Source: Candidatus Hydrogenedentota bacterium (GTDB lineage: Bacteria; Hydrogenedentota; Hydrogenedentia; Hydrogenedentales; JAEUWI01). Taken from it: DNA of 64,000 bases. The notes below the pieces were generated by a model. That model had not been told where the DNA came from and made no database searches. It saw only the letters and a list, made by a program, of their open reading frames with translations. How positions within the stretch are numbered: position 1 is the stretch's first letter; each line of letters opens with the position of its first letter. Position numbers and translations under genes: made by a program. Positions 1 through 64,000 of the stretch are shown piece by piece. Where the stretch lies: contig JAXMOL010000022.1 in assembly GCA_034669905.1 (NCBI GenBank), positions 45,007-109,006 on the forward strand, read 5' to 3'.

Positions 1-189
1 GCCCGAAGCGAAGTTCGGGACTGTACCGGCAGTACGCCACGACGGCAGTCGGTCTCACCAATTCCACGTCTCCCCATACTGCCGGGACAGCCTCGCGCAT
101 CAACGTTCACTACTCACCCGTTGAATGCGCGATCACGCCCCCGTCCACACCCTACCCCACGTAGCTTTCAGCGCGCAGGCAGTCCCTGT

Positions 190-408
190 GGGACGGTATC
201 GCGCCAGTGCAACGCAGGTATTCCAAGATGGCATTACACCATCCCAGCCACTCCGCCCATAGACGCGCCACGTCAACGCGCGTTCCTGTCCCGGTGGCCG
301 TAGCTTCCTAACCCCACACCACATATGACGGACCGCTGGCGGTTCGCTAAAATCTGCTCACACGGCCCGCCGACCCGCTCGCCAAGCCCACCGGGACATG
401 CAGCCGCC
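190..408. repeat. Copy A of a diverged ~200-bp non-coding element (copy B at 7666-7859)
   Basis: Colinear shared blocks: GGGACGGTATCGCGC (190-204 = 7666-7680); a 30-nt block with 28/30 identity (274-303 vs 7749-7778); CCCACCGGGACATGCAGCCGCC (387-408 = 7838-7859). Confidence 0.85.
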
Positions 409-611
409 TTTGAGCGCGCCATGGCAAACCAAGTCACGCCAAGCGACCACAGGCAATCGTCCCTACCCATAGGGCCCCTGCGGCAGAAGGGTGCTTCAAC
501 CCGCATTCCAAAGTGCTGCTCGGCACCCGCCGGCATCACCAATACGTCATGGCGCATATCCTTATAGGGAACTACCCCTACATGTCCTTGCTCCTGATTT
601 TGCCAGTCGGG

Positions 612-3600
612 TTATGCCTTCGGACCAGCGGTGTCAGCAGAGATGCCGGCATCGAAAGTCTTCTTGCTCCTGTGGGCGACAAGATAGAGAATCGGAAGCA
701 CAATAAGGGTCAGTATCGTATTGGTGATCACGCCGCCTACCACGACGGTCGCGAGTGGTCGTTGTACCTCGGCCCCGACACCGGTGGATAGGGCCATAGG
801 AATGAATCCCGCTGCGTCGGTGACGGCGGTTGCCAATACGGGACGCAGACGTTGCTTGCCTGCCTCGATGACCGCATTAAGTATGGGTAGCCCGTCATTT
901 GAATAGCCACGAATCGCCGCCACGAGCACCTGTCCATTGAGGACCGCGATACCACTCAAGGCAATGAACCCGACTGCTGCACTCACGCTGAACGGAATAT
1001 CTCTCAGATACAACGACAGGATGCCACCCACGAAGGCGAAGGGAATCCCGGTGTAGATGATGAGCACGTCTCGCAGCCGTCCGAGGCTGAAATAGAGCAG
1101 CATGAAGACTAGCAGTAGCGTGAGGGGCACAATGATGGCGAGCCGCCATTGAGCCCGCTCAAGGTTCTCGAACTGCCCACCCCAATCGACGACGTAGCCC
1201 TCTGGAAGATCTACTTCGCGGGCAATGGCCCCTTTGGCTTCCTCGACGAAGGACCCGACGTCGCGCCCCCGCACGTTCGCCTGAACGCGAATAAGACGCC
1301 GACTCCACTCCCGGTTGATCGTCGCCGGGCTGTCACCGAGCCTCACGTCGGCCAGTTGATTCAATTGGAGCCGGGCACCCGATTCAGTCGCGATACGTAC
1401 TTCAGACAATTTCTGCACGTCCGTCCGGTACTCGTCCGGGAGCCGCATGACTAAGGGGAATACTCGCTGGCCTTCATAGATTGAACCGACCTTCGTTCCA
1501 CCGACCGCCTCGACCATATCCAGCACGTCGCCGCCCGGAATCCCGAACCGGGCGATGCGGGCTTGATCGACTTCGACCTGTAGTGTGGGCTGTCCGGTCA
1601 CCTGATCCACGGAGAGATCCGCTGCACCGTCAACGTTAATCAGGGCGGCTTGGACTTCATCGGCCAACCGCACCAATTCGTCGAAGTCGTCGCCATAGAT
1701 CTTGATGCCCACGTCGGAACGCATGCCAGCCGACAGTTCGTTCATCCGCAACTCAATCGGCTGGGAGTAGGCGATGTTTAGCCCCGGCATGATGGCGAGC
1801 CGTTGCTCAATCGAGTCAATCAATTCGGTCTGGTTGGTCGCCCGCGTCCATTGTTTCCGTGGGTGGAGCGTCATAAAGATATCCGTGAGTTCCGTCCCCA
1901 TCGGGTCAGTGGCAACCTCCGCAACACCGATGCGGCTCCAGACATACTTGATTTCGTCCGGATACTCTTCGAGGAGGACCTTCTCGATCCGGGTGTTGTA
2001 ATTCACCGACGTGGGAATGGATATCCCCGCAAGCCGGATCACGTTGGCGGCAATCGCACCCTCGCTCAGCCGTGGGGTAAATTCTGCTCCAAGGCGCGTC
2101 GCGAAGAACCCAGTCCCGACGAGAATAGCAACAGTCAGCGGAAGCACGGCCCATCGCAACATCAATGATGCCTTGAGAATCCGCTCGTACACGACAACGA
2201 GTAGGTGGCCCAATCCTTTGCGTTCCGGCTTCGCGTTCCAGGGCAGGGCGTAGTACGAGAGCACTGGCGAGACGAAGATGGCGAGCACAAGTGCTCCGGC
2301 CAGGGCGAGGATAAAAGTGAATGCCATCGGCCGAAACATCTTGCCTTCGACCCCTTCCAGCGTCAGTATTGGGAAGAAGACAATCATGATGATCACCATC
2401 CCGAAAACGATTGGTCGGACGACTTCCCGGCTCGATTCGAGCATGCAGGCAAGACGTTCCTTGCTCGTCAGTTTTCCTCCCTTCTCCGCTTGCCGCTCTC
2501 GCAGGCGACGCAAGTTGGTTTCGGTCATGACAACGCTGCCATCCACCAAGATGCCGAAATCGATGGCACCCAGACTCAACAGGCTCGCGGCGATGGCGAA
2601 CTCGAACATACCGAGAACGGCGAAGAGCATCGCCATGGGAATGGTCACCGCGACCAGCAGGCCCGCTTGGAGATTGCCTAGCAACACAAACAGCACGACT
2701 ATGACTAACGCCGCTCCCATGAGCAGATTGTGTTCGACTGTCCCGATGACCTTGTCCACCAGTTCGGTTCGGTCGTAGACCACAGTCAAGACGATGTCTT
2801 CAGGGAGGGAAGGAGCAACCGACTCCAGCCGCTCGCGAAGGGCGGCGGTTACCTCGTTGCTGTTCTCGCCGAGCAGCATAAACCCCAGGCCCATCAATGC
2901 CTCGCCCTGCCCTTGGAAGGTGATTGCCCCCCGGCGGATTTCGTGGTCTAGCCGTACTTCGGCAAGATCGTGGATGTGGATCGGCGTGCCATCGAATGCC
3001 GCCACGACGATGTCGCCGATTTCCTGCGTTGTTGAGACCCGGCCAAGTCCATGAACCAAGAGGGACTCGCCCGAGCGGGTGACCTGCCCGCCACCCGCAT
3101 TGCGGTTGTTGTGTTCCAGGGCGGATTTCACTTCGCCCAAGGTGAGTTCGTACTCGATGAGGGCGTTGGGATCGACGATGACGTGGTACTGTTTTTCAAA
3201 GCCGCCCCAACTGTTGACCTCGGCGACGCCGGGCACCTTGAGGAGTTCCGGCTTTACCACCCAATCGTGAATCTCACGAATTTCCATGGTCGTGCGATCC
3301 GGATCATCCGACCGCATGACATAGTGGAGCACCTCGCCCAATCCCGTCGAGATTGGTCCAAGCTGTGGCTGCTCAATTCCCTCTGGCAGCACCACGGTGT
3401 TGAGGCGCTCCATGATGAATTGGCGGGCGTTATAGATGTCCGTGTCATCGTCGAAGACCGCGACCACCTGCGAAAATCCGAATTTCGACGCGGAACGGAC
3501 GTTCTGCAAGCCCGGTAGTCCCGAAATGGCCAGTTCGATGGGCAGGGTTATCTGCTGCTCGATTTCGGCTGCATTGAGCGATTCCGCCGTCGTATTGACT

Positions 3601-3743
3601 TGGACCTGTATCGGCGACGTGTCGGGAAACGCATCGACCGGCAATGTGGTCAATCGCCAAGCACCTAAGCCGCAAATCAGCACGAGGAGGGCGACGACAA
3701 GAATTCGGTTGTTAAGGGCGTAATCTGTTAGGCGTTCTAGCAT
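612..3743 (-). CDS. czcA: CusA/CzcA-family heavy-metal efflux RND permease
   Basis: ~1040 aa with HME-RND motifs LPVDAFPD, SLGAIDFGILVDG, RLRPVLATA and AEVQRPLATVVVGG; start moved to ATG 3743 (MLERL) just after the adaptor stop. Confidence 0.93.
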   Translation of the reverse strand: MLERLTDYALNNRILVVALLVLICGLGAWRLTTLPVDAFPDTSPIQVQVNTTAESLNAAEIEQQITLPIELAISGLPGLQNVRSASKFGFSQVVAVFDDDTDIYNARQFIMERLNTVVLPEGIEQPQLGPISTGLGEVLHYVMRSDDPDRTTMEIREIHDWVVKPELLKVPGVAEVNSWGGFEKQYHVIVDPNALIEYELTLGEVKSALEHNNRNAGGGQVTRSGESLLVHGLGRVSTTQEIGDIVVAAFDGTPIHIHDLAEVRLDHEIRRGAITFQGQGEALMGLGFMLLGENSNEVTAALRERLESVAPSLPEDIVLTVVYDRTELVDKVIGTVEHNLLMGAALVIVVLFVLLGNLQAGLLVAVTIPMAMLFAVLGMFEFAIAASLLSLGAIDFGILVDGSVVMTETNLRRLRERQAEKGGKLTSKERLACMLESSREVVRPIVFGMVIIMIVFFPILTLEGVEGKMFRPMAFTFILALAGALVLAIFVSPVLSYYALPWNAKPERKGLGHLLVVVYERILKASLMLRWAVLPLTVAILVGTGFFATRLGAEFTPRLSEGAIAANVIRLAGISIPTSVNYNTRIEKVLLEEYPDEIKYVWSRIGVAEVATDPMGTELTDIFMTLHPRKQWTRATNQTELIDSIEQRLAIMPGLNIAYSQPIELRMNELSAGMRSDVGIKIYGDDFDELVRLADEVQAALINVDGAADLSVDQVTGQPTLQVEVDQARIARFGIPGGDVLDMVEAVGGTKVGSIYEGQRVFPLVMRLPDEYRTDVQKLSEVRIATESGARLQLNQLADVRLGDSPATINREWSRRLIRVQANVRGRDVGSFVEEAKGAIAREVDLPEGYVVDWGGQFENLERAQWRLAIIVPLTLLLVFMLLYFSLGRLRDVLIIYTGIPFAFVGGILSLYLRDIPFSVSAAVGFIALSGIAVLNGQVLVAAIRGYSNDGLPILNAVIEAGKQRLRPVLATAVTDAAGFIPMALSTGVGAEVQRPLATVVVGGVITNTILTLIVLPILYLVAHRSKKTFDAGISADTAGPKA

Positions 3744-3756
3744 GTCTTCATCCCGC

Positions 3757-5457
3757 CTAATCGTCTGCGCAGCCCGCACCAAGGCGGGCTTTGAGAAACT
3801 CGGATTTCAGAAGGTAACTGCCGTCGAAGGCGATCTCGTCGGAGGAAGCCAGTCCGCCAAGAACCTGAACCTGATCGCCTCGTTTTTGTCCCAGACGTAC
3901 GAGTCTGGTCTCGAATAGATCCTGGTCGAGACGGGCGAACACGATGGATTGGCCATCGACTTCTTGGACGGCGGATTCCGGCACGTGCAGACCCTGCATG
4001 GTGGTTCCCGATGTGAGGGACACTTCACCGAAAAGACCATCCTTCAACATACCATGTTGATTCGGCAATACAACGCGGGCCTCGAAAGTGCGGGTTCTGT
4101 GGTCGATGCTTGGAGCGATCCAGGAAATCTCGCCTTGGAACATCAGCCCCGGGTACGCATCAAATTGGGCATTGATCGTCTGGCCTTCCTCGACCGACAT
4201 CAATTGAGTCTCGGACATCGAGAGCTTCATCCATACCGTGGAGAGATCGGCCACATGAAACAACGGTGAACCGACCTCTACCGCCGTTCCTTTCACAGCG
4301 AGCCTCTCTACGACTGTTCCGTCGAAGGGCGCGCGGACTTCCAGTCGGGAGCTGGTCGAACGTGTGCGGCGGACTTCATTGAGCTCCTCGGAGGTCAGCC
4401 CGAGATTGAGCAAGCGCTGGGCGGCAAAGTCAATCTCGCTCTCGGTCGTAGCGACCACCGACTGCGCCTCTTCTAGGTCCTTCCTCGCGGAAATTTCGCG
4501 GGTATATAGATCCTTTTCCCGAGCATAGGTCTTCTGGGCGAGGGATGCTTCGGCCACGGCTTTGAGAAGTACACTCTTTGCTTCCGCCACGGCGGGAGAG
4601 TTTAGTGTCGCCAGGAGTTGTCCCGACGCCACTTCATCGCCTGCTTCCACGAGTACATCCATGATGACACCGCTTCCCAGGGGCGTTACGATGGCAAGCT
4701 GATTCCGGTTGTATGAAACCTCGCCCAACATCGTCTGCATCGCACTTGAGCCGCCTTCTTTGGGCCTTCCCAGCGAGACTCCCGCTTGGTCTACCGAGGA
4801 CGGATCCGCTAAACGGACTTTGAGTCCTGAACCAAAATCAAGATTGGCCAGCAATTGCGGCTGACAAATGCCGCACTCATTCTCGGCAACGTCATGCTCA
4901 TCGCACCAGAGCACCCTGGATTCACGGGTCTTCTCGAGCTGGCCCGCCTGACCGTGCTCTCCAGACTCATCGATCTCGTCATGGCGCTCGTCAGACAGTG
5001 TTGCTGCGGACATTAAATCCGGGTGGCAGATGTAACACTCATCCTCGTAGCGATCATGCTCGCGGCACCACAGGCGTCCTGGCTCCCGTTGATCGGCGGG
5101 GAGGTTCAATGACGGAACATCGTCTATATCAAAAGATGCCGAGGTATCGTGGTCACCACTGTCGTGATGCCCATCTTCCTCGTAGATATCTGGGGCACCT
5201 GCCTTACTTCCCTCTGGACGCAAGTCGGGGTGACAGATATAACATTCGTCCTCGTAGCGGCTGTGTTCTGTACACCAGAGACGATCCGGGTCGCGCTCCT
5301 CAGGTGGGAGGTTCAATGACGGGACATCGTCATCTGAGGGAGGCGTGACGGCTGCTTCGCCTGCCCCACCGAATCCGGTCACAACGTAAACACCTGCAAT
5401 GGCTATTGCGGTCAGAAATGCGAGAGAACCCGCAATTAGGGTGGTCTTGGTCTTCAT
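3757..5457 (-). CDS. czcB: RND periplasmic adaptor (CzcB/CusB-like) with N-terminal Cys/His repeats
   Basis: N-terminal TM anchor; MFP motifs (VRAPFDGTV, VADLSTVW, IDHRTRT, VPESAVQ); three WCxEH...ECxxC repeats. Confidence 0.9.
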   Translation of the reverse strand: MKTKTTLIAGSLAFLTAIAIAGVYVVTGFGGAGEAAVTPPSDDDVPSLNLPPEERDPDRLWCTEHSRYEDECYICHPDLRPEGSKAGAPDIYEEDGHHDSGDHDTSASFDIDDVPSLNLPADQREPGRLWCREHDRYEDECYICHPDLMSAATLSDERHDEIDESGEHGQAGQLEKTRESRVLWCDEHDVAENECGICQPQLLANLDFGSGLKVRLADPSSVDQAGVSLGRPKEGGSSAMQTMLGEVSYNRNQLAIVTPLGSGVIMDVLVEAGDEVASGQLLATLNSPAVAEAKSVLLKAVAEASLAQKTYAREKDLYTREISARKDLEEAQSVVATTESEIDFAAQRLLNLGLTSEELNEVRRTRSTSSRLEVRAPFDGTVVERLAVKGTAVEVGSPLFHVADLSTVWMKLSMSETQLMSVEEGQTINAQFDAYPGLMFQGEISWIAPSIDHRTRTFEARVVLPNQHGMLKDGLFGEVSLTSGTTMQGLHVPESAVQEVDGQSIVFARLDQDLFETRLVRLGQKRGDQVQVLGGLASSDEIAFDGSYLLKSEFLKARLGAGCADD

Positions 5458-5459
5458 GA

Positions 5460-6992
5460 TTATTCTTCCTCGACGGTTGGCGAGATGGCTCGCTCATCGT
5501 GGTTAATAGCTATGGCTGGGTCAGACATCACGTCCCAGACGGAATCATTGTTGAATATACCTGCACCGAGGGTCTGCTCCATTGCGGCGACGGCGGTGTG
5601 GTAGGCGATCTCGGCTTCGGTCGCTCTCAATCGCGCATCCACCAACTGCCGTTCAGCATCCAGTACGGTGACAAAATCGAACTTGCCGCTCCGATAGCCG
5701 ACTTGCGTGAGATCAAAGGTTTCCTGCATCTCCGGAATCACGGAGACTCGGAGCGATTCGGCGGCTTCCCGTGCACCCGAGGCGGCAGCATGAAACGCTG
5801 TGACGCGGGCATCCAGGGAACGCTCGGTCGCACGCCGCTCGTAGGCTGTCTTTTGCACCTGGTACTCGGCCTCTTTGCGTGCCCCCTGATTGCGATTGAA
5901 GATTGGAAGCGGTATTGAAATCTCGATGCTCAACGAATGTTCCCAATCGTCGTTCGAACCCCTACTTACTCGCGAAAGGGACAGCCCTTCAGCGCCAAGG
6001 CCGAATGATCGGCTTGATTCGCCGCCCAGCCCTTCGGCCCGATAGCCAAAGGTCAACTCCAAATCCGGGATGGCGCGCCGCTCCTCCAGTTGAAGGACAG
6101 CCTTCCGCCGGGCAAGTTCGTACTCCCACTGCCTTAGAATCGGATGATCTTGCTTCTTTTCGAGCAGCGCCTCAATTGCAGGCAGTTCAGGCATGCTGGT
6201 CACATCGCCTTCGACCGCCTCGAATGCCGGCTCGTTTGATCCCCACATCGCCGCCAGCCGAATCTTGGCTTGGTGCACGACTTGCTCCCGGCGTCTCTGT
6301 TCGATGCGTAAAGATTCGACGGCGGTTCGTGCACGACGTCCCTCCAGCGGCGACGATTCCCCAGCCTCGACAAGCTCTTCGACTGTACTTGTCAGACGCT
6401 CTCCGAGCTCGACGAGTTCTCCAAACTGCCGGACTCCCTCCTGTGCCGCAAGCACGTCGTTGAACGCCACGACGACCTCGCCAATGACCCGATAACGAGC
6501 CACCTCGTAGTCCCAGGCAGCGGCATCCTTGCCCCGTTGGGCGGCTTCAATCCGAGCCGAACGCTTGCCTCCGAGTTCGATGATCTGCGAGAGCCGAAGT
6601 GTAATCTCAGCCTGCCCGAACACGCTTCGCGATTCGGATTCCCGCTCGCGTTCGAGACCGAACGTGGGCGAACCATCAGCCGCGAGGCCCAGACTTCTAC
6701 TTGTACCGCCACTAACCGATGACCCACCCAGCGCGATGTTCTCCACTTCGAGTGAGAGTTCCGGATTGGGCCGAAGACCCGCCTGAATGATCCTGGCGTC
6801 GGCTATCCGGACGTCCCAGGGATATACCTCCAGGCCGGGATTGCCGAGAACGGCGGCTTCCATGGCATCGCTCAGCCGCAGGATGCCGGTCGGCTCAGGT
6901 GTCTCTGGCTGCACCGATTGCGCCAAAGTGCTTGAGGTAAGACTTAAAGCCATACCAAGATATGCAAAACTTTGGAAAAAACGAAGGGACAT
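5460..6992 (-). CDS. czcC: TolC/CzcC-family outer-membrane efflux protein
   Basis: Signal peptide; QAGLRPNPEL, LSQIIELGGKR, SIPLPIFNRNQG and VLDAERQL; operon position; likely start ATG 6992 (MSLRFFQ). Confidence 0.9.
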   Translation of the reverse strand: MSLRFFQSFAYLGMALSLTSSTLAQSVQPETPEPTGILRLSDAMEAAVLGNPGLEVYPWDVRIADARIIQAGLRPNPELSLEVENIALGGSSVSGGTSRSLGLAADGSPTFGLERERESESRSVFGQAEITLRLSQIIELGGKRSARIEAAQRGKDAAAWDYEVARYRVIGEVVVAFNDVLAAQEGVRQFGELVELGERLTSTVEELVEAGESSPLEGRRARTAVESLRIEQRRREQVVHQAKIRLAAMWGSNEPAFEAVEGDVTSMPELPAIEALLEKKQDHPILRQWEYELARRKAVLQLEERRAIPDLELTFGYRAEGLGGESSRSFGLGAEGLSLSRVSRGSNDDWEHSLSIEISIPLPIFNRNQGARKEAEYQVQKTAYERRATERSLDARVTAFHAAASGAREAAESLRVSVIPEMQETFDLTQVGYRSGKFDFVTVLDAERQLVDARLRATEAEIAYHTAVAAMEQTLGAGIFNNDSVWDVMSDPAIAINHDERAISPTVEEE

Positions 6993-7067
6993 CGTCCCAC
7001 CTCCTCTAGACGCATCCACAAATGGACACAGTTCTTCTGCCATTAAGGGGCTAAGAGGTGGGGGATA

Positions 7068-7469
7068 TCAGATGAGCAGGATAGTAGTGCCTACGGAAGG
7101 CGCGGTAGGGAGCGGGCAGTTTGCGTGAACGGTGCTGACCCGCGAGGCGACCTCGCATCGCGATTCCGACACACCAAATTGGGACAATACGTGCAGCGGG
7201 TTTAGCGAGGGTGGATGCTCATTCGTGGAAGTCGGGGCTACCACAGCGCTCCTGGTCTCGGGCAACGGAACATCAATGCAGCATTGGTGGTCACGCTCTA
7301 CAGAAATGGCAACTCCTGCGGTGTACGATTCCACCGTACAGCAGTTATCCTGATCGTGGGCTTCGATGGCGATGTGCCCATCTTGGCCGATGCATAGCAC
7401 CATCCCGCTCGCCGTCCCCGCGAACGTGAGTAAGACCAAGAATACATTGTGTAAGATCAGACGAATCAT
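7068..7469 (-). CDS. Small Cys/His-rich exported protein leading the efflux operon
   Basis: Hydrophobic N-terminus, then VLCIGQDGHIAIEAH, CC and HQCCIDVP; first gene upstream of czcC. Confidence 0.7.
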   Translation of the reverse strand: MIRLILHNVFLVLLTFAGTASGMVLCIGQDGHIAIEAHDQDNCCTVESYTAGVAISVERDHQCCIDVPLPETRSAVVAPTSTNEHPPSLNPLHVLSQFGVSESRCEVASRVSTVHANCPLPTAPSVGTTILLI

Positions 7470-7498
7470 AGAAGTAACCAACTATTTTCCCTAAAATG

Positions 7499-7539
7499 AG
7501 CGTACAATATACCCTTTGGATTTGTCAAACGACAGGGTA
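7499..7539 (-). promoter_or_regulatory. Putative sigma70 promoter of the efflux operon with an overlapping inverted repeat
   Basis: Minus strand TTGACA (7528-7523), N18, TACGCT (7504-7499); TACCCT (7510-7515) and AGGGTA (7534-7539) bracket the -35. Confidence 0.5.
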
Positions 7540-7665
7540 ATCACAAATAGTTTTTGGGAAAACCAAGGAACAGTCGGCCAGGGGGCTTCGCCGCACTTGG
7601 GAGCCACTGGCACCCATTCCGGCGGGCCGCCGGCGCTCCATAGGCTCGTCCACTGGGCGACGGAC

Positions 7666-7859
7666 GGGACGGTATCGCGCACGAAGCCCCGGCGTAATCC
7701 AAGTCCGCGTCACTCCAGCCCACACGCCTGTCATCACCCCCACGATGCCAACGCGCGTTCCTGTACGGGTGGCCGTAGGCACGCCGATCACCAATTCCAT
7801 CACGAAATCCAGTTCGCAGCCCAGTCCCTTCCCCCGCCCCACCGGGACATGCAGCCGCC
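7666..7859. repeat. Copy B of the diverged non-coding element (copy A at 190-408)
   Basis: Same blocks in the same orientation; also TCACCAATTCCA at 7788-7799, identical to 55-66. Confidence 0.85.
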
Positions 7860-8036
7860 CGACGGACAATCGGGCAACCCCAGAGTCGAAAAAAGAGCGG
7901 CTATCGGCGCACACCCCAACAACGCTTCAGCCCTCTGCGGCAGAACGTCCCTGCCACCCCCGTCGACACGCGCAGCCGGCGAATAGCAAGCAAGCCAGGA
8001 AGAGGTGGATTCGAAGCTCCCCCTAATACAAAATGG

Positions 8037-8073
8037 GGCTGACAATCGAGGCCGCCCGCCTCGATCATCAGCC
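8037..8073 (-). terminator. Hairpin downstream of the cold-shock gene, possible terminator
   Basis: GGCTGA-ca-ATCGAGGC / GCCTCGAT-ca-TCAGCC stem; short T-run follows on the minus strand. Confidence 0.5.
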
Positions 8074-8100
8074 GATTGACCCAATAAGCTATTGGAAACG

Positions 8101-8340
8101 TCAGGCTTCTTTTGCGCCGGCTTTTTTCACCAGAACCGCTTGCGGTCCTTTCGTGCCCTCCTTCAGCTGGTATTCCACATCCTCACCTTGACGCAACGTG
8201 CGAAATCCGTCCATATCGATAGCGGTATGGTGCACGAAAACATCGCTTGCTTCATCGCGGGCGATGAACCCGTACCCCTTTTGATCGCTGAACCATTTGA
8301 CCTTTCCGGATTTCAGTGTAGAGGCTTCTAAATCAGACAC
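8101..8340 (-). CDS. Cold-shock protein (CspA family)
   Basis: GKVKWF, RNP1 KGYGFI, RNP2 DVFVHH, GFRTL and KGPQA; GTG start with GGAGGAGG RBS. Confidence 0.95.
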   Translation of the reverse strand: MSDLEASTLKSGKVKWFSDQKGYGFIARDEASDVFVHHTAIDMDGFRTLRQGEDVEYQLKEGTKGPQAVLVKKAGAKEA

Positions 8341-8440
8341 GACCTCCTCCCTTCCTGTTGCTGCTTACTCCCATGTAAGTACTGCAAGTATTTCCCTTGA
8401 AAACACCTGTTACGACCTACAAACCTATTCCGCAAATTCC

Positions 8441-8470
8441 AGCATAGACAGGAAGTGTGGAATCTGTCAA
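8441..8470 (-). promoter_or_regulatory. Sigma70 promoter for the cold-shock gene
   Basis: Minus strand TTGACA-N18-TATGCT, giving a ~95-nt 5' UTR. Confidence 0.65.
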
Positions 8471-8688
8471 TAGAAATAGTTGTGTTGTACTAAAGCAAGA
8501 CAGAAGGCTTGCAAATAATTTCCCTTATTTCAATAAAATCTAGCAAAAACCAGCCCAAAGGCGTCCAATTGAGCCAATCGGCCAAGGTGGCCGCTGCAGG
8601 ACTCCGTCTGGCGAGGGCCGTAGTTGCGGCGGGATGCGTCAGGCCGTATACTTCCGCATGGATTGTACACAGACCAGGGAGTGAGCAT

Positions 8689-9651
8689 ATGCGGGTATTG
8701 GTAACCGGGGGTGCGGGTTTCATTGGATCACATCTGTGTGATGCACTGGTGAAACGGGGTGATCAGGTCACCGTCTTGGATGACCTGAGTACGGGACGCT
8801 TTGAAAACATCGAGCATCTGGACTCGGTCACCTGTGTGGTCGATACGACCATGAACCAGGAAATCGTCCGTGATCTGGTGCGTGAGGTGGACGTCATCTA
8901 TCACCTGGCGGCCACGGTGGGCGTGCAGCTCGTGGTCGATCAACCCATCCACACCATCGTCAACAATATCCGCGGCACGGAAATCGTTCTGGAAGAAGCG
9001 TGTCGCTACCGCCGCAAGATTTTGCTCACGTCCACGAGTGAGGTCTATGGCAAGGGATCGCGGGAAATCTTCAACGAGGAAGATGATCGGGTCATCGGCC
9101 CCACCCACAAGCACCGCTGGTGCTATGCGGCTTCCAAGGCCATTGACGAGTTTCTCGCGTTGGCCTACTGGCATGAAAAGCGACACCCGGTTGTGGTCGT
9201 GCGCCTTTTCAACACGGTGGGCCCCCGTCAGACGGGGCGCTACGGTATGGTCATCCCCAACCTGGTCTCTCAGGCGCTGGAAGGGCGCCCCCTGACCGTC
9301 TTTGGCGATGGCACCCAGTCCCGGTGCTTTACCTATGTGGGCGATGTCGTGCCCGCACTGGTCACCCTGATGGACCGCAACGACCTCAACGGCGAAGTCT
9401 TCAATATCGGCAGCGACCACCGGGTCTCCATCACCGATCTGGCCCAGCAAATCATCACGCAGTGCGGCAGCCCATCGAAAATCACCTACATCCCCTATGA
9501 CGAAGCCTACGGCGCCGGCTATGAAGATATGCAGCACCGTGCACCCTGCCTGGAAAAGATCAGCAAGGCCATCGGCTACGCGCCCACCACTGACCTGTCC
9601 GCCATCCTTGATTCGGTCATCACCGAACAACGCCAGCGGGCAAGCCGTTAA
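8689..9651 (+). CDS. NAD-dependent nucleotide-sugar epimerase/dehydratase (extended SDR)
   Basis: MRVLVTGGAGFIGSHL, STSEVYG, YAASK and RLFNTVGPRQ; start moved to ATG 8689. Confidence 0.93.
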   Translation: MRVLVTGGAGFIGSHLCDALVKRGDQVTVLDDLSTGRFENIEHLDSVTCVVDTTMNQEIVRDLVREVDVIYHLAATVGVQLVVDQPIHTIVNNIRGTEIVLEEACRYRRKILLTSTSEVYGKGSREIFNEEDDRVIGPTHKHRWCYAASKAIDEFLALAYWHEKRHPVVVVRLFNTVGPRQTGRYGMVIPNLVSQALEGRPLTVFGDGTQSRCFTYVGDVVPALVTLMDRNDLNGEVFNIGSDHRVSITDLAQQIITQCGSPSKITYIPYDEAYGAGYEDMQHRAPCLEKISKAIGYAPTTDLSAILDSVITEQRQRASR

Positions 9652-9663
9652 TGCCCTCCACCA

Positions 9664-11424
9664 TCAGTTGGCAGGTACGCGGATATCGTCCTTGGTGAAC
9701 TCCGAATCCAGGTGAATCCAGGTCTTATCGATATCGACGGGGCCTGTCATCAGCAATTCGCTCGTGATATCGGCCGAGTAGATGGGGGCGCTCAGGGCCA
9801 GCACTTCCACGGGGCCATATCCCTTGTTGGGGTTGGTCGGCTGCCGAATGACGCGTACCCGATAGGAACTTTCGTATTCCGTCTGCTGGGGCGAGGCGAA
9901 GGAAAAGCGGTCGCTATCGACCACCTGGGTCAACACCGGGTAACCGTCGCGCAGTAACTGCACTTTGGCGCCTTGGGCGTTAAAGACGGTTACGTGAAAG
10001 GCCACCTCAATACGGAGCGGCACAGCGCCCCCCACACCCACGTCCATCTTATTGTCCACGAGGGCATCAGCACGAAAGTCGATTTCTACCCCGCCAATTT
10101 CGCTGCTGACGAAAGTACGTCCCATTCGCAATCCATGAAGAATACCTTCCAGCGACTTGTTCGGTGCTTTCACCCAGGTAACCGGGGCCCCCATTGGCTT
10201 GCTGCGCTTGTCAATCATGCCCCCGGCAATGGGGCTACTTACCGCCCCCCGCCCAAGCTCATAGTCCCAGAAGAGTGCCGCCTGATCATTGGCGGAAACA
10301 CTCACGTTCTTCCGCTTCGCGGCGGCGGCCGCTGCCTGGGTCTTATCGGATACCGCCGCTGCCGCTGCGATAGAACGCTTCAATTTGCCGTTCTCCCGGA
10401 CTTTCTCGGCTTCAGAGAGGTCAGACAGGTGAAGCGGCGGTGCGGCCCGCCAGGGGCCGTTCCAGACCTGTACGGCATTCACAAAGCCAAGCCCCCAACG
10501 CCAGGGCGCTTCGGAAAAGCAGGGATGGGCGATGGCAAAGACACCTCCCTGACTCTGGATACGGATACACTCCGCCTGGGCCGCTTCCCGCGTCGTGGGC
10601 ATGCCCGGCTCGGTGGCGGGGCCATAAATCAATCCAATCCCCTGTTCTCTGGTGCCCCAGGCCAACGCCGGGATCAGGACCACACTGTCCGACTTGAAAC
10701 CCGGATCATAGTAAGCCTCCATGGTATTCAGGTCGGTAATCGCAAGGAAGTCGAGGCCCGCTTTCTCCGCACGGGCCACCAGCTCAGCCACCGTCTCCTC
10801 CCCACCCCCATAGGTGCTTACGGCATGCAGTTCGCCCTTGTACCATTTGTCCTCTTCGGAAAAAACCCGCTGATCAAAAACTATCGGACGATGTCCCGGG
10901 ATACTGCGCGGATCCTCCGGGTCGGTCCCCACGATCAATTCGACCTTATCGATGGCCAGATCTTTATCGAGATCATAATCGTGCACGGTGAGTTTACCGC
11001 TGGCGCCTTCGAGCAGATTCACCAGCACATAGGACGTGTCCCCTTCGCTCACGGAGAGCTCCTGGGCATGCACCATGACGGGAACCTTTTCATCATAGAC
11101 ATAGACGTAGGCGTAGTACGCGCCCACCCCCGGGTGTATGGTCTGGAGTCCCGGTGCAATCTCGAACGCCGTTTTCCGGAAGTCGCTGACGTCTTGAAGT
11201 TCCAGTCGGGAGGCCAGGCTGCGACCATTCACATCGGACACGTCGATTTCCACCGTGCCTTTTGCGGAGGACGACGGCGCGGTGGCCGGCTTCGGCGTTG
11301 GAATCGAAGTGCCCTGCTCCGCGGATTCTGACGTGGCCTCGCTTGAATCGGCCGACGGCGTGGTGGGTGTCGAAGCACATCCGGCTACCAACAGTATGAT
11401 GAAACTACACAATCCGAGTCGCAT
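9664..11424 (-). CDS. Lipoprotein with a CehA/McbA-like PHP domain whose metal ligands are degenerate
   Basis: Lipobox VAGC; WYKGELH, GLDFLAITD, AHP and LRMGRTFVS; DYDLDKD...ELIVGTDP Ca-binding-like motif. Confidence 0.75.
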   Translation of the reverse strand: MRLGLCSFIILLVAGCASTPTTPSADSSEATSESAEQGTSIPTPKPATAPSSSAKGTVEIDVSDVNGRSLASRLELQDVSDFRKTAFEIAPGLQTIHPGVGAYYAYVYVYDEKVPVMVHAQELSVSEGDTSYVLVNLLEGASGKLTVHDYDLDKDLAIDKVELIVGTDPEDPRSIPGHRPIVFDQRVFSEEDKWYKGELHAVSTYGGGEETVAELVARAEKAGLDFLAITDLNTMEAYYDPGFKSDSVVLIPALAWGTREQGIGLIYGPATEPGMPTTREAAQAECIRIQSQGGVFAIAHPCFSEAPWRWGLGFVNAVQVWNGPWRAAPPLHLSDLSEAEKVRENGKLKRSIAAAAAVSDKTQAAAAAAKRKNVSVSANDQAALFWDYELGRGAVSSPIAGGMIDKRSKPMGAPVTWVKAPNKSLEGILHGLRMGRTFVSSEIGGVEIDFRADALVDNKMDVGVGGAVPLRIEVAFHVTVFNAQGAKVQLLRDGYPVLTQVVDSDRFSFASPQQTEYESSYRVRVIRQPTNPNKGYGPVEVLALSAPIYSADITSELLMTGPVDIDKTWIHLDSEFTKDDIRVPAN

Positions 11425-11728
11425 TCGGTGCTCCTATCCTGAGATTTCATGTGCCCATATACCCGCGTCGCAGGCGTCATGTCCCTGCGCTTCGAACCCG
11501 CTGCGTTCGTCCCATCCAGGCTTCCGCATTTCCGCGGACCTTCTCACGTCAACGTCTTACCCGGCGCACGGGTTGACCACGAAGCAACGTGGTTGAAGGG
11601 GTACTGCCTCCGCAGCAGCGCACGACACAACAGAAGGCGATTATACCCTGTGGTGAATCAAACAACAACGGTCGCGCCTCCTTCCGGGAAGCGCCGGATT
11701 TCCCAAAAAAACATTTGCAGAAATGAAC

Positions 11729-11758
11729 TTGCCATAAACTCCTTGTGCAGTTTAGAAT
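11729..11758 (+). promoter_or_regulatory. Sigma70 promoter upstream of gntR
   Basis: TTGCCA (11729-11734), N18, TAGAAT (11753-11758). Confidence 0.6.
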
Positions 11759-11940
11759 ACATAGGGAGCTGGTTCTTTATGTAATACTACAGTTCGGGGC
11801 GTTGTCGATAGTTCAGAATTCGTTTCCGACGGTTTGCACACGTTGTAGCTTGAGGAAATGAAACAAACGAGTGCACCGTACTTACTCCGGTGTAGAAAGC
11901 AGGTCCGATGCCACGCCAAAAACACCAATCCAGCGAAGAA

Positions 11941-12387
11941 ATGCTTCAGATGCTCTCCAGCATCGATATCCACAGCAACGTTGCCGTGTATCTGCAGATT
12001 GAAAATCATGTTCAATTTGCGATTACCGCCGGCCGTCTCACCGCCGGAGAACAGCTCCCCTCCGTCCGTGAGTTGTCCGAACGGCTCGACGTCAATCCCA
12101 ACACGGTGGCCAAAGCCTATCGCGATCTGGAAGTCATGGGATTGCTCTATACCCGCCGTGGAAAAGGCGTGTTCGTAAAAGACGGCATCGAGAAGAAATG
12201 CCGTGAGGATTGTATGGACCGTATCGTGGCCCGCATCCATGAAGTCATGGTCGAAGCCCGGGTGGCCGGCATGAACCCCAAGGTGGTCAATGAAATTGTG
12301 GCCAAGTGCCTGGCCAACGGTGCCAGCCCCTATGCCCCCCCGCCCGCCTCCCTGTTGAAAATGGCCCGAAAAGCGACCCGCAAATAA
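11941..12387 (+). CDS. GntR-family regulator (YtrA-like, short C-terminus)
   Basis: VYLQI, GEQLPSVRELS, VNPNTVAKAYRDLE and RRGKGVFV; start uncertain (11908, 11941 or 11950). Confidence 0.93.
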   Translation: MLQMLSSIDIHSNVAVYLQIENHVQFAITAGRLTAGEQLPSVRELSERLDVNPNTVAKAYRDLEVMGLLYTRRGKGVFVKDGIEKKCREDCMDRIVARIHEVMVEARVAGMNPKVVNEIVAKCLANGASPYAPPPASLLKMARKATRK

Positions 12388-12412
12388 CCCCCTGCCTCCC
12401 ACCTGATTTCTT

Positions 12413-12446
12413 GCCGTTGCTGCGACTGCAGCAGCGGTCTTTTTTT
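12413..12446 (+). terminator. Intrinsic terminator after gntR
   Basis: GCCGTTGCTGC-gact-GCAGCAGCGGT followed by C and a T-run. Confidence 0.8.
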
Positions 12447-12685
12447 GCTGTCAACTTTAGACCCCTGTGCATCGTTATATCGGTAGATGGCAACACAATG
12501 ATCCATTGCGTCCTATCCGGCTCCGACCATGAAGGCCCCCCACGGGTCTAAGGCCTTGTATTCTGGGCCTGTCATACCGGACTGACGAAAATGTACAACA
12601 AACTGTCAGTCCCCTTAACCCCATATATGCCAAGGATTTCCCATCGCCCCCCATGGCACATCGACAGAAATTTAACACATAACTC

Positions 12686-12714
12686 TTGACATTCCTGTTT
12701 AATTCATGTACACT
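12686..12714 (+). promoter_or_regulatory. Near-consensus sigma70 promoter for the recombinase-domain gene
   Basis: TTGACA (12686-12691), N17, TACACT (12709-12714). Confidence 0.85.
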
Positions 12715-12898
12715 GAGGGTGTAATTCTTGGGAAAGTATTAACTGCGGACTTGCCGGATTCCCCGGCACCTTGCGATTCGTTTCGTCTCGCGGACGTAAC
12801 AATTCAGACCTCATACGTTCTTATTTGCCTTCGAAAGTCATGTGGACGTTCGAAGACCTGACGAGCGCAAGTCAAACTCATGTGGAGGTGCGAAACAT

Positions 12899-13423
12899 AT
12901 GAGTACGGAAACACATCTTGGAACGGAAGTAGAAGTTAGTGAAGGCCCGGGTCGTCTGACCCACGGGGCCAAAGTGAAACGTGGCCAGCTCACTTCGGTG
13001 CAGCAGGGCCGCTATGGAACAGGTCCCGCCCCCTATGGCTACCGGCGCGGACTGGAAGGCGAAAAGCCCCTGGTCGTAGACGATCGGGAAGCCGAAGTGG
13101 TACGCCTTATTTTCCGCGAATACCTGGTAACCCGGAGCACCGGGAAAGTGGTGAACTATCTCCACAGCAAGAACATTTTTACCCGCAAGGGGAACAAATG
13201 GTCCCGTCAGGCGATTGCAATCATCCTCTCCAACCGGACCTATCGCGGTCGCGTCAGCTATGGCGATTTGGAGACGGAAGGCCTGCATGAGCCCATCATC
13301 GAGCCGGCCCTCTTTTACAAGGCCAATGCCCTCAAGGAACGCAAACGGCGTCAGTCGAAAGACCAATTGCCCATGGCGTCTGCCCCGAAGAAGCCGGGGA
13401 ATTTCCGATGGGTCGCTCCCTGA
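12899..13423 (+). CDS. Stand-alone Recombinase (large serine recombinase DNA-binding) domain protein with no catalytic domain
   Basis: GPAPYGY, EAEVVRLIFREY, WSRQAIAIILSNRTYRG and HEPII; GGAGG RBS; no YxRVS resolvase motif upstream. Confidence 0.85.
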   Translation: MSTETHLGTEVEVSEGPGRLTHGAKVKRGQLTSVQQGRYGTGPAPYGYRRGLEGEKPLVVDDREAEVVRLIFREYLVTRSTGKVVNYLHSKNIFTRKGNKWSRQAIAIILSNRTYRGRVSYGDLETEGLHEPIIEPALFYKANALKERKRRQSKDQLPMASAPKKPGNFRWVAP

Positions 13424-13444
13424 CCTGAAGCTCCCAGCATTACG

Positions 13445-13492
13445 AAAAAGACCGCTGCGGAATCCAAGTGATTCTACAGCGGTCTTTCTTTT
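13445..13492. terminator. Bidirectional intrinsic terminator between convergent genes
   Basis: AAAGACCGCTG...CAGCGGTCTTT stem with an A-run before and a T-run after. Confidence 0.85.
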
Positions 13493-13538
13493 GTAAGCGT
13501 TTGACTAAGAAGACGTAAGCAAGCGGTGTACCCGTGGC

Positions 13539-14198
13539 TCAGCGACCGGTCCACACATCGGGTTCGTTCGGCTCACTCAATTCGATACGGTCATCTTCCG
13601 GCAACAACAACTCCGGACTGTCGGCATCCTGGGCACCCGTGGTAGGTTCCGGCTCCGCAACGGGCGTGTCGGCGACCTTGGCTTCCGCCTCCGCCTCATC
13701 GGCCTCATCAGGATTTTGCAATTCCGCTTCGGGCTCCGCGTCCACGGCCTCCCCTTCCCCCGCGCCTTCGCCCTCTGCTCCCGAACCATAACCGACCGTC
13801 TCTTCCGGATATGCTCCCTTATCCACACCGTACTGATTGTCGTCGCTCGACTCCCAGCCATAGGGGTCATCACCGTATTCGTCGATTTCCGTGCCGGCCA
13901 TCACCTTCCGGTCCTCCTCGTTCAGAGAAGGATTCCCCGGCTCAGACCCCTCGTCGTCGTCCCCGTGGGTCAGCGAATCAATATACTTTTCCGGATCAAT
14001 CTTGGAGAGTTGGTCCATCTCTTTTTTGATGGGCGTCAACTCTTTGGTCAAATCCGTCTTCACATCGTCCACATACCCCCGCAAATCACGCACTGTCCGA
14101 ATAACCAGTTTGGCAAAATCGGGAAACTTCTCCGGTCCGATTACCACCAGCGCAATACCGGCGATGAGAACCATCTCGCTGAAACCTATTCCAAGCAT
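13539..14198 (-). CDS. tatB: Twin-arginine translocase TatB with a long acidic tail
   Basis: MLGIGFSEMVLIAGIALVVIGPEKFP; adjacent to tatC. Confidence 0.88.
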   Translation of the reverse strand: MLGIGFSEMVLIAGIALVVIGPEKFPDFAKLVIRTVRDLRGYVDDVKTDLTKELTPIKKEMDQLSKIDPEKYIDSLTHGDDDEGSEPGNPSLNEEDRKVMAGTEIDEYGDDPYGWESSDDNQYGVDKGAYPEETVGYGSGAEGEGAGEGEAVDAEPEAELQNPDEADEAEAEAKVADTPVAEPEPTTGAQDADSPELLLPEDDRIELSEPNEPDVWTGR

Positions 14199-14212
14199 GG
14201 GATTTGTACTCC

Positions 14213-15067
14213 TTATTCAGCCTGGGCTTCTTCTGCCCGGCGACGTCGAATGACGAGATAAGACAACCAGATGCTCCCTTCGTAGAGCCCATAAAGGGGC
14301 ACGAGCATGAAGGTCATGGTGATGGGGTCGGGCGGAGTGAGCATGGCCGAACACACCGCCAACCCGACTATGGTTATCTTACGGTACTGTTTCAAGGTGT
14401 CGGGGGTCAAAATGCCGAGATACACCAGAATCAGCACCACCATAGGAAATTGAAAGGCAATACCAAAGGCCAGCAGGGCCTTGAAAATCATCGAGACGGT
14501 CTCGTTCATCCGAAGCTGAACACTGACACCCTCGGGCACGAAATTGGCCAGATAAGGCAGCACAAAGGGCAACACACCGAAATAGGCCACCGCCACCCCC
14601 GCAAAGGCCAGCAAACTACAACCTACGAGCAGAAACTGAGCTGCCCGTCGCTCCCGATCGTGGAGTCCGGGAAAAATGAAGGCACATAGCTGGAAAAGTA
14701 TCACCGGGATGGCAAATAGCAATCCGCCATAACCCGCGATCTTCAACTTGACGAATACGGGCTCCAAGGGGTTAAGAACGGTCCAATTCGCGGACTTCAA
14801 CGCCCCATCATCGCTTTCCACCGCCATATCGTTGGACGGCACCGGTCCCCCCTCCACCGTAGGCGCGCCGCTGCTGACATTCACATTGGGAATCGTCGTG
14901 TCCAGAATCTGCAAGGGGCGGGCAAGGGCGGCGAAGATAAAATCCGACAGGATGTAACATATCAGCACACCCACCATCACGGCGATACCTGAGCGAATCA
15001 AACGAACCCGCAACTCACCCAGGTGCTCGGTAAAACTCATTCGCGCTTCATCATCCGACACTGCCAA
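14213..15067 (-). CDS. tatC: Twin-arginine translocase TatC
   Basis: MSFTEHLGELRVRL, FIFPGL, FGIAFQFP, LTPPDPIT and LYEGSI. Confidence 0.95.
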   Translation of the reverse strand: MAVSDDEARMSFTEHLGELRVRLIRSGIAVMVGVLICYILSDFIFAALARPLQILDTTIPNVNVSSGAPTVEGGPVPSNDMAVESDDGALKSANWTVLNPLEPVFVKLKIAGYGGLLFAIPVILFQLCAFIFPGLHDRERRAAQFLLVGCSLLAFAGVAVAYFGVLPFVLPYLANFVPEGVSVQLRMNETVSMIFKALLAFGIAFQFPMVVLILVYLGILTPDTLKQYRKITIVGLAVCSAMLTPPDPITMTFMLVPLYGLYEGSIWLSYLVIRRRRAEEAQAE

Positions 15068-15104
15068 TTCCTTTTCGTCTTCGCTATCGCTATGCAGTCA
15101 CCAT

Positions 15105-15131
15105 AAAAAAAGGGTGTCTTTTCAGACACCC
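15105..15131 (-). terminator. Intrinsic terminator after the HU/IHF gene
   Basis: GGGTGTCT / AGACACCC stem with a T7 tail on the minus strand. Confidence 0.8.
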
Positions 15132-15184
15132 GAATAGTAACATTTATAAAGTATCCAGCGCACGATTACGATGCGTTCAACGCA

Positions 15185-15538
15185 TCAGAATGCGCCTCCC
15201 TGTGCCGACCGTTCCTCGTCTTCGTGGTGGCCACCTACCGTGGGCGGAATACCCGTCGGATCCGCCTTCTCCACCCACTCTTTCAACGCTTTTCCCGGTT
15301 TAAAGATGGGAATACGCTTTTCTGAGATAGGCACCGAGTCCCCCGTGCGCGGATTCCGTCCCAATCGGGCATCACGAATCTTCACCTCAAAGACACCGAA
15401 GTTTCGGATCTCCAGGCGATCACCATGAGACAGGGCCTCGGTAATAGTATCGAGGGTCGTCTGCACCACATCGGACACTTCATTCTGGGTGAAGCCTAAC
15501 TGCTCCGCTACGCTGATCACCAATTCACGCTTGGTCAC
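15185..15538 (-). CDS. HU/IHF-family DNA-binding protein
   Basis: TKRELV, EIRNFGVFEV, GRNPRTG and FKPGKALKE. Confidence 0.95.
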   Translation of the reverse strand: MTKRELVISVAEQLGFTQNEVSDVVQTTLDTITEALSHGDRLEIRNFGVFEVKIRDARLGRNPRTGDSVPISEKRIPIFKPGKALKEWVEKADPTGIPPTVGGHHEDEERSAQGGAF

Positions 15539-15589
15539 CGCCGTCCCTTTCGTCCGATTACGCAGGCCACTTCTGCAGCCCGCAGCCCG

Positions 15590-16168
15590 TTAGAGACCGA
15601 GCGGTGCACGCCAGGCATTTGCAAGACCACCTGGGTTAATGAGGATAAAGCCTACAATGAGCGCCAGGATACCGAAGAGAATCAGGATCGTCTTCGTATT
15701 TTTGCTCATACCGCCACCACCGCCGCCGCCGCCAGCCATCTCACCGCCGGTCGGGGGAATAAAGATTTTCTCGCCTGCTTCGGCCCGCGCGCGCTTGTCG
15801 TCTACAGCGCCGAGGGTTTCATTGATGGCGATAAAGGCCCGGTGCCATTCCGTCTGAAGCTTCTTCACAGCCACTTCGGACTGGGAGTAGATAGCTTCAA
15901 GGCTGGTCGCACCAGAAACGATGTTCATCGTATTGTTGTCGAGCTCGTAGTCGTTGGCCAGGGTTTCCTTGAGCACCTTGTGGGTGCGCGCCAACTTACT
16001 CTTGATCTTCAGAAACTGGGTCTCCAACTCGGCCTTATTGATGCCGGGCTCAGGATACCGCGTAAGAATCTGATTGAAAAGCATCCAGTCATTCATGAAT
16101 TCCCGGCACAATTCCACGCGCCGCGATAACTGGTCTACAATCTTTTGTTGTTTTTTGCTAAGGGCCAT
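15590..16168 (-). CDS. Hypothetical helical protein with Gly linker and C-terminal TM helix
   Basis: Natural-looking helical sequence from MALSKKQQK; GGGGGGGG linker; hydrophobic C-terminal segment. Confidence 0.75.
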   Translation of the reverse strand: MALSKKQQKIVDQLSRRVELCREFMNDWMLFNQILTRYPEPGINKAELETQFLKIKSKLARTHKVLKETLANDYELDNNTMNIVSGATSLEAIYSQSEVAVKKLQTEWHRAFIAINETLGAVDDKRARAEAGEKIFIPPTGGEMAGGGGGGGGMSKNTKTILILFGILALIVGFILINPGGLANAWRAPLGL

Positions 16169-16337
16169 TGTTTGTAACCACTCCGCGTTGTAGTGTCCCC
16201 ACTCAGTAGAGCCTAATCTAGCATACGAGCAGGACAAAGTCAACCGGCACAATCTGATTTAAGTCCGCAGATTGTAACCGCTTACAGATGTCTTGATTCC
16301 ATGACAATTATAGCTGCAAAACCGTAAAAACACAAAT

Positions 16338-16916
16338 TTAATGCCGGGCCTGACCCAGCGCCAGAAAATTCCGAATCAATTGCTTGCCACATCCTGTCAG
16401 AATGCTCTCCGGATGAAACTGAAGGCCCCACACCGGATCCTTCCGATGGGCCACGGCCATGATCTCCCCCGCATCGGTTTCAGCAATGATTTCCAGCGAT
16501 TCGGGGCAACTTTCCCGTTCGATAATCAGCGAGTGATATCGGGTCGCCTCAAAGGGCGAAGCGATGTCGGCAAAGAGCGGGTGACCGGTATGGTGCATGG
16601 CGCTGATTTTGCCGTGCATGATACGGTCAGCGCGCACGATATTTCCGCCGTAGGCGGCGCCAATACTCTGGTGCCCCAGGCACACGCCAAGAATCGGGAA
16701 ATCCGGACCGAGCTCGCGAATGACATCCACCGAAATCCCGGCTTCATTGGGCGTGCACGGACCAGGCGACACGATAATATGATCAGGTTTGAGTTCCCGC
16801 ACCCCCGCGACATCGATCGCGTCGTTGCGGAAGACCCGCACATCATCCACCACCTCCCCGAAGTACTGGACCAGATTGTAGGTAAACGAATCGTAGTTGT
16901 CAATCAGCACTATCAT
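16338..16916 (-). CDS. trpG: Anthranilate synthase component II (glutamine amidotransferase)
   Basis: IDNYDSFTYNL, SPGPCTP, GVCLGHQ, RYHSL and QFHPES; overlaps the trpE stop. Confidence 0.95.
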   Translation of the reverse strand: MIVLIDNYDSFTYNLVQYFGEVVDDVRVFRNDAIDVAGVRELKPDHIIVSPGPCTPNEAGISVDVIRELGPDFPILGVCLGHQSIGAAYGGNIVRADRIMHGKISAMHHTGHPLFADIASPFEATRYHSLIIERESCPESLEIIAETDAGEIMAVAHRKDPVWGLQFHPESILTGCGKQLIRNFLALGQARH

Positions 16917-18403
16917 GAATCCAGTCCTTTCTCCGCAAACTCCACCGCCCGAAAGAGGGCCTTGGCCTTGTTCTGCGTCTCTTCATATTCCCGGTCTGGA
17001 TCACTGTCATACACGATGCCGGCCCCTGCCTGACAATAGGCGGTGCCATCTTTCACGATCATGGTGCGAATGAGGATACAGGTATCCATATCCCCCGAAT
17101 AACTGATGTAACCGCAACCACCGGAATAGGGACCCCGCCGCTCCGTTTCCAGTTCGTCGATGATTTGCATGGCCCGAATTTTCGGTGCACCGCTTACGGT
17201 GCCCATGGGAAAGGTCGCTTCCAACGCGTCATAGGCGTCACAATCGTCACGCAGGTCCCCTTCCACTTCGCTGACAATATGCATGACGTGGGAGTAGCGT
17301 TCGATGACCATGCGCTTTCCGGGAACAGGCGCTACCGTGCCGGGCTTGCTGATGCGGCCAATGTCGTTACGCCCCAAATCCAGGAGCATGACATGTTCCG
17401 CGATTTCTTTTTCGTCGGCCAGCAGATCGACTTCGTAGGCCTGGTCTTCTGCCGCCGTTTTTCCCCGGGGCCGCGTGCCGGCGATGGGGCGCACCATGGC
17501 CTTCCCTTTGTTTACCCGCGTCATCACTTCCGGACTGGAACCGACGAGGGCGAATTCGGGGAACTGCATGAGCAGCATGTAGGGAGATGGATTAATAGAA
17601 CGGAGAGAGCGATAGAGCGTCACGGGGGCGGCCGTCACGGGGCGCTGAAAACGCTGGGAGAGCACCACCTGAAAGATATCTCCCGCGCAAATGTATTCTT
17701 TCGCCCGGTTGACCACGTCGCAGAAGGCTTCCCGCGTAAAGTTGGATTGGATATCATTGGGCAAGCCGCTGACGGTGGGCTCGACCATCACGTCACTGAG
17801 CGGTTGTTTCAACTGGGTTTCCAGCGCTTCGATTTTGGCGACCCCGGTGGCGTAGGCCTTGTCGACGTCTCCGTCAACATGCACATTGGACACGATCTTG
17901 ATTCGATTATTGACATGATCGAAGAGCAGCATCGTATCGGTAATGACGAAATAGAGATCCGGGAGATTGAGGGTATCGGGATTTTCGTCGGGGAGGGTCT
18001 CGAAGAAGCGCACCTGATCGTAGGAGAGATAGCCCACCGCCCCGCCGTGAAACTCCGGCAAACCGGCCATCTCCACCGGCTTATAATCGGCCATGACCCG
18101 GCGCAATTCGTGGAGGGGCTTTTCCGCGGAGAATGTCGTTTCCTTTCCCCCGCGCTCGATCGTTACCTCGGTACCTTTTGCCCGGAAAATTACCGACGGA
18201 TTCGCGCCGATAAACGAGTATTGGCCGAGTGAGCCCGCCTGCTCCACGCTTTCGAGCAGAAAGGCGTGGGACTGGCCCTGGGCAATTTTCATGTAGGCCG
18301 AAACCGGTGTTTCGAGATCGGCGAGGATTTCCTGGTATACCGGCACCACGGCACCGGGTTTGGCCACCTTCCGGAAGTCTTCCAGCGATGGATGAAGCAT
18401 CAT
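16913..18403 (-). CDS. trpE: Anthranilate synthase component I
   Basis: DLETPVSAY, FLLES, NPSPYM, PIAGTRPRG, EHVMLLDLGRND and GTVSGAPK; start moved to 18403. Confidence 0.95.
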   Translation of the reverse strand: MMLHPSLEDFRKVAKPGAVVPVYQEILADLETPVSAYMKIAQGQSHAFLLESVEQAGSLGQYSFIGANPSVIFRAKGTEVTIERGGKETTFSAEKPLHELRRVMADYKPVEMAGLPEFHGGAVGYLSYDQVRFFETLPDENPDTLNLPDLYFVITDTMLLFDHVNNRIKIVSNVHVDGDVDKAYATGVAKIEALETQLKQPLSDVMVEPTVSGLPNDIQSNFTREAFCDVVNRAKEYICAGDIFQVVLSQRFQRPVTAAPVTLYRSLRSINPSPYMLLMQFPEFALVGSSPEVMTRVNKGKAMVRPIAGTRPRGKTAAEDQAYEVDLLADEKEIAEHVMLLDLGRNDIGRISKPGTVAPVPGKRMVIERYSHVMHIVSEVEGDLRDDCDAYDALEATFPMGTVSGAPKIRAMQIIDELETERRGPYSGGCGYISYSGDMDTCILIRTMIVKDGTAYCQAGAGIVYDSDPDREYEETQNKAKALFRAVEFAEKGLDS

Positions 18404-18437
18404 GTGTTCCCTTATCGTCGTGCCCGAAGGCCGACTC

Positions 18438-18803
18438 TTATTCGGCAGCGACCCCGTCACCGGCCAGGGTGAGGGATTCGTCGTCATTAACGCGCCGGTA
18501 AAAACAACTGGTCTCATTGGTGTGGCAGGTGGGGCCGACCGGATCGCACTGGAGCACGAGGGCATCGCCATCACAATCGATGCGAATATCCTTTACGTGG
18601 AGCACATTGCCGGACGTTTCGCCCTTAAGCCACAGGGTCTGGCGGGAACGTGACCAGAAGCAGGCTTTCTTTTCTTTGAGCGTAATGCCAAGCGACTCAC
18701 GATTCATGTAGCCCACCATGAGGACCTGTCCGGTTTCATGGTGCTGGATAACGGCACAAACAAGGCCATCTGCGTCGTATTTAAGTAGATCATCGAGGGT
18801 CAT
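18438..18803 (-). CDS. hisI: Phosphoribosyl-AMP cyclohydrolase
   Basis: FWSRSRQTLWLKGETSGN, DCDGD and PTCHTNETSCF. Confidence 0.95.
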   Translation of the reverse strand: MTLDDLLKYDADGLVCAVIQHHETGQVLMVGYMNRESLGITLKEKKACFWSRSRQTLWLKGETSGNVLHVKDIRIDCDGDALVLQCDPVGPTCHTNETSCFYRRVNDDESLTLAGDGVAAE

Positions 18804-18895
18804 GGTGTACGCTCCTTTACGCGAGGCAACCCCTTACGGGGAAGATTCAGGTACTTCTTGGGGTATAAAAAGGGAAAGGGCAGGTTGAGGGGTGC

Positions 18896-18952
18896 TCAGC
18901 CGCAGACAGAGTGAAGACGCCATCGAAAACGCTCAGGGTATCGATGTTGCAT
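18896..18952 (-). CDS. Putative leader peptide MQHRYPERFRWRLHSVCG upstream of hisI-trpE-trpG
   Basis: 18-codon ORF read by hand; AAGGGAG RBS 8 nt upstream; one Trp and two His codons; followed by a C/T-rich tract. Confidence 0.65.
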   Translation of the reverse strand: MQHRYPERFRWRLHSVCG

Positions 18953-19108
18953 GCTATTCACTCCCTTATCAATCAGTAGGTGGCGGGCGGATTTGCGTTC
19001 TACCTGACTATGCTCTATGCGCACCGGAATCCTGGAAACCCCGATTCAACGGCATCGACGCGGGTGCGAAAGCACCACAGCACAAGGACTTGCCCACGCG
19101 AAACGCCA

Positions 19109-19876
19109 CTAGGATCGCACAGGAACGCCGTGTTTTGCAAGGTAATCACGGGCATCCTGGATGGAGTATTCCTGAAAATGGAAGATAGAGGCGGCCAGGG
19201 CGGCGTCAGCCTTTCCCTCTACCAAGGCTTCTCGAAGGTGCTCCAGGTTTCCCGCACCACCACTGGCGATCACGGGAATGCCCACCGCTTCGGCGATGGC
19301 GCTGGTCAAGGCAATATCGTAGCCATCCTTGGTGCCATCGGCATCCATGCAGGTCAGCAGGATCTCACCTGCCCCCCGTGACTCCACCTCTTTGGCCCAG
19401 GCAATGGGCTCGAGGGCCGTGGCGCGCCCCCCTTCCCGGCCCCCGTGGCTCTTCACAATATAAGAACCATCTTCCTGCTTCTTGGCATCTATGGCCACGA
19501 CGATACACTGGGAACCAAAGCGCGATGCGGCTTCGTTGACAAAATCAGGGTCTTGAATGGCCGGGGTATTGATGGAAACTTTATCGGCCCCTGCGTTCAG
19601 CATCCGGCGGATATCGTCTTGCTTCCGTATTCCGCCTCCCACGCATAAGGGCATAAAGACCTGTTCCGCCGTACGAGACACCACGTCCAGCATGGTATTG
19701 CGGTCATCGGTCGACGCCTGAATATCCAGGAACACGAGTTCGTCGGCCCCTTCCGCATCGTAACGACGGGCGATCTCTACGGGATCACCGGCGTCGCGCA
19801 GCCCCAGAAACTGGACCCCCTTCACGACCCGGCCATCGGCCACATCGAGACAGGGAATGATTCGTTTTGTCAGCAT
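19109..19876 (-). CDS. hisF: Imidazole glycerol phosphate synthase cyclase subunit
   Basis: [30 protein letters not shown] and ALAASIFH. Confidence 0.97.
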
Positions 19877-19975
19877 GTTCTACTCCCGCAACCCCTGGGG
19901 CTGCATATGAAATACCCGGGGCGTGGAAAGCCACGCTCCGGGCACGGTACTACACTTACTAGCGCGAACCCGGGC

Positions 19976-21499
19976 CTAGTTGAACCAGCCCCAGCTCTTC
20001 TTTTCGCCTTCTTTTTCTTCTTCCCCTGCAGCCGTAGTCTCGTCGGTCACGTCGGTCGTAGCGTCATCGCTCGCCACCTCGGTGTCCATTTCGCCGAACA
20101 CGGAGTCCGAGGATTCTTCCACGCTATCGTCGGTGGCCTCGTCTTGTGCCTCACCGTCGCCTTCTGTTTCGGCGTCGTCTTCCGCCGTATCCGCATCCGC
20201 TGCGGTATCCTCGGCGGGGGTGCTATCCGACTCCAGGGGCGCCCAGGGCGAGTTGGGTGCCGGGGCTGCCTCTTCCACCTCCGGGATGGCCTCTTCGGCT
20301 TCCGGCACATCTTCCGCCAGGGACGACTCCTCCACCACCAATTCTTCGGCAGCTTCCTCGGCCGCAGGCAACCCATCCGTTGGGTCGGAGGATTCATTTT
20401 CTGCACCGTAGAGAGAAGCCGTCTGGGCCTCGTCGGGCACTTCTACGCCTCCCTCTTCTTCGTACTCGGTGTCATCTTCGTCGCTCGCAACGTCATCTTC
20501 ACCATCGTCACTCAGATCACCCAAGGGCTCGGGGATGACGGAAGCATTGGCCGCGCTACCTTCGACCGTTTTCTCGACGACGTCAGGGACTTCTCCATCC
20601 CTTTCTTCGTCTTCTTCGGTTGCTTCGGAGGGCGCTTCTTCCCCTTCCTCTTCGCCGGAGCCATGAAGACTCAGGGGCTCAAGCAATTCTGACCGTGCTG
20701 CGGCCTGACGGGAGTCTTCCTCAGCGGAATCCACGGCACTGGCCTCCATGGCCGTGTCGCCCCCCACTTCCTCTTCCATCTCTTCTTCAATGGGGCCACT
20801 TCCCAGCGGCTGCCCGGGAGCGGAAAGGGCCATGGGCTTCGGGGCCGCTTCGAGCAATTCAACCGGCGCATTACCCGAGTGGCTGAGGCTCTCCTTGCGG
20901 ATCTCCTTGCTCGACTTGCGGGTATTGACGTTGATAGCTTTCACATTCAGTTCGATGGTGGCCAGCTCTTCCAGCCCCAGCATTTTGGTGGCTGTCTCGG
21001 CGATGTAGTCACTCACGAGACCGGCGATAGCGCGGGCATTCTGGCCCGGCTGATGTTGCAATACCGCGTCCGCCTTGATGAGGGCACTGCGCCCACCATC
21101 GCGGGGTTCGACATGTACGTCAATCTTCTTCACTTCGGGCATCCGCACGAGCACGCGGTTCAGCGACTGCTCGACTGTATCCAGCTCGATCTGGACCAGA
21201 CCATGGGGCCCGTCATAGGAAATCCGCTTGGACTTCTTCCACTTGGAGATCCGGGGAAAGAGCCCATAGGCACCAAAAACGAAGGCGATAATAGAGCCAA
21301 TGAGCCAAAGAATCCGTACTTCCAGGAGCCCCTTCGCCCAGGCCATATTCTCGGGTAACTCTTGTTGCCACTGGGTCAACTGAGCAGGAAGTTGCGCGAT
21401 ATAGTCCGTCACCGGAGCAAAGCCCAGATAAAAGGCAAGCGACAGTGCGCCCAGGCACAGCACCACGAGGCTCAGCAGCTTCAGGATGAACAGTTTCAT
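19976..21499 (-). CDS. AmaP/Asp23-like membrane protein with a long acidic disordered tail
   Basis: Two N-terminal TM helices; Asp23-like beta-alpha core (GLVQIELDTVE...IELNVKAI); position after accB-accC as in the Firmicutes-type cluster. Confidence 0.7.
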   Translation of the reverse strand: MKLFILKLLSLVVLCLGALSLAFYLGFAPVTDYIAQLPAQLTQWQQELPENMAWAKGLLEVRILWLIGSIIAFVFGAYGLFPRISKWKKSKRISYDGPHGLVQIELDTVEQSLNRVLVRMPEVKKIDVHVEPRDGGRSALIKADAVLQHQPGQNARAIAGLVSDYIAETATKMLGLEELATIELNVKAINVNTRKSSKEIRKESLSHSGNAPVELLEAAPKPMALSAPGQPLGSGPIEEEMEEEVGGDTAMEASAVDSAEEDSRQAAARSELLEPLSLHGSGEEEGEEAPSEATEEDEERDGEVPDVVEKTVEGSAANASVIPEPLGDLSDDGEDDVASDEDDTEYEEEGGVEVPDEAQTASLYGAENESSDPTDGLPAAEEAAEELVVEESSLAEDVPEAEEAIPEVEEAAPAPNSPWAPLESDSTPAEDTAADADTAEDDAETEGDGEAQDEATDDSVEESSDSVFGEMDTEVASDDATTDVTDETTAAGEEEKEGEKKSWGWFN

Positions 21500-21674
21500 T
21501 GGACTTGCTCCTTTTCAAGCAATCGTTTGCGAGGCACCCCATCGGGGCCATACAGCATCCGCCTCGGCGCTTGCACATCCGATGCGCAGGCACCCCAATC
21601 GATTATCGATCCGTCGACATTCCGTCTATCGCACCGTCCCAAGCTGACCATTGCCCGTAATGAATCCCGCCGAC

Positions 21675-23018
21675 CTAACCGTTCGTATTTACATACTCAT
21701 CGATCAAGTCCGGGCCCAAATCACCCCGGCGGAAACGGTCTCCCCGAACAATGCGGGCGCACAACTTGGCGGTTGTACTGACGCCTTCGACGATAAATTC
21801 ATCTAAGGCCCCCCCCAGGCGCTCAATGGCCTGATCCCGGTCTTTGCCTGTCGCGATGACCTTGGCCAAGAGCGAGTCGTAGTACCGCGGCACTTCGTAA
21901 CCGGCAAAGAGATGGGTATCGACACGAACTCCCGGTCCCCCGGGCATGTGACAACTCTTCACTATCCCTGGACTCGGCATAAAGTTCCGTTCAGGGTCTT
22001 CCGCGTACACGCGCGCTTCGATGGCGGCCCCTTCGGGCTTGACCGAACTGTACCCGAGGGGTTCCCCGGACGCGATGCGCAGCTGCTCGCGGACCAGATC
22101 GATACCCGTCACCTGCTCGGTTACGGGGTGCTCTACCTGGATGCGGGCATTGAACTCGATGAAATAGAACTGGCCGTTGGGGGCCAGCAGGAATTCCACC
22201 GTGCCTGCATTGGTATAGTTGATCGCCCTGGCGGCCTTGAGCGCCGCTTTGGACATCTTCGAGCGTAGCGAACTGGAAAGGGCCACAGAAGGCGACTCTT
22301 CGATCAGTTTCTGGTGGCGACGCTGGATACTACATTCGCGCTCACCGAGGGTCACGATTTTACCGTGCTCATCCGCCAGCACCTGGATTTCCACGTGGCG
22401 GGCATTATCCACGAATTTCTCGAGGTAAACCCCGCCATCGCCGAAGGCTGCAGCGGCCTCGTTGGATGCCATGGTAATGGAGTGCTTGAGGGTGGCGTCG
22501 TTGTGGGCAATACGCATGCCCTTACCACCACCGCCTGCGGCCGCCTTCACCAGGAGGGGGTAGCCAATATCCTTGGCCAGCTCCAGGACTTCGTCCGGGT
22601 CGGTGATGAGCCCTTCACTACCGGGCACCACGGGCACGCCAGCGGCTTTCACCGCCGCACGACAGGCAGCCTTGTCACCGCTGAGCGAGATGGCTTCGGG
22701 GGATGGCCCGATAAATTTAATATTGCAGTCCGCACAGATATTCGCGAACTTGGTGCTTTCGGAAAGAAAGCCATACCCCGGATGGATACCCTGGGCGTCC
22801 GTAATCTCGGCTGCCGAAATGATGCTCGGAATATGGAGATAGCTCTTATTAGGCTCGGGGGGACCGATACAGATACTCTCGTCCGCCAACGCGGCGTGGA
22901 GGGAATCTTCGTCGGCCGTCGAGTAGACCGCGATGGACGTAATGCCCATCTCGCGGCACGCTCGAATTACCCGGACGGCGATTTCGCCCCGGTTTGCAAT
23001 GAGTACGCGTCGCAACAT
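21675..23018 (-). CDS. accC: Acetyl-CoA carboxylase, biotin carboxylase
   Basis: VLIANRGEIA, HPGYGFLSE, RECSIQRRHQK and RIQVEHPVTE; start moved to ATG 23018. Confidence 0.97.
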   Translation of the reverse strand: MLRRVLIANRGEIAVRVIRACREMGITSIAVYSTADEDSLHAALADESICIGPPEPNKSYLHIPSIISAAEITDAQGIHPGYGFLSESTKFANICADCNIKFIGPSPEAISLSGDKAACRAAVKAAGVPVVPGSEGLITDPDEVLELAKDIGYPLLVKAAAGGGGKGMRIAHNDATLKHSITMASNEAAAAFGDGGVYLEKFVDNARHVEIQVLADEHGKIVTLGERECSIQRRHQKLIEESPSVALSSSLRSKMSKAALKAARAINYTNAGTVEFLLAPNGQFYFIEFNARIQVEHPVTEQVTGIDLVREQLRIASGEPLGYSSVKPEGAAIEARVYAEDPERNFMPSPGIVKSCHMPGGPGVRVDTHLFAGYEVPRYYDSLLAKVIATGKDRDQAIERLGGALDEFIVEGVSTTAKLCARIVRGDRFRRGDLGPDLIDEYVNTNG

Positions 23019-23040
23019 AGTGGTGGCTCTTTCGTCTTCG

Positions 23041-23520
23041 TCAGGAGGCGGGGCGGATGGCGAACAGGGGCTGGCCGAATTCGACGGGCTCCCCATTTTC
23101 TACGAGAACGCGTTCCACTTTACCGGCTACTTTAGCCGCCACTTCATTCATGATTTTCATGGCTTCCACGATGCAGACCGTCTGCTCGGCACCGATGCTG
23201 TCGCCTACTTGCACATAAGAGGGCTCACCGGGCGCCGGGCACACATAAAAGGTGCCTACCATGGGCGAATCAACCGTAATCAACCCTTCGTCGGCCAGGG
23301 AGGCCTCGGCAGGCGCTTCCGCTGCCGGGGCAACCGGAGCCGACGCTGCGGGTGCTGCCGGGGCGGCAACCGCGATCGGGGCCGGGGCCGGAGCCGCCGT
23401 CACATAGGATTCGCTGCGCTTGGTCAGGCGAATCCGGTGGCCTTCTTCTTCGATTTCCAATTCAGACAGCTCGGATGATTCCAACAAGCTGATTAATTCT
23501 TTGACGTCTGTCAAGTCCAC
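23041..23520 (-). CDS. accB: Biotin carboxyl carrier protein
   Basis: SPMVGTFY, EAMKIMNE biotinylation motif, Ala/Pro linker. Confidence 0.97.
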   Translation of the reverse strand: MDLTDVKELISLLESSELSELEIEEEGHRIRLTKRSESYVTAAPAPAPIAVAAPAAPAASAPVAPAAEAPAEASLADEGLITVDSPMVGTFYVCPAPGEPSYVQVGDSIGAEQTVCIVEAMKIMNEVAAKVAGKVERVLVENGEPVEFGQPLFAIRPAS

Positions 23521-23598
23521 GAAACTTACCCTCCATCATGGACGGTGCAAGTGGTTAAAGTCCCTCAACCCAACCCATTGCACCGGCTTAGCAGCAAC

Positions 23599-24165
23599 TC
23601 AATTGTTGATGCGTTCCAGATAATCGCCTGTGCGCGTATCCACTTTGACCACATCCCCTTCTTCCAGGAAGAGGGGAACTTGAATGGTGACACCGGTTTC
23701 CAGCGTAGCGGGTTTCGTCGCGCCAGAAGAACGGTCGCCCTGCACACCAGGATCCGATTCGGTAATGGTTAACTCTACACTGAGCGGCACGTTCAAGGCG
23801 ATGGCCTTGCCGTTGTGGAAGAGGATGGTTACGTTGGAATTTTCTTTCATCCAACGGGCATTCTCGTCCACGAGTTCCTTGCCCACTTCAAGCTGCTCAA
23901 AGGTCTCATTGTGCATGAAGTGAAAAAGGTCGCCGTCATTATACAGATACTGCCACGTCTGAGATTCGACGCGGGCTTCTTCAAATTTTTCACCGGAACG
24001 GTAGGTCTTTTCGATGACCCGCCCCGAGAGGAGATACTTAAACTTGGTCCGCACGAAAGCCGGGCCTTTGCCGGGCTTTACATGCTGAAACTCGACGATT
24101 TCCATCAGGCCCTTGTCACTCTCTACGACAAGTCCGTTGCGAAAATCGGATGTTGAAATGCTCAT
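23599..24165 (-). CDS. efp: Elongation factor P
   Basis: HVKPGKGPAFVR, KPATLETG, VPLF and DTRTGDYLER. Confidence 0.97.
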   Translation of the reverse strand: MSISTSDFRNGLVVESDKGLMEIVEFQHVKPGKGPAFVRTKFKYLLSGRVIEKTYRSGEKFEEARVESQTWQYLYNDGDLFHFMHNETFEQLEVGKELVDENARWMKENSNVTILFHNGKAIALNVPLSVELTITESDPGVQGDRSSGATKPATLETGVTIQVPLFLEEGDVVKVDTRTGDYLERINN

Positions 24166-25235
24166 TATGCGAGTACCTTCAATTCCTTCGGAAGCTGTGT
24201 CAGAATTTCACAGCCCGACTCTGTGACCAATACCAAGTCTTCAATACGCACCCCACCCTTCCCCGGCAGATAGATTCCCGGCTCGACCGTTACGGCCATA
24301 CCGGCTTCCAGAATGGTGTCGGAATGCTGGTTCAATCGTGGTGCTTCGTGGATTTCCAATCCGACGCCGTGCCCAAGACCATGACCAAAGTATTTGCCAT
24401 AGCCCGCATCGGAAATTATGTCCCGTGCGACGGCGTCCACCTCACGACAAGGGACGCCGGGCCGTATTGCGTCAAGCGCGGCCAATTGGGCGGTAAGGGT
24501 GACATGGTAGATCTCGTCAAACCATGCTCCGGGGATGGTACCGAATACAAATGTTCGAGTCAAGTCAGAACAGTAACTTTCGAGAATACAGCCCAGATCC
24601 AAAAGGACGATATCACCGTGTTCCAGCCCCTTTTTACCGGGCATTCCGTGGGGTAGTGAACTGCGGGAGCCGAAGAGGGCGATGGGGTCGAAAGAGGCGC
24701 CCGAGGCCCCCCGTTTTTTAAATTCAAACTCCAACTGGGCCACAAATTCGGCTTCGGTAATGCCGGGTTGCAGGGTGGGAATCAGGGAAGCCAGGGCGGC
24801 CTCGGCGAGGGCCGTGGAGGCCCGGAGTTTTTCCTGCTCCTCAGGAGACTTCACCTGACGGGCATTCACACCAAGGCCCTCCAGGGGGCAAAGGGACGCG
24901 CCCAGCGCTTTTTCCAACCGCATGCTCTGGGCGAGTGAGAGGGTGCCAGGTTCCACGGCAACCCGTTTTGTCCCGAGTCGGGCCATGTATTCACCGGCCT
25001 TCACCTCGATGCTGCCCGCGACTTCCTCAACTTCAAATCCGGTCACCTGCTCCCCGGCCTGTTCGGTATAGCGGAAATCGCAGAGAAACACCGCTTCCTT
25101 CGGGGTTACGAGGACGGCCGAGGTGCTGCCTCGAAATCCCGTGAGATATTCATTTGCAGGGGGGAAAAAACTAACAAAACCATCACAATCATGGGTCGAA
25201 AGTTCAGCGCGCAGGGCGTCTAAGCGTGCCGTCAT
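24165..25235 (-). CDS. Xaa-Pro aminopeptidase (M24B)
   Basis: DFRY, YCSDLTRT, HGLGHGVGLEIHE, TVEPGIY and GVRIED. Confidence 0.95.
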   Translation of the reverse strand: MTARLDALRAELSTHDCDGFVSFFPPANEYLTGFRGSTSAVLVTPKEAVFLCDFRYTEQAGEQVTGFEVEEVAGSIEVKAGEYMARLGTKRVAVEPGTLSLAQSMRLEKALGASLCPLEGLGVNARQVKSPEEQEKLRASTALAEAALASLIPTLQPGITEAEFVAQLEFEFKKRGASGASFDPIALFGSRSSLPHGMPGKKGLEHGDIVLLDLGCILESYCSDLTRTFVFGTIPGAWFDEIYHVTLTAQLAALDAIRPGVPCREVDAVARDIISDAGYGKYFGHGLGHGVGLEIHEAPRLNQHSDTILEAGMAVTVEPGIYLPGKGGVRIEDLVLVTESGCEILTQLPKELKVLA

Positions 25236-25317
25236 GAAGTCATCCTTCTAAAGCAATACCAAGGCAAAGTTCAGTAACTCCAACGAGTTAGCACCCCATC
25301 ATACGGGTGCATGGACC

Positions 25318-28110
25318 CTATTGCAAGCCCCGTTCCCACCGGGCCGCCTGCAGGGCCGTCCCCGCAGCACGTACCGCCGCCCCCTCGGCTTCGTAGCGGG
25401 CGGCCACATCCAATACCCCCTGGTTTCGATAGGAGCGGCCCATGGCTTCCAGCGCCCCCGCATGGGCGAAATAGTAGCGGGGTTCGAGATGCCCCAGTTC
25501 CTGGGACAGGGCAAATTCCGCCAGCGCCTTCTCATAGCAATCGATACTTGCCTGCCCCTGACGGGTTGCTGCCAGGGTCCAATAGGTCCAGGCGAGGTGC
25601 TGATGCATGTCTTTGTACAGCGGACTACGTTCCACCGCCCGCTCGGCCCACGTCACCATGGCGGCAAGATAGGCATCACGGCGGTCTTCCTGGTGCGTAG
25701 AGACTTCTTCCGCCATCATCTTGAGCACGCGGCTGATCAGGAGTGCCAGGTCCGGATCATAGGGGTACCGGGCATCCAGAAAGATCAACTCATCCACCCA
25801 ACGCTCGAGGCGCTCCATCGCGATGTAGTGGGCGTCCCAGGGACGCTGTAAGACAAAGACGCTCTGGGGCGGCAAGGCCGCGTCCGGGGCAAGCGGAACC
25901 CACGTTCGGGTGGTCGGGTCCGGGAAGAGCACCTGCCCCAAACCAAATAATTGTTCTCGCTCGGGCAGGAGACTTACCGCGACGGAAACCGGAATACGTG
26001 GGGCGGGCGCCTCTTTCCCTGCCCGTGCCCATCGGGTACCGTCGACAACGAAGAAGGTGCCGGCCTGCTCCCGGGTATCCGACCAGGCCCGCTTGCTCAC
26101 ATTGATCAGCCGTCCCCCGTTTAGTCCCAGTGATTGGAGAAAAGGACGCATCATCAACCCCGCCGCAATAGTTGCGAATACGATAATCAAGAGCGGTAGC
26201 CATTTGTTTCCCCCGGTCAGCCGGGTTCCCACCGTGCCGGACAGCTCACTGTAAAAGAGCCCCAACGCCGCCATGGCCATCATGACCAATGAGGGGTGCG
26301 AGAAATTAATATCGATCAATCCGTGAAGAAGGAACGCTAACAAGGCGACGGCCAGCCCGACAGCGACGCCGCTGCGTTTGCCAAGCTTCCCTCGAATGTA
26401 CCCCACTGCGGTCACGACGAAACATCCCCAAAACATCAGGAAGAGCAGTAGCCCGGGCGCACCCGTTTCGCAAAGCATTTGGAGCGGGAAACTATGTGCG
26501 TTCCGAACGTCGCCGGCATCGATATCCTGCAGGGGGCCGTAGGCCATGCCGAAATTGCCCAGCCCGACACCACGCCAGGGGTTGGCGGCGGCCATCCGAA
26601 GGGCTACCCGCCAGTAGCCAATGCGCGCCGCGAAGGATGCCGGGTTGGCCAACTCGGCCACGGAAACATCCATCCCCTCAGCAGAGACTTCGCGGAGTGG
26701 TGCTTCCCGGGAGTCTTCCATCTGGGCAACGCTGGCCGTTGACTGGGCCAGAAATGCTATGAGCCCCCCTACCAGAACAAACACTGCTGCCCGATGGACG
26801 CCGCCCTGCCCCTTCGCCCCACGCCGGAAGAACAACACAAGCGACACGCCGACCGCGCCCGCCAGGGCCAGCATCCCGCCTCGGGAATAGGATATCCACA
26901 GGGCTCCCAGCATGGTAAGGGCCAGCACGATGCCGCCGTAGCATTGGAGATGTGCGAGCGCCCGCCGCAAACCGGTCCGCCGCCCCAGCAAGAGAAAGGC
27001 GGTCGTGGGGAGCGCTGCCGCCAGGGCACTCAGGATACTGAGCCCTGTCACGTCGCCATACCAGGGCGGCCCTTCCAGGCTATAGGTCAACTGGAGCAGG
27101 CCCAGGGCGAATACGACGAGGGCGACCAGCACAAACAGGGGCAAGGCCACGAGAAGCAACATCCGAAAACGGCGTTCAACCGCCACGGCCAATTCCGTCG
27201 TCTCGCTCCCCAGTCGGCGTCTTCCCTCCCAGGCCAGGGCAACACTGGGCGCAATCCCCAGGAGCAACAGGGCCGCGAGGGCATTGGGAAAGACCATGCT
27301 GGCAAAGGCACGATTCAAATTGAAGCGGCGGGCCAATTCCGGAGTAAACTCGGTGGCTCCCTTGAACCACCGTGAGAGTAATTCGGGATTTGACTGCAAC
27401 TCGTTTCGCAGCCAGGGCAACACGTAGTACAAATGGGGGTAGGCAAAGAGGGCCTGCCCCATCACCCCGGCCAACAGGCCCAGGAGCACAACGCGGCGGG
27501 TCACTCGTGTTGGGGTGCTGTTGAGCGTCACAAAAAAGAGTGCCCCGTAGCCCACCCACAGGAGTAATTCGTTGTAGGTCGTATGGCGCTGAATGGCTCC
27601 CGTGGCCGCGACCGACGCCCAAAGCACCAGTGCCCCCCACAACAGAATGGGATTCACACCGCGCAGGGGTTGGGGCATCCGAAACTGCCGAATCCCCCAT
27701 ACCACCACCAGGTAAAGACTGGCCCAGAGAAAGTAGGTATTATCTGCGGGGTAGGTAAAGCCGTCCAGCCAGGGGCGCAGGGCCAACAGCACCGCCAGAC
27801 CCACGGACACATGAATATAGGCTCCCACCCCAAGCAATACGACCCCGGTGAGTAGGACCGCCGCATCCATACTTTGTAAGGACTCCATCCCCAGCAAGGG
27901 TTGAAGTCTGGCCCCGGCAATAATCACGAGGACCCGCTTGAGACCGAGGAGACTGTTTCCGGAAGCCATCAGTCCAATAAGCGCACACCACACGGCAAGA
28001 CAGCCCAGCACGAGCACGGTTTCGCGCGGTGCGGCGAACTCGGCAGGCCACAATCCGTGCTTTTCGGGTGTGGGCGAAGTAGTTTTGCAGGGCTTCCGGG
28101 TGGGGTTCAA
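25318..28110 (-). CDS. O-antigen ligase/Wzy_C-family polytopic membrane protein with C-terminal TPR-like region
   Basis: RAFASMVFPNALA, SYSRGG, RIGYWRVALRM, GVGLGNF, NAHSFPLQMLCETG and HGLID; start uncertain. Confidence 0.85.
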   Translation of the reverse strand: MNPTRKPCKTTSPTPEKHGLWPAEFAAPRETVLVLGCLAVWCALIGLMASGNSLLGLKRVLVIIAGARLQPLLGMESLQSMDAAVLLTGVVLLGVGAYIHVSVGLAVLLALRPWLDGFTYPADNTYFLWASLYLVVVWGIRQFRMPQPLRGVNPILLWGALVLWASVAATGAIQRHTTYNELLLWVGYGALFFVTLNSTPTRVTRRVVLLGLLAGVMGQALFAYPHLYYVLPWLRNELQSNPELLSRWFKGATEFTPELARRFNLNRAFASMVFPNALAALLLLGIAPSVALAWEGRRRLGSETTELAVAVERRFRMLLLVALPLFVLVALVVFALGLLQLTYSLEGPPWYGDVTGLSILSALAAALPTTAFLLLGRRTGLRRALAHLQCYGGIVLALTMLGALWISYSRGGMLALAGAVGVSLVLFFRRGAKGQGGVHRAAVFVLVGGLIAFLAQSTASVAQMEDSREAPLREVSAEGMDVSVAELANPASFAARIGYWRVALRMAAANPWRGVGLGNFGMAYGPLQDIDAGDVRNAHSFPLQMLCETGAPGLLLFLMFWGCFVVTAVGYIRGKLGKRSGVAVGLAVALLAFLLHGLIDINFSHPSLVMMAMAALGLFYSELSGTVGTRLTGGNKWLPLLIIVFATIAAGLMMRPFLQSLGLNGGRLINVSKRAWSDTREQAGTFFVVDGTRWARAGKEAPAPRIPVSVAVSLLPEREQLFGLGQVLFPDPTTRTWVPLAPDAALPPQSVFVLQRPWDAHYIAMERLERWVDELIFLDARYPYDPDLALLISRVLKMMAEEVSTHQEDRRDAYLAAMVTWAERAVERSPLYKDMHQHLAWTYWTLAATRQGQASIDCYEKALAEFALSQELGHLEPRYYFAHAGALEAMGRSYRNQGVLDVAARYEAEGAAVRAAGTALQAARWERGLQ

Positions 28111-29207
28111 GGGGTTCCATCTCCACGGTCACGACGTGCCCCCATCAACAATACAATCATTAAGAACACCCCTACTGTCTGCGCCACGATGATGGCTGTC
28201 CCCCGCACATTCAACTGCGGGAGCAAGGCCCCACCTAAACCGATAATGGCAGCGACCAGAAATATAAACTCGACGGCCTGACGGGGCGACATGCCACGGT
28301 CCACCAGACGGTGGGAAAAGTGCCTGTTATCACCTTGCATCACATCCACCCCCGCCCGCCATCGAAGGTAGACCACGCTCACCATATCGAAAAGGGGCAC
28401 GGCGAGGGCGAGCAAGGGAGCCGCCACTGCGAGTCGGGGCGTTCCCTCCACATGAAAGGTGCCGAGGACCGCGATAGTCGCAAGAAAGTAGCCGCAGAAC
28501 ATGGCGCCTGCATCGCCCATGTAAATACGCGCGGGACTGAGGTTATGGTAGAGAAATCCGCACAGCGTTCCGGCAAAGAGAAGGAGTAAGAGCCGGACCA
28601 TGGGCTCGAAGGGCACAACACATAGGAAAAACGACAGGGCCGCGATCACCGAGACGCCCGCGCAAAGACCGTCCATGTTATCCAGGAAGTTCATGGCGTT
28701 GGTGAGCAGGAGCACCCACAGAATCGTGACGAGACTGGAGAGCAAGGGATTCGAAAATACGAAGAGCTCGATACGCACATTGGCCAGCACGAGGAGCAGC
28801 CCCGCTGTGGTTTGGCCGGCCAGTTTGGTCAGCGGACGGAGGGCGTAGAGATCATCATAGACACCCAGCAGGAACACCACTCCCCCGCCGAGCAAGATAC
28901 CCGCCAATTTAATCTCTCCCCCATCACCGAGGGCACCGTGGAGAAAGTTTCGGATATAGGCCATTCCAAACTGGTCCAAGGTAAACAAGACCGCGAGATG
29001 GAGCAATACAAGGCCATAAAGGGTAAGCACAATGGCCACGCCACCCAACAGCGGCACGGGCGTCGCCTGGGTCTTGCGTCCGCCGGGGTGGTCCAGAACA
29101 TTCCAGCGCAACGCGAGGCGACGCATGAGTTCGGTGGCGCCGATGGCACAAACCAGGGCAATGGCAAAACTATAGCCATAGGTCATGTAGGTCACTTCGG
29201 GACGCAT
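28107..29207 (-). CDS. WecA/MraY-family polyprenyl-phosphate HexNAc-1-P transferase
   Basis: DHPGGRK, PLLGG, GVYDD, NAMNFLDNMDGL, MGDAG and HFSHRL; start 29207 or 29186. Confidence 0.92.
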   Translation of the reverse strand: MRPEVTYMTYGYSFAIALVCAIGATELMRRLALRWNVLDHPGGRKTQATPVPLLGGVAIVLTLYGLVLLHLAVLFTLDQFGMAYIRNFLHGALGDGGEIKLAGILLGGGVVFLLGVYDDLYALRPLTKLAGQTTAGLLLVLANVRIELFVFSNPLLSSLVTILWVLLLTNAMNFLDNMDGLCAGVSVIAALSFFLCVVPFEPMVRLLLLLFAGTLCGFLYHNLSPARIYMGDAGAMFCGYFLATIAVLGTFHVEGTPRLAVAAPLLALAVPLFDMVSVVYLRWRAGVDVMQGDNRHFSHRLVDRGMSPRQAVEFIFLVAAIIGLGGALLPQLNVRGTAIIVAQTVGVFLMIVLLMGARRDRGDGTP

Positions 29208-30301
29208 GCAAGGGCTTCCTGGTAGCACTGCCACTCGCGCTCGGCAATGATGTCGGCACGAAAATCGGTTTCTATACGCAAACGGGCTGCAGCGCCCAGT
29301 GCGCGGGCCTTCTCGGGGTCCGCCAGCAGGGCATTGATCGACTCCGCCAGGGCCGAAGGGTCATTGGGCTCCACATTATAGCCCGTTTCTCCGTCCACGT
29401 TGATATACTCAACCCCGGTCCCCAGTCGGGTGGCCACGACCGGTCGGCCCGCCGCATGGGCTTCCATGATGGCCACGCCGAAGGCTTCACTTCGCGCGAT
29501 GGAGGGAAAAGCGAAGAGCGTGCAGGCATGCAAATGATTGACCAGTTCTTCGTGAGACAAGGCCCCGGGAAAATGCATGGTCACGCCCTGGCGGGACGCA
29601 GCGGCCATCAGTGAAGCCCGCTCGGGGCCGTCCCCCCCGATTACGATGGGAGCTTCTATCCGGGCGGCGGCGTCCACCAGCACCTGGAGGCCCTTGTAGT
29701 AGCGGTGTTTCCCGCAAAAGAAAACGAAGCTTCCCCCGTATCGCCGTTGTAATGCGGCGACCTGCCCCGCATCAGGGCATTGAAAGGCGGCGACATCAAT
29801 TCCGAGTGGCACCACCTGGCACCGGTCACGGTGGGGCGCCAGGCATGCGGACGTTTCGAGGTACTGGGGCGAGGTGGGCAGGATACGGGCGGCACGCCGG
29901 AGCACCTCCTGTTGAATCGGGCCGTAGAATCGCATCGCGCGGGCCTGACGCACCACGTCGCTGTGGTAGCGAATCACCAGCGTTCCGGGACACCCCGCCA
30001 GGAGCCAGGCCACTTCGGCGGTTGGATTGGGCAGGTGCAACACAATGACATCCGCCTTGGCACGGCGCAGGTGCCAGGGAAACAGGGGCGCGACGGGCGC
30101 CTGCTGAAAACGGCCCCACTCCCCTACTTCCAGGACCGCAATGCCATCATGGTCCACCGGGCGGGTACGCCAACTGCGGCTACAGGTAAGGGCAGAGACC
30201 GCCCCCAAGGCCCGTTGGTGTTGGCAGGTTCGTGCCATGAACCCCTCGATCCCCCCCTGCACCGGCGGGTCAAAATCTTTGTATACGTGCAGGACTTTCA
30301 A
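29192..30301 (-). CDS. GT4-family glycosyltransferase
   Basis: KVLHVYKDFDPPVQGGIE, YHSDVVRQ, YKGL and EAFGVAIMEA; probable TTG start 30301. Confidence 0.92.
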   Translation of the reverse strand: MKVLHVYKDFDPPVQGGIEGFMARTCQHQRALGAVSALTCSRSWRTRPVDHDGIAVLEVGEWGRFQQAPVAPLFPWHLRRAKADVIVLHLPNPTAEVAWLLAGCPGTLVIRYHSDVVRQARAMRFYGPIQQEVLRRAARILPTSPQYLETSACLAPHRDRCQVVPLGIDVAAFQCPDAGQVAALQRRYGGSFVFFCGKHRYYKGLQVLVDAAARIEAPIVIGGDGPERASLMAAASRQGVTMHFPGALSHEELVNHLHACTLFAFPSIARSEAFGVAIMEAHAAGRPVVATRLGTGVEYINVDGETGYNVEPNDPSALAESINALLADPEKARALGAAARLRIETDFRADIIAEREWQCYQEALACVPK

Positions 30302-30472
30302 AAGCAGGTCTGATTCCGTAGGGTTTGGTTGAACGGGAACCTGAATTATGTGCGCTGGAAGGCGGTGAAGACAAGCTCTCCCCACCGATGATGTATGGGA
30401 CGCGGACACCATGCTATATTGCCGGGAGTGTTCTTCACACCACGACGTCTACCCGCAGGAGAAGCTCCCCGT

Positions 30473-32992
30473 ATGATGAACGAACCCCGCATCACCGATG
30501 CCGCCGAAGAGTCGGTCACGATCCCGGAGCCCGCACCAGAACGTGAGCCCCTTCCGGTTCCAGAGCGCGCGCGGGTCGTGATTGTAGGGGGAGGCATCGT
30601 GGGGTGCAGCGTGGCCTACCATTTGGGACACCTGGGGTGGCGTGATGTGGTGGTCCTGGAGCAAAGCGCGCTGGCCGGTGGTACGACCTGGCATGCCGCC
30701 GGAATGGTCGGCCAATTACGTACTTCGAACAGCCTCACGAAGATTAACAAATACAGCGTTCAATTGTACCAACAACTGGAGGCGGAAACCGGGGTTTCGA
30801 CCGGCTGGAAGGAAGTGGGCAGCCTTATCGTGGCGCAAAGCGAGGCGCGCATGACTCAGTTGCGGCGCACGGCAGCGATGGCCCAGCGTTTTGGCGTAGA
30901 AGCCCATCTCATTTCTCCCCGGGAATCACAGGACGCCTTTCCCTTGTTGCGCTCCGACGATCTCCTGGCTGGGGTATGGTTGCCCCACGACGGCAAGGTC
31001 AATCCGGAAGCCACGGCGAAAGCCCTGGCGCAGGGTGCGCGCAATCAGGGCGCCCTTATCAAAGAAAACACCCGGGTTACGGGACTTCGCGTCTCAGACG
31101 GTCGCGTCACGGGGGTGGATACGGCACAAGGCCCCATTGAAGCGGAGTATGTGGTTTTGTGCGGCGGTATGTGGACCCGCGAATTGGCCCTTAAAGCCGG
31201 GGTCACCGTCCCCCTCTATCCCGTGGAACATCACTACGTGGTGAGTGCGCCGCTCGAGGGCGCCTACGATGAACTTCCCTGCGGAAGGGACCCGGATGCC
31301 CAGATATACTTCCGCGGCGAAGGGGACGCCATCATGCTGGGGGCCTTCCAGTCCCGCTCCACCACGTGGGATCCATCTCCTCTCCCCCATCCTTTCTCCT
31401 TTTCTCTGTTGGAGGCGGATTGGGAGAAGTTTTCCCAGCCAATGACGGCGGGCAAGCACCGCATCCCGGCCCTGGCGGAAAGCGAGTTCCCCAAGTTTGT
31501 CAACGGTCCCGAGAGCTTCACGCCAGACAACAATTTCATCCTCGGGGAAACCCCGGAAGTGCAAGGGCTTTTCGTGGGCGCAGGCTTCAATTCCGTGGGT
31601 ATTGCCAGCGCGGGGGGCGCCGGAAAATACCTGGCCGAATGGATCGTTGCGGGTGAGGCCCCCCTTGATCTCTGGTCGGTGGATATTCGGCGCTTCATGC
31701 CCTACCACAACAACCGAAATTACTTACGTGAACGGGTAACCGAAGTGCTCGGGCTTCACTATCAGATGGCGTGGCCCAACCGGGAGCCCGAGACCGCCCG
31801 CAACCTGCGCCAGAGCCCGCTCCACGAGCGACTGAAGGCACAGGGGGCATGCTTTGGCGTCAAGATGGGCCTGGAACGCCCCAACTGGTTCGCCCCCGCG
31901 GGCGTGCTCCCACAAAACGACTACACCTTTGGAAAGCCCGCGTGGTTATCCCACAGCGGCGCCGAGCATCGGGCAACCCGGGAAAACGTGGCCCTCTTCG
32001 ACCAAACCTCCTTCTCCAAGTACCTGCTCGAAGGTCCCGATGCCCTGACGCTGTTACAGCGCTTATGCGGCGCCAATATCGACGTGGAGCCCGGAAGGGC
32101 GGTCTATACCGGGATGTTTAACGTACGGGGCGGTTTCGAGAGCGACCTTACCGTCCTTCCGCTGGCCCAGGACCGTTTCTATATCATCTCAGCATCGGCC
32201 CAGACACGCCGCGACTACCACTGGATTCGCCGCAGAATGACCCAGAAAACCCATGCCGTCCTCACCGATGTCACCACCGGCTACGGAGTCCTGGGGGTAA
32301 TGGGCCCGAACAGCCGAAAGCTATTGGAAAGGGTGAGCAACGCGGACTTTTCCAATGAGGCCTTTCCCCTGAACACCGCCCAGGAAATCGCCGTGGGCAT
32401 GGCGACTGCCCGTGCCCTGCGCATGAGCTATGTGGGCGAACTCGGCTGGGAGCTACACCTGCCGTTGGATCAGATGGCCGCGGCCTATGACGCCCTGTGG
32501 GAAGCCGGCCAGCCTCTGAACGTCTGTAATGCCGGTCATTACGCCATCAATTCGTTGCGATTGGAAAAGGGCTATCGGGCCTGGGGCGCCGACATCACCC
32601 CCGATGACACCCCCTTTGAAGCCGATCTCGCCTTTGCCGTTTCGTGGGAAAAGACGACTCCCTTCATCGGACACGAGGCCCTGTTGGAGAAGTGGGAAAA
32701 CCTTCCACGAAAACAGCTGGTATCGCTGGTGCTGGACGACCCGGAAATCATGTTGTGGGGCAATGAACCGATCGCCCGTGATGGTGTGGAGGTGGGGCAC
32801 ACGACTTCGGCAGCCTATGGGCACACCCTCGGGGGGGCAGTGGCCCTGGGATACATCCACCACAACGACGGGATTACTCCCGAGTTTCTCGAGGAAGGGA
32901 AATACAGCATTCTATGCGATGGTCAGACGTGCAGCGCCCGGCTATATCGCACCCCGCCCTACGATCCCGGCCGAAAACGTCTTCGAATGTAA
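30473..32992 (+). CDS. GcvT-family FAD-dependent oxidoreductase (sarcosine/dimethylglycine dehydrogenase-like)
   Basis: GGGIVG, GTTWHAAG, NGPESFTPD, YVGELGWE and SLRLEKGY. Confidence 0.93.
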   Translation: MMNEPRITDAAEESVTIPEPAPEREPLPVPERARVVIVGGGIVGCSVAYHLGHLGWRDVVVLEQSALAGGTTWHAAGMVGQLRTSNSLTKINKYSVQLYQQLEAETGVSTGWKEVGSLIVAQSEARMTQLRRTAAMAQRFGVEAHLISPRESQDAFPLLRSDDLLAGVWLPHDGKVNPEATAKALAQGARNQGALIKENTRVTGLRVSDGRVTGVDTAQGPIEAEYVVLCGGMWTRELALKAGVTVPLYPVEHHYVVSAPLEGAYDELPCGRDPDAQIYFRGEGDAIMLGAFQSRSTTWDPSPLPHPFSFSLLEADWEKFSQPMTAGKHRIPALAESEFPKFVNGPESFTPDNNFILGETPEVQGLFVGAGFNSVGIASAGGAGKYLAEWIVAGEAPLDLWSVDIRRFMPYHNNRNYLRERVTEVLGLHYQMAWPNREPETARNLRQSPLHERLKAQGACFGVKMGLERPNWFAPAGVLPQNDYTFGKPAWLSHSGAEHRATRENVALFDQTSFSKYLLEGPDALTLLQRLCGANIDVEPGRAVYTGMFNVRGGFESDLTVLPLAQDRFYIISASAQTRRDYHWIRRRMTQKTHAVLTDVTTGYGVLGVMGPNSRKLLERVSNADFSNEAFPLNTAQEIAVGMATARALRMSYVGELGWELHLPLDQMAAAYDALWEAGQPLNVCNAGHYAINSLRLEKGYRAWGADITPDDTPFEADLAFAVSWEKTTPFIGHEALLEKWENLPRKQLVSLVLDDPEIMLWGNEPIARDGVEVGHTTSAAYGHTLGGAVALGYIHHNDGITPEFLEEGKYSILCDGQTCSARLYRTPPYDPGRKRLRM

Positions 32993-33117
32993 CATACACA
33001 TTACGTATACCCCGCAGAAGCACAGTATCTTTCGCGCTTCGTCACACAAATGTTACAGGTCGCCGGGCACAATTCCTACAGCGGTTGCGCTAGTCAAATC
33101 ACTGTGAGGAATGTACG

Positions 33118-33318
33118 ATGAAAAAAGAGTTTGGGAAAAAGAAATCCTTTGCCGCAACGGATGCCAATCCTATCCTGGCGACCAACACCTGCGACATCAC
33201 CTTAACCCCCGAGGGGCTCGCCTATCTGGGTGTCCTCCCACACCAACCGATAGGGACGAAGCCCCCTTCTCCCCGGCCGGCCATGAAGACGGCACGGCTC
33301 ATCAAGCGGGCCATGTAG
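33118..33318 (+). CDS. Small hypothetical protein (66 aa)
   Basis: GAGGA RBS; fills the intergenic gap; followed by a hairpin with T-run. Confidence 0.5.
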   Translation: MKKEFGKKKSFAATDANPILATNTCDITLTPEGLAYLGVLPHQPIGTKPPSPRPAMKTARLIKRAM

Positions 33319-33395
33319 TGGTGCGACTACTGCCGCTGTCCCGGTAAGCGAGATTTCGTCGGACCTGCCCCTTCGAAATACCGCGTCCGCCGGGC

Positions 33396-33451
33396 ACGGG
33401 GGATGGTGTGAATGTCACGGTAGTGAGTTCCCCATCCCCCCGTTTTGCTTT
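33396..33451 (+). terminator. Possible terminator between convergent genes
   Basis: ACGGGGGATGG...CCATCCCCCCGT stem with one bulge, followed by TTTGCTTT. Confidence 0.5.
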
Positions 33452-33497
33452 CCACGTGGCCACCTCCCGACCGTTGACTCCTGCAGGCAACATCCCC

Positions 33498-34037
33498 CTA
33501 TCGAATGGCCTTGCTCATATCCACCATACTCGTATCCACATTGTTCAAAACGGTCCCGCGCAGGACGGTGCTTTTCAAGATGGCCACGGGCGTTTTTCCG
33601 AAGTATTTCATCCAGAGACGTGCATCGGTCATATCGGACGCACTGAGATCGGCTTTGGAAAGATCAGCCCCACTTAAATTGGCCCCGATCAACTTGGCCT
33701 TGCTGAGGTCTGCGCCGCGCAGATTTACCGAGTAGAGATTGCACCCCGAAAAATCCGCCCCCATTAACGTGGCGCCACTGAGGATAGAGCGACTCAGATT
33801 GGCGCCCGCCACCCGTGCGTCGGTGAGATCGGCCAGCGAGAAATTGGCGTTCGCCAATTCGGCCTTCTCCAGCCCCGCCCCCGTCAAATCGACATCCCGA
33901 AAATTCACTCCTTGCAATTGCTTGTTACACAAATCGATTCCCCGGAGATCGGGCCGGGCCTCTTTGTTTTCTTCACGCCACCTGTTCCACGCCTTCACAC
34001 CGTCTTCCAACAGCGATTCGTACACGCTATTCGCCAT
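33498..34037 (-). CDS. Pentapeptide repeat protein
   Basis: GVKAWNRWR N-terminus followed by A(D/N)Lxx repeats. Confidence 0.93.
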   Translation of the reverse strand: MANSVYESLLEDGVKAWNRWREENKEARPDLRGIDLCNKQLQGVNFRDVDLTGAGLEKAELANANFSLADLTDARVAGANLSRSILSGATLMGADFSGCNLYSVNLRGADLSKAKLIGANLSGADLSKADLSASDMTDARLWMKYFGKTPVAILKSTVLRGTVLNNVDTSMVDMSKAIR

Positions 34038-34075
34038 TCAAACTACCCTCTCAATCAATCGCCTGGTGGAGCAAC

Positions 34076-34795
34076 CTATCCCGACTCGCCCAACGTTAAG
34101 GTCAACAAACTGAAATCCATGCCCCGCATCGGCGCGCCACCATTGTGAAAGGTAACTCCGCCGTAGCGGGCACCATCCACCGCCACATGGGTATGCCCGA
34201 AATACACGTTCTCTACCCCTTCCGGCTCGCCGTGTCCAATATCATGAATGTAGGCGTGCACCCGTTCGAGCGTACGGCGTGGCGGGTGGGCCAGCCGTGA
34301 AATGGCCACATGGGCACGAGCGCGGAAGGCAGCATCGTACAAGCGGTTCTTCACGGGGCCCTGTTTCTTGTGGTGCATCCATGCCGACCGAAAGGCCTCC
34401 AGCTGGGCCTGATTCATTTTTCGGGTCGCCACATCGCCATGGATAAACAGGGTATTCTCGATGCGCAAGTAGTAGGGATGCCAACTGAGGTTTTCCGTTT
34501 CTTCGGCCAGCTCCGAAAGGGCATCAATAAAGCCCTGGACGTGATCATGGTTTCCAAGGTTCACATGGAACTGACACGTGGGATAGCGCCCCGCCAATGC
34601 ACGCAGATAGGCAATCGCGGCGTCAATCGTCGCTTCCACACTGGGAAGGGTGGTCCATTTGAAGTCGACCGTGTCTCCATTGAAGACAAAGAGGTCCGCC
34701 GAGGCGGCGGCTGATTCGATGTCTTCCAGATGCTCTTCCCAATGGGAGCGCTTGCAGAACATATGCAGGTCGGATACGACACAGACCGTTTTCAT
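34076..34795 (-). CDS. Calcineurin-like metallophosphoesterase (LpxH-like)
   Basis: SDLH, GD, GNHD, HGD and FGHTH motifs. Confidence 0.88.
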   Translation of the reverse strand: MKTVCVVSDLHMFCKRSHWEEHLEDIESAAASADLFVFNGDTVDFKWTTLPSVEATIDAAIAYLRALAGRYPTCQFHVNLGNHDHVQGFIDALSELAEETENLSWHPYYLRIENTLFIHGDVATRKMNQAQLEAFRSAWMHHKKQGPVKNRLYDAAFRARAHVAISRLAHPPRRTLERVHAYIHDIGHGEPEGVENVYFGHTHVAVDGARYGGVTFHNGGAPMRGMDFSLLTLTLGESG

Positions 34796-34945
34796 CGGAT
34801 TCCCTTCCTGGCACTTCGACTACTCAAACTATCGTCCAGTGTAGCATAGGGTCAGCGCTTCCATCGTCTGCCTGCCCGCCCATGACGATGCACGGACGCC
34901 GACCACTGGGCTATACTGCCCGTGCTAACTACTGAGGGGAATCTT

Positions 34946-37240
34946 ATGAAACCAACCACAATCAGTGCAATAACGCAAAAATGGCGGCAGCTCGCGCTAC
35001 TCACTATTCTGCTCCTTTCCGGAGGCTGCCCTACCACAACGCCGGACCCGGATCCCGATCCAGACCCCGATCCCGACCCGACCCCCACCACGGCACCCTA
35101 CGCCTTTCAATTGCCCCAGACTCTGGACAGTGACGGCGGCCCCGAAGCCATCGCCACAGGACGGCTCAATGGCGATGCCTATCCGGATATTGTCTCTGCC
35201 AATCGCACGGCCGACTCGGTCATGGTCTGGCTTTCTACCGGACCCGACACCTTTGCAAGTCCCCGGCGCCTGTTGCTCAACGGCGTCGAGCCTCGGGGCA
35301 TCACGATCAACAGCCGCTACAGCGACAACACGAAAGACATTCTGGTAGCCAACGCGGGAAGCCACAACGTTACGCGTTTTCGACTGGACGCCAACGGCGA
35401 TCACGCCCCGGCGGAGCTCACCGCCCTCGCCGATGGGGCCACGCCCGTGGACTTGGTCACGGCTGATTTTAACGGCGATGGTGTGGGTGACGTTGCGACG
35501 GCCAATGAAGCACTCAATACGGTCTCCGTGTTGCTCGGCATGGCAGATGGCATGTTCTCTCCACCCGTCGATATTGCCACCAGTGCGGGCCCGCGCTCGA
35601 TCTGTGCGGGAGACTTTGATGGCGACGGGGATGTCGACTTAGCCACAGCGAACCGCAATGCCGATTCCCTGACCATCCTGGAGAACGATGGAACGGGTGG
35701 CTTCGCAACGACCTTCGACGAAGCCACGGGCTCGGTACCTCGAGCTGTCGTTACGGTAGACGTTGACGGAGACGGCCGGGACGACCTTATCGCCACGAGC
35801 CCGTCGAATAACGCCATCGCACTCCACCGCGCCAACAGCCAGGGTGGCTTCAATGCTGCCGTCTTCCTGACGGTTGATGGCAATCCAACGCGCCTGGCCG
35901 TGGGAGACTACACGGGTGACGGAAACGACGACCTGCTGGCGGTGACCTTTGCCAGTGACACGGCCTCTATCGCCTCCGGAAAGCTCGTCTGTCTTGCCGG
36001 GGACGGGCAAGGGAACTTTGAGTACCACGGCGACTTCCAGGTGGCACCCGGCGGGGTGGCCCTGGTCGCCGACGACATGGACCGAGACGGCAACACCGAT
36101 CTGGTCTTTTCGAACACTGCCGAAGACTACGTGGGCACCGCCCTGGGCGACGGCGAAAGTCTCGCGACGGAGCGGCGCTTTCCGGTGGGCACCCGGCCAC
36201 GCATGGTGGTCCCGGGTGACTTTAACCGGGATGGTTCCGTAGACCTCCTCGTCGCCAATCTGGACAGCAATGACGTGACCTTCCTCCCCGGCGACGGCAA
36301 GGGCGGATTTGATACGGGCACGAGCATTCCGGCGGGTGGCAGCGCGCGGGCGATTGCCACCGCCCACCTGAACGGCGACAGCAATCTCGACTTTGTGGTG
36401 ACCAACCTCAACGAAAGCCGGGTGGCCGTCTTTCTGGGGCAAGGCAATGGCACCTTTCAGAGCCCCGCATACCTGGACGTGCGGGATGAGAGCAGTACCC
36501 GTTCGGCGGAACCCCGCTCCCTGGCACTGGTGGATGTAAACGGCGACACGCATATCGATCTAATCGTGGGCAACGCGAATCGGGACTCCGTCGCGGTCCT
36601 CCTCGGTAGTGGCACGGGCACCTTCGCCGATCCGGTGGAGTACGACGTGGGCAACTTTCCCCTATCGGTGCAGCTCGCCGACTTTGATGAAAACGGCACG
36701 CTGGACCTGGTGGTCGCCAATGGCGTGGACGCCGACGGAGAGGGCACCCAGACATCGTCTCTACACCTGCTGCTGGGTGCGGGCGACGGTACCTTTGACG
36801 CGGAAGATTCCCTGGGCTATCTGGTGAATGCCGCGCCGGGTGCGCTGATCGCGAAAGACCTCACGCGGGATGGCCATGTGGATGTGGCCACGTCGCACAG
36901 CACCCTGGGAAGCATTCAACTCACCAATGGACGGGGCGACGGCCGCTTTGGCGGGGGTAGTGTCTTTGCCATGGGCACCAACCCCAACAGCATCACCACG
37001 GCCGACCTCGATAAGGATGGCGCCCTCGACCTGGTGGCCACCAACACGGATGGTCATGTATCCATCCGGCTCTACGATCGGCTCCTTGGTTTCGGCAGCC
37101 GCACGGCAATCCCCATCGGCTCGGGGTCTGGTCCGATAGAGGTGCTGGTGCATGACATCAATGGCGACGGCAATCTGGATCTCATCACGCCCAATCGCAC
37201 GAGCAATGACGTTTCCGTTGTCTTAGGCGCATCCCCCTGA
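34946..37240 (+). CDS. FG-GAP/VCBS-repeat beta-propeller lipoprotein
   Basis: Lipobox-like SGGC, a (PD)n linker and many DxNxDGxxDL repeats. Confidence 0.9.
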   Translation: MKPTTISAITQKWRQLALLTILLLSGGCPTTTPDPDPDPDPDPDPTPTTAPYAFQLPQTLDSDGGPEAIATGRLNGDAYPDIVSANRTADSVMVWLSTGPDTFASPRRLLLNGVEPRGITINSRYSDNTKDILVANAGSHNVTRFRLDANGDHAPAELTALADGATPVDLVTADFNGDGVGDVATANEALNTVSVLLGMADGMFSPPVDIATSAGPRSICAGDFDGDGDVDLATANRNADSLTILENDGTGGFATTFDEATGSVPRAVVTVDVDGDGRDDLIATSPSNNAIALHRANSQGGFNAAVFLTVDGNPTRLAVGDYTGDGNDDLLAVTFASDTASIASGKLVCLAGDGQGNFEYHGDFQVAPGGVALVADDMDRDGNTDLVFSNTAEDYVGTALGDGESLATERRFPVGTRPRMVVPGDFNRDGSVDLLVANLDSNDVTFLPGDGKGGFDTGTSIPAGGSARAIATAHLNGDSNLDFVVTNLNESRVAVFLGQGNGTFQSPAYLDVRDESSTRSAEPRSLALVDVNGDTHIDLIVGNANRDSVAVLLGSGTGTFADPVEYDVGNFPLSVQLADFDENGTLDLVVANGVDADGEGTQTSSLHLLLGAGDGTFDAEDSLGYLVNAAPGALIAKDLTRDGHVDVATSHSTLGSIQLTNGRGDGRFGGGSVFAMGTNPNSITTADLDKDGALDLVATNTDGHVSIRLYDRLLGFGSRTAIPIGSGSGPIEVLVHDINGDGNLDLITPNRTSNDVSVVLGASP

Positions 37241-37280
37241 GCTGTACCAAAATAGCGCGGCATTTGCCGCACATTTTCCT

Positions 37281-37308
37281 TTGCAATTTCTGAGGTCGGT
37301 GGTATACT
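37281..37308 (+). promoter_or_regulatory. Sigma70 promoter with extended -10 that points at no ORF
   Basis: TTGCAA (37281-37286), N16, TATACT (37303-37308) preceded by TGG. Confidence 0.75.
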
Positions 37309-37314
37309 GAATTT

Positions 37315-37750
37315 GGACCCGGGATAGGGATTCCAAGACGGCCAGCGAGCCACCCGGCAAGGGGCCAGTAAGGAGCAATTACTGGTGCTGGCAAGGTGGG
37401 AATCTGATAACCCCCGGGCCCCGACAATGCGGTAAAAGCCGCATCGCGGACCGACATATGGGGTCTGGCCGGAAACCAGGCTGTCGGCTTCGCAGCGGAT
37501 TTCGCCGCTTTGGATAACGGTGGAAATAGTGCTCTAGTGCATACGTTGTGCGCATGTCCTCAAGACAGGACGGCAGAGGCCACAATACGAGCCCAGACCC
37601 AAGAGCGCAGATAACGTAACTATTTCCACCCCTAGAAATAGCGGAAGTTGCGTAACGAGAACGCTTTGTAAGGGTCCCAAACAGGATCGAAAAGGGCCAC
37701 GTGAAGTGCCCATACCCGAACAGCGAAGCCTTTTCGACGCCACTTCCGCT
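37315..37750 (+). ncRNA. Candidate large structured non-coding RNA (~435 nt), class unrecognised
   Basis: Own promoter; consecutive nested helical domains including a perfect 12-bp and a 13/14-bp long-range stem; G-U pairs favour the plus strand; no credible ORF. Confidence 0.7.
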
Positions 37751-37808
37751 TTCGCTTGTCTACCCCCTCCTCCTACCCCCTGCACACGGCCATCTATACC
37801 TGCTTTTT

Positions 37809-38891
37809 TCAGTATGGTGGCAAGAGCCGCCTGAACCCATGCCCCAAGATGACGAGGGCAAAAAATACGTTTCGCACTACCACGCCCACCCCGTTCATCG
37901 AGACAGGCCGCGTCACTTCCCTCCGTCGGGCCGCACGTGCAGCCGTCAAGCCAACATGCCGAATCCAGTTCAATCCACAGGGCCACTCGATTAGCGCTTC
38001 CCGCCAGGCGACCGGTATACCCTCCTCACCAACACGAGCCCCGATGATGGCGCCGACGATGGCCGCCGAGGTATCCGTGTCACCACCACATCGAATCACC
38101 TCCTCGACGGCCGTGGCATAGTCTTCGGGGTGACGCAACCAGGCATGCAACACAATGGGCACAGTATGATAGCTGTAGCCAGTAATACCTTCTTCCAACC
38201 CCATCGCCCCGGCAGCGAAATCCCCCGTTGATTCGCCGGCGGTCAGACTGCGCCTCACTCGGCCCAACAGGTCGTAGAACTCTTCACCGTCTGCCCAAAG
38301 CTCTGCCTCACAAGCGGCGAAGAAGTCATCGGCCTCCAAGGCGACGTCTTTTCGACTCGACATACACGCCGCCAGCGCCACCGCCTGTGCGGCATATTCC
38401 GCCTTGGGGTCCCGATGGGTCAGCATGCTGGAGCAACGGACCAATGCACGGCGACGCGTAGCGTCCCGTTCATAGAGTACGCCAAGGATTGGACTCCGCA
38501 TCGACGGTCCATTGCCCGCCGAGAAGACCCCACTTCGGGAAGGCCCGAATCCCAGCCAAAGCTTCAGGATGCTCTTCAGTGTGGCCAACCCTATTCCCGC
38601 GGGCATACGGAGCAACCAGAAGCGGAGTCGCCAGGACAGATTTCTCGTGAACTGGGCCGGCTCACCACCAGAGGCCGCCACGGCCTGGGCCACCATGCAG
38701 GCGTGTTCCGTATCATCCGATACCATGCCGCGCCCGAAGAACAACCTGGGACGATCCAGCGTGGGTACCCAACGGGCCTGACGACGACGGGAAATACCCT
38801 CCCAAGGCAGCCCAAGGGCGTCGCCCACCGCCATACCAATGAGCGCACCGACGACAGCTTCTTCCGGCGTTACCGAGTTTGCTTCAGCCAA
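37809..38891 (-). CDS. ADP-ribosylglycohydrolase family protein
   Basis: GMAVGDALGLP, SDDTE, SAGNG, LTH and GGDTDT. Confidence 0.93.
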   Translation of the reverse strand: MAEANSVTPEEAVVGALIGMAVGDALGLPWEGISRRRQARWVPTLDRPRLFFGRGMVSDDTEHACMVAQAVAASGGEPAQFTRNLSWRLRFWLLRMPAGIGLATLKSILKLWLGFGPSRSGVFSAGNGPSMRSPILGVLYERDATRRRALVRCSSMLTHRDPKAEYAAQAVALAACMSSRKDVALEADDFFAACEAELWADGEEFYDLLGRVRRSLTAGESTGDFAAGAMGLEEGITGYSYHTVPIVLHAWLRHPEDYATAVEEVIRCGGDTDTSAAIVGAIIGARVGEEGIPVAWREALIEWPCGLNWIRHVGLTAARAARRREVTRPVSMNGVGVVVRNVFFALVILGHGFRRLLPPY

Positions 38892-38940
38892 CCTGTTTCC
38901 TCACACACTGCGTTCGCTCCAAGGCGTTGGAAGAAGCTTC

Positions 38941-41712
38941 TCACGGCTTCCCGACGACCAGTGGCACCAACTCAACCGGCCCCAGCAGCCCCGAATCCAT
39001 CACGGGCCAGTTCGACGCATCAAAGGGTTTGTATTGGATATTGACGATGTTGGTGTCGTGAAATATCTTCCATTCCACCTTGCGACGGTCCATGTCGGCA
39101 ATGCGATTGGCGGCGAGATTGGTGACCTCGATGGAGAGGGTGTTACCGGTGGACTTCAGAGGGCCCTCGATGAGCAACTCGAAGGGAATGGCCCACGCGG
39201 TGCCAAGGTCTTCCCCATTTAAGGTAACCCGTGCGCTTTCGCGAACCGTACCCAGAGACAGACGCCAGGCCGCTGCCACCCCATCGGGCGCATCGAAGGT
39301 GGTTTCGTAACGGGCCGTTCCCCCAAAACGTTTCGCTTCCGCGTCGGGGGCTTCGGTCCAGGAAGCCAGCGCTTCGAGGGTGTACGGCGCTGGCAAGACG
39401 GGGCCCCCTTCGGTAAAGGTAACCTGCCAGGGCCCGTCCACACGCACCGGCTCCCCGTCCTGCTTCCAGTAGGGCCACGCTGGCCCTTCGACCACTCGCT
39501 CGGTATAGGTGCGGAGAAAACAGGACTCGCCCGGTTTCAAGGCAATCCGAACCTGGGTTTGTCGGTCTGTACCTTGTTCCGTCTCGGCAAGGCCACTGCG
39601 CGCATACAGGGCATCCAGCCACACGACGCTTTGGGCAGGCGTGGCGAGGTCCCACAGGGCGTCGACGGGCTCAGCGGTGAGATTGGAAATGAAGTACAGG
39701 TATCCCTCGTCGTGCTTCCGGCGAATCATGGAGAGTCCGGACGTGGCGAGGCTTTCGGGCACGATACCCACGTCATTCAGAGCCGCCAGAAGGGGATACT
39801 GGGGATAGACCTTCCCGCGCCCCATGGGCACTGCAGGCGCCCCCCCACTGGCCGACACGTGCCCTTCCCAGATTCGATGGAGCCCCCGCATACGGTCACG
39901 GCGCTTTTCCAACGAAGCGAATCCGGGCACGTCTCGGGGCACGGGTCCCAGGAAGACGATGGGCGCCCCGAAGCGGGCCATGGTAAAGAGACGCTCAAGG
40001 GTGTTGTCGGGAATCCGGGGCGTGTCGGGCACCACGATCACCCGGTAGGTATTCTCGCCCAGTCGAATGCCGCCTGTATTTACCTCGGCCTGATTCAGCA
40101 GCGCGTCTGAAATATAATCAAAGGCATAGCCCCCTTCGGTGAGGGCCTTCGCGGTCTCGTAAAAGGGCGTGTCAATGAGCCAGTCATCGATATTGTGAAC
40201 GGTCAACAGCTTGCGCAAACCTTCCGCGTCGTGCCAGACATCGTGAAGGGGAAAATAGAGCAGTACGTCGTTTGCGGGGGCACTCCCCTGGAGCAGGGCC
40301 TGACTCCGCCCGATATAGCCGTTCAGTTCATGAAAATCATCCCACCAGGTGTTGGTCGGACCGAAGTGTACGGAGGCATAAAAAAGCCAACCGGGCCACG
40401 CCGCATCGTCCGGCGAATAGGGCGTACCATGATAGAACATATGATTGATACCGGCCGCCAACAGTTGGTCCACCTCTGGCTTGGCCTGCGAGAGGGCCAC
40501 CTGGAAATGCTCGCCGAGCCAGGTGCAGGTTTCGGAAGACACCTTTCGCTTGCCGGTGAGATGGGCCGCCGAAGAGGCAAATTTCAGCATGAGCAAATCG
40601 GGGGGCTCGTTGTCGAAGCTCTCGTCCTTCCGCAGGCCGGGAATGGGAAATCCGGATGGACCGAAGATTTCCGTCTCTGGAATGTCTACCGTGGCGTAAA
40701 GGTCGATCAGGTTCCCCGGTGAGCCGTGGGCCTGGTTGCGCGTAATCATGCCGTGCTCGTGGGTCCAGTTGGTCCACTGCGCGGTGAAGGCCTCCCGCAC
40801 CTGGGCGGCCAGGGTCTCGCGGTAGTCCGACTTCACCCGGGCGATTTGCTCCGGGTCCCCTTTGCCCGTCATTTCGGGCAGGTGGTGTCGAAGGTCGTAG
40901 CCATGTTGGGCCTCAAAATTCTCCCAGAGGTCAGGGGCCCAGTCTCCGCTGTATTCAAAGGAATCGTGAAAATGGGCGCGCAGAGGCAAGCCGTCATAAT
41001 CCGCCATGGCCTCGGAAAAATGCTCGAGGTAGGCCCCCAACGCGGCTTTGGAATAAGTATTCACCGTCAGCCCGGCACCGCCCGGTGCAGGTCGTTTTAC
41101 TTTCCGACCGGAAAAACGATAGTACGCCACGTAGTACGTAGCGGCTCCCGGGACCAATCGGCTTACCGCTCCGTCGACCACCGTGGCCGTTAGATCATGA
41201 ACCGCACCCTCTTCCCCGTAGGCGATGAAGGACAACAGCACACCGTCTTCCGGGATTCCGAGTGAATCGCCCGTGGCCTTTACGTCCACCGTGACGATGG
41301 TGACTTTCATGTCGGCCTTATCGAGGGTGACTGTCGGACCACCAAAGGGCCAGCCCGTGCCGGTGGGCATGTCGACGCCGAGGCCAAGTCGTTGGGCTTC
41401 CCGGGTGGTATGGGCGAGCATGGCCTTCCAGTCATCGCTCAGGTAGTCAATGTGTCGGTCTTCCTGTCCCTTGATACCATAGATGGGCGTAATTTCAACG
41501 CCACCCAGCCCCACCTCGGCAAACTCTTCGAGACTTCGGGTGAGGTTCGCCTCATCCACGGCACTGCCGAGCCACCACCACCGGGTCCAGGGCTTCGCCT
41601 CGCCCGTCACTTCGGGAAACTCGAAGGGACCGACGGCCATGGCGGTGGACAGGGCTGCGAACACAATTGTCACCATGCCGTAGTGGCCAATTCGGTGGAA
41701 AAACATTTTCAT
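38941..41712 (-). CDS. Secreted GH106 alpha-L-rhamnosidase-like glycoside hydrolase
   Basis: KPWTRWWWLG, GGVEITPIYG, GWPFGGP, DSFE, RNQAHGSP and SGLLGPV; AAGGAG RBS before ATG 41712. Confidence 0.88.
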   Translation of the reverse strand: MKMFFHRIGHYGMVTIVFAALSTAMAVGPFEFPEVTGEAKPWTRWWWLGSAVDEANLTRSLEEFAEVGLGGVEITPIYGIKGQEDRHIDYLSDDWKAMLAHTTREAQRLGLGVDMPTGTGWPFGGPTVTLDKADMKVTIVTVDVKATGDSLGIPEDGVLLSFIAYGEEGAVHDLTATVVDGAVSRLVPGAATYYVAYYRFSGRKVKRPAPGGAGLTVNTYSKAALGAYLEHFSEAMADYDGLPLRAHFHDSFEYSGDWAPDLWENFEAQHGYDLRHHLPEMTGKGDPEQIARVKSDYRETLAAQVREAFTAQWTNWTHEHGMITRNQAHGSPGNLIDLYATVDIPETEIFGPSGFPIPGLRKDESFDNEPPDLLMLKFASSAAHLTGKRKVSSETCTWLGEHFQVALSQAKPEVDQLLAAGINHMFYHGTPYSPDDAAWPGWLFYASVHFGPTNTWWDDFHELNGYIGRSQALLQGSAPANDVLLYFPLHDVWHDAEGLRKLLTVHNIDDWLIDTPFYETAKALTEGGYAFDYISDALLNQAEVNTGGIRLGENTYRVIVVPDTPRIPDNTLERLFTMARFGAPIVFLGPVPRDVPGFASLEKRRDRMRGLHRIWEGHVSASGGAPAVPMGRGKVYPQYPLLAALNDVGIVPESLATSGLSMIRRKHDEGYLYFISNLTAEPVDALWDLATPAQSVVWLDALYARSGLAETEQGTDRQTQVRIALKPGESCFLRTYTERVVEGPAWPYWKQDGEPVRVDGPWQVTFTEGGPVLPAPYTLEALASWTEAPDAEAKRFGGTARYETTFDAPDGVAAAWRLSLGTVRESARVTLNGEDLGTAWAIPFELLIEGPLKSTGNTLSIEVTNLAANRIADMDRRKVEWKIFHDTNIVNIQYKPFDASNWPVMDSGLLGPVELVPLVVGKP

Positions 41713-41825
41713 GTTGGAAAACTCCTTGCTGCAGGGGGGTAATCTCATGTTGGGCACCATTGTACCTGCATCGCGTTTCACATAAAACCCTCCCTATCGT
41801 TGGGTGCAGTCCCCGGCCGCGCCCG

Positions 41826-41834
41826 TGTTATAAT
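41826..41834 (+). promoter_or_regulatory. Extended -10 promoter for larE
   Basis: TGtTATAAT about 50 nt upstream of the start codon. Confidence 0.65.
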
Positions 41835-41884
41835 GAAGTTCTAAACAGCAGTCAGGCTTATCCCCATCCCCACAGGTATTCGAA

Positions 41885-42718
41885 ATGTCCACACAGACCA
41901 TTCCCTCGCAGGTACTCGAAAAGGAAGCACAGCTCCAGGCGCTTCTGGCGGGGTACGGAACACTCGCTATCGCCTATTCCGGCGGTGTGGATTCTGCCTA
42001 TCTGTCCTGTATCGCCCATGAGATGCTGGGCGATATGGCCTGTCTCATCCTGGCGGACTCCCCGAGTATTCCCCGGGCCGAAGTGCGCGAGGCCTGTGAT
42101 CTGGCGTGGTCCCGGGGGTGGAATTTGACGGTGGTGGAGACCACTGAGTTTGAGAACGAGGACTTCCTGAAGAACGATGGCACCCGATGTTATTACTGCA
42201 AGACCGAGCTCTTCACCCAGATGGATGCCTACGCCCGGGAGCACGGCATCTCCGTGCTGGCCTATGGCGAAATCACGGAAGACCAACTGGACCCCACCCG
42301 ACTGGGCGCGAAAGCCGCCCGGGAACACGAAGTGGTGGCCCCCCTGGCCCTCGCCGGGCTGGAGAAAGAAGAAATCCGCCGACTGAGCCGGGTGCGCGAA
42401 CTGCCCACCTGGAACAAGGCCTCCTTTGCCTGTCTCTCCTCCCGCTTCCCCACAGGAACCCGGGTCGTGCCCGAAGAAGTCCGTAAGGTCGAGGCCGCCG
42501 AGGAAGTATTGAAGGCGCTGGGCTTCCACCAATACCGCGCCCGGCACCACGACGCGGTCTGCCGCGTCGAAATTGACCCGGTGGACATTCCCAAGATGCT
42601 GGATCCGGCGCTTCGACAGGCCGTGGTGGACGGCATCACCCGGGCGGGATATCGCTACGTCACCCTCGATCTCGCGGGCTACCGCACTGGCAGCACGGCG
42701 GACATGCCTGCGACCTAG
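41885..42718 (+). CDS. larE: ATP-dependent sulfur transferase LarE
   Basis: PP-loop AYSGGVDS, RCYYCK, ACLSSRFP and YVTLDLAGYRTGS. Confidence 0.93.
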   Translation: MSTQTIPSQVLEKEAQLQALLAGYGTLAIAYSGGVDSAYLSCIAHEMLGDMACLILADSPSIPRAEVREACDLAWSRGWNLTVVETTEFENEDFLKNDGTRCYYCKTELFTQMDAYAREHGISVLAYGEITEDQLDPTRLGAKAAREHEVVAPLALAGLEKEEIRRLSRVRELPTWNKASFACLSSRFPTGTRVVPEEVRKVEAAEEVLKALGFHQYRARHHDAVCRVEIDPVDIPKMLDPALRQAVVDGITRAGYRYVTLDLAGYRTGSTADMPAT

Positions 42719-42770
42719 GCAATCGCCCCCGCCTTGTCAGCCTGGGTTCGACCACACACGTTTCTTTAGC

Positions 42771-43031
42771 ATGGACCTCAAGAACCCCGTGTGGATGTAT
42801 GCTAAAGCAGGCCTTTTCCTCCTTATCGGCCTGGCAAGTTTTCTGCTCGTCTGGATGCGCGCGCCCTACCTTTCCACAGCAATACTCCTGGCCTTGATGT
42901 GCTGGGCCTCCGCGCGGGCGTATTACTTTGCTTTCTATGTCGTCACCCACTACATCGACGACACCTATCGCTTCGCAGGACTCTTTGATTTTCTTCGCTA
43001 TGTCATAGCGCGCCGGAAGTCTCGCAGATAA
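42771..43031 (+). CDS. Small membrane hypothetical protein
   Basis: Two TM segments followed by RAYYFAFYVVTHYIDDTYRFAGL. Confidence 0.7.
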   Translation: MDLKNPVWMYAKAGLFLLIGLASFLLVWMRAPYLSTAILLALMCWASARAYYFAFYVVTHYIDDTYRFAGLFDFLRYVIARRKSRR

Positions 43032-43270
43032 CTCGTAAGCCGATACAAAACGGTTCATGGGCAGTTCGTCGGTACCCTCGAAAACTCCCACCACAGAAAG
43101 AAACGAAACCCAACAATCGTGCCGCGCGATCCGGTATTCCCGGTTCGTGCGCAGTCCGGAAATACCACTAGAGCAATCGCCCCTTCGCCTGAACGGGAGT
43201 ACCTGAGCGCGCGGCACATCCGGCACTTGTAGAGTCGAATAAATCCTCCCCACTTATTGCCCATGAACCC

Positions 43271-43304
43271 AAAAAACCACCCCAATCACGTTGGGGTGGT
43301 TTAT
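43271..43304. terminator. Intrinsic terminator after sodN, likely bidirectional
   Basis: AAACCACCCCAA-tcacg-TTGGGGTGGTTT. Confidence 0.85.
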
Positions 43305-43336
43305 CTCATAAACGGACAAGCGTAGCGCTGTATTTA

Positions 43337-44065
43337 TTACTTGTCGGTAAACTCGAAGGCGGATGCGACGAAGAGCTTACCTTCGACTTCGCCAGAGACT
43401 TCGGCCGTGCGGGGCTTCTTGCAGAGTCCGGAAGCGTGGGCATTCACGGGCGTTCCACCCATGAGGTAGGCCGTGCCCGCCACTTTAACGGCGGTCTTGC
43501 AGCCTCTTACGCCCGCAATCTTGTAGGTGCAGGTGGCGCAACCCGCTTCGACGGTCGCCTTGGAAAGCTTCACTTCTTCCTTGTGATCGGGACCGTGATC
43601 TTCCTGCAGATGGGCCAAGGCGTCTTTACCCACGTAGAGGGCGCGGAAGGTCGCCACGCCTTCTTTCAGGCTGGCCACATTGGCGAGATCGGTGGTCTGC
43701 TTCGCCTTCATGGCGGAAACCATGATGCCGTGCAGGGCCTTGAGCTTCTCTTCGTACTTTTCGGCATCGGCCTTGATGCGCTGGGCGAGGAAATAATAGG
43801 TGACGATATCGGTCAGCTCGTCGGCATGGGTTTCTTTGTTGTTGACCCAGCGGACCAGTTGGTTGTAGTTCTTGTCGCCCGCCGCCGAAAGCTCGTTGAT
43901 CTGGTTCATCGACTTTTCAATAGTCGTAATATGCTCTTCCATCATGGTGAAGCGGGTTTCGTCACCATAGATACCGCAAGGAACCTGGCAGTGTGCCGAT
44001 GCGAGTTGCGCGGGCACCATGGCCAGGGCCAACAGGGCGAGGCTAGCGGTGAATTTGATCTTCAT
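43337..44065 (-). CDS. sodN: Nickel superoxide dismutase with Sec signal peptide and an extra C-terminal Cys/His domain
   Basis: Ni-hook HCQVPCGIY directly after the ASA cleavage site; NQLVRWVNNKE and YFLAQRIK; AGGAG RBS. Confidence 0.92.
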   Translation of the reverse strand: MKIKFTASLALLALAMVPAQLASAHCQVPCGIYGDETRFTMMEEHITTIEKSMNQINELSAAGDKNYNQLVRWVNNKETHADELTDIVTYYFLAQRIKADAEKYEEKLKALHGIMVSAMKAKQTTDLANVASLKEGVATFRALYVGKDALAHLQEDHGPDHKEEVKLSKATVEAGCATCTYKIAGVRGCKTAVKVAGTAYLMGGTPVNAHASGLCKKPRTAEVSGEVEGKLFVASAFEFTDK

Positions 44066-44278
44066 GATGTGTGTTCTCCTGCATAGGTTGGATTGTGTGG
44101 GATACGGCGTCAGGGCGGTAACTGGAAGCCCGCCCCATTCAGCGCACGCCGTATGGCCGCAACATGTAAATGGAATCTCCACTCTACAATTCAGCAAGCG
44201 GTGGAAACAAGCTCACCTGCCGCGAAAAATTTCCCTAACCATATTAAAACAAGGCGCAAATGACCGCTTTAGGTGACT

Positions 44279-45814
44279 TCAGCGAAGGAGTATCAGGGTG
44301 GTGGCTTCATACCAGGCCGCCACATACAAAAATACCGCCGCTATGGCCACCGTGCCGACCAGGGTCAAAAAGGCCCGGGGCAACTGGCGCGCGGCCTCTT
44401 CGATAACCGGGACCTCCGCGGCCTTATCCCCGAGGTACCAGACCTGCACAGGGGACCAGACGAACCGGGCGGCTGCGATAGCCCAGACGAGCATCCCAAA
44501 GGCTGCCAGCACGTACGGGGGCAGTTCCAGTGCCAGGGTAATGGCGTGATAGGTCATACCCGACGCAGTGCCCGACCAGACGGGTGCCATGGCAAAGCCC
44601 ACCACCACGAAGCTGGCAAAGGTTTTGAGCACCCCCACGCCAAGCAAGAGCAGTGAGGGCAAGGCCCCCAACATGACGGTCTGCATGATGAAGTTGTTCT
44701 GGAAGGTGGCCTGGGCGGCGCGGGGAATGTTACCCGACTTGTAGGCATCGCCCACATATTGGAGCCCCCCTTCAGTAAACTCATGGGAGGCAAACTCCGT
44801 AAAAAGGTAGTTCATCTCCACATCCTGCATGCCCACGGCCATGGCCCAGAAAAAGGCACCGAACAGTGTAACATGGAGACTCCAGAGCAGGCGGCGTCGC
44901 AACTCGATCTCCTGGAACACCACATTGAAAAATCCAAGGTTCCATAGCGTCAGATAGCGAAAGAGCCCCATGAAACAACAGGTTGCGCCAATCGCCACCA
45001 CCAGCAGCGCCCCCCACACCCCCCAGGCGATATCTCCACGGGTCATGGGCTGACCGCCGTAGACAACGGGCAGCACGCTGTCTCCCTCTTCCTCTGGGAC
45101 GGGAATGAGCTCGGCGACCCGCGCTGCTCCGGTCAGGTGAACCGTTCCCGTGTCCATGCTATGGGAAGCACTCAAGGCCGTGCGGAGCGCTTCGTCCTCC
45201 GGCATGACAAAGGTCTTTACAAAACCCGAGACATAGGGGTGCAGACGCCCTACCACCGTGTAGGTCACCCCATTCAGTTCCAGGGGGCGCTCAGAGAGCA
45301 ACGGTCCCGCCAGGACTTCCGGCTGTCCGGGAACCGGAAGACGTCCCGAATCCAGCACAGGCTCAAATACGGTAGCATCCCCGGCAAACATGACCAGCCG
45401 CGCACGGGGCAGTAGGGCCTCATCCAACATATCCGTCGAAGACAGGGCCACCACAGGCGACTCCTCCCGCAACTGTTCCGGGGCCTTCTTTTCCAGGTCA
45501 ATCATGCGCAGAAGATCACGTTGCACCGTCTGGGCAAGTTCGCTGTCCCCCACGCTCTGCTGCGGTGTCAGTTCCCAACTCCACACCGTGATGGCTTCTG
45601 CATCGTCTATCGTGTAATCCACCGTGCGGATCGCCCCATGCCACGGTGTCTCCGCAAGCCAACGCTGCTCCACGGCATCCAACACAAACAACCCAATCAG
45701 CGCCATACCGATGAGCAGAAATCCGCCGCCACACAGACGGAGGGTAGATTTCTTTACCGCCGCGGCAACGGGGCCCCGTTGTTCTACTTCACTCAAATCA
45801 ATTCGTCCCTTCAT
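44279..45814 (-). CDS. Membrane protein with an extracytoplasmic domain and a C-terminal SpoIIM-like multi-TM domain
   Basis: N-terminal TM; GRLPVPGQPEVLAG and YTVVGRL resemble ABC-permease periplasmic motifs; FQNN, HAITLALELPPY and AAWYEA resemble SpoIIM. Confidence 0.65.
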   Translation of the reverse strand: MKGRIDLSEVEQRGPVAAAVKKSTLRLCGGGFLLIGMALIGLFVLDAVEQRWLAETPWHGAIRTVDYTIDDAEAITVWSWELTPQQSVGDSELAQTVQRDLLRMIDLEKKAPEQLREESPVVALSSTDMLDEALLPRARLVMFAGDATVFEPVLDSGRLPVPGQPEVLAGPLLSERPLELNGVTYTVVGRLHPYVSGFVKTFVMPEDEALRTALSASHSMDTGTVHLTGAARVAELIPVPEEEGDSVLPVVYGGQPMTRGDIAWGVWGALLVVAIGATCCFMGLFRYLTLWNLGFFNVVFQEIELRRRLLWSLHVTLFGAFFWAMAVGMQDVEMNYLFTEFASHEFTEGGLQYVGDAYKSGNIPRAAQATFQNNFIMQTVMLGALPSLLLLGVGVLKTFASFVVVGFAMAPVWSGTASGMTYHAITLALELPPYVLAAFGMLVWAIAAARFVWSPVQVWYLGDKAAEVPVIEEAARQLPRAFLTLVGTVAIAAVFLYVAAWYEATTLILLR

Positions 45815-47204
45815 TCACCTGCAAGTGGGTTACGGTTTCGTGAAACAATTCCGTAAAGTAGGCCTCCACGTTGGGGCCAAACCAGCTCATAGCGCCCGTC
45901 TCATAGTTGAGCGGCGTCTCAAGATAGTATTCATCGGGCGAGAAATAGCCACAATAGGTGGCGCAAAAACTGAGGGTCCAGAGATCGAGACCCTGTGCCG
46001 CCGCCCAGGCCTTCCACGCCACACTGGTCTCGCCACTAAAGTCGAAAGGCATCCCCACGAAGAACAAATCACCCACACGCACGCTGTGAATCCACCCTTC
46101 TCGCTTCAGTCCGATGAGGCGTGCCGCAACAGGTGACAGGCGCCAGTGGGTATTGTCTTCCAGAGGGCGGACCTGAAAAGGCGGCATGCCCACGGGCACG
46201 CCCACCGAGGCGATATCCAGATGCGTATTAAATACCAGCGCGTCGTCATTCGCGAGAATCAACTCCGCCAGGCCCTGTCCCATGGCGACCACTCGACTCG
46301 CGGCATCTTCTGCCTGGGGTGCCTGGGGGCCCATGGAGCCCACGGCACCGCCGAGATACTGGGCGTCATGGCGGGTCTCGCCCTCAATATGACGCATAAG
46401 TTCACCGGGGTACTCGGCACTGAATTCCATCATGTCGCCCCCGAAAATCGTGGGGTGTGCGGAAAAACTACTCAGATAGACGGTATCCCCATCCTCCTGC
46501 CGGACCACCAGAAAACTCAACTCCGGGTCTACGGTGCCACCGTCCCGCATCCGATTGCGGATATAGGCTTCGGCGTCCACACTCCCCGAGGCGAGGGCGG
46601 CTGGCTCCAATTGCTGTGCCGCTTCCACGATGGCATCGCCAAACTGGGTGACCAGAAATTGCACCAGCCCCGGATCGAACTCACCACCCGACAGGCGTGA
46701 GGCCAGGCCCGGCATAAAGGCACCGGGACCACAGTGGGTATGGCTCGCGTTAAACAATACCTGATGGGCATCCAGTCCGGCTTGGGCGGCCACGTCGTTC
46801 CGCACCGCGTCAGAGAGATTGGGCGGAATGATGAGCATGTCGGAGCCCACCAGAACGACCGTATCCAGTCCATCGCTGAGCGCGAGGGCACGAACATAGA
46901 GGTCATCCCGCACGCCCTGAGATTCTTTCCCACCGGGCCGGGCCGAATACCCGCCCATGGGCGTTCCCACGGGGGGCGTAATGAGGCGCTTGGACCAGCC
47001 CGCCTGCAATTTTCCCGGCTCCGAGGACAACGAATTCTGCGCGGCGGTCGCCGCAATGGCCGCCTTGGCCTCCCGGTAGTATCCCTGTTCTGTGTAGTTG
47101 CTGTCGCCGTAGGTGGGCCAGGGTCCAATAATCAGGACAAAGAGTACCGCCACCACGACGGGCGTCGTCAACAAGGCAATGAGAATTTTCTTTTTTCTGG
47201 ACAC
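45798..47204 (-). CDS. Neutral/alkaline ceramidase N-terminal-domain family hydrolase
   Basis: ITPPVGTPMGGY, DDLYVRAL, ASHTHCGP, FSAHPT and SAEYPG; GTG start with GGAGG RBS. Confidence 0.85.
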   Translation of the reverse strand: MSRKKKILIALLTTPVVVAVLFVLIIGPWPTYGDSNYTEQGYYREAKAAIAATAAQNSLSSEPGKLQAGWSKRLITPPVGTPMGGYSARPGGKESQGVRDDLYVRALALSDGLDTVVLVGSDMLIIPPNLSDAVRNDVAAQAGLDAHQVLFNASHTHCGPGAFMPGLASRLSGGEFDPGLVQFLVTQFGDAIVEAAQQLEPAALASGSVDAEAYIRNRMRDGGTVDPELSFLVVRQEDGDTVYLSSFSAHPTIFGGDMMEFSAEYPGELMRHIEGETRHDAQYLGGAVGSMGPQAPQAEDAASRVVAMGQGLAELILANDDALVFNTHLDIASVGVPVGMPPFQVRPLEDNTHWRLSPVAARLIGLKREGWIHSVRVGDLFFVGMPFDFSGETSVAWKAWAAAQGLDLWTLSFCATYCGYFSPDEYYLETPLNYETGAMSWFGPNVEAYFTELFHETVTHLQVNEGTN

Positions 47205-47226
47205 GTGCGCACACCTCCGTAGACAT

Positions 47227-47251
47227 AAAAAAAGCGCGCCCGAAGGCGCGC
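47227..47251 (-). terminator. Intrinsic terminator after the Na/Pi cotransporter gene
   Basis: Minus strand AGCGCGCC-TTCG-GGCGCGCT followed by a T-run. Confidence 0.85.
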
Positions 47252-47311
47252 TGATTATCATACGTGACAGGGTTTCCAGATTAAAGTTCCCCCAACGGGG
47301 AGCCGAATCGC

Positions 47312-49807
47312 CTAGGAGCGGACATCCGTCACGACGAGGATTCGGCTGGAACGCTCGGCAATATTCACCAGGTGATCCCCCACCCGCTCCAAGTGCGCCA
47401 GGGCGTCCAGGTAAATCACCCCGGTCTGGACTTCGCCACCGCCCGCGTCAAGACGTTTCACATGGTCATCCGTCAGACGCTTCATCAGGGTCTTGAGGCG
47501 CTCATGGATACGCACGGCCTCCTCCACACTCGCCGCGTCGCCCTGCTCCAGCATCTGATAGATGGTCTCAAACTCGGCGTTCAGGTTTTCCTGAAACTCC
47601 CGAATGCCGGCGCGATCTTCTTCCGAGAGCTTCAGGCTGTTTTCCTTCAACAGGCGGTGCAGCTCCACCTGGGCCTCCGCGTGGTCGCCCAGTCGCTCTG
47701 CGTCGTTCACGGCGTGAACCAGCGCGGGAATAAGGGCCGACTCGTCTGGATCCAGGTTCGTGCGCGAAAGCTCCACCAGATAGCCGGTAATTTCGTGCTG
47801 CAGCTTATCTATGACATCTTCGCGGGCCAGGATGGACTGGATAAGCCCCTCTTTGTCTTCGCAAAGCAAGTCGCACGATTCATTCATGGACTTCTGGCCT
47901 TTGTGCACCATAAACAGGACTTCTTTTACGGCCTGTTGAAGGGCGATCGCGGGCGCGGTCAATAACTTGGGCTCCAGATATTGCAAGACCGAGTCCCGTT
48001 CAGACTCGCGCACCGGAATGAGGAACATACAGACCCGTGCCATCACGCCCGTAAAGGCCACGAAGAGCAGCACGTTAAAGATATTGAAGACCGTGTGGGC
48101 GTTGGCCACGTGGCGCAACAGGTTTTCACTTTCTCCGTGGAACACGGCGCCGGGTGTGAGCCAGTCGATAAACCCGAGAAAGACCGGTTGACCGCCCCAT
48201 AAGGGAATAAAAAGCAGGATGTACATATAGGCGGCACCAAAAACATTGAACAGGGTGTGGGCCAGCGCCGTACGGCGGGCATTCCGGTTGGTGCCGATGG
48301 CCGCCAGGTTGGCAGTAATCGTGGTACCGATGTTGTCCCCCAGGATGAGGGGCACGGCCGTGTGGAATCCGATTAGCCCCTGGCTGGCCAGCGCGAGAAC
48401 CAACCCGACGGTGGCCGAACTGGATTGCACCACCACCGTGGTGATCGTGCCAATCAGAATACACATGAGCGCCTTCCCGGCGGGAATCATGCCACCATCT
48501 ACCGGCGTGCAATCGAAGAGCTGAAACCAGGCCTGGAATTCCGGGCTGTAACGAAGGGGTTTCAAAATGCCGCCCATGGTCTTCATTCCGAGGAAAAGCA
48601 ATCCGAAGCCCAGCAAGACCTGGCCAAAGAATTTCCAGTTCTGCTTTTTAAAGAACATCATGAAAAGCAGGCCAATGGCAATGGCCGGATAGGAGAGGGA
48701 GTCCAACTTGAAGGCGATAATCTGGGCCGTGACCGTCGTACCGATATTGGCGCCAAAAATCACTCCGATCGCCTGCTGAAGGGTCATCAACCCGGCGTTC
48801 ACGAACCCGACGGTCATCACCGTGGTCGCGCTGGAAGACTGTACCATGGCGGTCATGACGGTGCCCGCGAGCACGGCCATGGCCCGATTCCGCGTCATAA
48901 ACTGCAGGAAGCTCTTGAGGCGCCGGTCGGCCATGCGCTGCAGGCCCTCTGACATAAGCTTCATACCGAAGATAAAAATTGCCAACCCGCCAAACAACAC
49001 AATCGCCATCTGTCGGCTATCGGTTCCCATCGCCTCAAAGGTTATGCTGCGCACATTGAAGCGCTCATTCGGCCCCACGTTGGTCCGATTGTCGATGACT
49101 TCCACATCGGCAAAGTACCGTTGAATCTTGGTGCCCAGCGTCCAGGTCGTTTCCGCACGGCCTTCTTCGTCACTGAAGACACGCTCGGATTTCACCTTGG
49201 CGCCTTCACCGTTGCCCACGACCCGGAAACTTACTTCCACCCCTTCGGCGGGACGGCCATCGGGCTCGATGAGTTCCAGACCAAAAGACCCCACACTTCC
49301 GCCGGTATTACTTTCCAGTTGCTCGCCGATGCGCTTAATCCCCGCCACCGCGCGGAATTCCACCTGCCCGAGGTCCGGGTACTCTGGCAGAAAGGCCCGT
49401 ACGATTATGTCCCCCGGTAGTTGACCGACGCGGAGAAGGGCCCGTGCACTACCGGCGGAGTCGGTAACAACATCCACAACGGGCTTTCCGGATTCTTCAA
49501 ATTTTGCCCCATTACCGGGGTTTTCAATTTCGAAACGGACCGTCTTGCCGACCGCCACCCCGCGAGAACCTTTCCCGCCCAGGAGTCCTGGACGGACCGC
49601 GCCTTCCACAACGACGCGAAAGGGCTTGGGCAGGGTTTCACCATAGAGCGCCACCTGGTGGTTGCCGGGGGCATGTTTGTCCAGGCTGATTTTGTCCGGT
49701 TCAACCGGCTCGGAATTGCTACAGCCCGAACCCAACCATCCCCCCACGATGAGTAAGAGCATCATGCCAGCGATTCGCAAATAGGAATGTGAGGAGGAGG
49801 GAATCAT
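47312..49807 (-). CDS. Na/Pi cotransporter (NptA/YjbB) with an N-terminal lipoprotein and Ig-like extension and C-terminal PhoU domains
   Basis: Two QSSSAT repeats, GANIGTT and GDNIGTT, ERLGDH and ERVGDH; ~265-aa beta-rich N-terminal extension after GSGC. Confidence 0.9.
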   Translation of the reverse strand: MIPSSSHSYLRIAGMMLLLIVGGWLGSGCSNSEPVEPDKISLDKHAPGNHQVALYGETLPKPFRVVVEGAVRPGLLGGKGSRGVAVGKTVRFEIENPGNGAKFEESGKPVVDVVTDSAGSARALLRVGQLPGDIIVRAFLPEYPDLGQVEFRAVAGIKRIGEQLESNTGGSVGSFGLELIEPDGRPAEGVEVSFRVVGNGEGAKVKSERVFSDEEGRAETTWTLGTKIQRYFADVEVIDNRTNVGPNERFNVRSITFEAMGTDSRQMAIVLFGGLAIFIFGMKLMSEGLQRMADRRLKSFLQFMTRNRAMAVLAGTVMTAMVQSSSATTVMTVGFVNAGLMTLQQAIGVIFGANIGTTVTAQIIAFKLDSLSYPAIAIGLLFMMFFKKQNWKFFGQVLLGFGLLFLGMKTMGGILKPLRYSPEFQAWFQLFDCTPVDGGMIPAGKALMCILIGTITTVVVQSSSATVGLVLALASQGLIGFHTAVPLILGDNIGTTITANLAAIGTNRNARRTALAHTLFNVFGAAYMYILLFIPLWGGQPVFLGFIDWLTPGAVFHGESENLLRHVANAHTVFNIFNVLLFVAFTGVMARVCMFLIPVRESERDSVLQYLEPKLLTAPAIALQQAVKEVLFMVHKGQKSMNESCDLLCEDKEGLIQSILAREDVIDKLQHEITGYLVELSRTNLDPDESALIPALVHAVNDAERLGDHAEAQVELHRLLKENSLKLSEEDRAGIREFQENLNAEFETIYQMLEQGDAASVEEAVRIHERLKTLMKRLTDDHVKRLDAGGGEVQTGVIYLDALAHLERVGDHLVNIAERSSRILVVTDVRS

Positions 49808-49982
49808 TCAAAGTACCCAAAATACACGTTGGTTGAAGGCGAAATTGCCCTTAACTGTCTGAAAATAAGTCAGACCGATGAACGGAGGAGAAGTTGGCCC
49901 GTCTGGTTGGCACCGCGAAATGTTAGCATCTCATAAGCTCTGGCATCAATTTTTGTTAGGGACAGAACACAAAATAGTTTCC

Positions 49983-50012
49983 TTGCCTTTCGTGGGCAGC
50001 GCCCGTTAGAAT
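49983..50012 (+). promoter_or_regulatory. Sigma70 promoter for ltaE
   Basis: TTGCCT-N18-TAGAAT. Confidence 0.6.
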
Positions 50013-50068
50013 TTTCCCAACGATCAGTCTAATCCATTCAAAACAAAGCACTTATATAGAAGGCACCT

Positions 50069-51082
50069 ATGATTGACCTCCGAAGTGACACCCTGACTAC
50101 CCCGTCCGAGGAAATGCGCGCCGCCATGGCTTCTGCCGATGTGGGCGACGATGTTTTTGGCGAAGACCCCACGGTAAACCGGCTGGAAGCGGCGGCGGCA
50201 GCCCTATTGGGCCACGAAGAAGCCCTCTTCCTGCCCTCGGGAACGATGGCCAATCTCGTGGCCTTCGTGGCCCAGAGCCGCCCCGGCGACACGGTCATTC
50301 TCTGCGAAGATGCCCACCCCTACCGCTTTGAAGGGGGAAATTTCGCGCGATTTGGAGGACTGCTCCCCCGCCTCCTCCCGGGTGTCGACGGCAAGCTGTC
50401 GGCAGAAGCCATTGAAGAGGCCATCGTGCAAAAGGACGATCCCCACTTCTCTTTAACGAGTCTGGTAAGCATCGAGAACACGACAAACCTGGGCGGAGGC
50501 GCCTGTTACGCTCCGGAGGAGGTGGCCGCTATCGCAGCGCGCTGCCGGGAGTCCGGACTTCGCCTGCACTGTGATGGTGCGCGTATTTTCAACGCGGCGG
50601 TTGCCCAGGAAGTCGCCGTGGAGGCCCTTGCAGCCCCCTGTCACTCGGTGAGTTTCTGCCTCTCGAAAGGCCTTGGGGCGCCCGTGGGCTCGCTACTGGT
50701 AAGTGATGCCAAGACCATTCATGGGGCGCGGCGCATTCGCAAGCAACTCGGCGGCGGCATGCGTCAGGCAGGCGTCCTCGCTGCGGCGGGGCACCATGCA
50801 TTGGCCCATCACGTAAACGACCTGGCTGAAGACCACCGTCGGGCCCGCACCTTTCGCACCGAACTGGAGTCTCGAGGAATTCGATTCCTCCGCCCCTCTC
50901 CCACCAACATTCTCTTTATGTATGCGGAGGACGCGGAACACGCGGTTGCACGGCTGGCAGAGGCCGGCGTCCGCTGTCTCGCGACGGGTCCCCAGGCGAT
51001 CCGGGTCGTGTTCCACCGGGACATCTCCGACCGGGACCTGGAAAAGGCCATCACCGCCGTTGGCTCGGTACTGGCGCCCTGA
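50069..51082 (+). CDS. ltaE: Low-specificity L-threonine aldolase
   Basis: [38 protein letters not shown] and GGGMRQ. Confidence 0.95.
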
Positions 51083-51086
51083 CCGT

Positions 51087-52670
51087 TTACTCGGCGACTT
51101 CCGCGGTAGCCGCCAGGTCGAGTCGCAGCGCCACGGAAAAGAGCCCATCGTCGTAGCTCAGCTGGGTTTGAAGTTCGGTAATTTGCTCCGACGCAGCCTG
51201 TGCCGCCTGCAACATGGATTCAAGCGTTCCTGCGGTATGGCCGGGGATCAACCCTTCAGACGCATAGAGCAACAGGCCGTCATGAAACGCCCCGATCAAT
51301 TCACTGGGACGAAGACGGAGGTAGAGATGGCCAGCCCCTTCTACCGGGGCCTCCGCCTGCTCGCCGGATGCCAGCAAGGCAACGTGGGCGGGATGAAGTG
51401 TTACATGGGCCCGTCCCCCCCGCTGGAACACGCTCGGTTCGACCCGGTCACCCCACCCGAGCGGGAAGCGCGTTACCGCAGAACCTTCGCGGGTGTAGGG
51501 CACACCATTCTGGGGAAAGAGATCGGGCGTAAGGGCTACGGGCACTTCGGAGAGCACCTGCTGCCCCACGTCGGTGGGTTGAACAGCGAGGTTGAGCAGG
51601 GGCAAGGGCAACATGCCATCGAGATCAAAGCCCTCCGCACGCAGGCTGAAGCCGGTGCCGAGGTTCCCAGCCACTTCGGCCAACACCGGGTCTAGGACGC
51701 TACGCTCGGTGGGGGAAAGCTGGTCCAACAAACCCCACCCTGCAGCGGATTCCGACATGACGCCCCCTGCCAGTCCGTCCACCGTTTGCCACACCTGGGC
51801 CAGGGGTACGCCAAACTCACCGGCAAGGAGGAATCCCCCCGCCTGAGGCACCTGGATCGAGGCCGCCGGACTTCCCAGACGCAACGAATCAAGAGGACCG
51901 CGCCAGGCGGCTTTCAGGAGACTCTCACTGCGAAACACGATGGATTCCGCGGTGACGTCAAGACGACAATCGAGGCGTTCCACGTAGTGCCCCACGCCGT
52001 CCTCCTGCGAGAAAACGATACGGCCGCGCATATCTTCGGAGCCGTCCATTCCGGCCGTCTCCAGCGAGGCCAGGGCGTCCTCTTCACGAAGGGTGAGTGC
52101 CCGCACGATAGCATCGCGGGAAGGACTGAAGATAAGGGTACGCCCGCGAACGGCGTAATAAAAATCTACCCCCTTCAGCTTTCTGAGCTCCAGGCCCCCG
52201 GCGAACTCATCTTCGATCTCGTCAATAAAGCGGTGATAGCGCTCCAGCAGGCAGCCCACCCGACTCATGCGGGTCACCACCAGAAGATCCGAAAACCCGC
52301 TCAAATCGGTGCCCGACACATAGCAGGCGTCCGAAACCAGGTTGTTTAACACCCAATCCGGATACCCGAAACTGGTACCAATCCAATTGGGAACCGCTTC
52401 GTATTGCGCCGGAACGAGGCCCGTATCCCAGATAGGAGACTGGGCCACTTCCTGACGGGTGGTCAGCAGATCGGGCACCTGAAAATGGAAACTCTGATTC
52501 TGGGGAATCACCCGTTCCACGGGACAGTTGTCTCGCGTTGTCCAGATTAACCACAGGAAACCCAGCACCATCGCCAGGAACACAACCGAGCGAATAAAGC
52601 CTCTCGGACGGGAAGGTCCGTCATAACTTGCACCGCGGGGGGGCCGATAACTCCGGATCGCCTCACTCAT
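51087..52670 (-). CDS. Hypothetical membrane-anchored protein
   Basis: 527-aa ORF with one N-terminal TM; overlaps the stop of the upstream gene. Confidence 0.8.
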   Translation of the reverse strand: MSEAIRSYRPPRGASYDGPSRPRGFIRSVVFLAMVLGFLWLIWTTRDNCPVERVIPQNQSFHFQVPDLLTTRQEVAQSPIWDTGLVPAQYEAVPNWIGTSFGYPDWVLNNLVSDACYVSGTDLSGFSDLLVVTRMSRVGCLLERYHRFIDEIEDEFAGGLELRKLKGVDFYYAVRGRTLIFSPSRDAIVRALTLREEDALASLETAGMDGSEDMRGRIVFSQEDGVGHYVERLDCRLDVTAESIVFRSESLLKAAWRGPLDSLRLGSPAASIQVPQAGGFLLAGEFGVPLAQVWQTVDGLAGGVMSESAAGWGLLDQLSPTERSVLDPVLAEVAGNLGTGFSLRAEGFDLDGMLPLPLLNLAVQPTDVGQQVLSEVPVALTPDLFPQNGVPYTREGSAVTRFPLGWGDRVEPSVFQRGGRAHVTLHPAHVALLASGEQAEAPVEGAGHLYLRLRPSELIGAFHDGLLLYASEGLIPGHTAGTLESMLQAAQAASEQITELQTQLSYDDGLFSVALRLDLAATAEVAE

Positions 52671-55020
52671 TGGAACTGCCTCGTTTCACCGTATATGTTT
52701 CATAGGAGCCCGCCTGATGGCCTTCGTCGGCCAGCGATGCCTGGAGCAGTTGTCGCCCCGGGACCATGACGACGCTGTAGCGGGTGTCGTTATTCCAGAC
52801 GTGATAGCGCCCTGTATCTTCCGGGTCCCCGGTCACGAGACTCTGTGCCAGTTCATCGGTTCCCACAATACGCTCTCCCCCGAGGAGGTCCGTCACAAAA
52901 TGATAGCGCTCCCGGGTCGCATCGTTCGCGCCTTCCCGGGTCGCGTCGACCCCCAACAGGACGCCCTCCGATTCCGTGCGCACGGACAGCGTACTGCCAA
53001 GTGCGATGACCGCCGTTTTCCAGCCGTCTGCCATGGCACCCGAAAGCAACACCCGACCACTCCGCGTGCCGGTGCGCTCCCGCAGCAGCGCGAGTGCCGC
53101 GTCAAAATCCCGGGTCCGCTGGAGGATTTCCGAAAGCACCAGGGATACAGGAAGCCCGGCCGCTGCCCCGTCCTCGGGGATTCCCAGTTCCAGCAGGGCA
53201 ACCGTGACCCCGGCCTCGTTCATGCCGACGTGGGTGCCCAGGTGCCAACCAAAGCCGATCTCGACATAGCCGAGGCCGTCTGCGGGAAGCACGGTGCTCA
53301 CCACGGGCTGTTCTTCCGTGGGCCAATCCAGGTTCACGCCAATAACCGTACCGTCGGCACCCGCGCGGTCACCGAGCACGGCGACCATGGTACCCAAGGG
53401 CGCCTGAAACCATTTCGCTTCTTCACCTTGACGGCGCAGTACATGGGCATTCTGTGTCAACCAGACGGCGTCAAAGGGCATGGAAGCACCGGAGGCCATG
53501 CCTTCCAATGCGGCCAGGGTGTCGGCCTGCGCGTCTCGCAGCCAGGGCCGAATCCCACTGGCCAACGCGGGCAATGCGATAGGCGTTGCATCGAGGAAGG
53601 CGGGCCAGTGTGACCACAATGGTGCGTCGGGGCGCAACTCATCTGAGCGGATAGCCGCCAGGACGGCCTGTGTGTACCGGGCGTTGAGCGCCGCGCCAAA
53701 TTGCTGGCCCTGTTGCATCCCCCGCTCCCGGCCCGTGCCACGCAAGGTGATGGCATATTCCGAATCGGAAGTGGCCAACTCCGTGACCGGCTGGACCACG
53801 GGTGCCCGTTCACCACGGAGCAAGGCGGCCACATTCTCTTCGAGCCAGGTGGTCATCTGGGGACCATAGTGGTGCCGTTGGGCCTCCGGCCTCCCCTGAA
53901 AGAATTCGTCCCGCGAGACCATGTTCATAATATCGTCGTTAGAGGCGGCCACCACAAAGGCCATCTCCAGGCCTTGCCGCTTTACCTCATTCTGCAGCGC
54001 CCGTCCAACGTCTACACTGGGAATACCCGGTACAAAGAGGAGTACCAGCTCATCCAGTTTGAGGGCCTGTAAGACCGTTTCCTCGGGCACAAAGGCCCCG
54101 GCAACCGTTTCGGGCAAGGTCAGTTCCGCGTAATACGTATTGACCTTCGCATCCCGAAAGGTCATTCGATTGGCCACCTCTTTGGTCCGCACGGCAAGCA
54201 GTCGTCCGACCGACTCGATGGCCGCCCAGCCGCTGGTACCTTCCGGATTGATTGAAGTCTGTCCCCCCACCGCACCGGGCAAAAACATGGCCACACACCC
54301 CGGGTCGGAAAGGGCCTCCAGTTGGGCGTAGTACGCTCCCGGATAATCGGCGGAAAAGTAAAACCGGTGCGAATCCGGTACCAGCCGCGGCATGGCAGAG
54401 AAGTTGGTCAGGATGGCCAGGGCCTGCCCGTCGGCGTTGTCTACCCGAACCACGCCAATCTGGTCGTCAATGGGGCCATCAGGGTCGTTCGCATTCACAG
54501 ACAGGACCTGTTGACGGGCCGTGCCGAACCCCAAGGTGGCGCGCTGGGCAACTTCCTGGGCACCGCGCATACTATCCACCACCGCCATGGCGAGGCTTTC
54601 CAACAAATCCGGCTGATAGCGGCCATTGGCCCAACGCCGGGCCAACCCCTCTTCCAGGCCACCCGGTCCGTTTCCCGTGTGGGTTGCGGTGAGGAAGACC
54701 TTGTCCCCCGACGTCATCGACTCGGAGAGATCCTGTACCCGGGCCCGCAGCGCACGGGGAATGTGATGGAGATCCAGCGTAACCACATACACCTGGTTTT
54801 CACCGTCATTCAGGAAGAGGGCACGGCTCCACAGGGGATCATGTTCTCCCAGCGCGGCCACGCCTTGTCTATCCGCATCGCCACCGAGGGGCGTGCCAGC
54901 GGGCATGGTCAGGCGCACCTTGGCGGCCCCTGCCTCCAGCCCGTGGGCGGTGGCTCCTGCCATCAACAGTAAAAGCGCGAGGGCAACTCGCCCCAGATGT
55001 ATCAATCGTTGGTACTTCAT
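52663..55020 (-). CDS. Secreted fusion of a neutral-ceramidase-like domain and an Ntn-hydrolase (C45/acid-ceramidase-like) domain, both degenerate
   Basis: HDPLWSRAL, ATHTGNGP and SADYPG; then LRGTGRERGMQQG, LEGMASG, GVNLDW and GMNEAGV; start ATG 55020. Confidence 0.8.
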   Translation of the reverse strand: MKYQRLIHLGRVALALLLLMAGATAHGLEAGAAKVRLTMPAGTPLGGDADRQGVAALGEHDPLWSRALFLNDGENQVYVVTLDLHHIPRALRARVQDLSESMTSGDKVFLTATHTGNGPGGLEEGLARRWANGRYQPDLLESLAMAVVDSMRGAQEVAQRATLGFGTARQQVLSVNANDPDGPIDDQIGVVRVDNADGQALAILTNFSAMPRLVPDSHRFYFSADYPGAYYAQLEALSDPGCVAMFLPGAVGGQTSINPEGTSGWAAIESVGRLLAVRTKEVANRMTFRDAKVNTYYAELTLPETVAGAFVPEETVLQALKLDELVLLFVPGIPSVDVGRALQNEVKRQGLEMAFVVAASNDDIMNMVSRDEFFQGRPEAQRHHYGPQMTTWLEENVAALLRGERAPVVQPVTELATSDSEYAITLRGTGRERGMQQGQQFGAALNARYTQAVLAAIRSDELRPDAPLWSHWPAFLDATPIALPALASGIRPWLRDAQADTLAALEGMASGASMPFDAVWLTQNAHVLRRQGEEAKWFQAPLGTMVAVLGDRAGADGTVIGVNLDWPTEEQPVVSTVLPADGLGYVEIGFGWHLGTHVGMNEAGVTVALLELGIPEDGAAAGLPVSLVLSEILQRTRDFDAALALLRERTGTRSGRVLLSGAMADGWKTAVIALGSTLSVRTESEGVLLGVDATREGANDATRERYHFVTDLLGGERIVGTDELAQSLVTGDPEDTGRYHVWNNDTRYSVVMVPGRQLLQASLADEGHQAGSYETYTVKRGSSNE

Positions 55021-55190
55021 AGTCGTTCCTGTTGGCCTTGGAAAGTTCCGCAGTCTAACACGTTCTGACCGAGTGTATAAATGTGCCCGGTGCCCGAAAG
55101 GTTTCGCCTCCTGCCCCCGCAATGGTATGATCGGTGCTCAGAACACCCCGCAACGCACTATCCCATTTCAAGAAGGAGACGCATTGACCC

Positions 55191-55742
55191 ATGCCCAAGG
55201 TACTGGTACCCCTGGCCCCCGGATGCGAAGAACTTGAAGCGGTTACGATCATCGATTTGCTGCGACGCGCCAATATCGAAGTGGTTACCGCGGGATTGGA
55301 CGCCGATCCCGTCGTCGCAAGCCGGAGACTCGTCATCCTTCCCGATACGACGCTGGAGGATGCGGTCCGCATTGATGATCTGGATATGATTGCCCTCCCC
55401 GGCGGCTTACCGGGCGCCGATAATCTGGCAGACTGCCCGCTGCTTGTCGACACGATCCAGCACTTTGCGGCGACGGGGCGCTTTGTTGCCGCGATTTGCG
55501 CCGCCCCCCGCGTGTTGGCGAAGGCCGGTCTCCTGGAGGGCAAACGGGTTACCGCCTATCCGGGTTTCATCAATGGCGAGGACTTTCCTGCCATACAGTA
55601 TACCGGTAGCGCCCTGGAAATCGACGGCAAAATAATCACATCCCGGGGTCCGGGTACGGCCATGGATTTTGCCCTCGCGCTGATTGAGGCCCTGACCGAC
55701 AGGAAAACCCGCGATACGGTTGAGGCCGGCCTGGTTCGTTAA
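55191..55742 (+). CDS. DJ-1/PfpI (YajL/ThiJ-like) protein
   Basis: EELEAVT, LPGG, AAICAAP and TSRGPGTA. Confidence 0.95.
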   Translation: MPKVLVPLAPGCEELEAVTIIDLLRRANIEVVTAGLDADPVVASRRLVILPDTTLEDAVRIDDLDMIALPGGLPGADNLADCPLLVDTIQHFAATGRFVAAICAAPRVLAKAGLLEGKRVTAYPGFINGEDFPAIQYTGSALEIDGKIITSRGPGTAMDFALALIEALTDRKTRDTVEAGLVR

Positions 55743-55917
55743 ATCGAATCGGCCTTCGAGGCCCTGCGAAGCCCAACGTTGCATCTTTGCGGTAAAGCTG
55801 ATAGGTTTGAGGAGTACCCCCCAATAACAGATTTCCCGTATACGTTAGGAAAATGTCCTTCGAGACGGTACGTTCACACAGGGCCGTCTCCCGGCAATTC
55901 CTTCAGGAGATGGTGAC

Positions 55918-56196
55918 GTGCCCGATGACTTTCGAGAATACATTGAGCCAGTTGGCGCCTCTTCCCCGCTGGACCGGGTCCATCGGGGGGCCTCGGATCC
56001 CCCACCCCCGCCAACTCGGGTGGCCATCCGGGGCAAGGTACAGGGAATTCGACGGGGCCAGTCCCACAAAGAGGGACAACATCGTCTGGATGTATCGGTC
56101 GGGGGGGACGAAGCGACAGAGCTCATCATCCGCGTCCCCAATGGGGCTTACTCAGGCCTCGAGGGGAAACAGGTTGTACTATATGTGGAAGACTAA
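55918..56196 (+). CDS. Small hypothetical protein
   Basis: AGGAGA RBS with GTG start; beta-rich C-terminal half. Confidence 0.65.
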   Translation: MPDDFREYIEPVGASSPLDRVHRGASDPPPPPTRVAIRGKVQGIRRGQSHKEGQHRLDVSVGGDEATELIIRVPNGAYSGLEGKQVVLYVED

Positions 56197-56253
56197 CTGA
56201 TTTCCACCTGAACATTGCCACGTAAATCTCACAAGAACCACAAGGAATTAACT

Positions 56254-57105
56254 ATGTTTTTCTCCGGTATTAGTGACGAAGCCGGTCAGCCCATCGCCAC
56301 CCAGATCAAGGCCCACAAGGAATTGGGTTGGAAGCACCTGGAATTGCGCATGGTGGACGGAAACAATATTACCCAGCTCAGCGACGCCGATTTTGACGCC
56401 GTCGTGGCCGCCGTCCAGGAAGCCGAAATGGAAGTTTCCTGTTTCGGCAGCGCCATCGCCAACTGGGCACGTCCCATTACCTGTGACGCCCAAATCGACA
56501 TTGATGATCTGAAGCAGGCGATTCCCCGGATGAAACGGCTGGGCACCCAGTTCATTCGCGTCATGAGCTACCCCAACGACCCCGAAAACCCCATTGACGA
56601 GCCGACCTGGCGCAAAGAAGCCATCGCCCGCATGAAGACCCTGGCCAAAATCGCGGAAGACGGCGGTATTACCCTCGCCCATGAAAACTGCAGCGGTTGG
56701 GGCGGATTGTCGGCGGACAACAGCAACATCCTGCTGGAAGAAGTCAACAGCCCGGCGCTCAAAGTGGTCTATGACACGGGGAACCCCGTGAGCTACAAGC
56801 AGGACGCGTGGGAATACTACCAGAAGGTCTATGACCACATTGCCTATGTCCACATCAAGGACGCCAATCTCGTTGACGGCGAGGCGGTCTATTGCTACTG
56901 TGGCGAAGGTCAGGGTTTCGTGAAGGAAACGATTGCCGACCTGCTTTCCAAAGGCTATGCCGGAGGCTTCTCCATCGAACCGCACCTGGCTGCCATCATC
57001 CACACGGGTGAAACCACCAACAATGCCGACGAACTCTACAATTCCTACACGGAATATGGCCGTCGCCTGATGGCCATCGTAGACGAGGTCAAAGCCGCAA
57101 AGTAA
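56254..57105 (+). CDS. Sugar phosphate isomerase/epimerase (AP endonuclease 2 TIM barrel)
   Basis: SGISDEA, HENC, YDTGN, VHIKDA and SIEPH; AAGGA RBS. Confidence 0.9.
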   Translation: MFFSGISDEAGQPIATQIKAHKELGWKHLELRMVDGNNITQLSDADFDAVVAAVQEAEMEVSCFGSAIANWARPITCDAQIDIDDLKQAIPRMKRLGTQFIRVMSYPNDPENPIDEPTWRKEAIARMKTLAKIAEDGGITLAHENCSGWGGLSADNSNILLEEVNSPALKVVYDTGNPVSYKQDAWEYYQKVYDHIAYVHIKDANLVDGEAVYCYCGEGQGFVKETIADLLSKGYAGGFSIEPHLAAIIHTGETTNNADELYNSYTEYGRRLMAIVDEVKAAK

Positions 57106-57128
57106 CGCGGTCCAGACGCTGCCTTCAT

Positions 57129-57161
57129 GGCCGGGTAGGTATCCACCTATCCGGCCTTTTT
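57129..57161 (+). terminator. Intrinsic terminator
   Basis: GGCCGGGTAGGT-atcc-ACCTATCCGGCC followed by TTTTT. Confidence 0.8.
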
Positions 57162-57183
57162 CTGCTTCCGAAGGCAGCAGCCC

Positions 57184-57630
57184 CTATCCCAGGGTATTGA
57201 ATCCGTCTTCTTGCGGGGTGATGGCGCCCGGTTGTGCATCGGCCCGAACCGCGTCGTAGGCACGAAGTATGTCCTGGGCAAGCACACTCTGGCGCGCTTT
57301 CTCGGGTAGCAAGGGCAACCCGCGGGCCTGAACAACCGTTTCCAGATCAACAATCTCGGCACCGACGGGTTCCGCCGAAATGGGATCGCTTTCCTTCGAG
57401 CCGGACCGGTTTCGGCTGGCACCGCCATCGCCATAGACGACGTCATCGTCCGATGGCAACTCGACGTGCTGATAGGTATCTCTCAAGACGGCGGTGACCC
57501 GTTCAACGTCCTGAGGACTCGCGGCGGAGGCGTGTCTTGCCTCCTTGGCGGATGCGGCAGTCGTTGGCGTGTCTACGGGACGACGCGAACCGACGGGAAC
57601 CGCGTTGGGGTGGAATCCTTCCACGTTCAT
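57184..57630 (-). CDS. Hypothetical protein, probably sigma28-dependent
   Basis: GGAGGG RBS 7 nt before ATG 57630; FliA-type promoter upstream. Confidence 0.65.
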   Translation of the reverse strand: MNVEGFHPNAVPVGSRRPVDTPTTAASAKEARHASAASPQDVERVTAVLRDTYQHVELPSDDDVVYGDGGASRNRSGSKESDPISAEPVGAEIVDLETVVQARGLPLLPEKARQSVLAQDILRAYDAVRADAQPGAITPQEDGFNTLG

Positions 57631-57677
57631 AACCAAACCCTCCATTGTTTGGCCTCTAACCTGATACTCCAACTCGT

Positions 57678-57705
57678 TCATCGGCACGCCGTGCTGAATA
57701 CTTTA
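57678..57705 (-). promoter_or_regulatory. Sigma28 (FliA/SigD)-type promoter
   Basis: Minus strand TAAA-N16-GCCGATGA (TAAAGTAT...GCCGATGA). Confidence 0.7.
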
Positions 57706-57760
57706 GCGAATGCACGATTTTCTTTGCACAAAAGACAAAAACAAACAATAACCATCAGGC

Positions 57761-60052
57761 TTAATCATCGATGGTAAAGCGGATTCCATTGATGGGTGAA
57801 TGCTCATAGGCCTTTCGGAGAAAGGTCGCAATGGTCTCTCCCGTCATCCCCGTATCGGGCAGGGATACCGTGGCAATGTGGTCCCCCTCCATGGACTCGT
57901 GGAACTCCCCTTCATATTGGAGGGCTTCGAAGGGACTCAGTCCGCGATCGTAGTGGAGCGCAACCCCGGAAGTATAGCCGATGCTGTCCCGCTTTTTTCC
58001 GAAGTTTATAGTTGTTTTTGATGTTTTTGGGTATTTTAAAAGATCGGATTCTGCAAAACGCTGCCGGACCTGCATTCGTGATTCGCCCGCGATACGCACG
58101 CCGACGCGCCGGCGCTTTTGCTCCAGTTCCACTTGAAGGTGGAGCCGTTCCATGATGTTGGCGCCCAGGCTTCGGGCTTCCGGGCTCTCGTGCATCTCGA
58201 CGCCAAAAAGGCACTTTACCGCCTCATTAAGACCGCATACCGACACATACCCTCGCATCCTGGTCATATCAAAGACCGGCCCATCGCTGCCCTTGAGCGA
58301 GAGTAAGGCCAGGGGGCCGGCGGCGCCCCGGTCCATCAAGCCTTCCAGGAATTCATAGCGTTCTGAAAGACCGCGGAACACGACCCCCAATCGCTGGTCC
58401 AGCGCTTCAAGAAAGGCCGTTTCTTTACCGGTCGCATAGGCGATGCGGGGCAGGTTCAGCGATACATTGTGAAAGACCGCCCGAAGGGGTTCCCATGGAA
58501 GATAGTCGGCGTGGGTCTCTTCCGGTCGGAAATAGAAGGAAACCGGCCAGCCTTCCTCGACCATGGTCGCGGCTTTGGCCAGAAACGCCTCACTTCCGGG
58601 CTGCTGAAAGAAGCCCGTGCTCAGACAAATTCCTATCCGAGGGGCAATGACCGGCAGCCCGCTGCTGGCGGCGAGGACGTCGAGAAACTTCCAGGCCAAT
58701 TGTTGGGCGGCGTGTTCGAGCTCCTTGTAGGTGCAGTCGGGCACGATGCCCTCTGGCCCCACGACCTTGGCGTCCGCCAGGTGCTCGGGGGCCGACCAAT
58801 AGAAGCGCAACTCCGTACCTTCCCCATCGCCGCCGTGGGCCAGGGCCCGATACGCGAACTCGTATACCATCATCTGGGCAAACTGGCCCAGTTCATCGGG
58901 CGTCAACTCGCGCACGTAAGCCGCGAAATGGAAATTGACCGCGTCCCACTGGAGGGGTCCCGATACGCAGGCCTGATAGATGCCCGTGGCCTTTGCCATC
59001 TGGGCGAGAAAGGTGGCCGCATTGCGGGGCGGCGAGGCGAAATCCGGTGCACCGGGAATCCCCACGCCAAAGGCCGCGATCATCCCTGGTGACAGGGTCA
59101 CCTGATGGAGCCGATCGGGCTGGCTCAAGTCGTGCAGGTGGATGGCGCCGGTCAGGTGGGCGTCGCTCACGTGGGGCGCATGTATCTGCGTCAGGGCATA
59201 TTCTTTCTTGACGGCCCCGGCGAGGACCCGGTCCGTAGCGATGGGGTCCTGCCCCACGGTGGCGTCGGTGAGGCCACGAATGATGCGCTCGCAATCGTAG
59301 AGCGGCACACCAAGACGACGATGGCGATCCCGGTATTCACTGAGTCCGTGGGCCACCAGCCGCGCGGCGACCAACTCCCGGACCAGGGAGGTGGTGAGGT
59401 TTTCTATGTGGGCAGAATCGAGTTGTTGCTCCACTTCCGTCGCCACCACCGTGGCCATTGATTCGTCCAGCCCGGTCTCCCGAACGAGGGCCTCAACGAT
59501 GCGGTCCCGGTTCCAGGAGAGCAGGGAATCTTCACTGGTTCGAACGAAGAGGTTACGCCCGACTGCGGTTTCGGCTTCCCCTTCATCCACGCGGGCCTCC
59601 TGCAGTTCCCCCAGGAGCAGCCGCATATCGCCTTCGCGGAGCCGCCGGATACGGGCGCGCCGATCGCGGTAGCGGGCATAGGCAAATGCCGTTCGAATAT
59701 GGGTCATCTGAATCAGCACACGTTCTACGGCATCGTGGATATGATCCACCGTAGGCACATGGCTACCCAGTTGTTTGGTGAGGTAAATCGTGACGGCACG
59801 GGCCAGGCTGTGGGCCAGATCCTGATCGGTGCCCCCAATGGAATGGGCGGCCTGAAAGATGGCGTTGGCGATCTTGTTCCGATCGAAGGGTTCTTCCCGT
59901 CCGTTTCGTTTGAGCACCGTGGTAAAGGGCTCGGGCGCCTCCACGAAGGGCAGGGGCAAGGACAACTGGGCGTCATAGAGGCCTTCGTAGTCTTTTTCTT
60001 CCGTATCGTCGTAGTTTTCGAATTCGTCGTGGGTCATATTGAAGTGAGTCAC
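57761..60052 (-). CDS. NrdD-like (class III RNR) protein with two ATP cones, lacking catalytic Cys and the glycyl-radical domain
   Basis: ATP cones VLKRNGREEPFDRNKI and FVRTS...WNRDRIV; AHLTGAIHLHDL, SLNLPRIA, GLNEAV and YTSG; ends at GIRFTIDD. Confidence 0.85.
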   Translation of the reverse strand: MTHFNMTHDEFENYDDTEEKDYEGLYDAQLSLPLPFVEAPEPFTTVLKRNGREEPFDRNKIANAIFQAAHSIGGTDQDLAHSLARAVTIYLTKQLGSHVPTVDHIHDAVERVLIQMTHIRTAFAYARYRDRRARIRRLREGDMRLLLGELQEARVDEGEAETAVGRNLFVRTSEDSLLSWNRDRIVEALVRETGLDESMATVVATEVEQQLDSAHIENLTTSLVRELVAARLVAHGLSEYRDRHRRLGVPLYDCERIIRGLTDATVGQDPIATDRVLAGAVKKEYALTQIHAPHVSDAHLTGAIHLHDLSQPDRLHQVTLSPGMIAAFGVGIPGAPDFASPPRNAATFLAQMAKATGIYQACVSGPLQWDAVNFHFAAYVRELTPDELGQFAQMMVYEFAYRALAHGGDGEGTELRFYWSAPEHLADAKVVGPEGIVPDCTYKELEHAAQQLAWKFLDVLAASSGLPVIAPRIGICLSTGFFQQPGSEAFLAKAATMVEEGWPVSFYFRPEETHADYLPWEPLRAVFHNVSLNLPRIAYATGKETAFLEALDQRLGVVFRGLSERYEFLEGLMDRGAAGPLALLSLKGSDGPVFDMTRMRGYVSVCGLNEAVKCLFGVEMHESPEARSLGANIMERLHLQVELEQKRRRVGVRIAGESRMQVRQRFAESDLLKYPKTSKTTINFGKKRDSIGYTSGVALHYDRGLSPFEALQYEGEFHESMEGDHIATVSLPDTGMTGETIATFLRKAYEHSPINGIRFTIDD

Positions 60053-60228
60053 CGTGTCGGGGCATGGGGATGGAGCGGGTCAGACGCCCAAGGGGGCGGA
60101 ACAGGCAGTCTAGCGAATGGGCGTTGCACAGGGCAAGCAGCCCGGGCGGGCCGAAGATAGAAAGCGCCGGGTCAACAAGGGATTTCCTGTGCTCCGAGGG
60201 GGGCGGCACGCCCCCTCTCGGGGGGGCC

Positions 60229-61542
60229 TCAGGGCGTGGGCTTCCCATCGTCGCTGAGTACACTCCCCTGCTGCGCCATGTTCGCAAGTACTGCATTCAA
60301 CTGCTCATAGATTTCCCGGGCAGATGAATCCAGGGTCGACATTGCCAGGGGGCGGGCTTCTTCCGGGTCGGTCTCGACATCATAAAATCGGCCATCGGCG
60401 AAGAGTTTGTAGCGCGTGGTCCGGGCAGAGCGCCCCCGCCACGCACTGCTTTTTCCCCAACGGGGATCATAGTGACAGTAGAGCCAGGGTTTGTCTTTTG
60501 CTATTTCCCCGCGAAGCAGGGGAAGGAAGCTGCGCCCATCGAGGGCACTACCCCGGTACTCTTTCTGGCCAGCCAATTCCAGCAGGGTTGGAAAGAAATC
60601 CTCAAAGCCGACCAGTTCGTCGGAAATTCCTCCCCCCGGAATCACCCCGGGCCAGTACGCCACCAAGGGCACCCGAGTTCCGGCATCCGTCATTTTACCC
60701 TTTCCCCCGGGGATAACCCGCTCCCCCATCCTCGAAGTAATCTTTCGGTTGGTGCCATTGTCCCCGGTGAAGAGAAAGATGGTGTCCTCGGCGAGTCCCA
60801 GCGAAGCCACGTGGTCCACGAGACGCCCCACCACCTTGTCGGTGTAGGTCATCATATCGGCGAAATAACGGGGCGCATCCTTGTGGCGGTCCTCGGTCCA
60901 ATCCGGGCTGTCGGGCGTGGGTACAAAGGGGTTGTGAACCAAGACCATGGGGTAGTAGAGCACAAAGGGCGTTTCTTGATTGCGCGTCATAAAGTCGCAG
61001 GCGAAGTCCGCGAAGACATCAGGGCCATAGACCGCTTCGTCGCGCGGGAGGGTCTCCCCGTTGCGCTCGATAAGGGGATTGGCAAAACGCTCGCCCTGTT
61101 TTTTTTCATAGCTGAGCTGCCACAGGCAATACTCATCGAAACCGAAGTGAGCCGGCAAGCTTTTGTCATGGCCCAGTTGCCATTTCCCTGCAATAGCGGT
61201 CTGGTAACCCGCGGCTTTGAGGGCGTGGGCGAAGGTCTTCTGGTCCCGTTCTAAATGGCCAAAGCGCTTGTAGTTCCGGAAATTATACTGGCCCGTCATA
61301 ATTTTCACGCGGGAGGGTGTGCAAAGGGGCTGACTGTAACACTGGCGAAAGCGTATGCCGGCGGCGGCGAGGCCATCCAGCCGGGGCGTCTCGTAGGAAG
61401 TACTCCCATTGACCCCCAGGCACTCATAGCCCATATCGTCGGCCATAATCAGCACGATGTTTGGCTGCCGTGCCGAGGCGGTGCAAAGCAGTATCACGCC
61501 AAGCAGGGCGAATACGTATTTCGTCCATTGAAAATACCCCAT
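60229..61542 (-). CDS. Secreted formylglycine-dependent sulfatase
   Basis: PNIVLIMADDMG, CTPSR, AGKWQLG, GDNG and GTRVP. Confidence 0.95.
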   Translation of the reverse strand: MGYFQWTKYVFALLGVILLCTASARQPNIVLIMADDMGYECLGVNGSTSYETPRLDGLAAAGIRFRQCYSQPLCTPSRVKIMTGQYNFRNYKRFGHLERDQKTFAHALKAAGYQTAIAGKWQLGHDKSLPAHFGFDEYCLWQLSYEKKQGERFANPLIERNGETLPRDEAVYGPDVFADFACDFMTRNQETPFVLYYPMVLVHNPFVPTPDSPDWTEDRHKDAPRYFADMMTYTDKVVGRLVDHVASLGLAEDTIFLFTGDNGTNRKITSRMGERVIPGGKGKMTDAGTRVPLVAYWPGVIPGGGISDELVGFEDFFPTLLELAGQKEYRGSALDGRSFLPLLRGEIAKDKPWLYCHYDPRWGKSSAWRGRSARTTRYKLFADGRFYDVETDPEEARPLAMSTLDSSAREIYEQLNAVLANMAQQGSVLSDDGKPTP

Positions 61543-61742
61543 GATATACGACCTTTCCTGGTTCCGCGCTGTTTCAAGCGTGAGAATCAGCCTACCACGG
61601 ACAGGCCAGAAGTTAAAGGAAGATCCACCACCGATTTTCCCCGCCCCGGCTTGTGGTGCTAAGATGCGGACTTCATTTCCACGGCCATGGGTTTAGGTCG
61701 GGATTCGCAATGGCGTCACGACGCCGGGAAAGCATTATCTTC

Positions 61743-62534
61743 ATGGAACTCTGGTACACCCTACTCCTCCTGATCGCTGGTCTGGTTTCCGGCTTTATGA
61801 ACGTACTTGCGGGCGGCGGCTCCCTGCTGGTCATGCCTATCATGGTACTGCTGCTGGGCATGCCGGGTCCGGTGGCCAATGGCACCAATCGGGTGGCGAT
61901 CCTGGCGCAGAACGTTTCGGCCGTGGCCGGGTTTCGCAAGAAGGGCTTTTCCGACTGGCGGCTCAGCCTGAGCCTGGCCCTGTGCGCCCTGCCCGGCGCC
62001 GCCATTGGAGCGTGGTATGGCACCCGGTTGGAAGGCGAATGGTTTAATCGGGTTTTGTCGGGGGTCATGATCGGCGTCATGATCATCATGGCGCTGAAGC
62101 ATCGAAAATCGAACCCCAAATCCGACGATGTCGAGCGGGATAGCGCACCGGCGTTACTTGAAGCCCCGACGCCTAAGCAACTGATTGCGGGCCATGCCCT
62201 GATCGTATTGGCGGGTTTTTACGGCGGATTCATCCAGGCGGGGGTGGGCTTCATCCTGATGGCCATTCTCCACCAGGTGATGGGGCTGGACCTGGTGCGG
62301 GTCAACATGCACAAGGTATTCATCGTAGCGACCTACACGATTATTGCCATTGGATTCTTCGCCTATAGCGGCAACATCATGTGGACCCGTGGCCTGATTC
62401 TGGCGGTAGCCATGGCGGCAGGTGGCTGGGCCGGCTCCCACTTTGCGGTGAATAAGGGCGAAGGGGTCATACGAATCGCCCTGAATATTGCCCTTACTTT
62501 CTTGATCATCAAACTGCTGCTCAGTTCCGGCTGA
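61743..62534 (+). CDS. TauE/SafE (TSUP) family permease
   Basis: LAGGGSLL, ANGTNR and GFYGGFIQAGVG; start moved to ATG 61743. Confidence 0.92.
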   Translation: MELWYTLLLLIAGLVSGFMNVLAGGGSLLVMPIMVLLLGMPGPVANGTNRVAILAQNVSAVAGFRKKGFSDWRLSLSLALCALPGAAIGAWYGTRLEGEWFNRVLSGVMIGVMIIMALKHRKSNPKSDDVERDSAPALLEAPTPKQLIAGHALIVLAGFYGGFIQAGVGFILMAILHQVMGLDLVRVNMHKVFIVATYTIIAIGFFAYSGNIMWTRGLILAVAMAAGGWAGSHFAVNKGEGVIRIALNIALTFLIIKLLLSSG

Positions 62535-64000
62535 GCCCCCTATAGCCCAGCAGAGTCATCAGCGCCAGCCCTAAGAGGAATGCGTCGGAGAGCTTTGACT
62601 GGATCGACTTGACGGTATCGGAATTACAGGCACACCCTTCGGGCAAACCTTCGCCTTCGCCTTCGCCTTCGCCTTCACCCTCGCCTTCACCCTCGCCTTC
62701 GCCCTCGCCTTCACCCTCGCCTTCACCCTCGCCCTCACCACTTCCTGCCGCATTCAGTTCGATGGCCACATTCTCAATGAATCCGGGGTTACTGAGCATG
62801 ACGAACCCTGAGTCGTATCCTGTGGCCGACGCGATTACCCGATAGTCGTTGGGGGCAATCGCCGGGAAGGTGTACACGCCGGAAGCGCCTTGAACTGTCG
62901 GATTGAGGATTTCCGGTTCAAAGGTCACAATGGCATCGACGACGGGCGTCATCGTGACGCGGTCGCGCACTTCCACCACCAGGGTCAAGGTGAGAATAGT
63001 ACTATTGGAGGCAAGCCGGTAGGGAAGAAAATCGACATCCCCTTCCATTTTCCCGTCAATAAGATCGAAATCGTCTTCGCCCCAGTTATTCCCCTCGGCC
63101 ACGACCGTTGGATTGCCCGCTTCATTGCGCACGAAGGCACCGGTCACCGTATCGAATTCATTCTGACCGGTACCAATAAGGTCGTTGGCGTCGCCAAGAC
63201 GGGGCGAAGGAGCCACGTCGGCCCCTTTCGCAACCAACGCTGCACGAACCCACACGGCATCGCTGGCAATGGATTCAAAGCGTGTACGACGGACAAGCGC
63301 GCTGGTCTGGAAAAACTCTATACCCACGTCGCAAACCCGGATGATCGAATCTTCGATGACGCTTCCGGATGAGCCCGATTGGAGTACGCGAATACCGGTA
63401 ACCCCGGGAATACCGGTACCATCAAGCACTACATCATTCACATTCATCACCACGTCATCAATCGTCAACAGCGAATATTCGGTGCCAACAGCGCCATTCA
63501 TCCGAATGGTCAGGCGATGAAGTCCTGAGTTCACCCCCGCGAGCACGGCGGTATTTCCGTTGGCCATCACCTGTGATTCGCCGGGCGACAGCACCGTTCC
63601 GGGAGTCTCCGTACTACCCCGAAGTATGACGTAAGGTGGCAGCGTCACCGCTTCATTAAATTCTTCGGCAGAGAGGTCAAGGGCCACGATGAAATCTTCG
63701 CTGGCTACACCACGTACCGCATCCAGCGCCACTCCGATGGACGTGTAGGGGTCCGATTCGGTACCGCTTCCGGTGCCAGGCCCTTTTCGGACATAGACCG
63801 TCTGCGCCACTTCACCTTCACCTTCACCTTCACCTTCACCTTCACCTTCACCTTCACCTTCACCTTCACCTTCACCTTCACCTTCACCTTCACCTTCACC
63901 TTCACCTTCTCCTTCTCCTTCTCCTTCTCCTTCTCCTTCTCCTTCTCCTTCGCCTTCACCTTCACCTTCACCTTCACCTTCACCTTCGCCTTCGCCTTCG
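62521..64000 (-). CDS. Large surface protein, 5'-partial: EG-repeat linkers, beta-helix-like and carboxypeptidase-regulatory-like domains, C-terminal Cys + TM anchor
   Basis: The frame stays open through (GAAGGT)n to the window edge, so GTG 63810 is internal; VYV...G.GTESDPYTSI..AL is a typical beta-helix N-cap. Confidence 0.85.
   Translation of the reverse strand, partial: EGEGEGEGEGEGEGEGEGEGEGEGEGEGEGEGEGEGEGEGEGEGEGEGEGEGEGEGEGEGEGEVAQTVYVRKGPGTGSGTESDPYTSIGVALDAVRGVASEDFIVALDLSAEEFNEAVTLPPYVILRGSTETPGTVLSPGESQVMANGNTAVLAGVNSGLHRLTIRMNGAVGTEYSLLTIDDVVMNVNDVVLDGTGIPGVTGIRVLQSGSSGSVIEDSIIRVCDVGIEFFQTSALVRRTRFESIASDAVWVRAALVAKGADVAPSPRLGDANDLIGTGQNEFDTVTGAFVRNEAGNPTVVAEGNNWGEDDFDLIDGKMEGDVDFLPYRLASNSTILTLTLVVEVRDRVTMTPVVDAIVTFEPEILNPTVQGASGVYTFPAIAPNDYRVIASATGYDSGFVMLSNPGFIENVAIELNAAGSGEGEGEGEGEGEGEGEGEGEGEGEGEGEGEGLPEGCACNSDTVKSIQSKLSDAFLLGLALMTLLGYRGLSRN
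62648..62739 (-). repeat. Hexamer repeat encoding a (Glu-Gly)n linker
   Basis: GARGGY units, about 15 copies. Confidence 0.95.
63811..64000 (-). repeat. Hexamer repeat encoding a (Glu-Gly)n linker, running off the window edge
   Basis: Homogeneous blocks of GAAGGT, GAAGGA and GAAGGC; more than 30 units. Confidence 0.95.

Follow-up and report, generated by a model that had tools for sequence, protein, structure and literature searches.

What does the site-reading domain of a serine integrase do when it is encoded on its own, among the housekeeping genes of a bacterium? The question is raised by the window, a 64,000-nucleotide stretch of DNA from a Candidatus Hydrogenedentota bacterium, in which ORF prediction, Pfam, NCBIfam and a structural model delimit a stand-alone recombinase-domain protein of 174 aa (P0001), encoded at 12899..13423 on the forward strand. 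PF07508 (Recombinase) is its sole Pfam domain, matched over residues 63-148 at 67.1 bits (E 1.8e-18; the curated cut-off is 21.1 bits), and neither PF00239 nor PF13408 is found in the protein by Pfam, even at E<=1. NCBIfam aligns residues 26-122 with positions 144-239 of CcrB and residues 24-154 with positions 133-256 of CcrA, which corresponds to the recombinase domain preceded by the last part of helix E. The chain (19.7 kDa, pI 10.1) reaches its C-terminus 19 residues past the recombinase domain and has no cysteine at all, so that a zinc ribbon is impossible. A sequence-only reading of the locus had described just this, a recombinase domain with the end of helix E and neither resolvase domain nor Zn ribbon, and had expected PF07508 without PF00239 or PF13408; that is exactly what Pfam, the NCBIfam limits and the missing cysteines give. 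The names under which databases list this protein, 'recombinase family protein' and 'site-specific DNA recombinase', wrongly suggest a mobile element. The G+C content of the gene is 0.577, against 0.587 for the window.

An alternative in-frame GTG at 12842 would give a product of 193 aa. Upstream of the ATG, however, the nine genus loci differ by indels whose lengths are not divisible by three, and conservation starts at the ribosome-binding site; because these upstream indels break the frame and conservation begins only there, the ATG is the start codon. Residues 1-18 are variable and poorly modelled (block pLDDT 61-71). They are followed by a near-invariant core, residues 19-155, which comprises the end of helix E, a linker, a four-stranded sheet and a four-helix bundle, and then by a basic tail. 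Of helix E, the dimer/tetramer interface in integrases, only about 14 C-terminal residues (22-35) are left, and residues 37-47 form a Gly/Pro-rich linker.

Does this module still look able to bind DNA? An AlphaFold model built on a 144-row alignment reached pLDDT 90.7 and pTM 0.79 (a shallower alignment of 23 rows gave pLDDT 56, an unusable model), with helices at residues 22-35, 62-78, 81-90, 103-116 and 136-155 and strands at 48-50, 58-60, 118-121 and 124-127. Foldseek against the PDB returned 23 matches at E<=0.001, all of them serine integrases and nearly all DNA-bound, beyond which matches drop to E>0.2. The top match was 4kis (A118/LI integrase; E 3.9e-8, rmsd 1.8 A over 129 columns), and the others include 6dnw, SPbeta 9dxh, Bxb1 9iu8, PhiC31 4bqq and 9ter; a HMMER sequence search of the PDB finds the same integrases. 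In the structural description given by Rutherford et al. 2013 (PMC3783163), the recombinase domain is made up of helix E's C-terminal end and a four-stranded sheet in a four-helix bundle, with an HTH-like core and a helix E-beta6 linker running along the minor groove. The contact area described there covers 13 bp, with direct major-groove contacts, from helix H, to only 3 bp. The modelled helix at 22-35 with its four strands and four helices reproduces the make-up that this description gives (PMC3783163). The recognition-helix region, T95-Q104 with N99 in it, is invariant across the phylum, and the base-contacting pair Tyr207-Asn208 of LI, in its own chain numbering, maps tentatively on G98-N99 in a gapped region of the alignment. 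Prediction of a homodimer, from two copies with the alignment, scored 0.00 and gives no verdict. The fold match to DNA-bound 4kis, together with the retained helix-E end, linker and recognition-helix region, makes it likely that the 174-aa product binds DNA.

Is the gene integrase debris, or does it work for its host? Of 135 Hydrogenedentota genomes, 124 have an orthologue (E<=1e-5) at 61-97% identity, as do 84 of the 86 high-quality ones. The 11 genomes in which the gene was not found are all fragmented assemblies, two of them 95-96% complete, and five no-match genomes (230-910 contigs) searched again with a profile did not yield it either. A set of 41 relatives contained 36 orthologues, with open frames mostly of 160-230 aa. 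The gene is nearly always single copy in the phylum and never a full-length integrase. Four orthologue rows were picked because their frames exceed 300 aa: in three of them the tool read through a stop codon, and the fourth (G030, 377 aa) is partly duplicated in tandem and has no other domain than PF07508. Separate full-length integrases of ~500-620 aa are present in some relatives and are only ~30% identical to the 174-aa protein. In a FastTree tree of the domain region of 144 proteins, the sequences of the phylum form one clade (support 95, stem 0.4), although the tree has few columns and most of its forks are unresolved. End branches within the clade measure 0.01-0.33, against a median of 0.59 over all rows of the tree; the clade includes P0132, whose C-terminal half is apparently frameshifted.

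The 23 sequences compared share 88 invariant columns, with almost no change anywhere between R19 and R151. The dN/dS check proposed along with the sequence-only reading gave a median of 0.032 in the genus (Nei-Gojobori), below gntR (0.089), tatC (0.088) and tatB (0.165). The two closest loci differ at 48% of synonymous sites and show no amino-acid change in core residues 19-152; at the order level, synonymous sites are saturated (pS 0.6-0.79) and pN is 0.05-0.08. The gene is under very strong purifying selection. A yardstick is provided by the IHF-type protein encoded nearby in the same genomes, with identities of 79-95% in the genus, 56-78% in the order and 48-50% in family f13, where the recombinase-domain protein shows 87-97%, mostly 78-89%, and 67-76%, respectively. 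The recombinase-domain protein is thus more conserved than an IHF-type nucleoid protein encoded 2 kb away. Kept almost unchanged and in single copy by nearly every genome of the phylum, the gene is, to judge from these comparisons, a working host gene and not integrase debris.

The locus had been read as a housekeeping region without mobile cargo, and its genes encode an epimerase, a CehA-like hydrolase, GntR, TatB, TatC, an IHF/HU-type protein, TrpG and TrpE. The upstream neighbour is a gntR-family gene (11908..12387, forward strand) for a 159-aa protein of the short YtrA/PmtR-like type, with a promoter-like site found by consensus scan at 11729-11758 and a terminator at 12413-12447; the genes for the CehA-like hydrolase and the epimerase lie 5' of it. 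Downstream come convergent tatB and tatC, followed by the IHF/HU-type gene (PF00216; 15185-15538, ~2 kb downstream), a gene for an unknown 220-aa protein, and trpG/trpE. None of the loci examined showed an integrase, transposase or phage gene. Over the 26 loci examined (20 + 6 in two sets), the most conserved neighbour is gntR, which lies upstream on the same strand in 15 loci from many families; tatB and/or tatC follow downstream in 11, and the alternatives at that position are nrdD, an isochorismatase gene (three loci), an SMC/RecN-like gene (one locus) and fmt. The two deepest-branching genomes have neither gntR nor tatB/tatC beside the gene. A coordinate comparison places an IHF-type gene within 4 kb on the same contig in 11 of 36 orthologue-bearing genomes; the genome studied here has two IHF/HU-type genes in total.

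The gene also carries its own signals for transcription and translation. A promoter, a GGAGG ribosome-binding site and a terminator had been proposed for it, and all three were located, the interval 12686-13492 running exactly from promoter to terminator. The promoter, found by consensus scan, is of the sigma-70 type (TTGACA-17-TACACT, 10 of 12 consensus matches; 12686..12714, forward strand), and GGAGG stands at 12884-12888, 10 nt before the ATG. The intrinsic terminator (13450..13492, forward strand) is a long G+C-rich hairpin at 13450-13484 followed by TTTCTTTT; folding of 13424-13500 returns this hairpin, followed by UUUCUUUU, at -31.9 kcal/mol (z -6.3, with none of 200 shuffles as good). 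A simple scan missed the terminator because its loop is long, and because AAAAA precedes the hairpin it could also serve the convergent tatB.

How much of this promoter region is conserved? In 19 compared loci from several families, both the -35, extended as AACTCTTGACAT, and a -10 of the form TAnAnT are retained, in the pattern (A/T-rich 5-mer)-T-C/A/G-TTGACA-T, 17 nt, TAnAnT, and their conservation exceeds the expectation from saturated synonymous sites. The A/T-rich stretch GAAATTTAACACATAACTC lies directly 5' of the -35 (12667..12685, forward strand; read by eye) and may act as an UP element; an A/T-rich pentamer next to the -35 is visible by eye in 19 of 19 loci. In most loci an A-tract can also be seen by eye ~10 nt further 5'. 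The extension was considered as an operator and rejected, as similar words are found at other promoter-like sites: AAACTCTTGACA recurs at several such sites of the genome, and words like AACTCTTGACAT with <=1 mismatch number 19 there against ~33 expected. The extension therefore looks like general -35 context, the form that a strong -35 region takes in this genome. Farther upstream, genus comparison brings out Box A, TGACGAAAATGTACA (12583..12597, forward strand), present ~100 nt 5' of the -35 in all nine genus loci (eight exact, and L003 with one mismatch). Box A was not found in other families, nor was any upstream box shared across families; a regulon search met Box A and AAATTTAACAC only once each in the 7.4-Mb genome and turned up no candidate binding motif that repeats.

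Between promoter and conserved protein core lie ~175-260 nt in most families (340-400 nt at L017 and L021; the leader is shorter at L016), and the leader should accordingly be long, ~180 nt in the genus. In the window the predicted 5' leader, its start deduced from the -10, would span ~178 nt (12721..12898, forward strand). Genus comparison shows a small conserved hairpin in it at 12752-12768, two pairs of which have compensatory changes within the genus. A second hairpin of 9 bp, ACUCAUGUG/CAUAUGAGU (12876..12904, forward strand), found by folding and in the genus loci, encloses the GGAGG and has the AUG among its paired bases. Apart from one substitution, at L004, it does not vary in the nine genus loci; it is absent from other families, and may damp translation. 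No structured riboregulator is claimed for the leader, for which the support is weak: RNAalifold on 10 loci yields only 19 pairs in three helices with a covariation term of +0.17, and the single leader sequence folds no better than shuffles (z -1.25). A search of 11500-14500 against Rfam at E<=1 gave no match. Codon adaptation relative to 22 ribosomal-protein genes puts the gene at the 61st percentile and the IHF-type gene at the 64th, figures that are uninformative because codon bias is weak in this genome and ribosomal proteins are barely above background. One metatranscriptome contains a relative's 438-base contig that spans 12995-13425 and departs from the sequence here at 38 positions, almost all of them third codon positions, while short contigs of high depth from the same RNA run cover 12876-12912; these contigs are no expression evidence, because they give no level, strand or ends and DNA carry-over is possible.

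Where might such a gene have come from? A HMMER scan of 1.84 billion cluster representatives found six proteins at E<=1e-30, which constitute the orthologue group, and then, after a gap, hundreds of proteins at 35-50% identity; the best 150 matches are mostly 250-300 aa long, with the recombinase domain at the C-terminus and nothing after it. The ESM Atlas clusters closest to the 174-aa protein consist of 'Recombinase domain-containing' proteins of 166-175 aa, for which there are hardly any taxon records. Outside the phylum, its nearest relatives are proteins of ~260 aa (P0127, P0131, P0133, P0137, P0146, P0148 and others, at loci L024-L038), with 40-49% identity over the recombinase domain and E values of 1e-30 to 1e-22. 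They share with the 174-aa protein the limits of the recombinase domain and the lack of a zinc ribbon, but they keep an N-terminal region of ~120-150 residues, and gntR lies beside none of their loci. PF00239 is detected in three of the 11 aligned, at 23-35 bits, near its cut-off, and where the catalytic serine would stand, one of the 11 has Ser, three have Thr and the others have another residue or a gap, in an N-terminal alignment that is poor. Scanning one genome per species gave 16 sister loci, of which 12 are labelled Planctomycetota. The ~260-aa proteins thus appear to be a sister family whose catalytic domain is degenerate and inactive, and the Hydrogenedentota gene would represent a later stage, at which that degenerate domain had been lost.

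The genome itself holds no trace of the missing part. Searches of 12380-12900 for a resolvase remnant, with tblastn from 144 relatives (many of these queries carry N-terminal domains) and with an HMM in six frames, found only short chance matches, the best at E 0.011 in the 521-base database. PF00239 has no match in a six-frame search of the whole genome (7.44-Mb assembly, 95.7% complete), a search whose control was positive in 12 of 14 known genomes, and PF07508 has exactly one, which is this gene. A profile search at E<=1 found no gene in the genome resembling the N-terminal domain of the sister family; the sister-family profile, which includes that domain, matches only the recombinase-domain part of this gene, at model positions 136-273, so that there is no split-integrase partner. 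Lacking a catalytic domain, a zinc ribbon, cysteines and any resolvase encoded in the genome, the protein is unable to cut or rejoin DNA by serine-recombinase chemistry. The sequence-only reading had held that the gene is co-opted and not a broken integrase, and had looked to resolvase remnants upstream or full-length orthologues as evidence to the contrary. The upstream searches found no remnant and the orthologues are not full-length integrases; its claim is upheld by the phylum-wide single copy, a dN/dS of ~0.03, the conserved promoter, a genome without the catalytic domain and the housekeeping neighbours.

What, then, is the protein for? The best explanation, which we hold to be about as likely as not, is a DNA-binding protein of the chromosome without catalytic activity that serves as a global regulator or as a nucleoid-type factor. 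Such a protein would take hold of roughly one turn of DNA in the manner of the A118/LI integrase-attP complex: the helix-E remnant and Gly/Pro linker (residues 22-47) would occupy the minor groove, and next to it the major groove would receive the helix-turn-helix-like core (about residues 81-111). Since the N-terminal domain that makes dimers is missing, a monomer is the probable binding form. Once bound, the protein would organise host DNA or regulate it; the gntR gene so often found beside it might control the recombinase-domain gene or work with its product. More tentative is the fuller account in which a nucleoid or global regulatory factor of the Hydrogenedentota arose stepwise from the DNA-binding domain of a phage-type serine integrase, the catalytic domain first dying, a stage seen in the Planctomycetota relatives, and then being lost; the product would since have become no less indispensable, and would evolve no faster, than a core nucleoid protein. 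The near-invariance of T95-Q104 accords with a single conserved and specific target no less well than with unspecific nucleoid binding.

The main rival reading, on balance an unlikely one, is that of a dedicated sequence-specific transcription factor whose one regulon is small and conserved, which may form a circuit with GntR and possibly represses its own promoter. The gntR gene directly upstream on the same strand at 15 of 26 loci, in many families, would be accounted for in this way, as would the invariant recognition-helix region and Box A, a conserved asymmetric 15-mer that every locus of the genus has 5' of the promoter; a leader of this length, and a hairpin that covers the ribosome-binding site, point to control of expression. 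However, ordinary factors evolve faster, and the adjacent GntR is only 60-78% identical where the recombinase-domain protein is 82-90% identical. Box A is limited to one genus whereas the DNA-contact region is the same phylum-wide, it has no second copy in the genome, and the two deepest genomes lack an adjoining gntR.

Could the conservation reflect something other than DNA? Since it extends over the whole surface, the main constraint may lie with a protein partner such as RNA polymerase or the replisome rather than with DNA alone. As an accessory subunit of some conserved machine (RNA polymerase, replication initiation, chromosome segregation or Xer-type resolution), the protein would use its recombinase-domain fold mainly as a protein-binding or DNA-tethering module, and conservation that exceeds that of a nucleoid protein and takes in nearly all core residues is typical of several interfaces. 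This role is nonetheless improbable: no conserved neighbour belonging to such a machine was seen, and the downstream genes vary, from TatBC and NrdD to isochorismatase, SMC/RecN-like and Fmt.

Three roles had been put forward in the sequence-only reading; regulator and nucleoid factor are both still candidates, and the third, a dominant-negative inhibitor of incoming integrases, fares badly. As a defence gene, the protein would act as a decoy that blocks the att sites of incoming serine integrases, or would poison the integrases themselves, and it does carry the domain that these use for att-site recognition. A core, single-copy gene with a dN/dS of 0.03 is unlike defence genes, evolving far too slowly for an arms race; it is present in a genome without any serine integrase, and with only ~30% identity the att sites of the relatives' integrases would not be shared. 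PADLOC had no match for the 174-aa protein, and no defence island lies at the locus, which leaves this role very improbable. That the gene is a decaying integrase fragment (a pseudogene) or half of a split integrase, as its content, the middle third of an integrase, might suggest, can practically be dismissed in view of the dN/dS of 0.03, the phylum-wide conservation, its own promoter, ribosome-binding site and terminator, the absence of a resolvase domain from the genome and from the upstream sequence, and the lack of integrase features in the four orthologue frames picked at >300 aa.

The preferred reading, a non-catalytic DNA-binding protein of the chromosome, can be set against known systems. 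With the large serine integrases (4kis, 6dnw, 9dxh, 9iu8 and 4bqq, and, by NCBIfam, CcrA/CcrB and XisF) the protein shares fold and domain limits as well as the family motifs GPAPYGY, W-S-R, N-x-T-Y-x-G and G-x-H-E-P-I-I. It differs from them in having neither the catalytic N-terminal domain nor the zinc-ribbon/coiled-coil domain, and in being a single-copy, vertically inherited host gene without att sites or a mobile element; identity is only 22-27% to solved integrases and ~30% to the integrases of related genomes. HU/IHF nucleoid proteins offer a functional analogy only: the 174-aa protein is likewise small, basic, lineage-core and very conserved, and its promoter looks strong, but its fold is unrelated to theirs. 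Domesticated DNA-binding factors from mobile elements also keep the recognition module without the chemistry and are inherited vertically under purifying selection. Nuclease-dead TnpB-like repressors are examples of domestication, as is Fis, a stand-alone HTH nucleoid protein. In the present case the source is different, namely the recombinase domain of a serine integrase.

To our knowledge, the recombinase domain is known only as the att-site-reading part of serine integrases. No description of a stand-alone recombinase-domain host protein was found in the literature searched, a scope that leaves out subscription journals. In its treatment of serine recombinases, a review of mobile-element exaptation (PMC8987985) deals with them only as active invertases and resolvases. 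What is new here is the dN/dS comparison with the IHF yardstick, the linkage to gntR, the conserved promoter and the genus-level non-coding blocks, along with the lack of an N-terminal-like partner gene and the degenerate sister family, mainly in Planctomycetota.

In this almost uncultured phylum, then, the recombinase-domain fold occurs as a free-standing, vertically inherited and extremely constrained host protein, and its gene can be used as a Hydrogenedentota marker. A natural, stable and putatively monomeric recombinase domain could aid the study and re-engineering of site recognition by integrases, and another phylum possibly preserves an intermediate stage of its domestication. If the protein is a regulator or nucleoid protein, it would bring a new fold to the few families of bacterial chromatin proteins and global regulators, as the first chromatin or regulatory protein with the recombinase-domain fold, and would be a clean case of the DNA-binding module of a mobile element turned to a core function of its host.

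A conserved element precedes the promoter of the recombinase-domain gene (12899-13423, plus strand): box A, TGACGAAAATGTACA, at 12583-12597, roughly 100 nt 5' of the -35 hexamer. Each of the nine genus loci carries it, eight exactly and one (locus L003) with one mismatch, including two loci that have no adjacent gntR. It occurs only once in the 7.4-Mb source genome, and none was found in other families. The word AAACTCTTGACA is recurrent at promoter-like sites on several contigs of the source genome (G000), for example at C1:114658, C5:66379, C9:25611, C21:67605 and C42:51456, and this recurrence suggests an extended -35 consensus of the organism's housekeeping sigma factor.

Downstream of the promoter, a 9-bp helix (12876-12904) encloses the GGAGG ribosome-binding site and pairs the start codon. 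Around this helix a block of about 45 nt is nearly invariant within the genus, while the remaining leader diverges. In a mangrove metatranscriptome, represented by contigs that cannot show RNA level, strand or ends, short high-depth contigs have their ends exactly on the helix block (12876-12912).

A relative genome, G030, carries a tandem partial duplicate of the gene's C-terminal part (L012:2040-2165, residues 111-155; 87-93% identity), directly after the orthologue and within a 377-codon open frame. The source genome has two IHF/HU-type genes, one at 15185-15538 (minus strand) and the other at G000:C17:79261-79548; among the 36 relatives having an orthologue, 11 have the former no more than 4 kb from the recombinase-domain gene, so that this gene makes up a loosely conserved neighbourhood with gntR, tatBC and ihf. 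A 220-aa ORF (15590-16252, minus strand), located between trpG and the IHF-type gene, has an eight-glycine run and a hydrophobic segment at its C-terminal end, and no match in Pfam or NCBIfam. A 586-aa predicted lipoprotein (9664-11424, minus strand) has a CehA/McbA-type metallohydrolase domain by NCBIfam and no Pfam match at E<=1e-5.

Outside the phylum, the nearest relatives are proteins of about 260 aa (P0127, P0131, P0133, P0137, P0146 and P0148; loci L024-L038, mostly Planctomycetota genome records), in which a degenerate N-terminal domain precedes the recombinase domain. PF00239 is weak or undetectable in this family, the catalytic serine position is unconserved across it, and none of its proteins has a zinc ribbon. 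The family may be a second instance, at an earlier stage, of serine-recombinase domestication.
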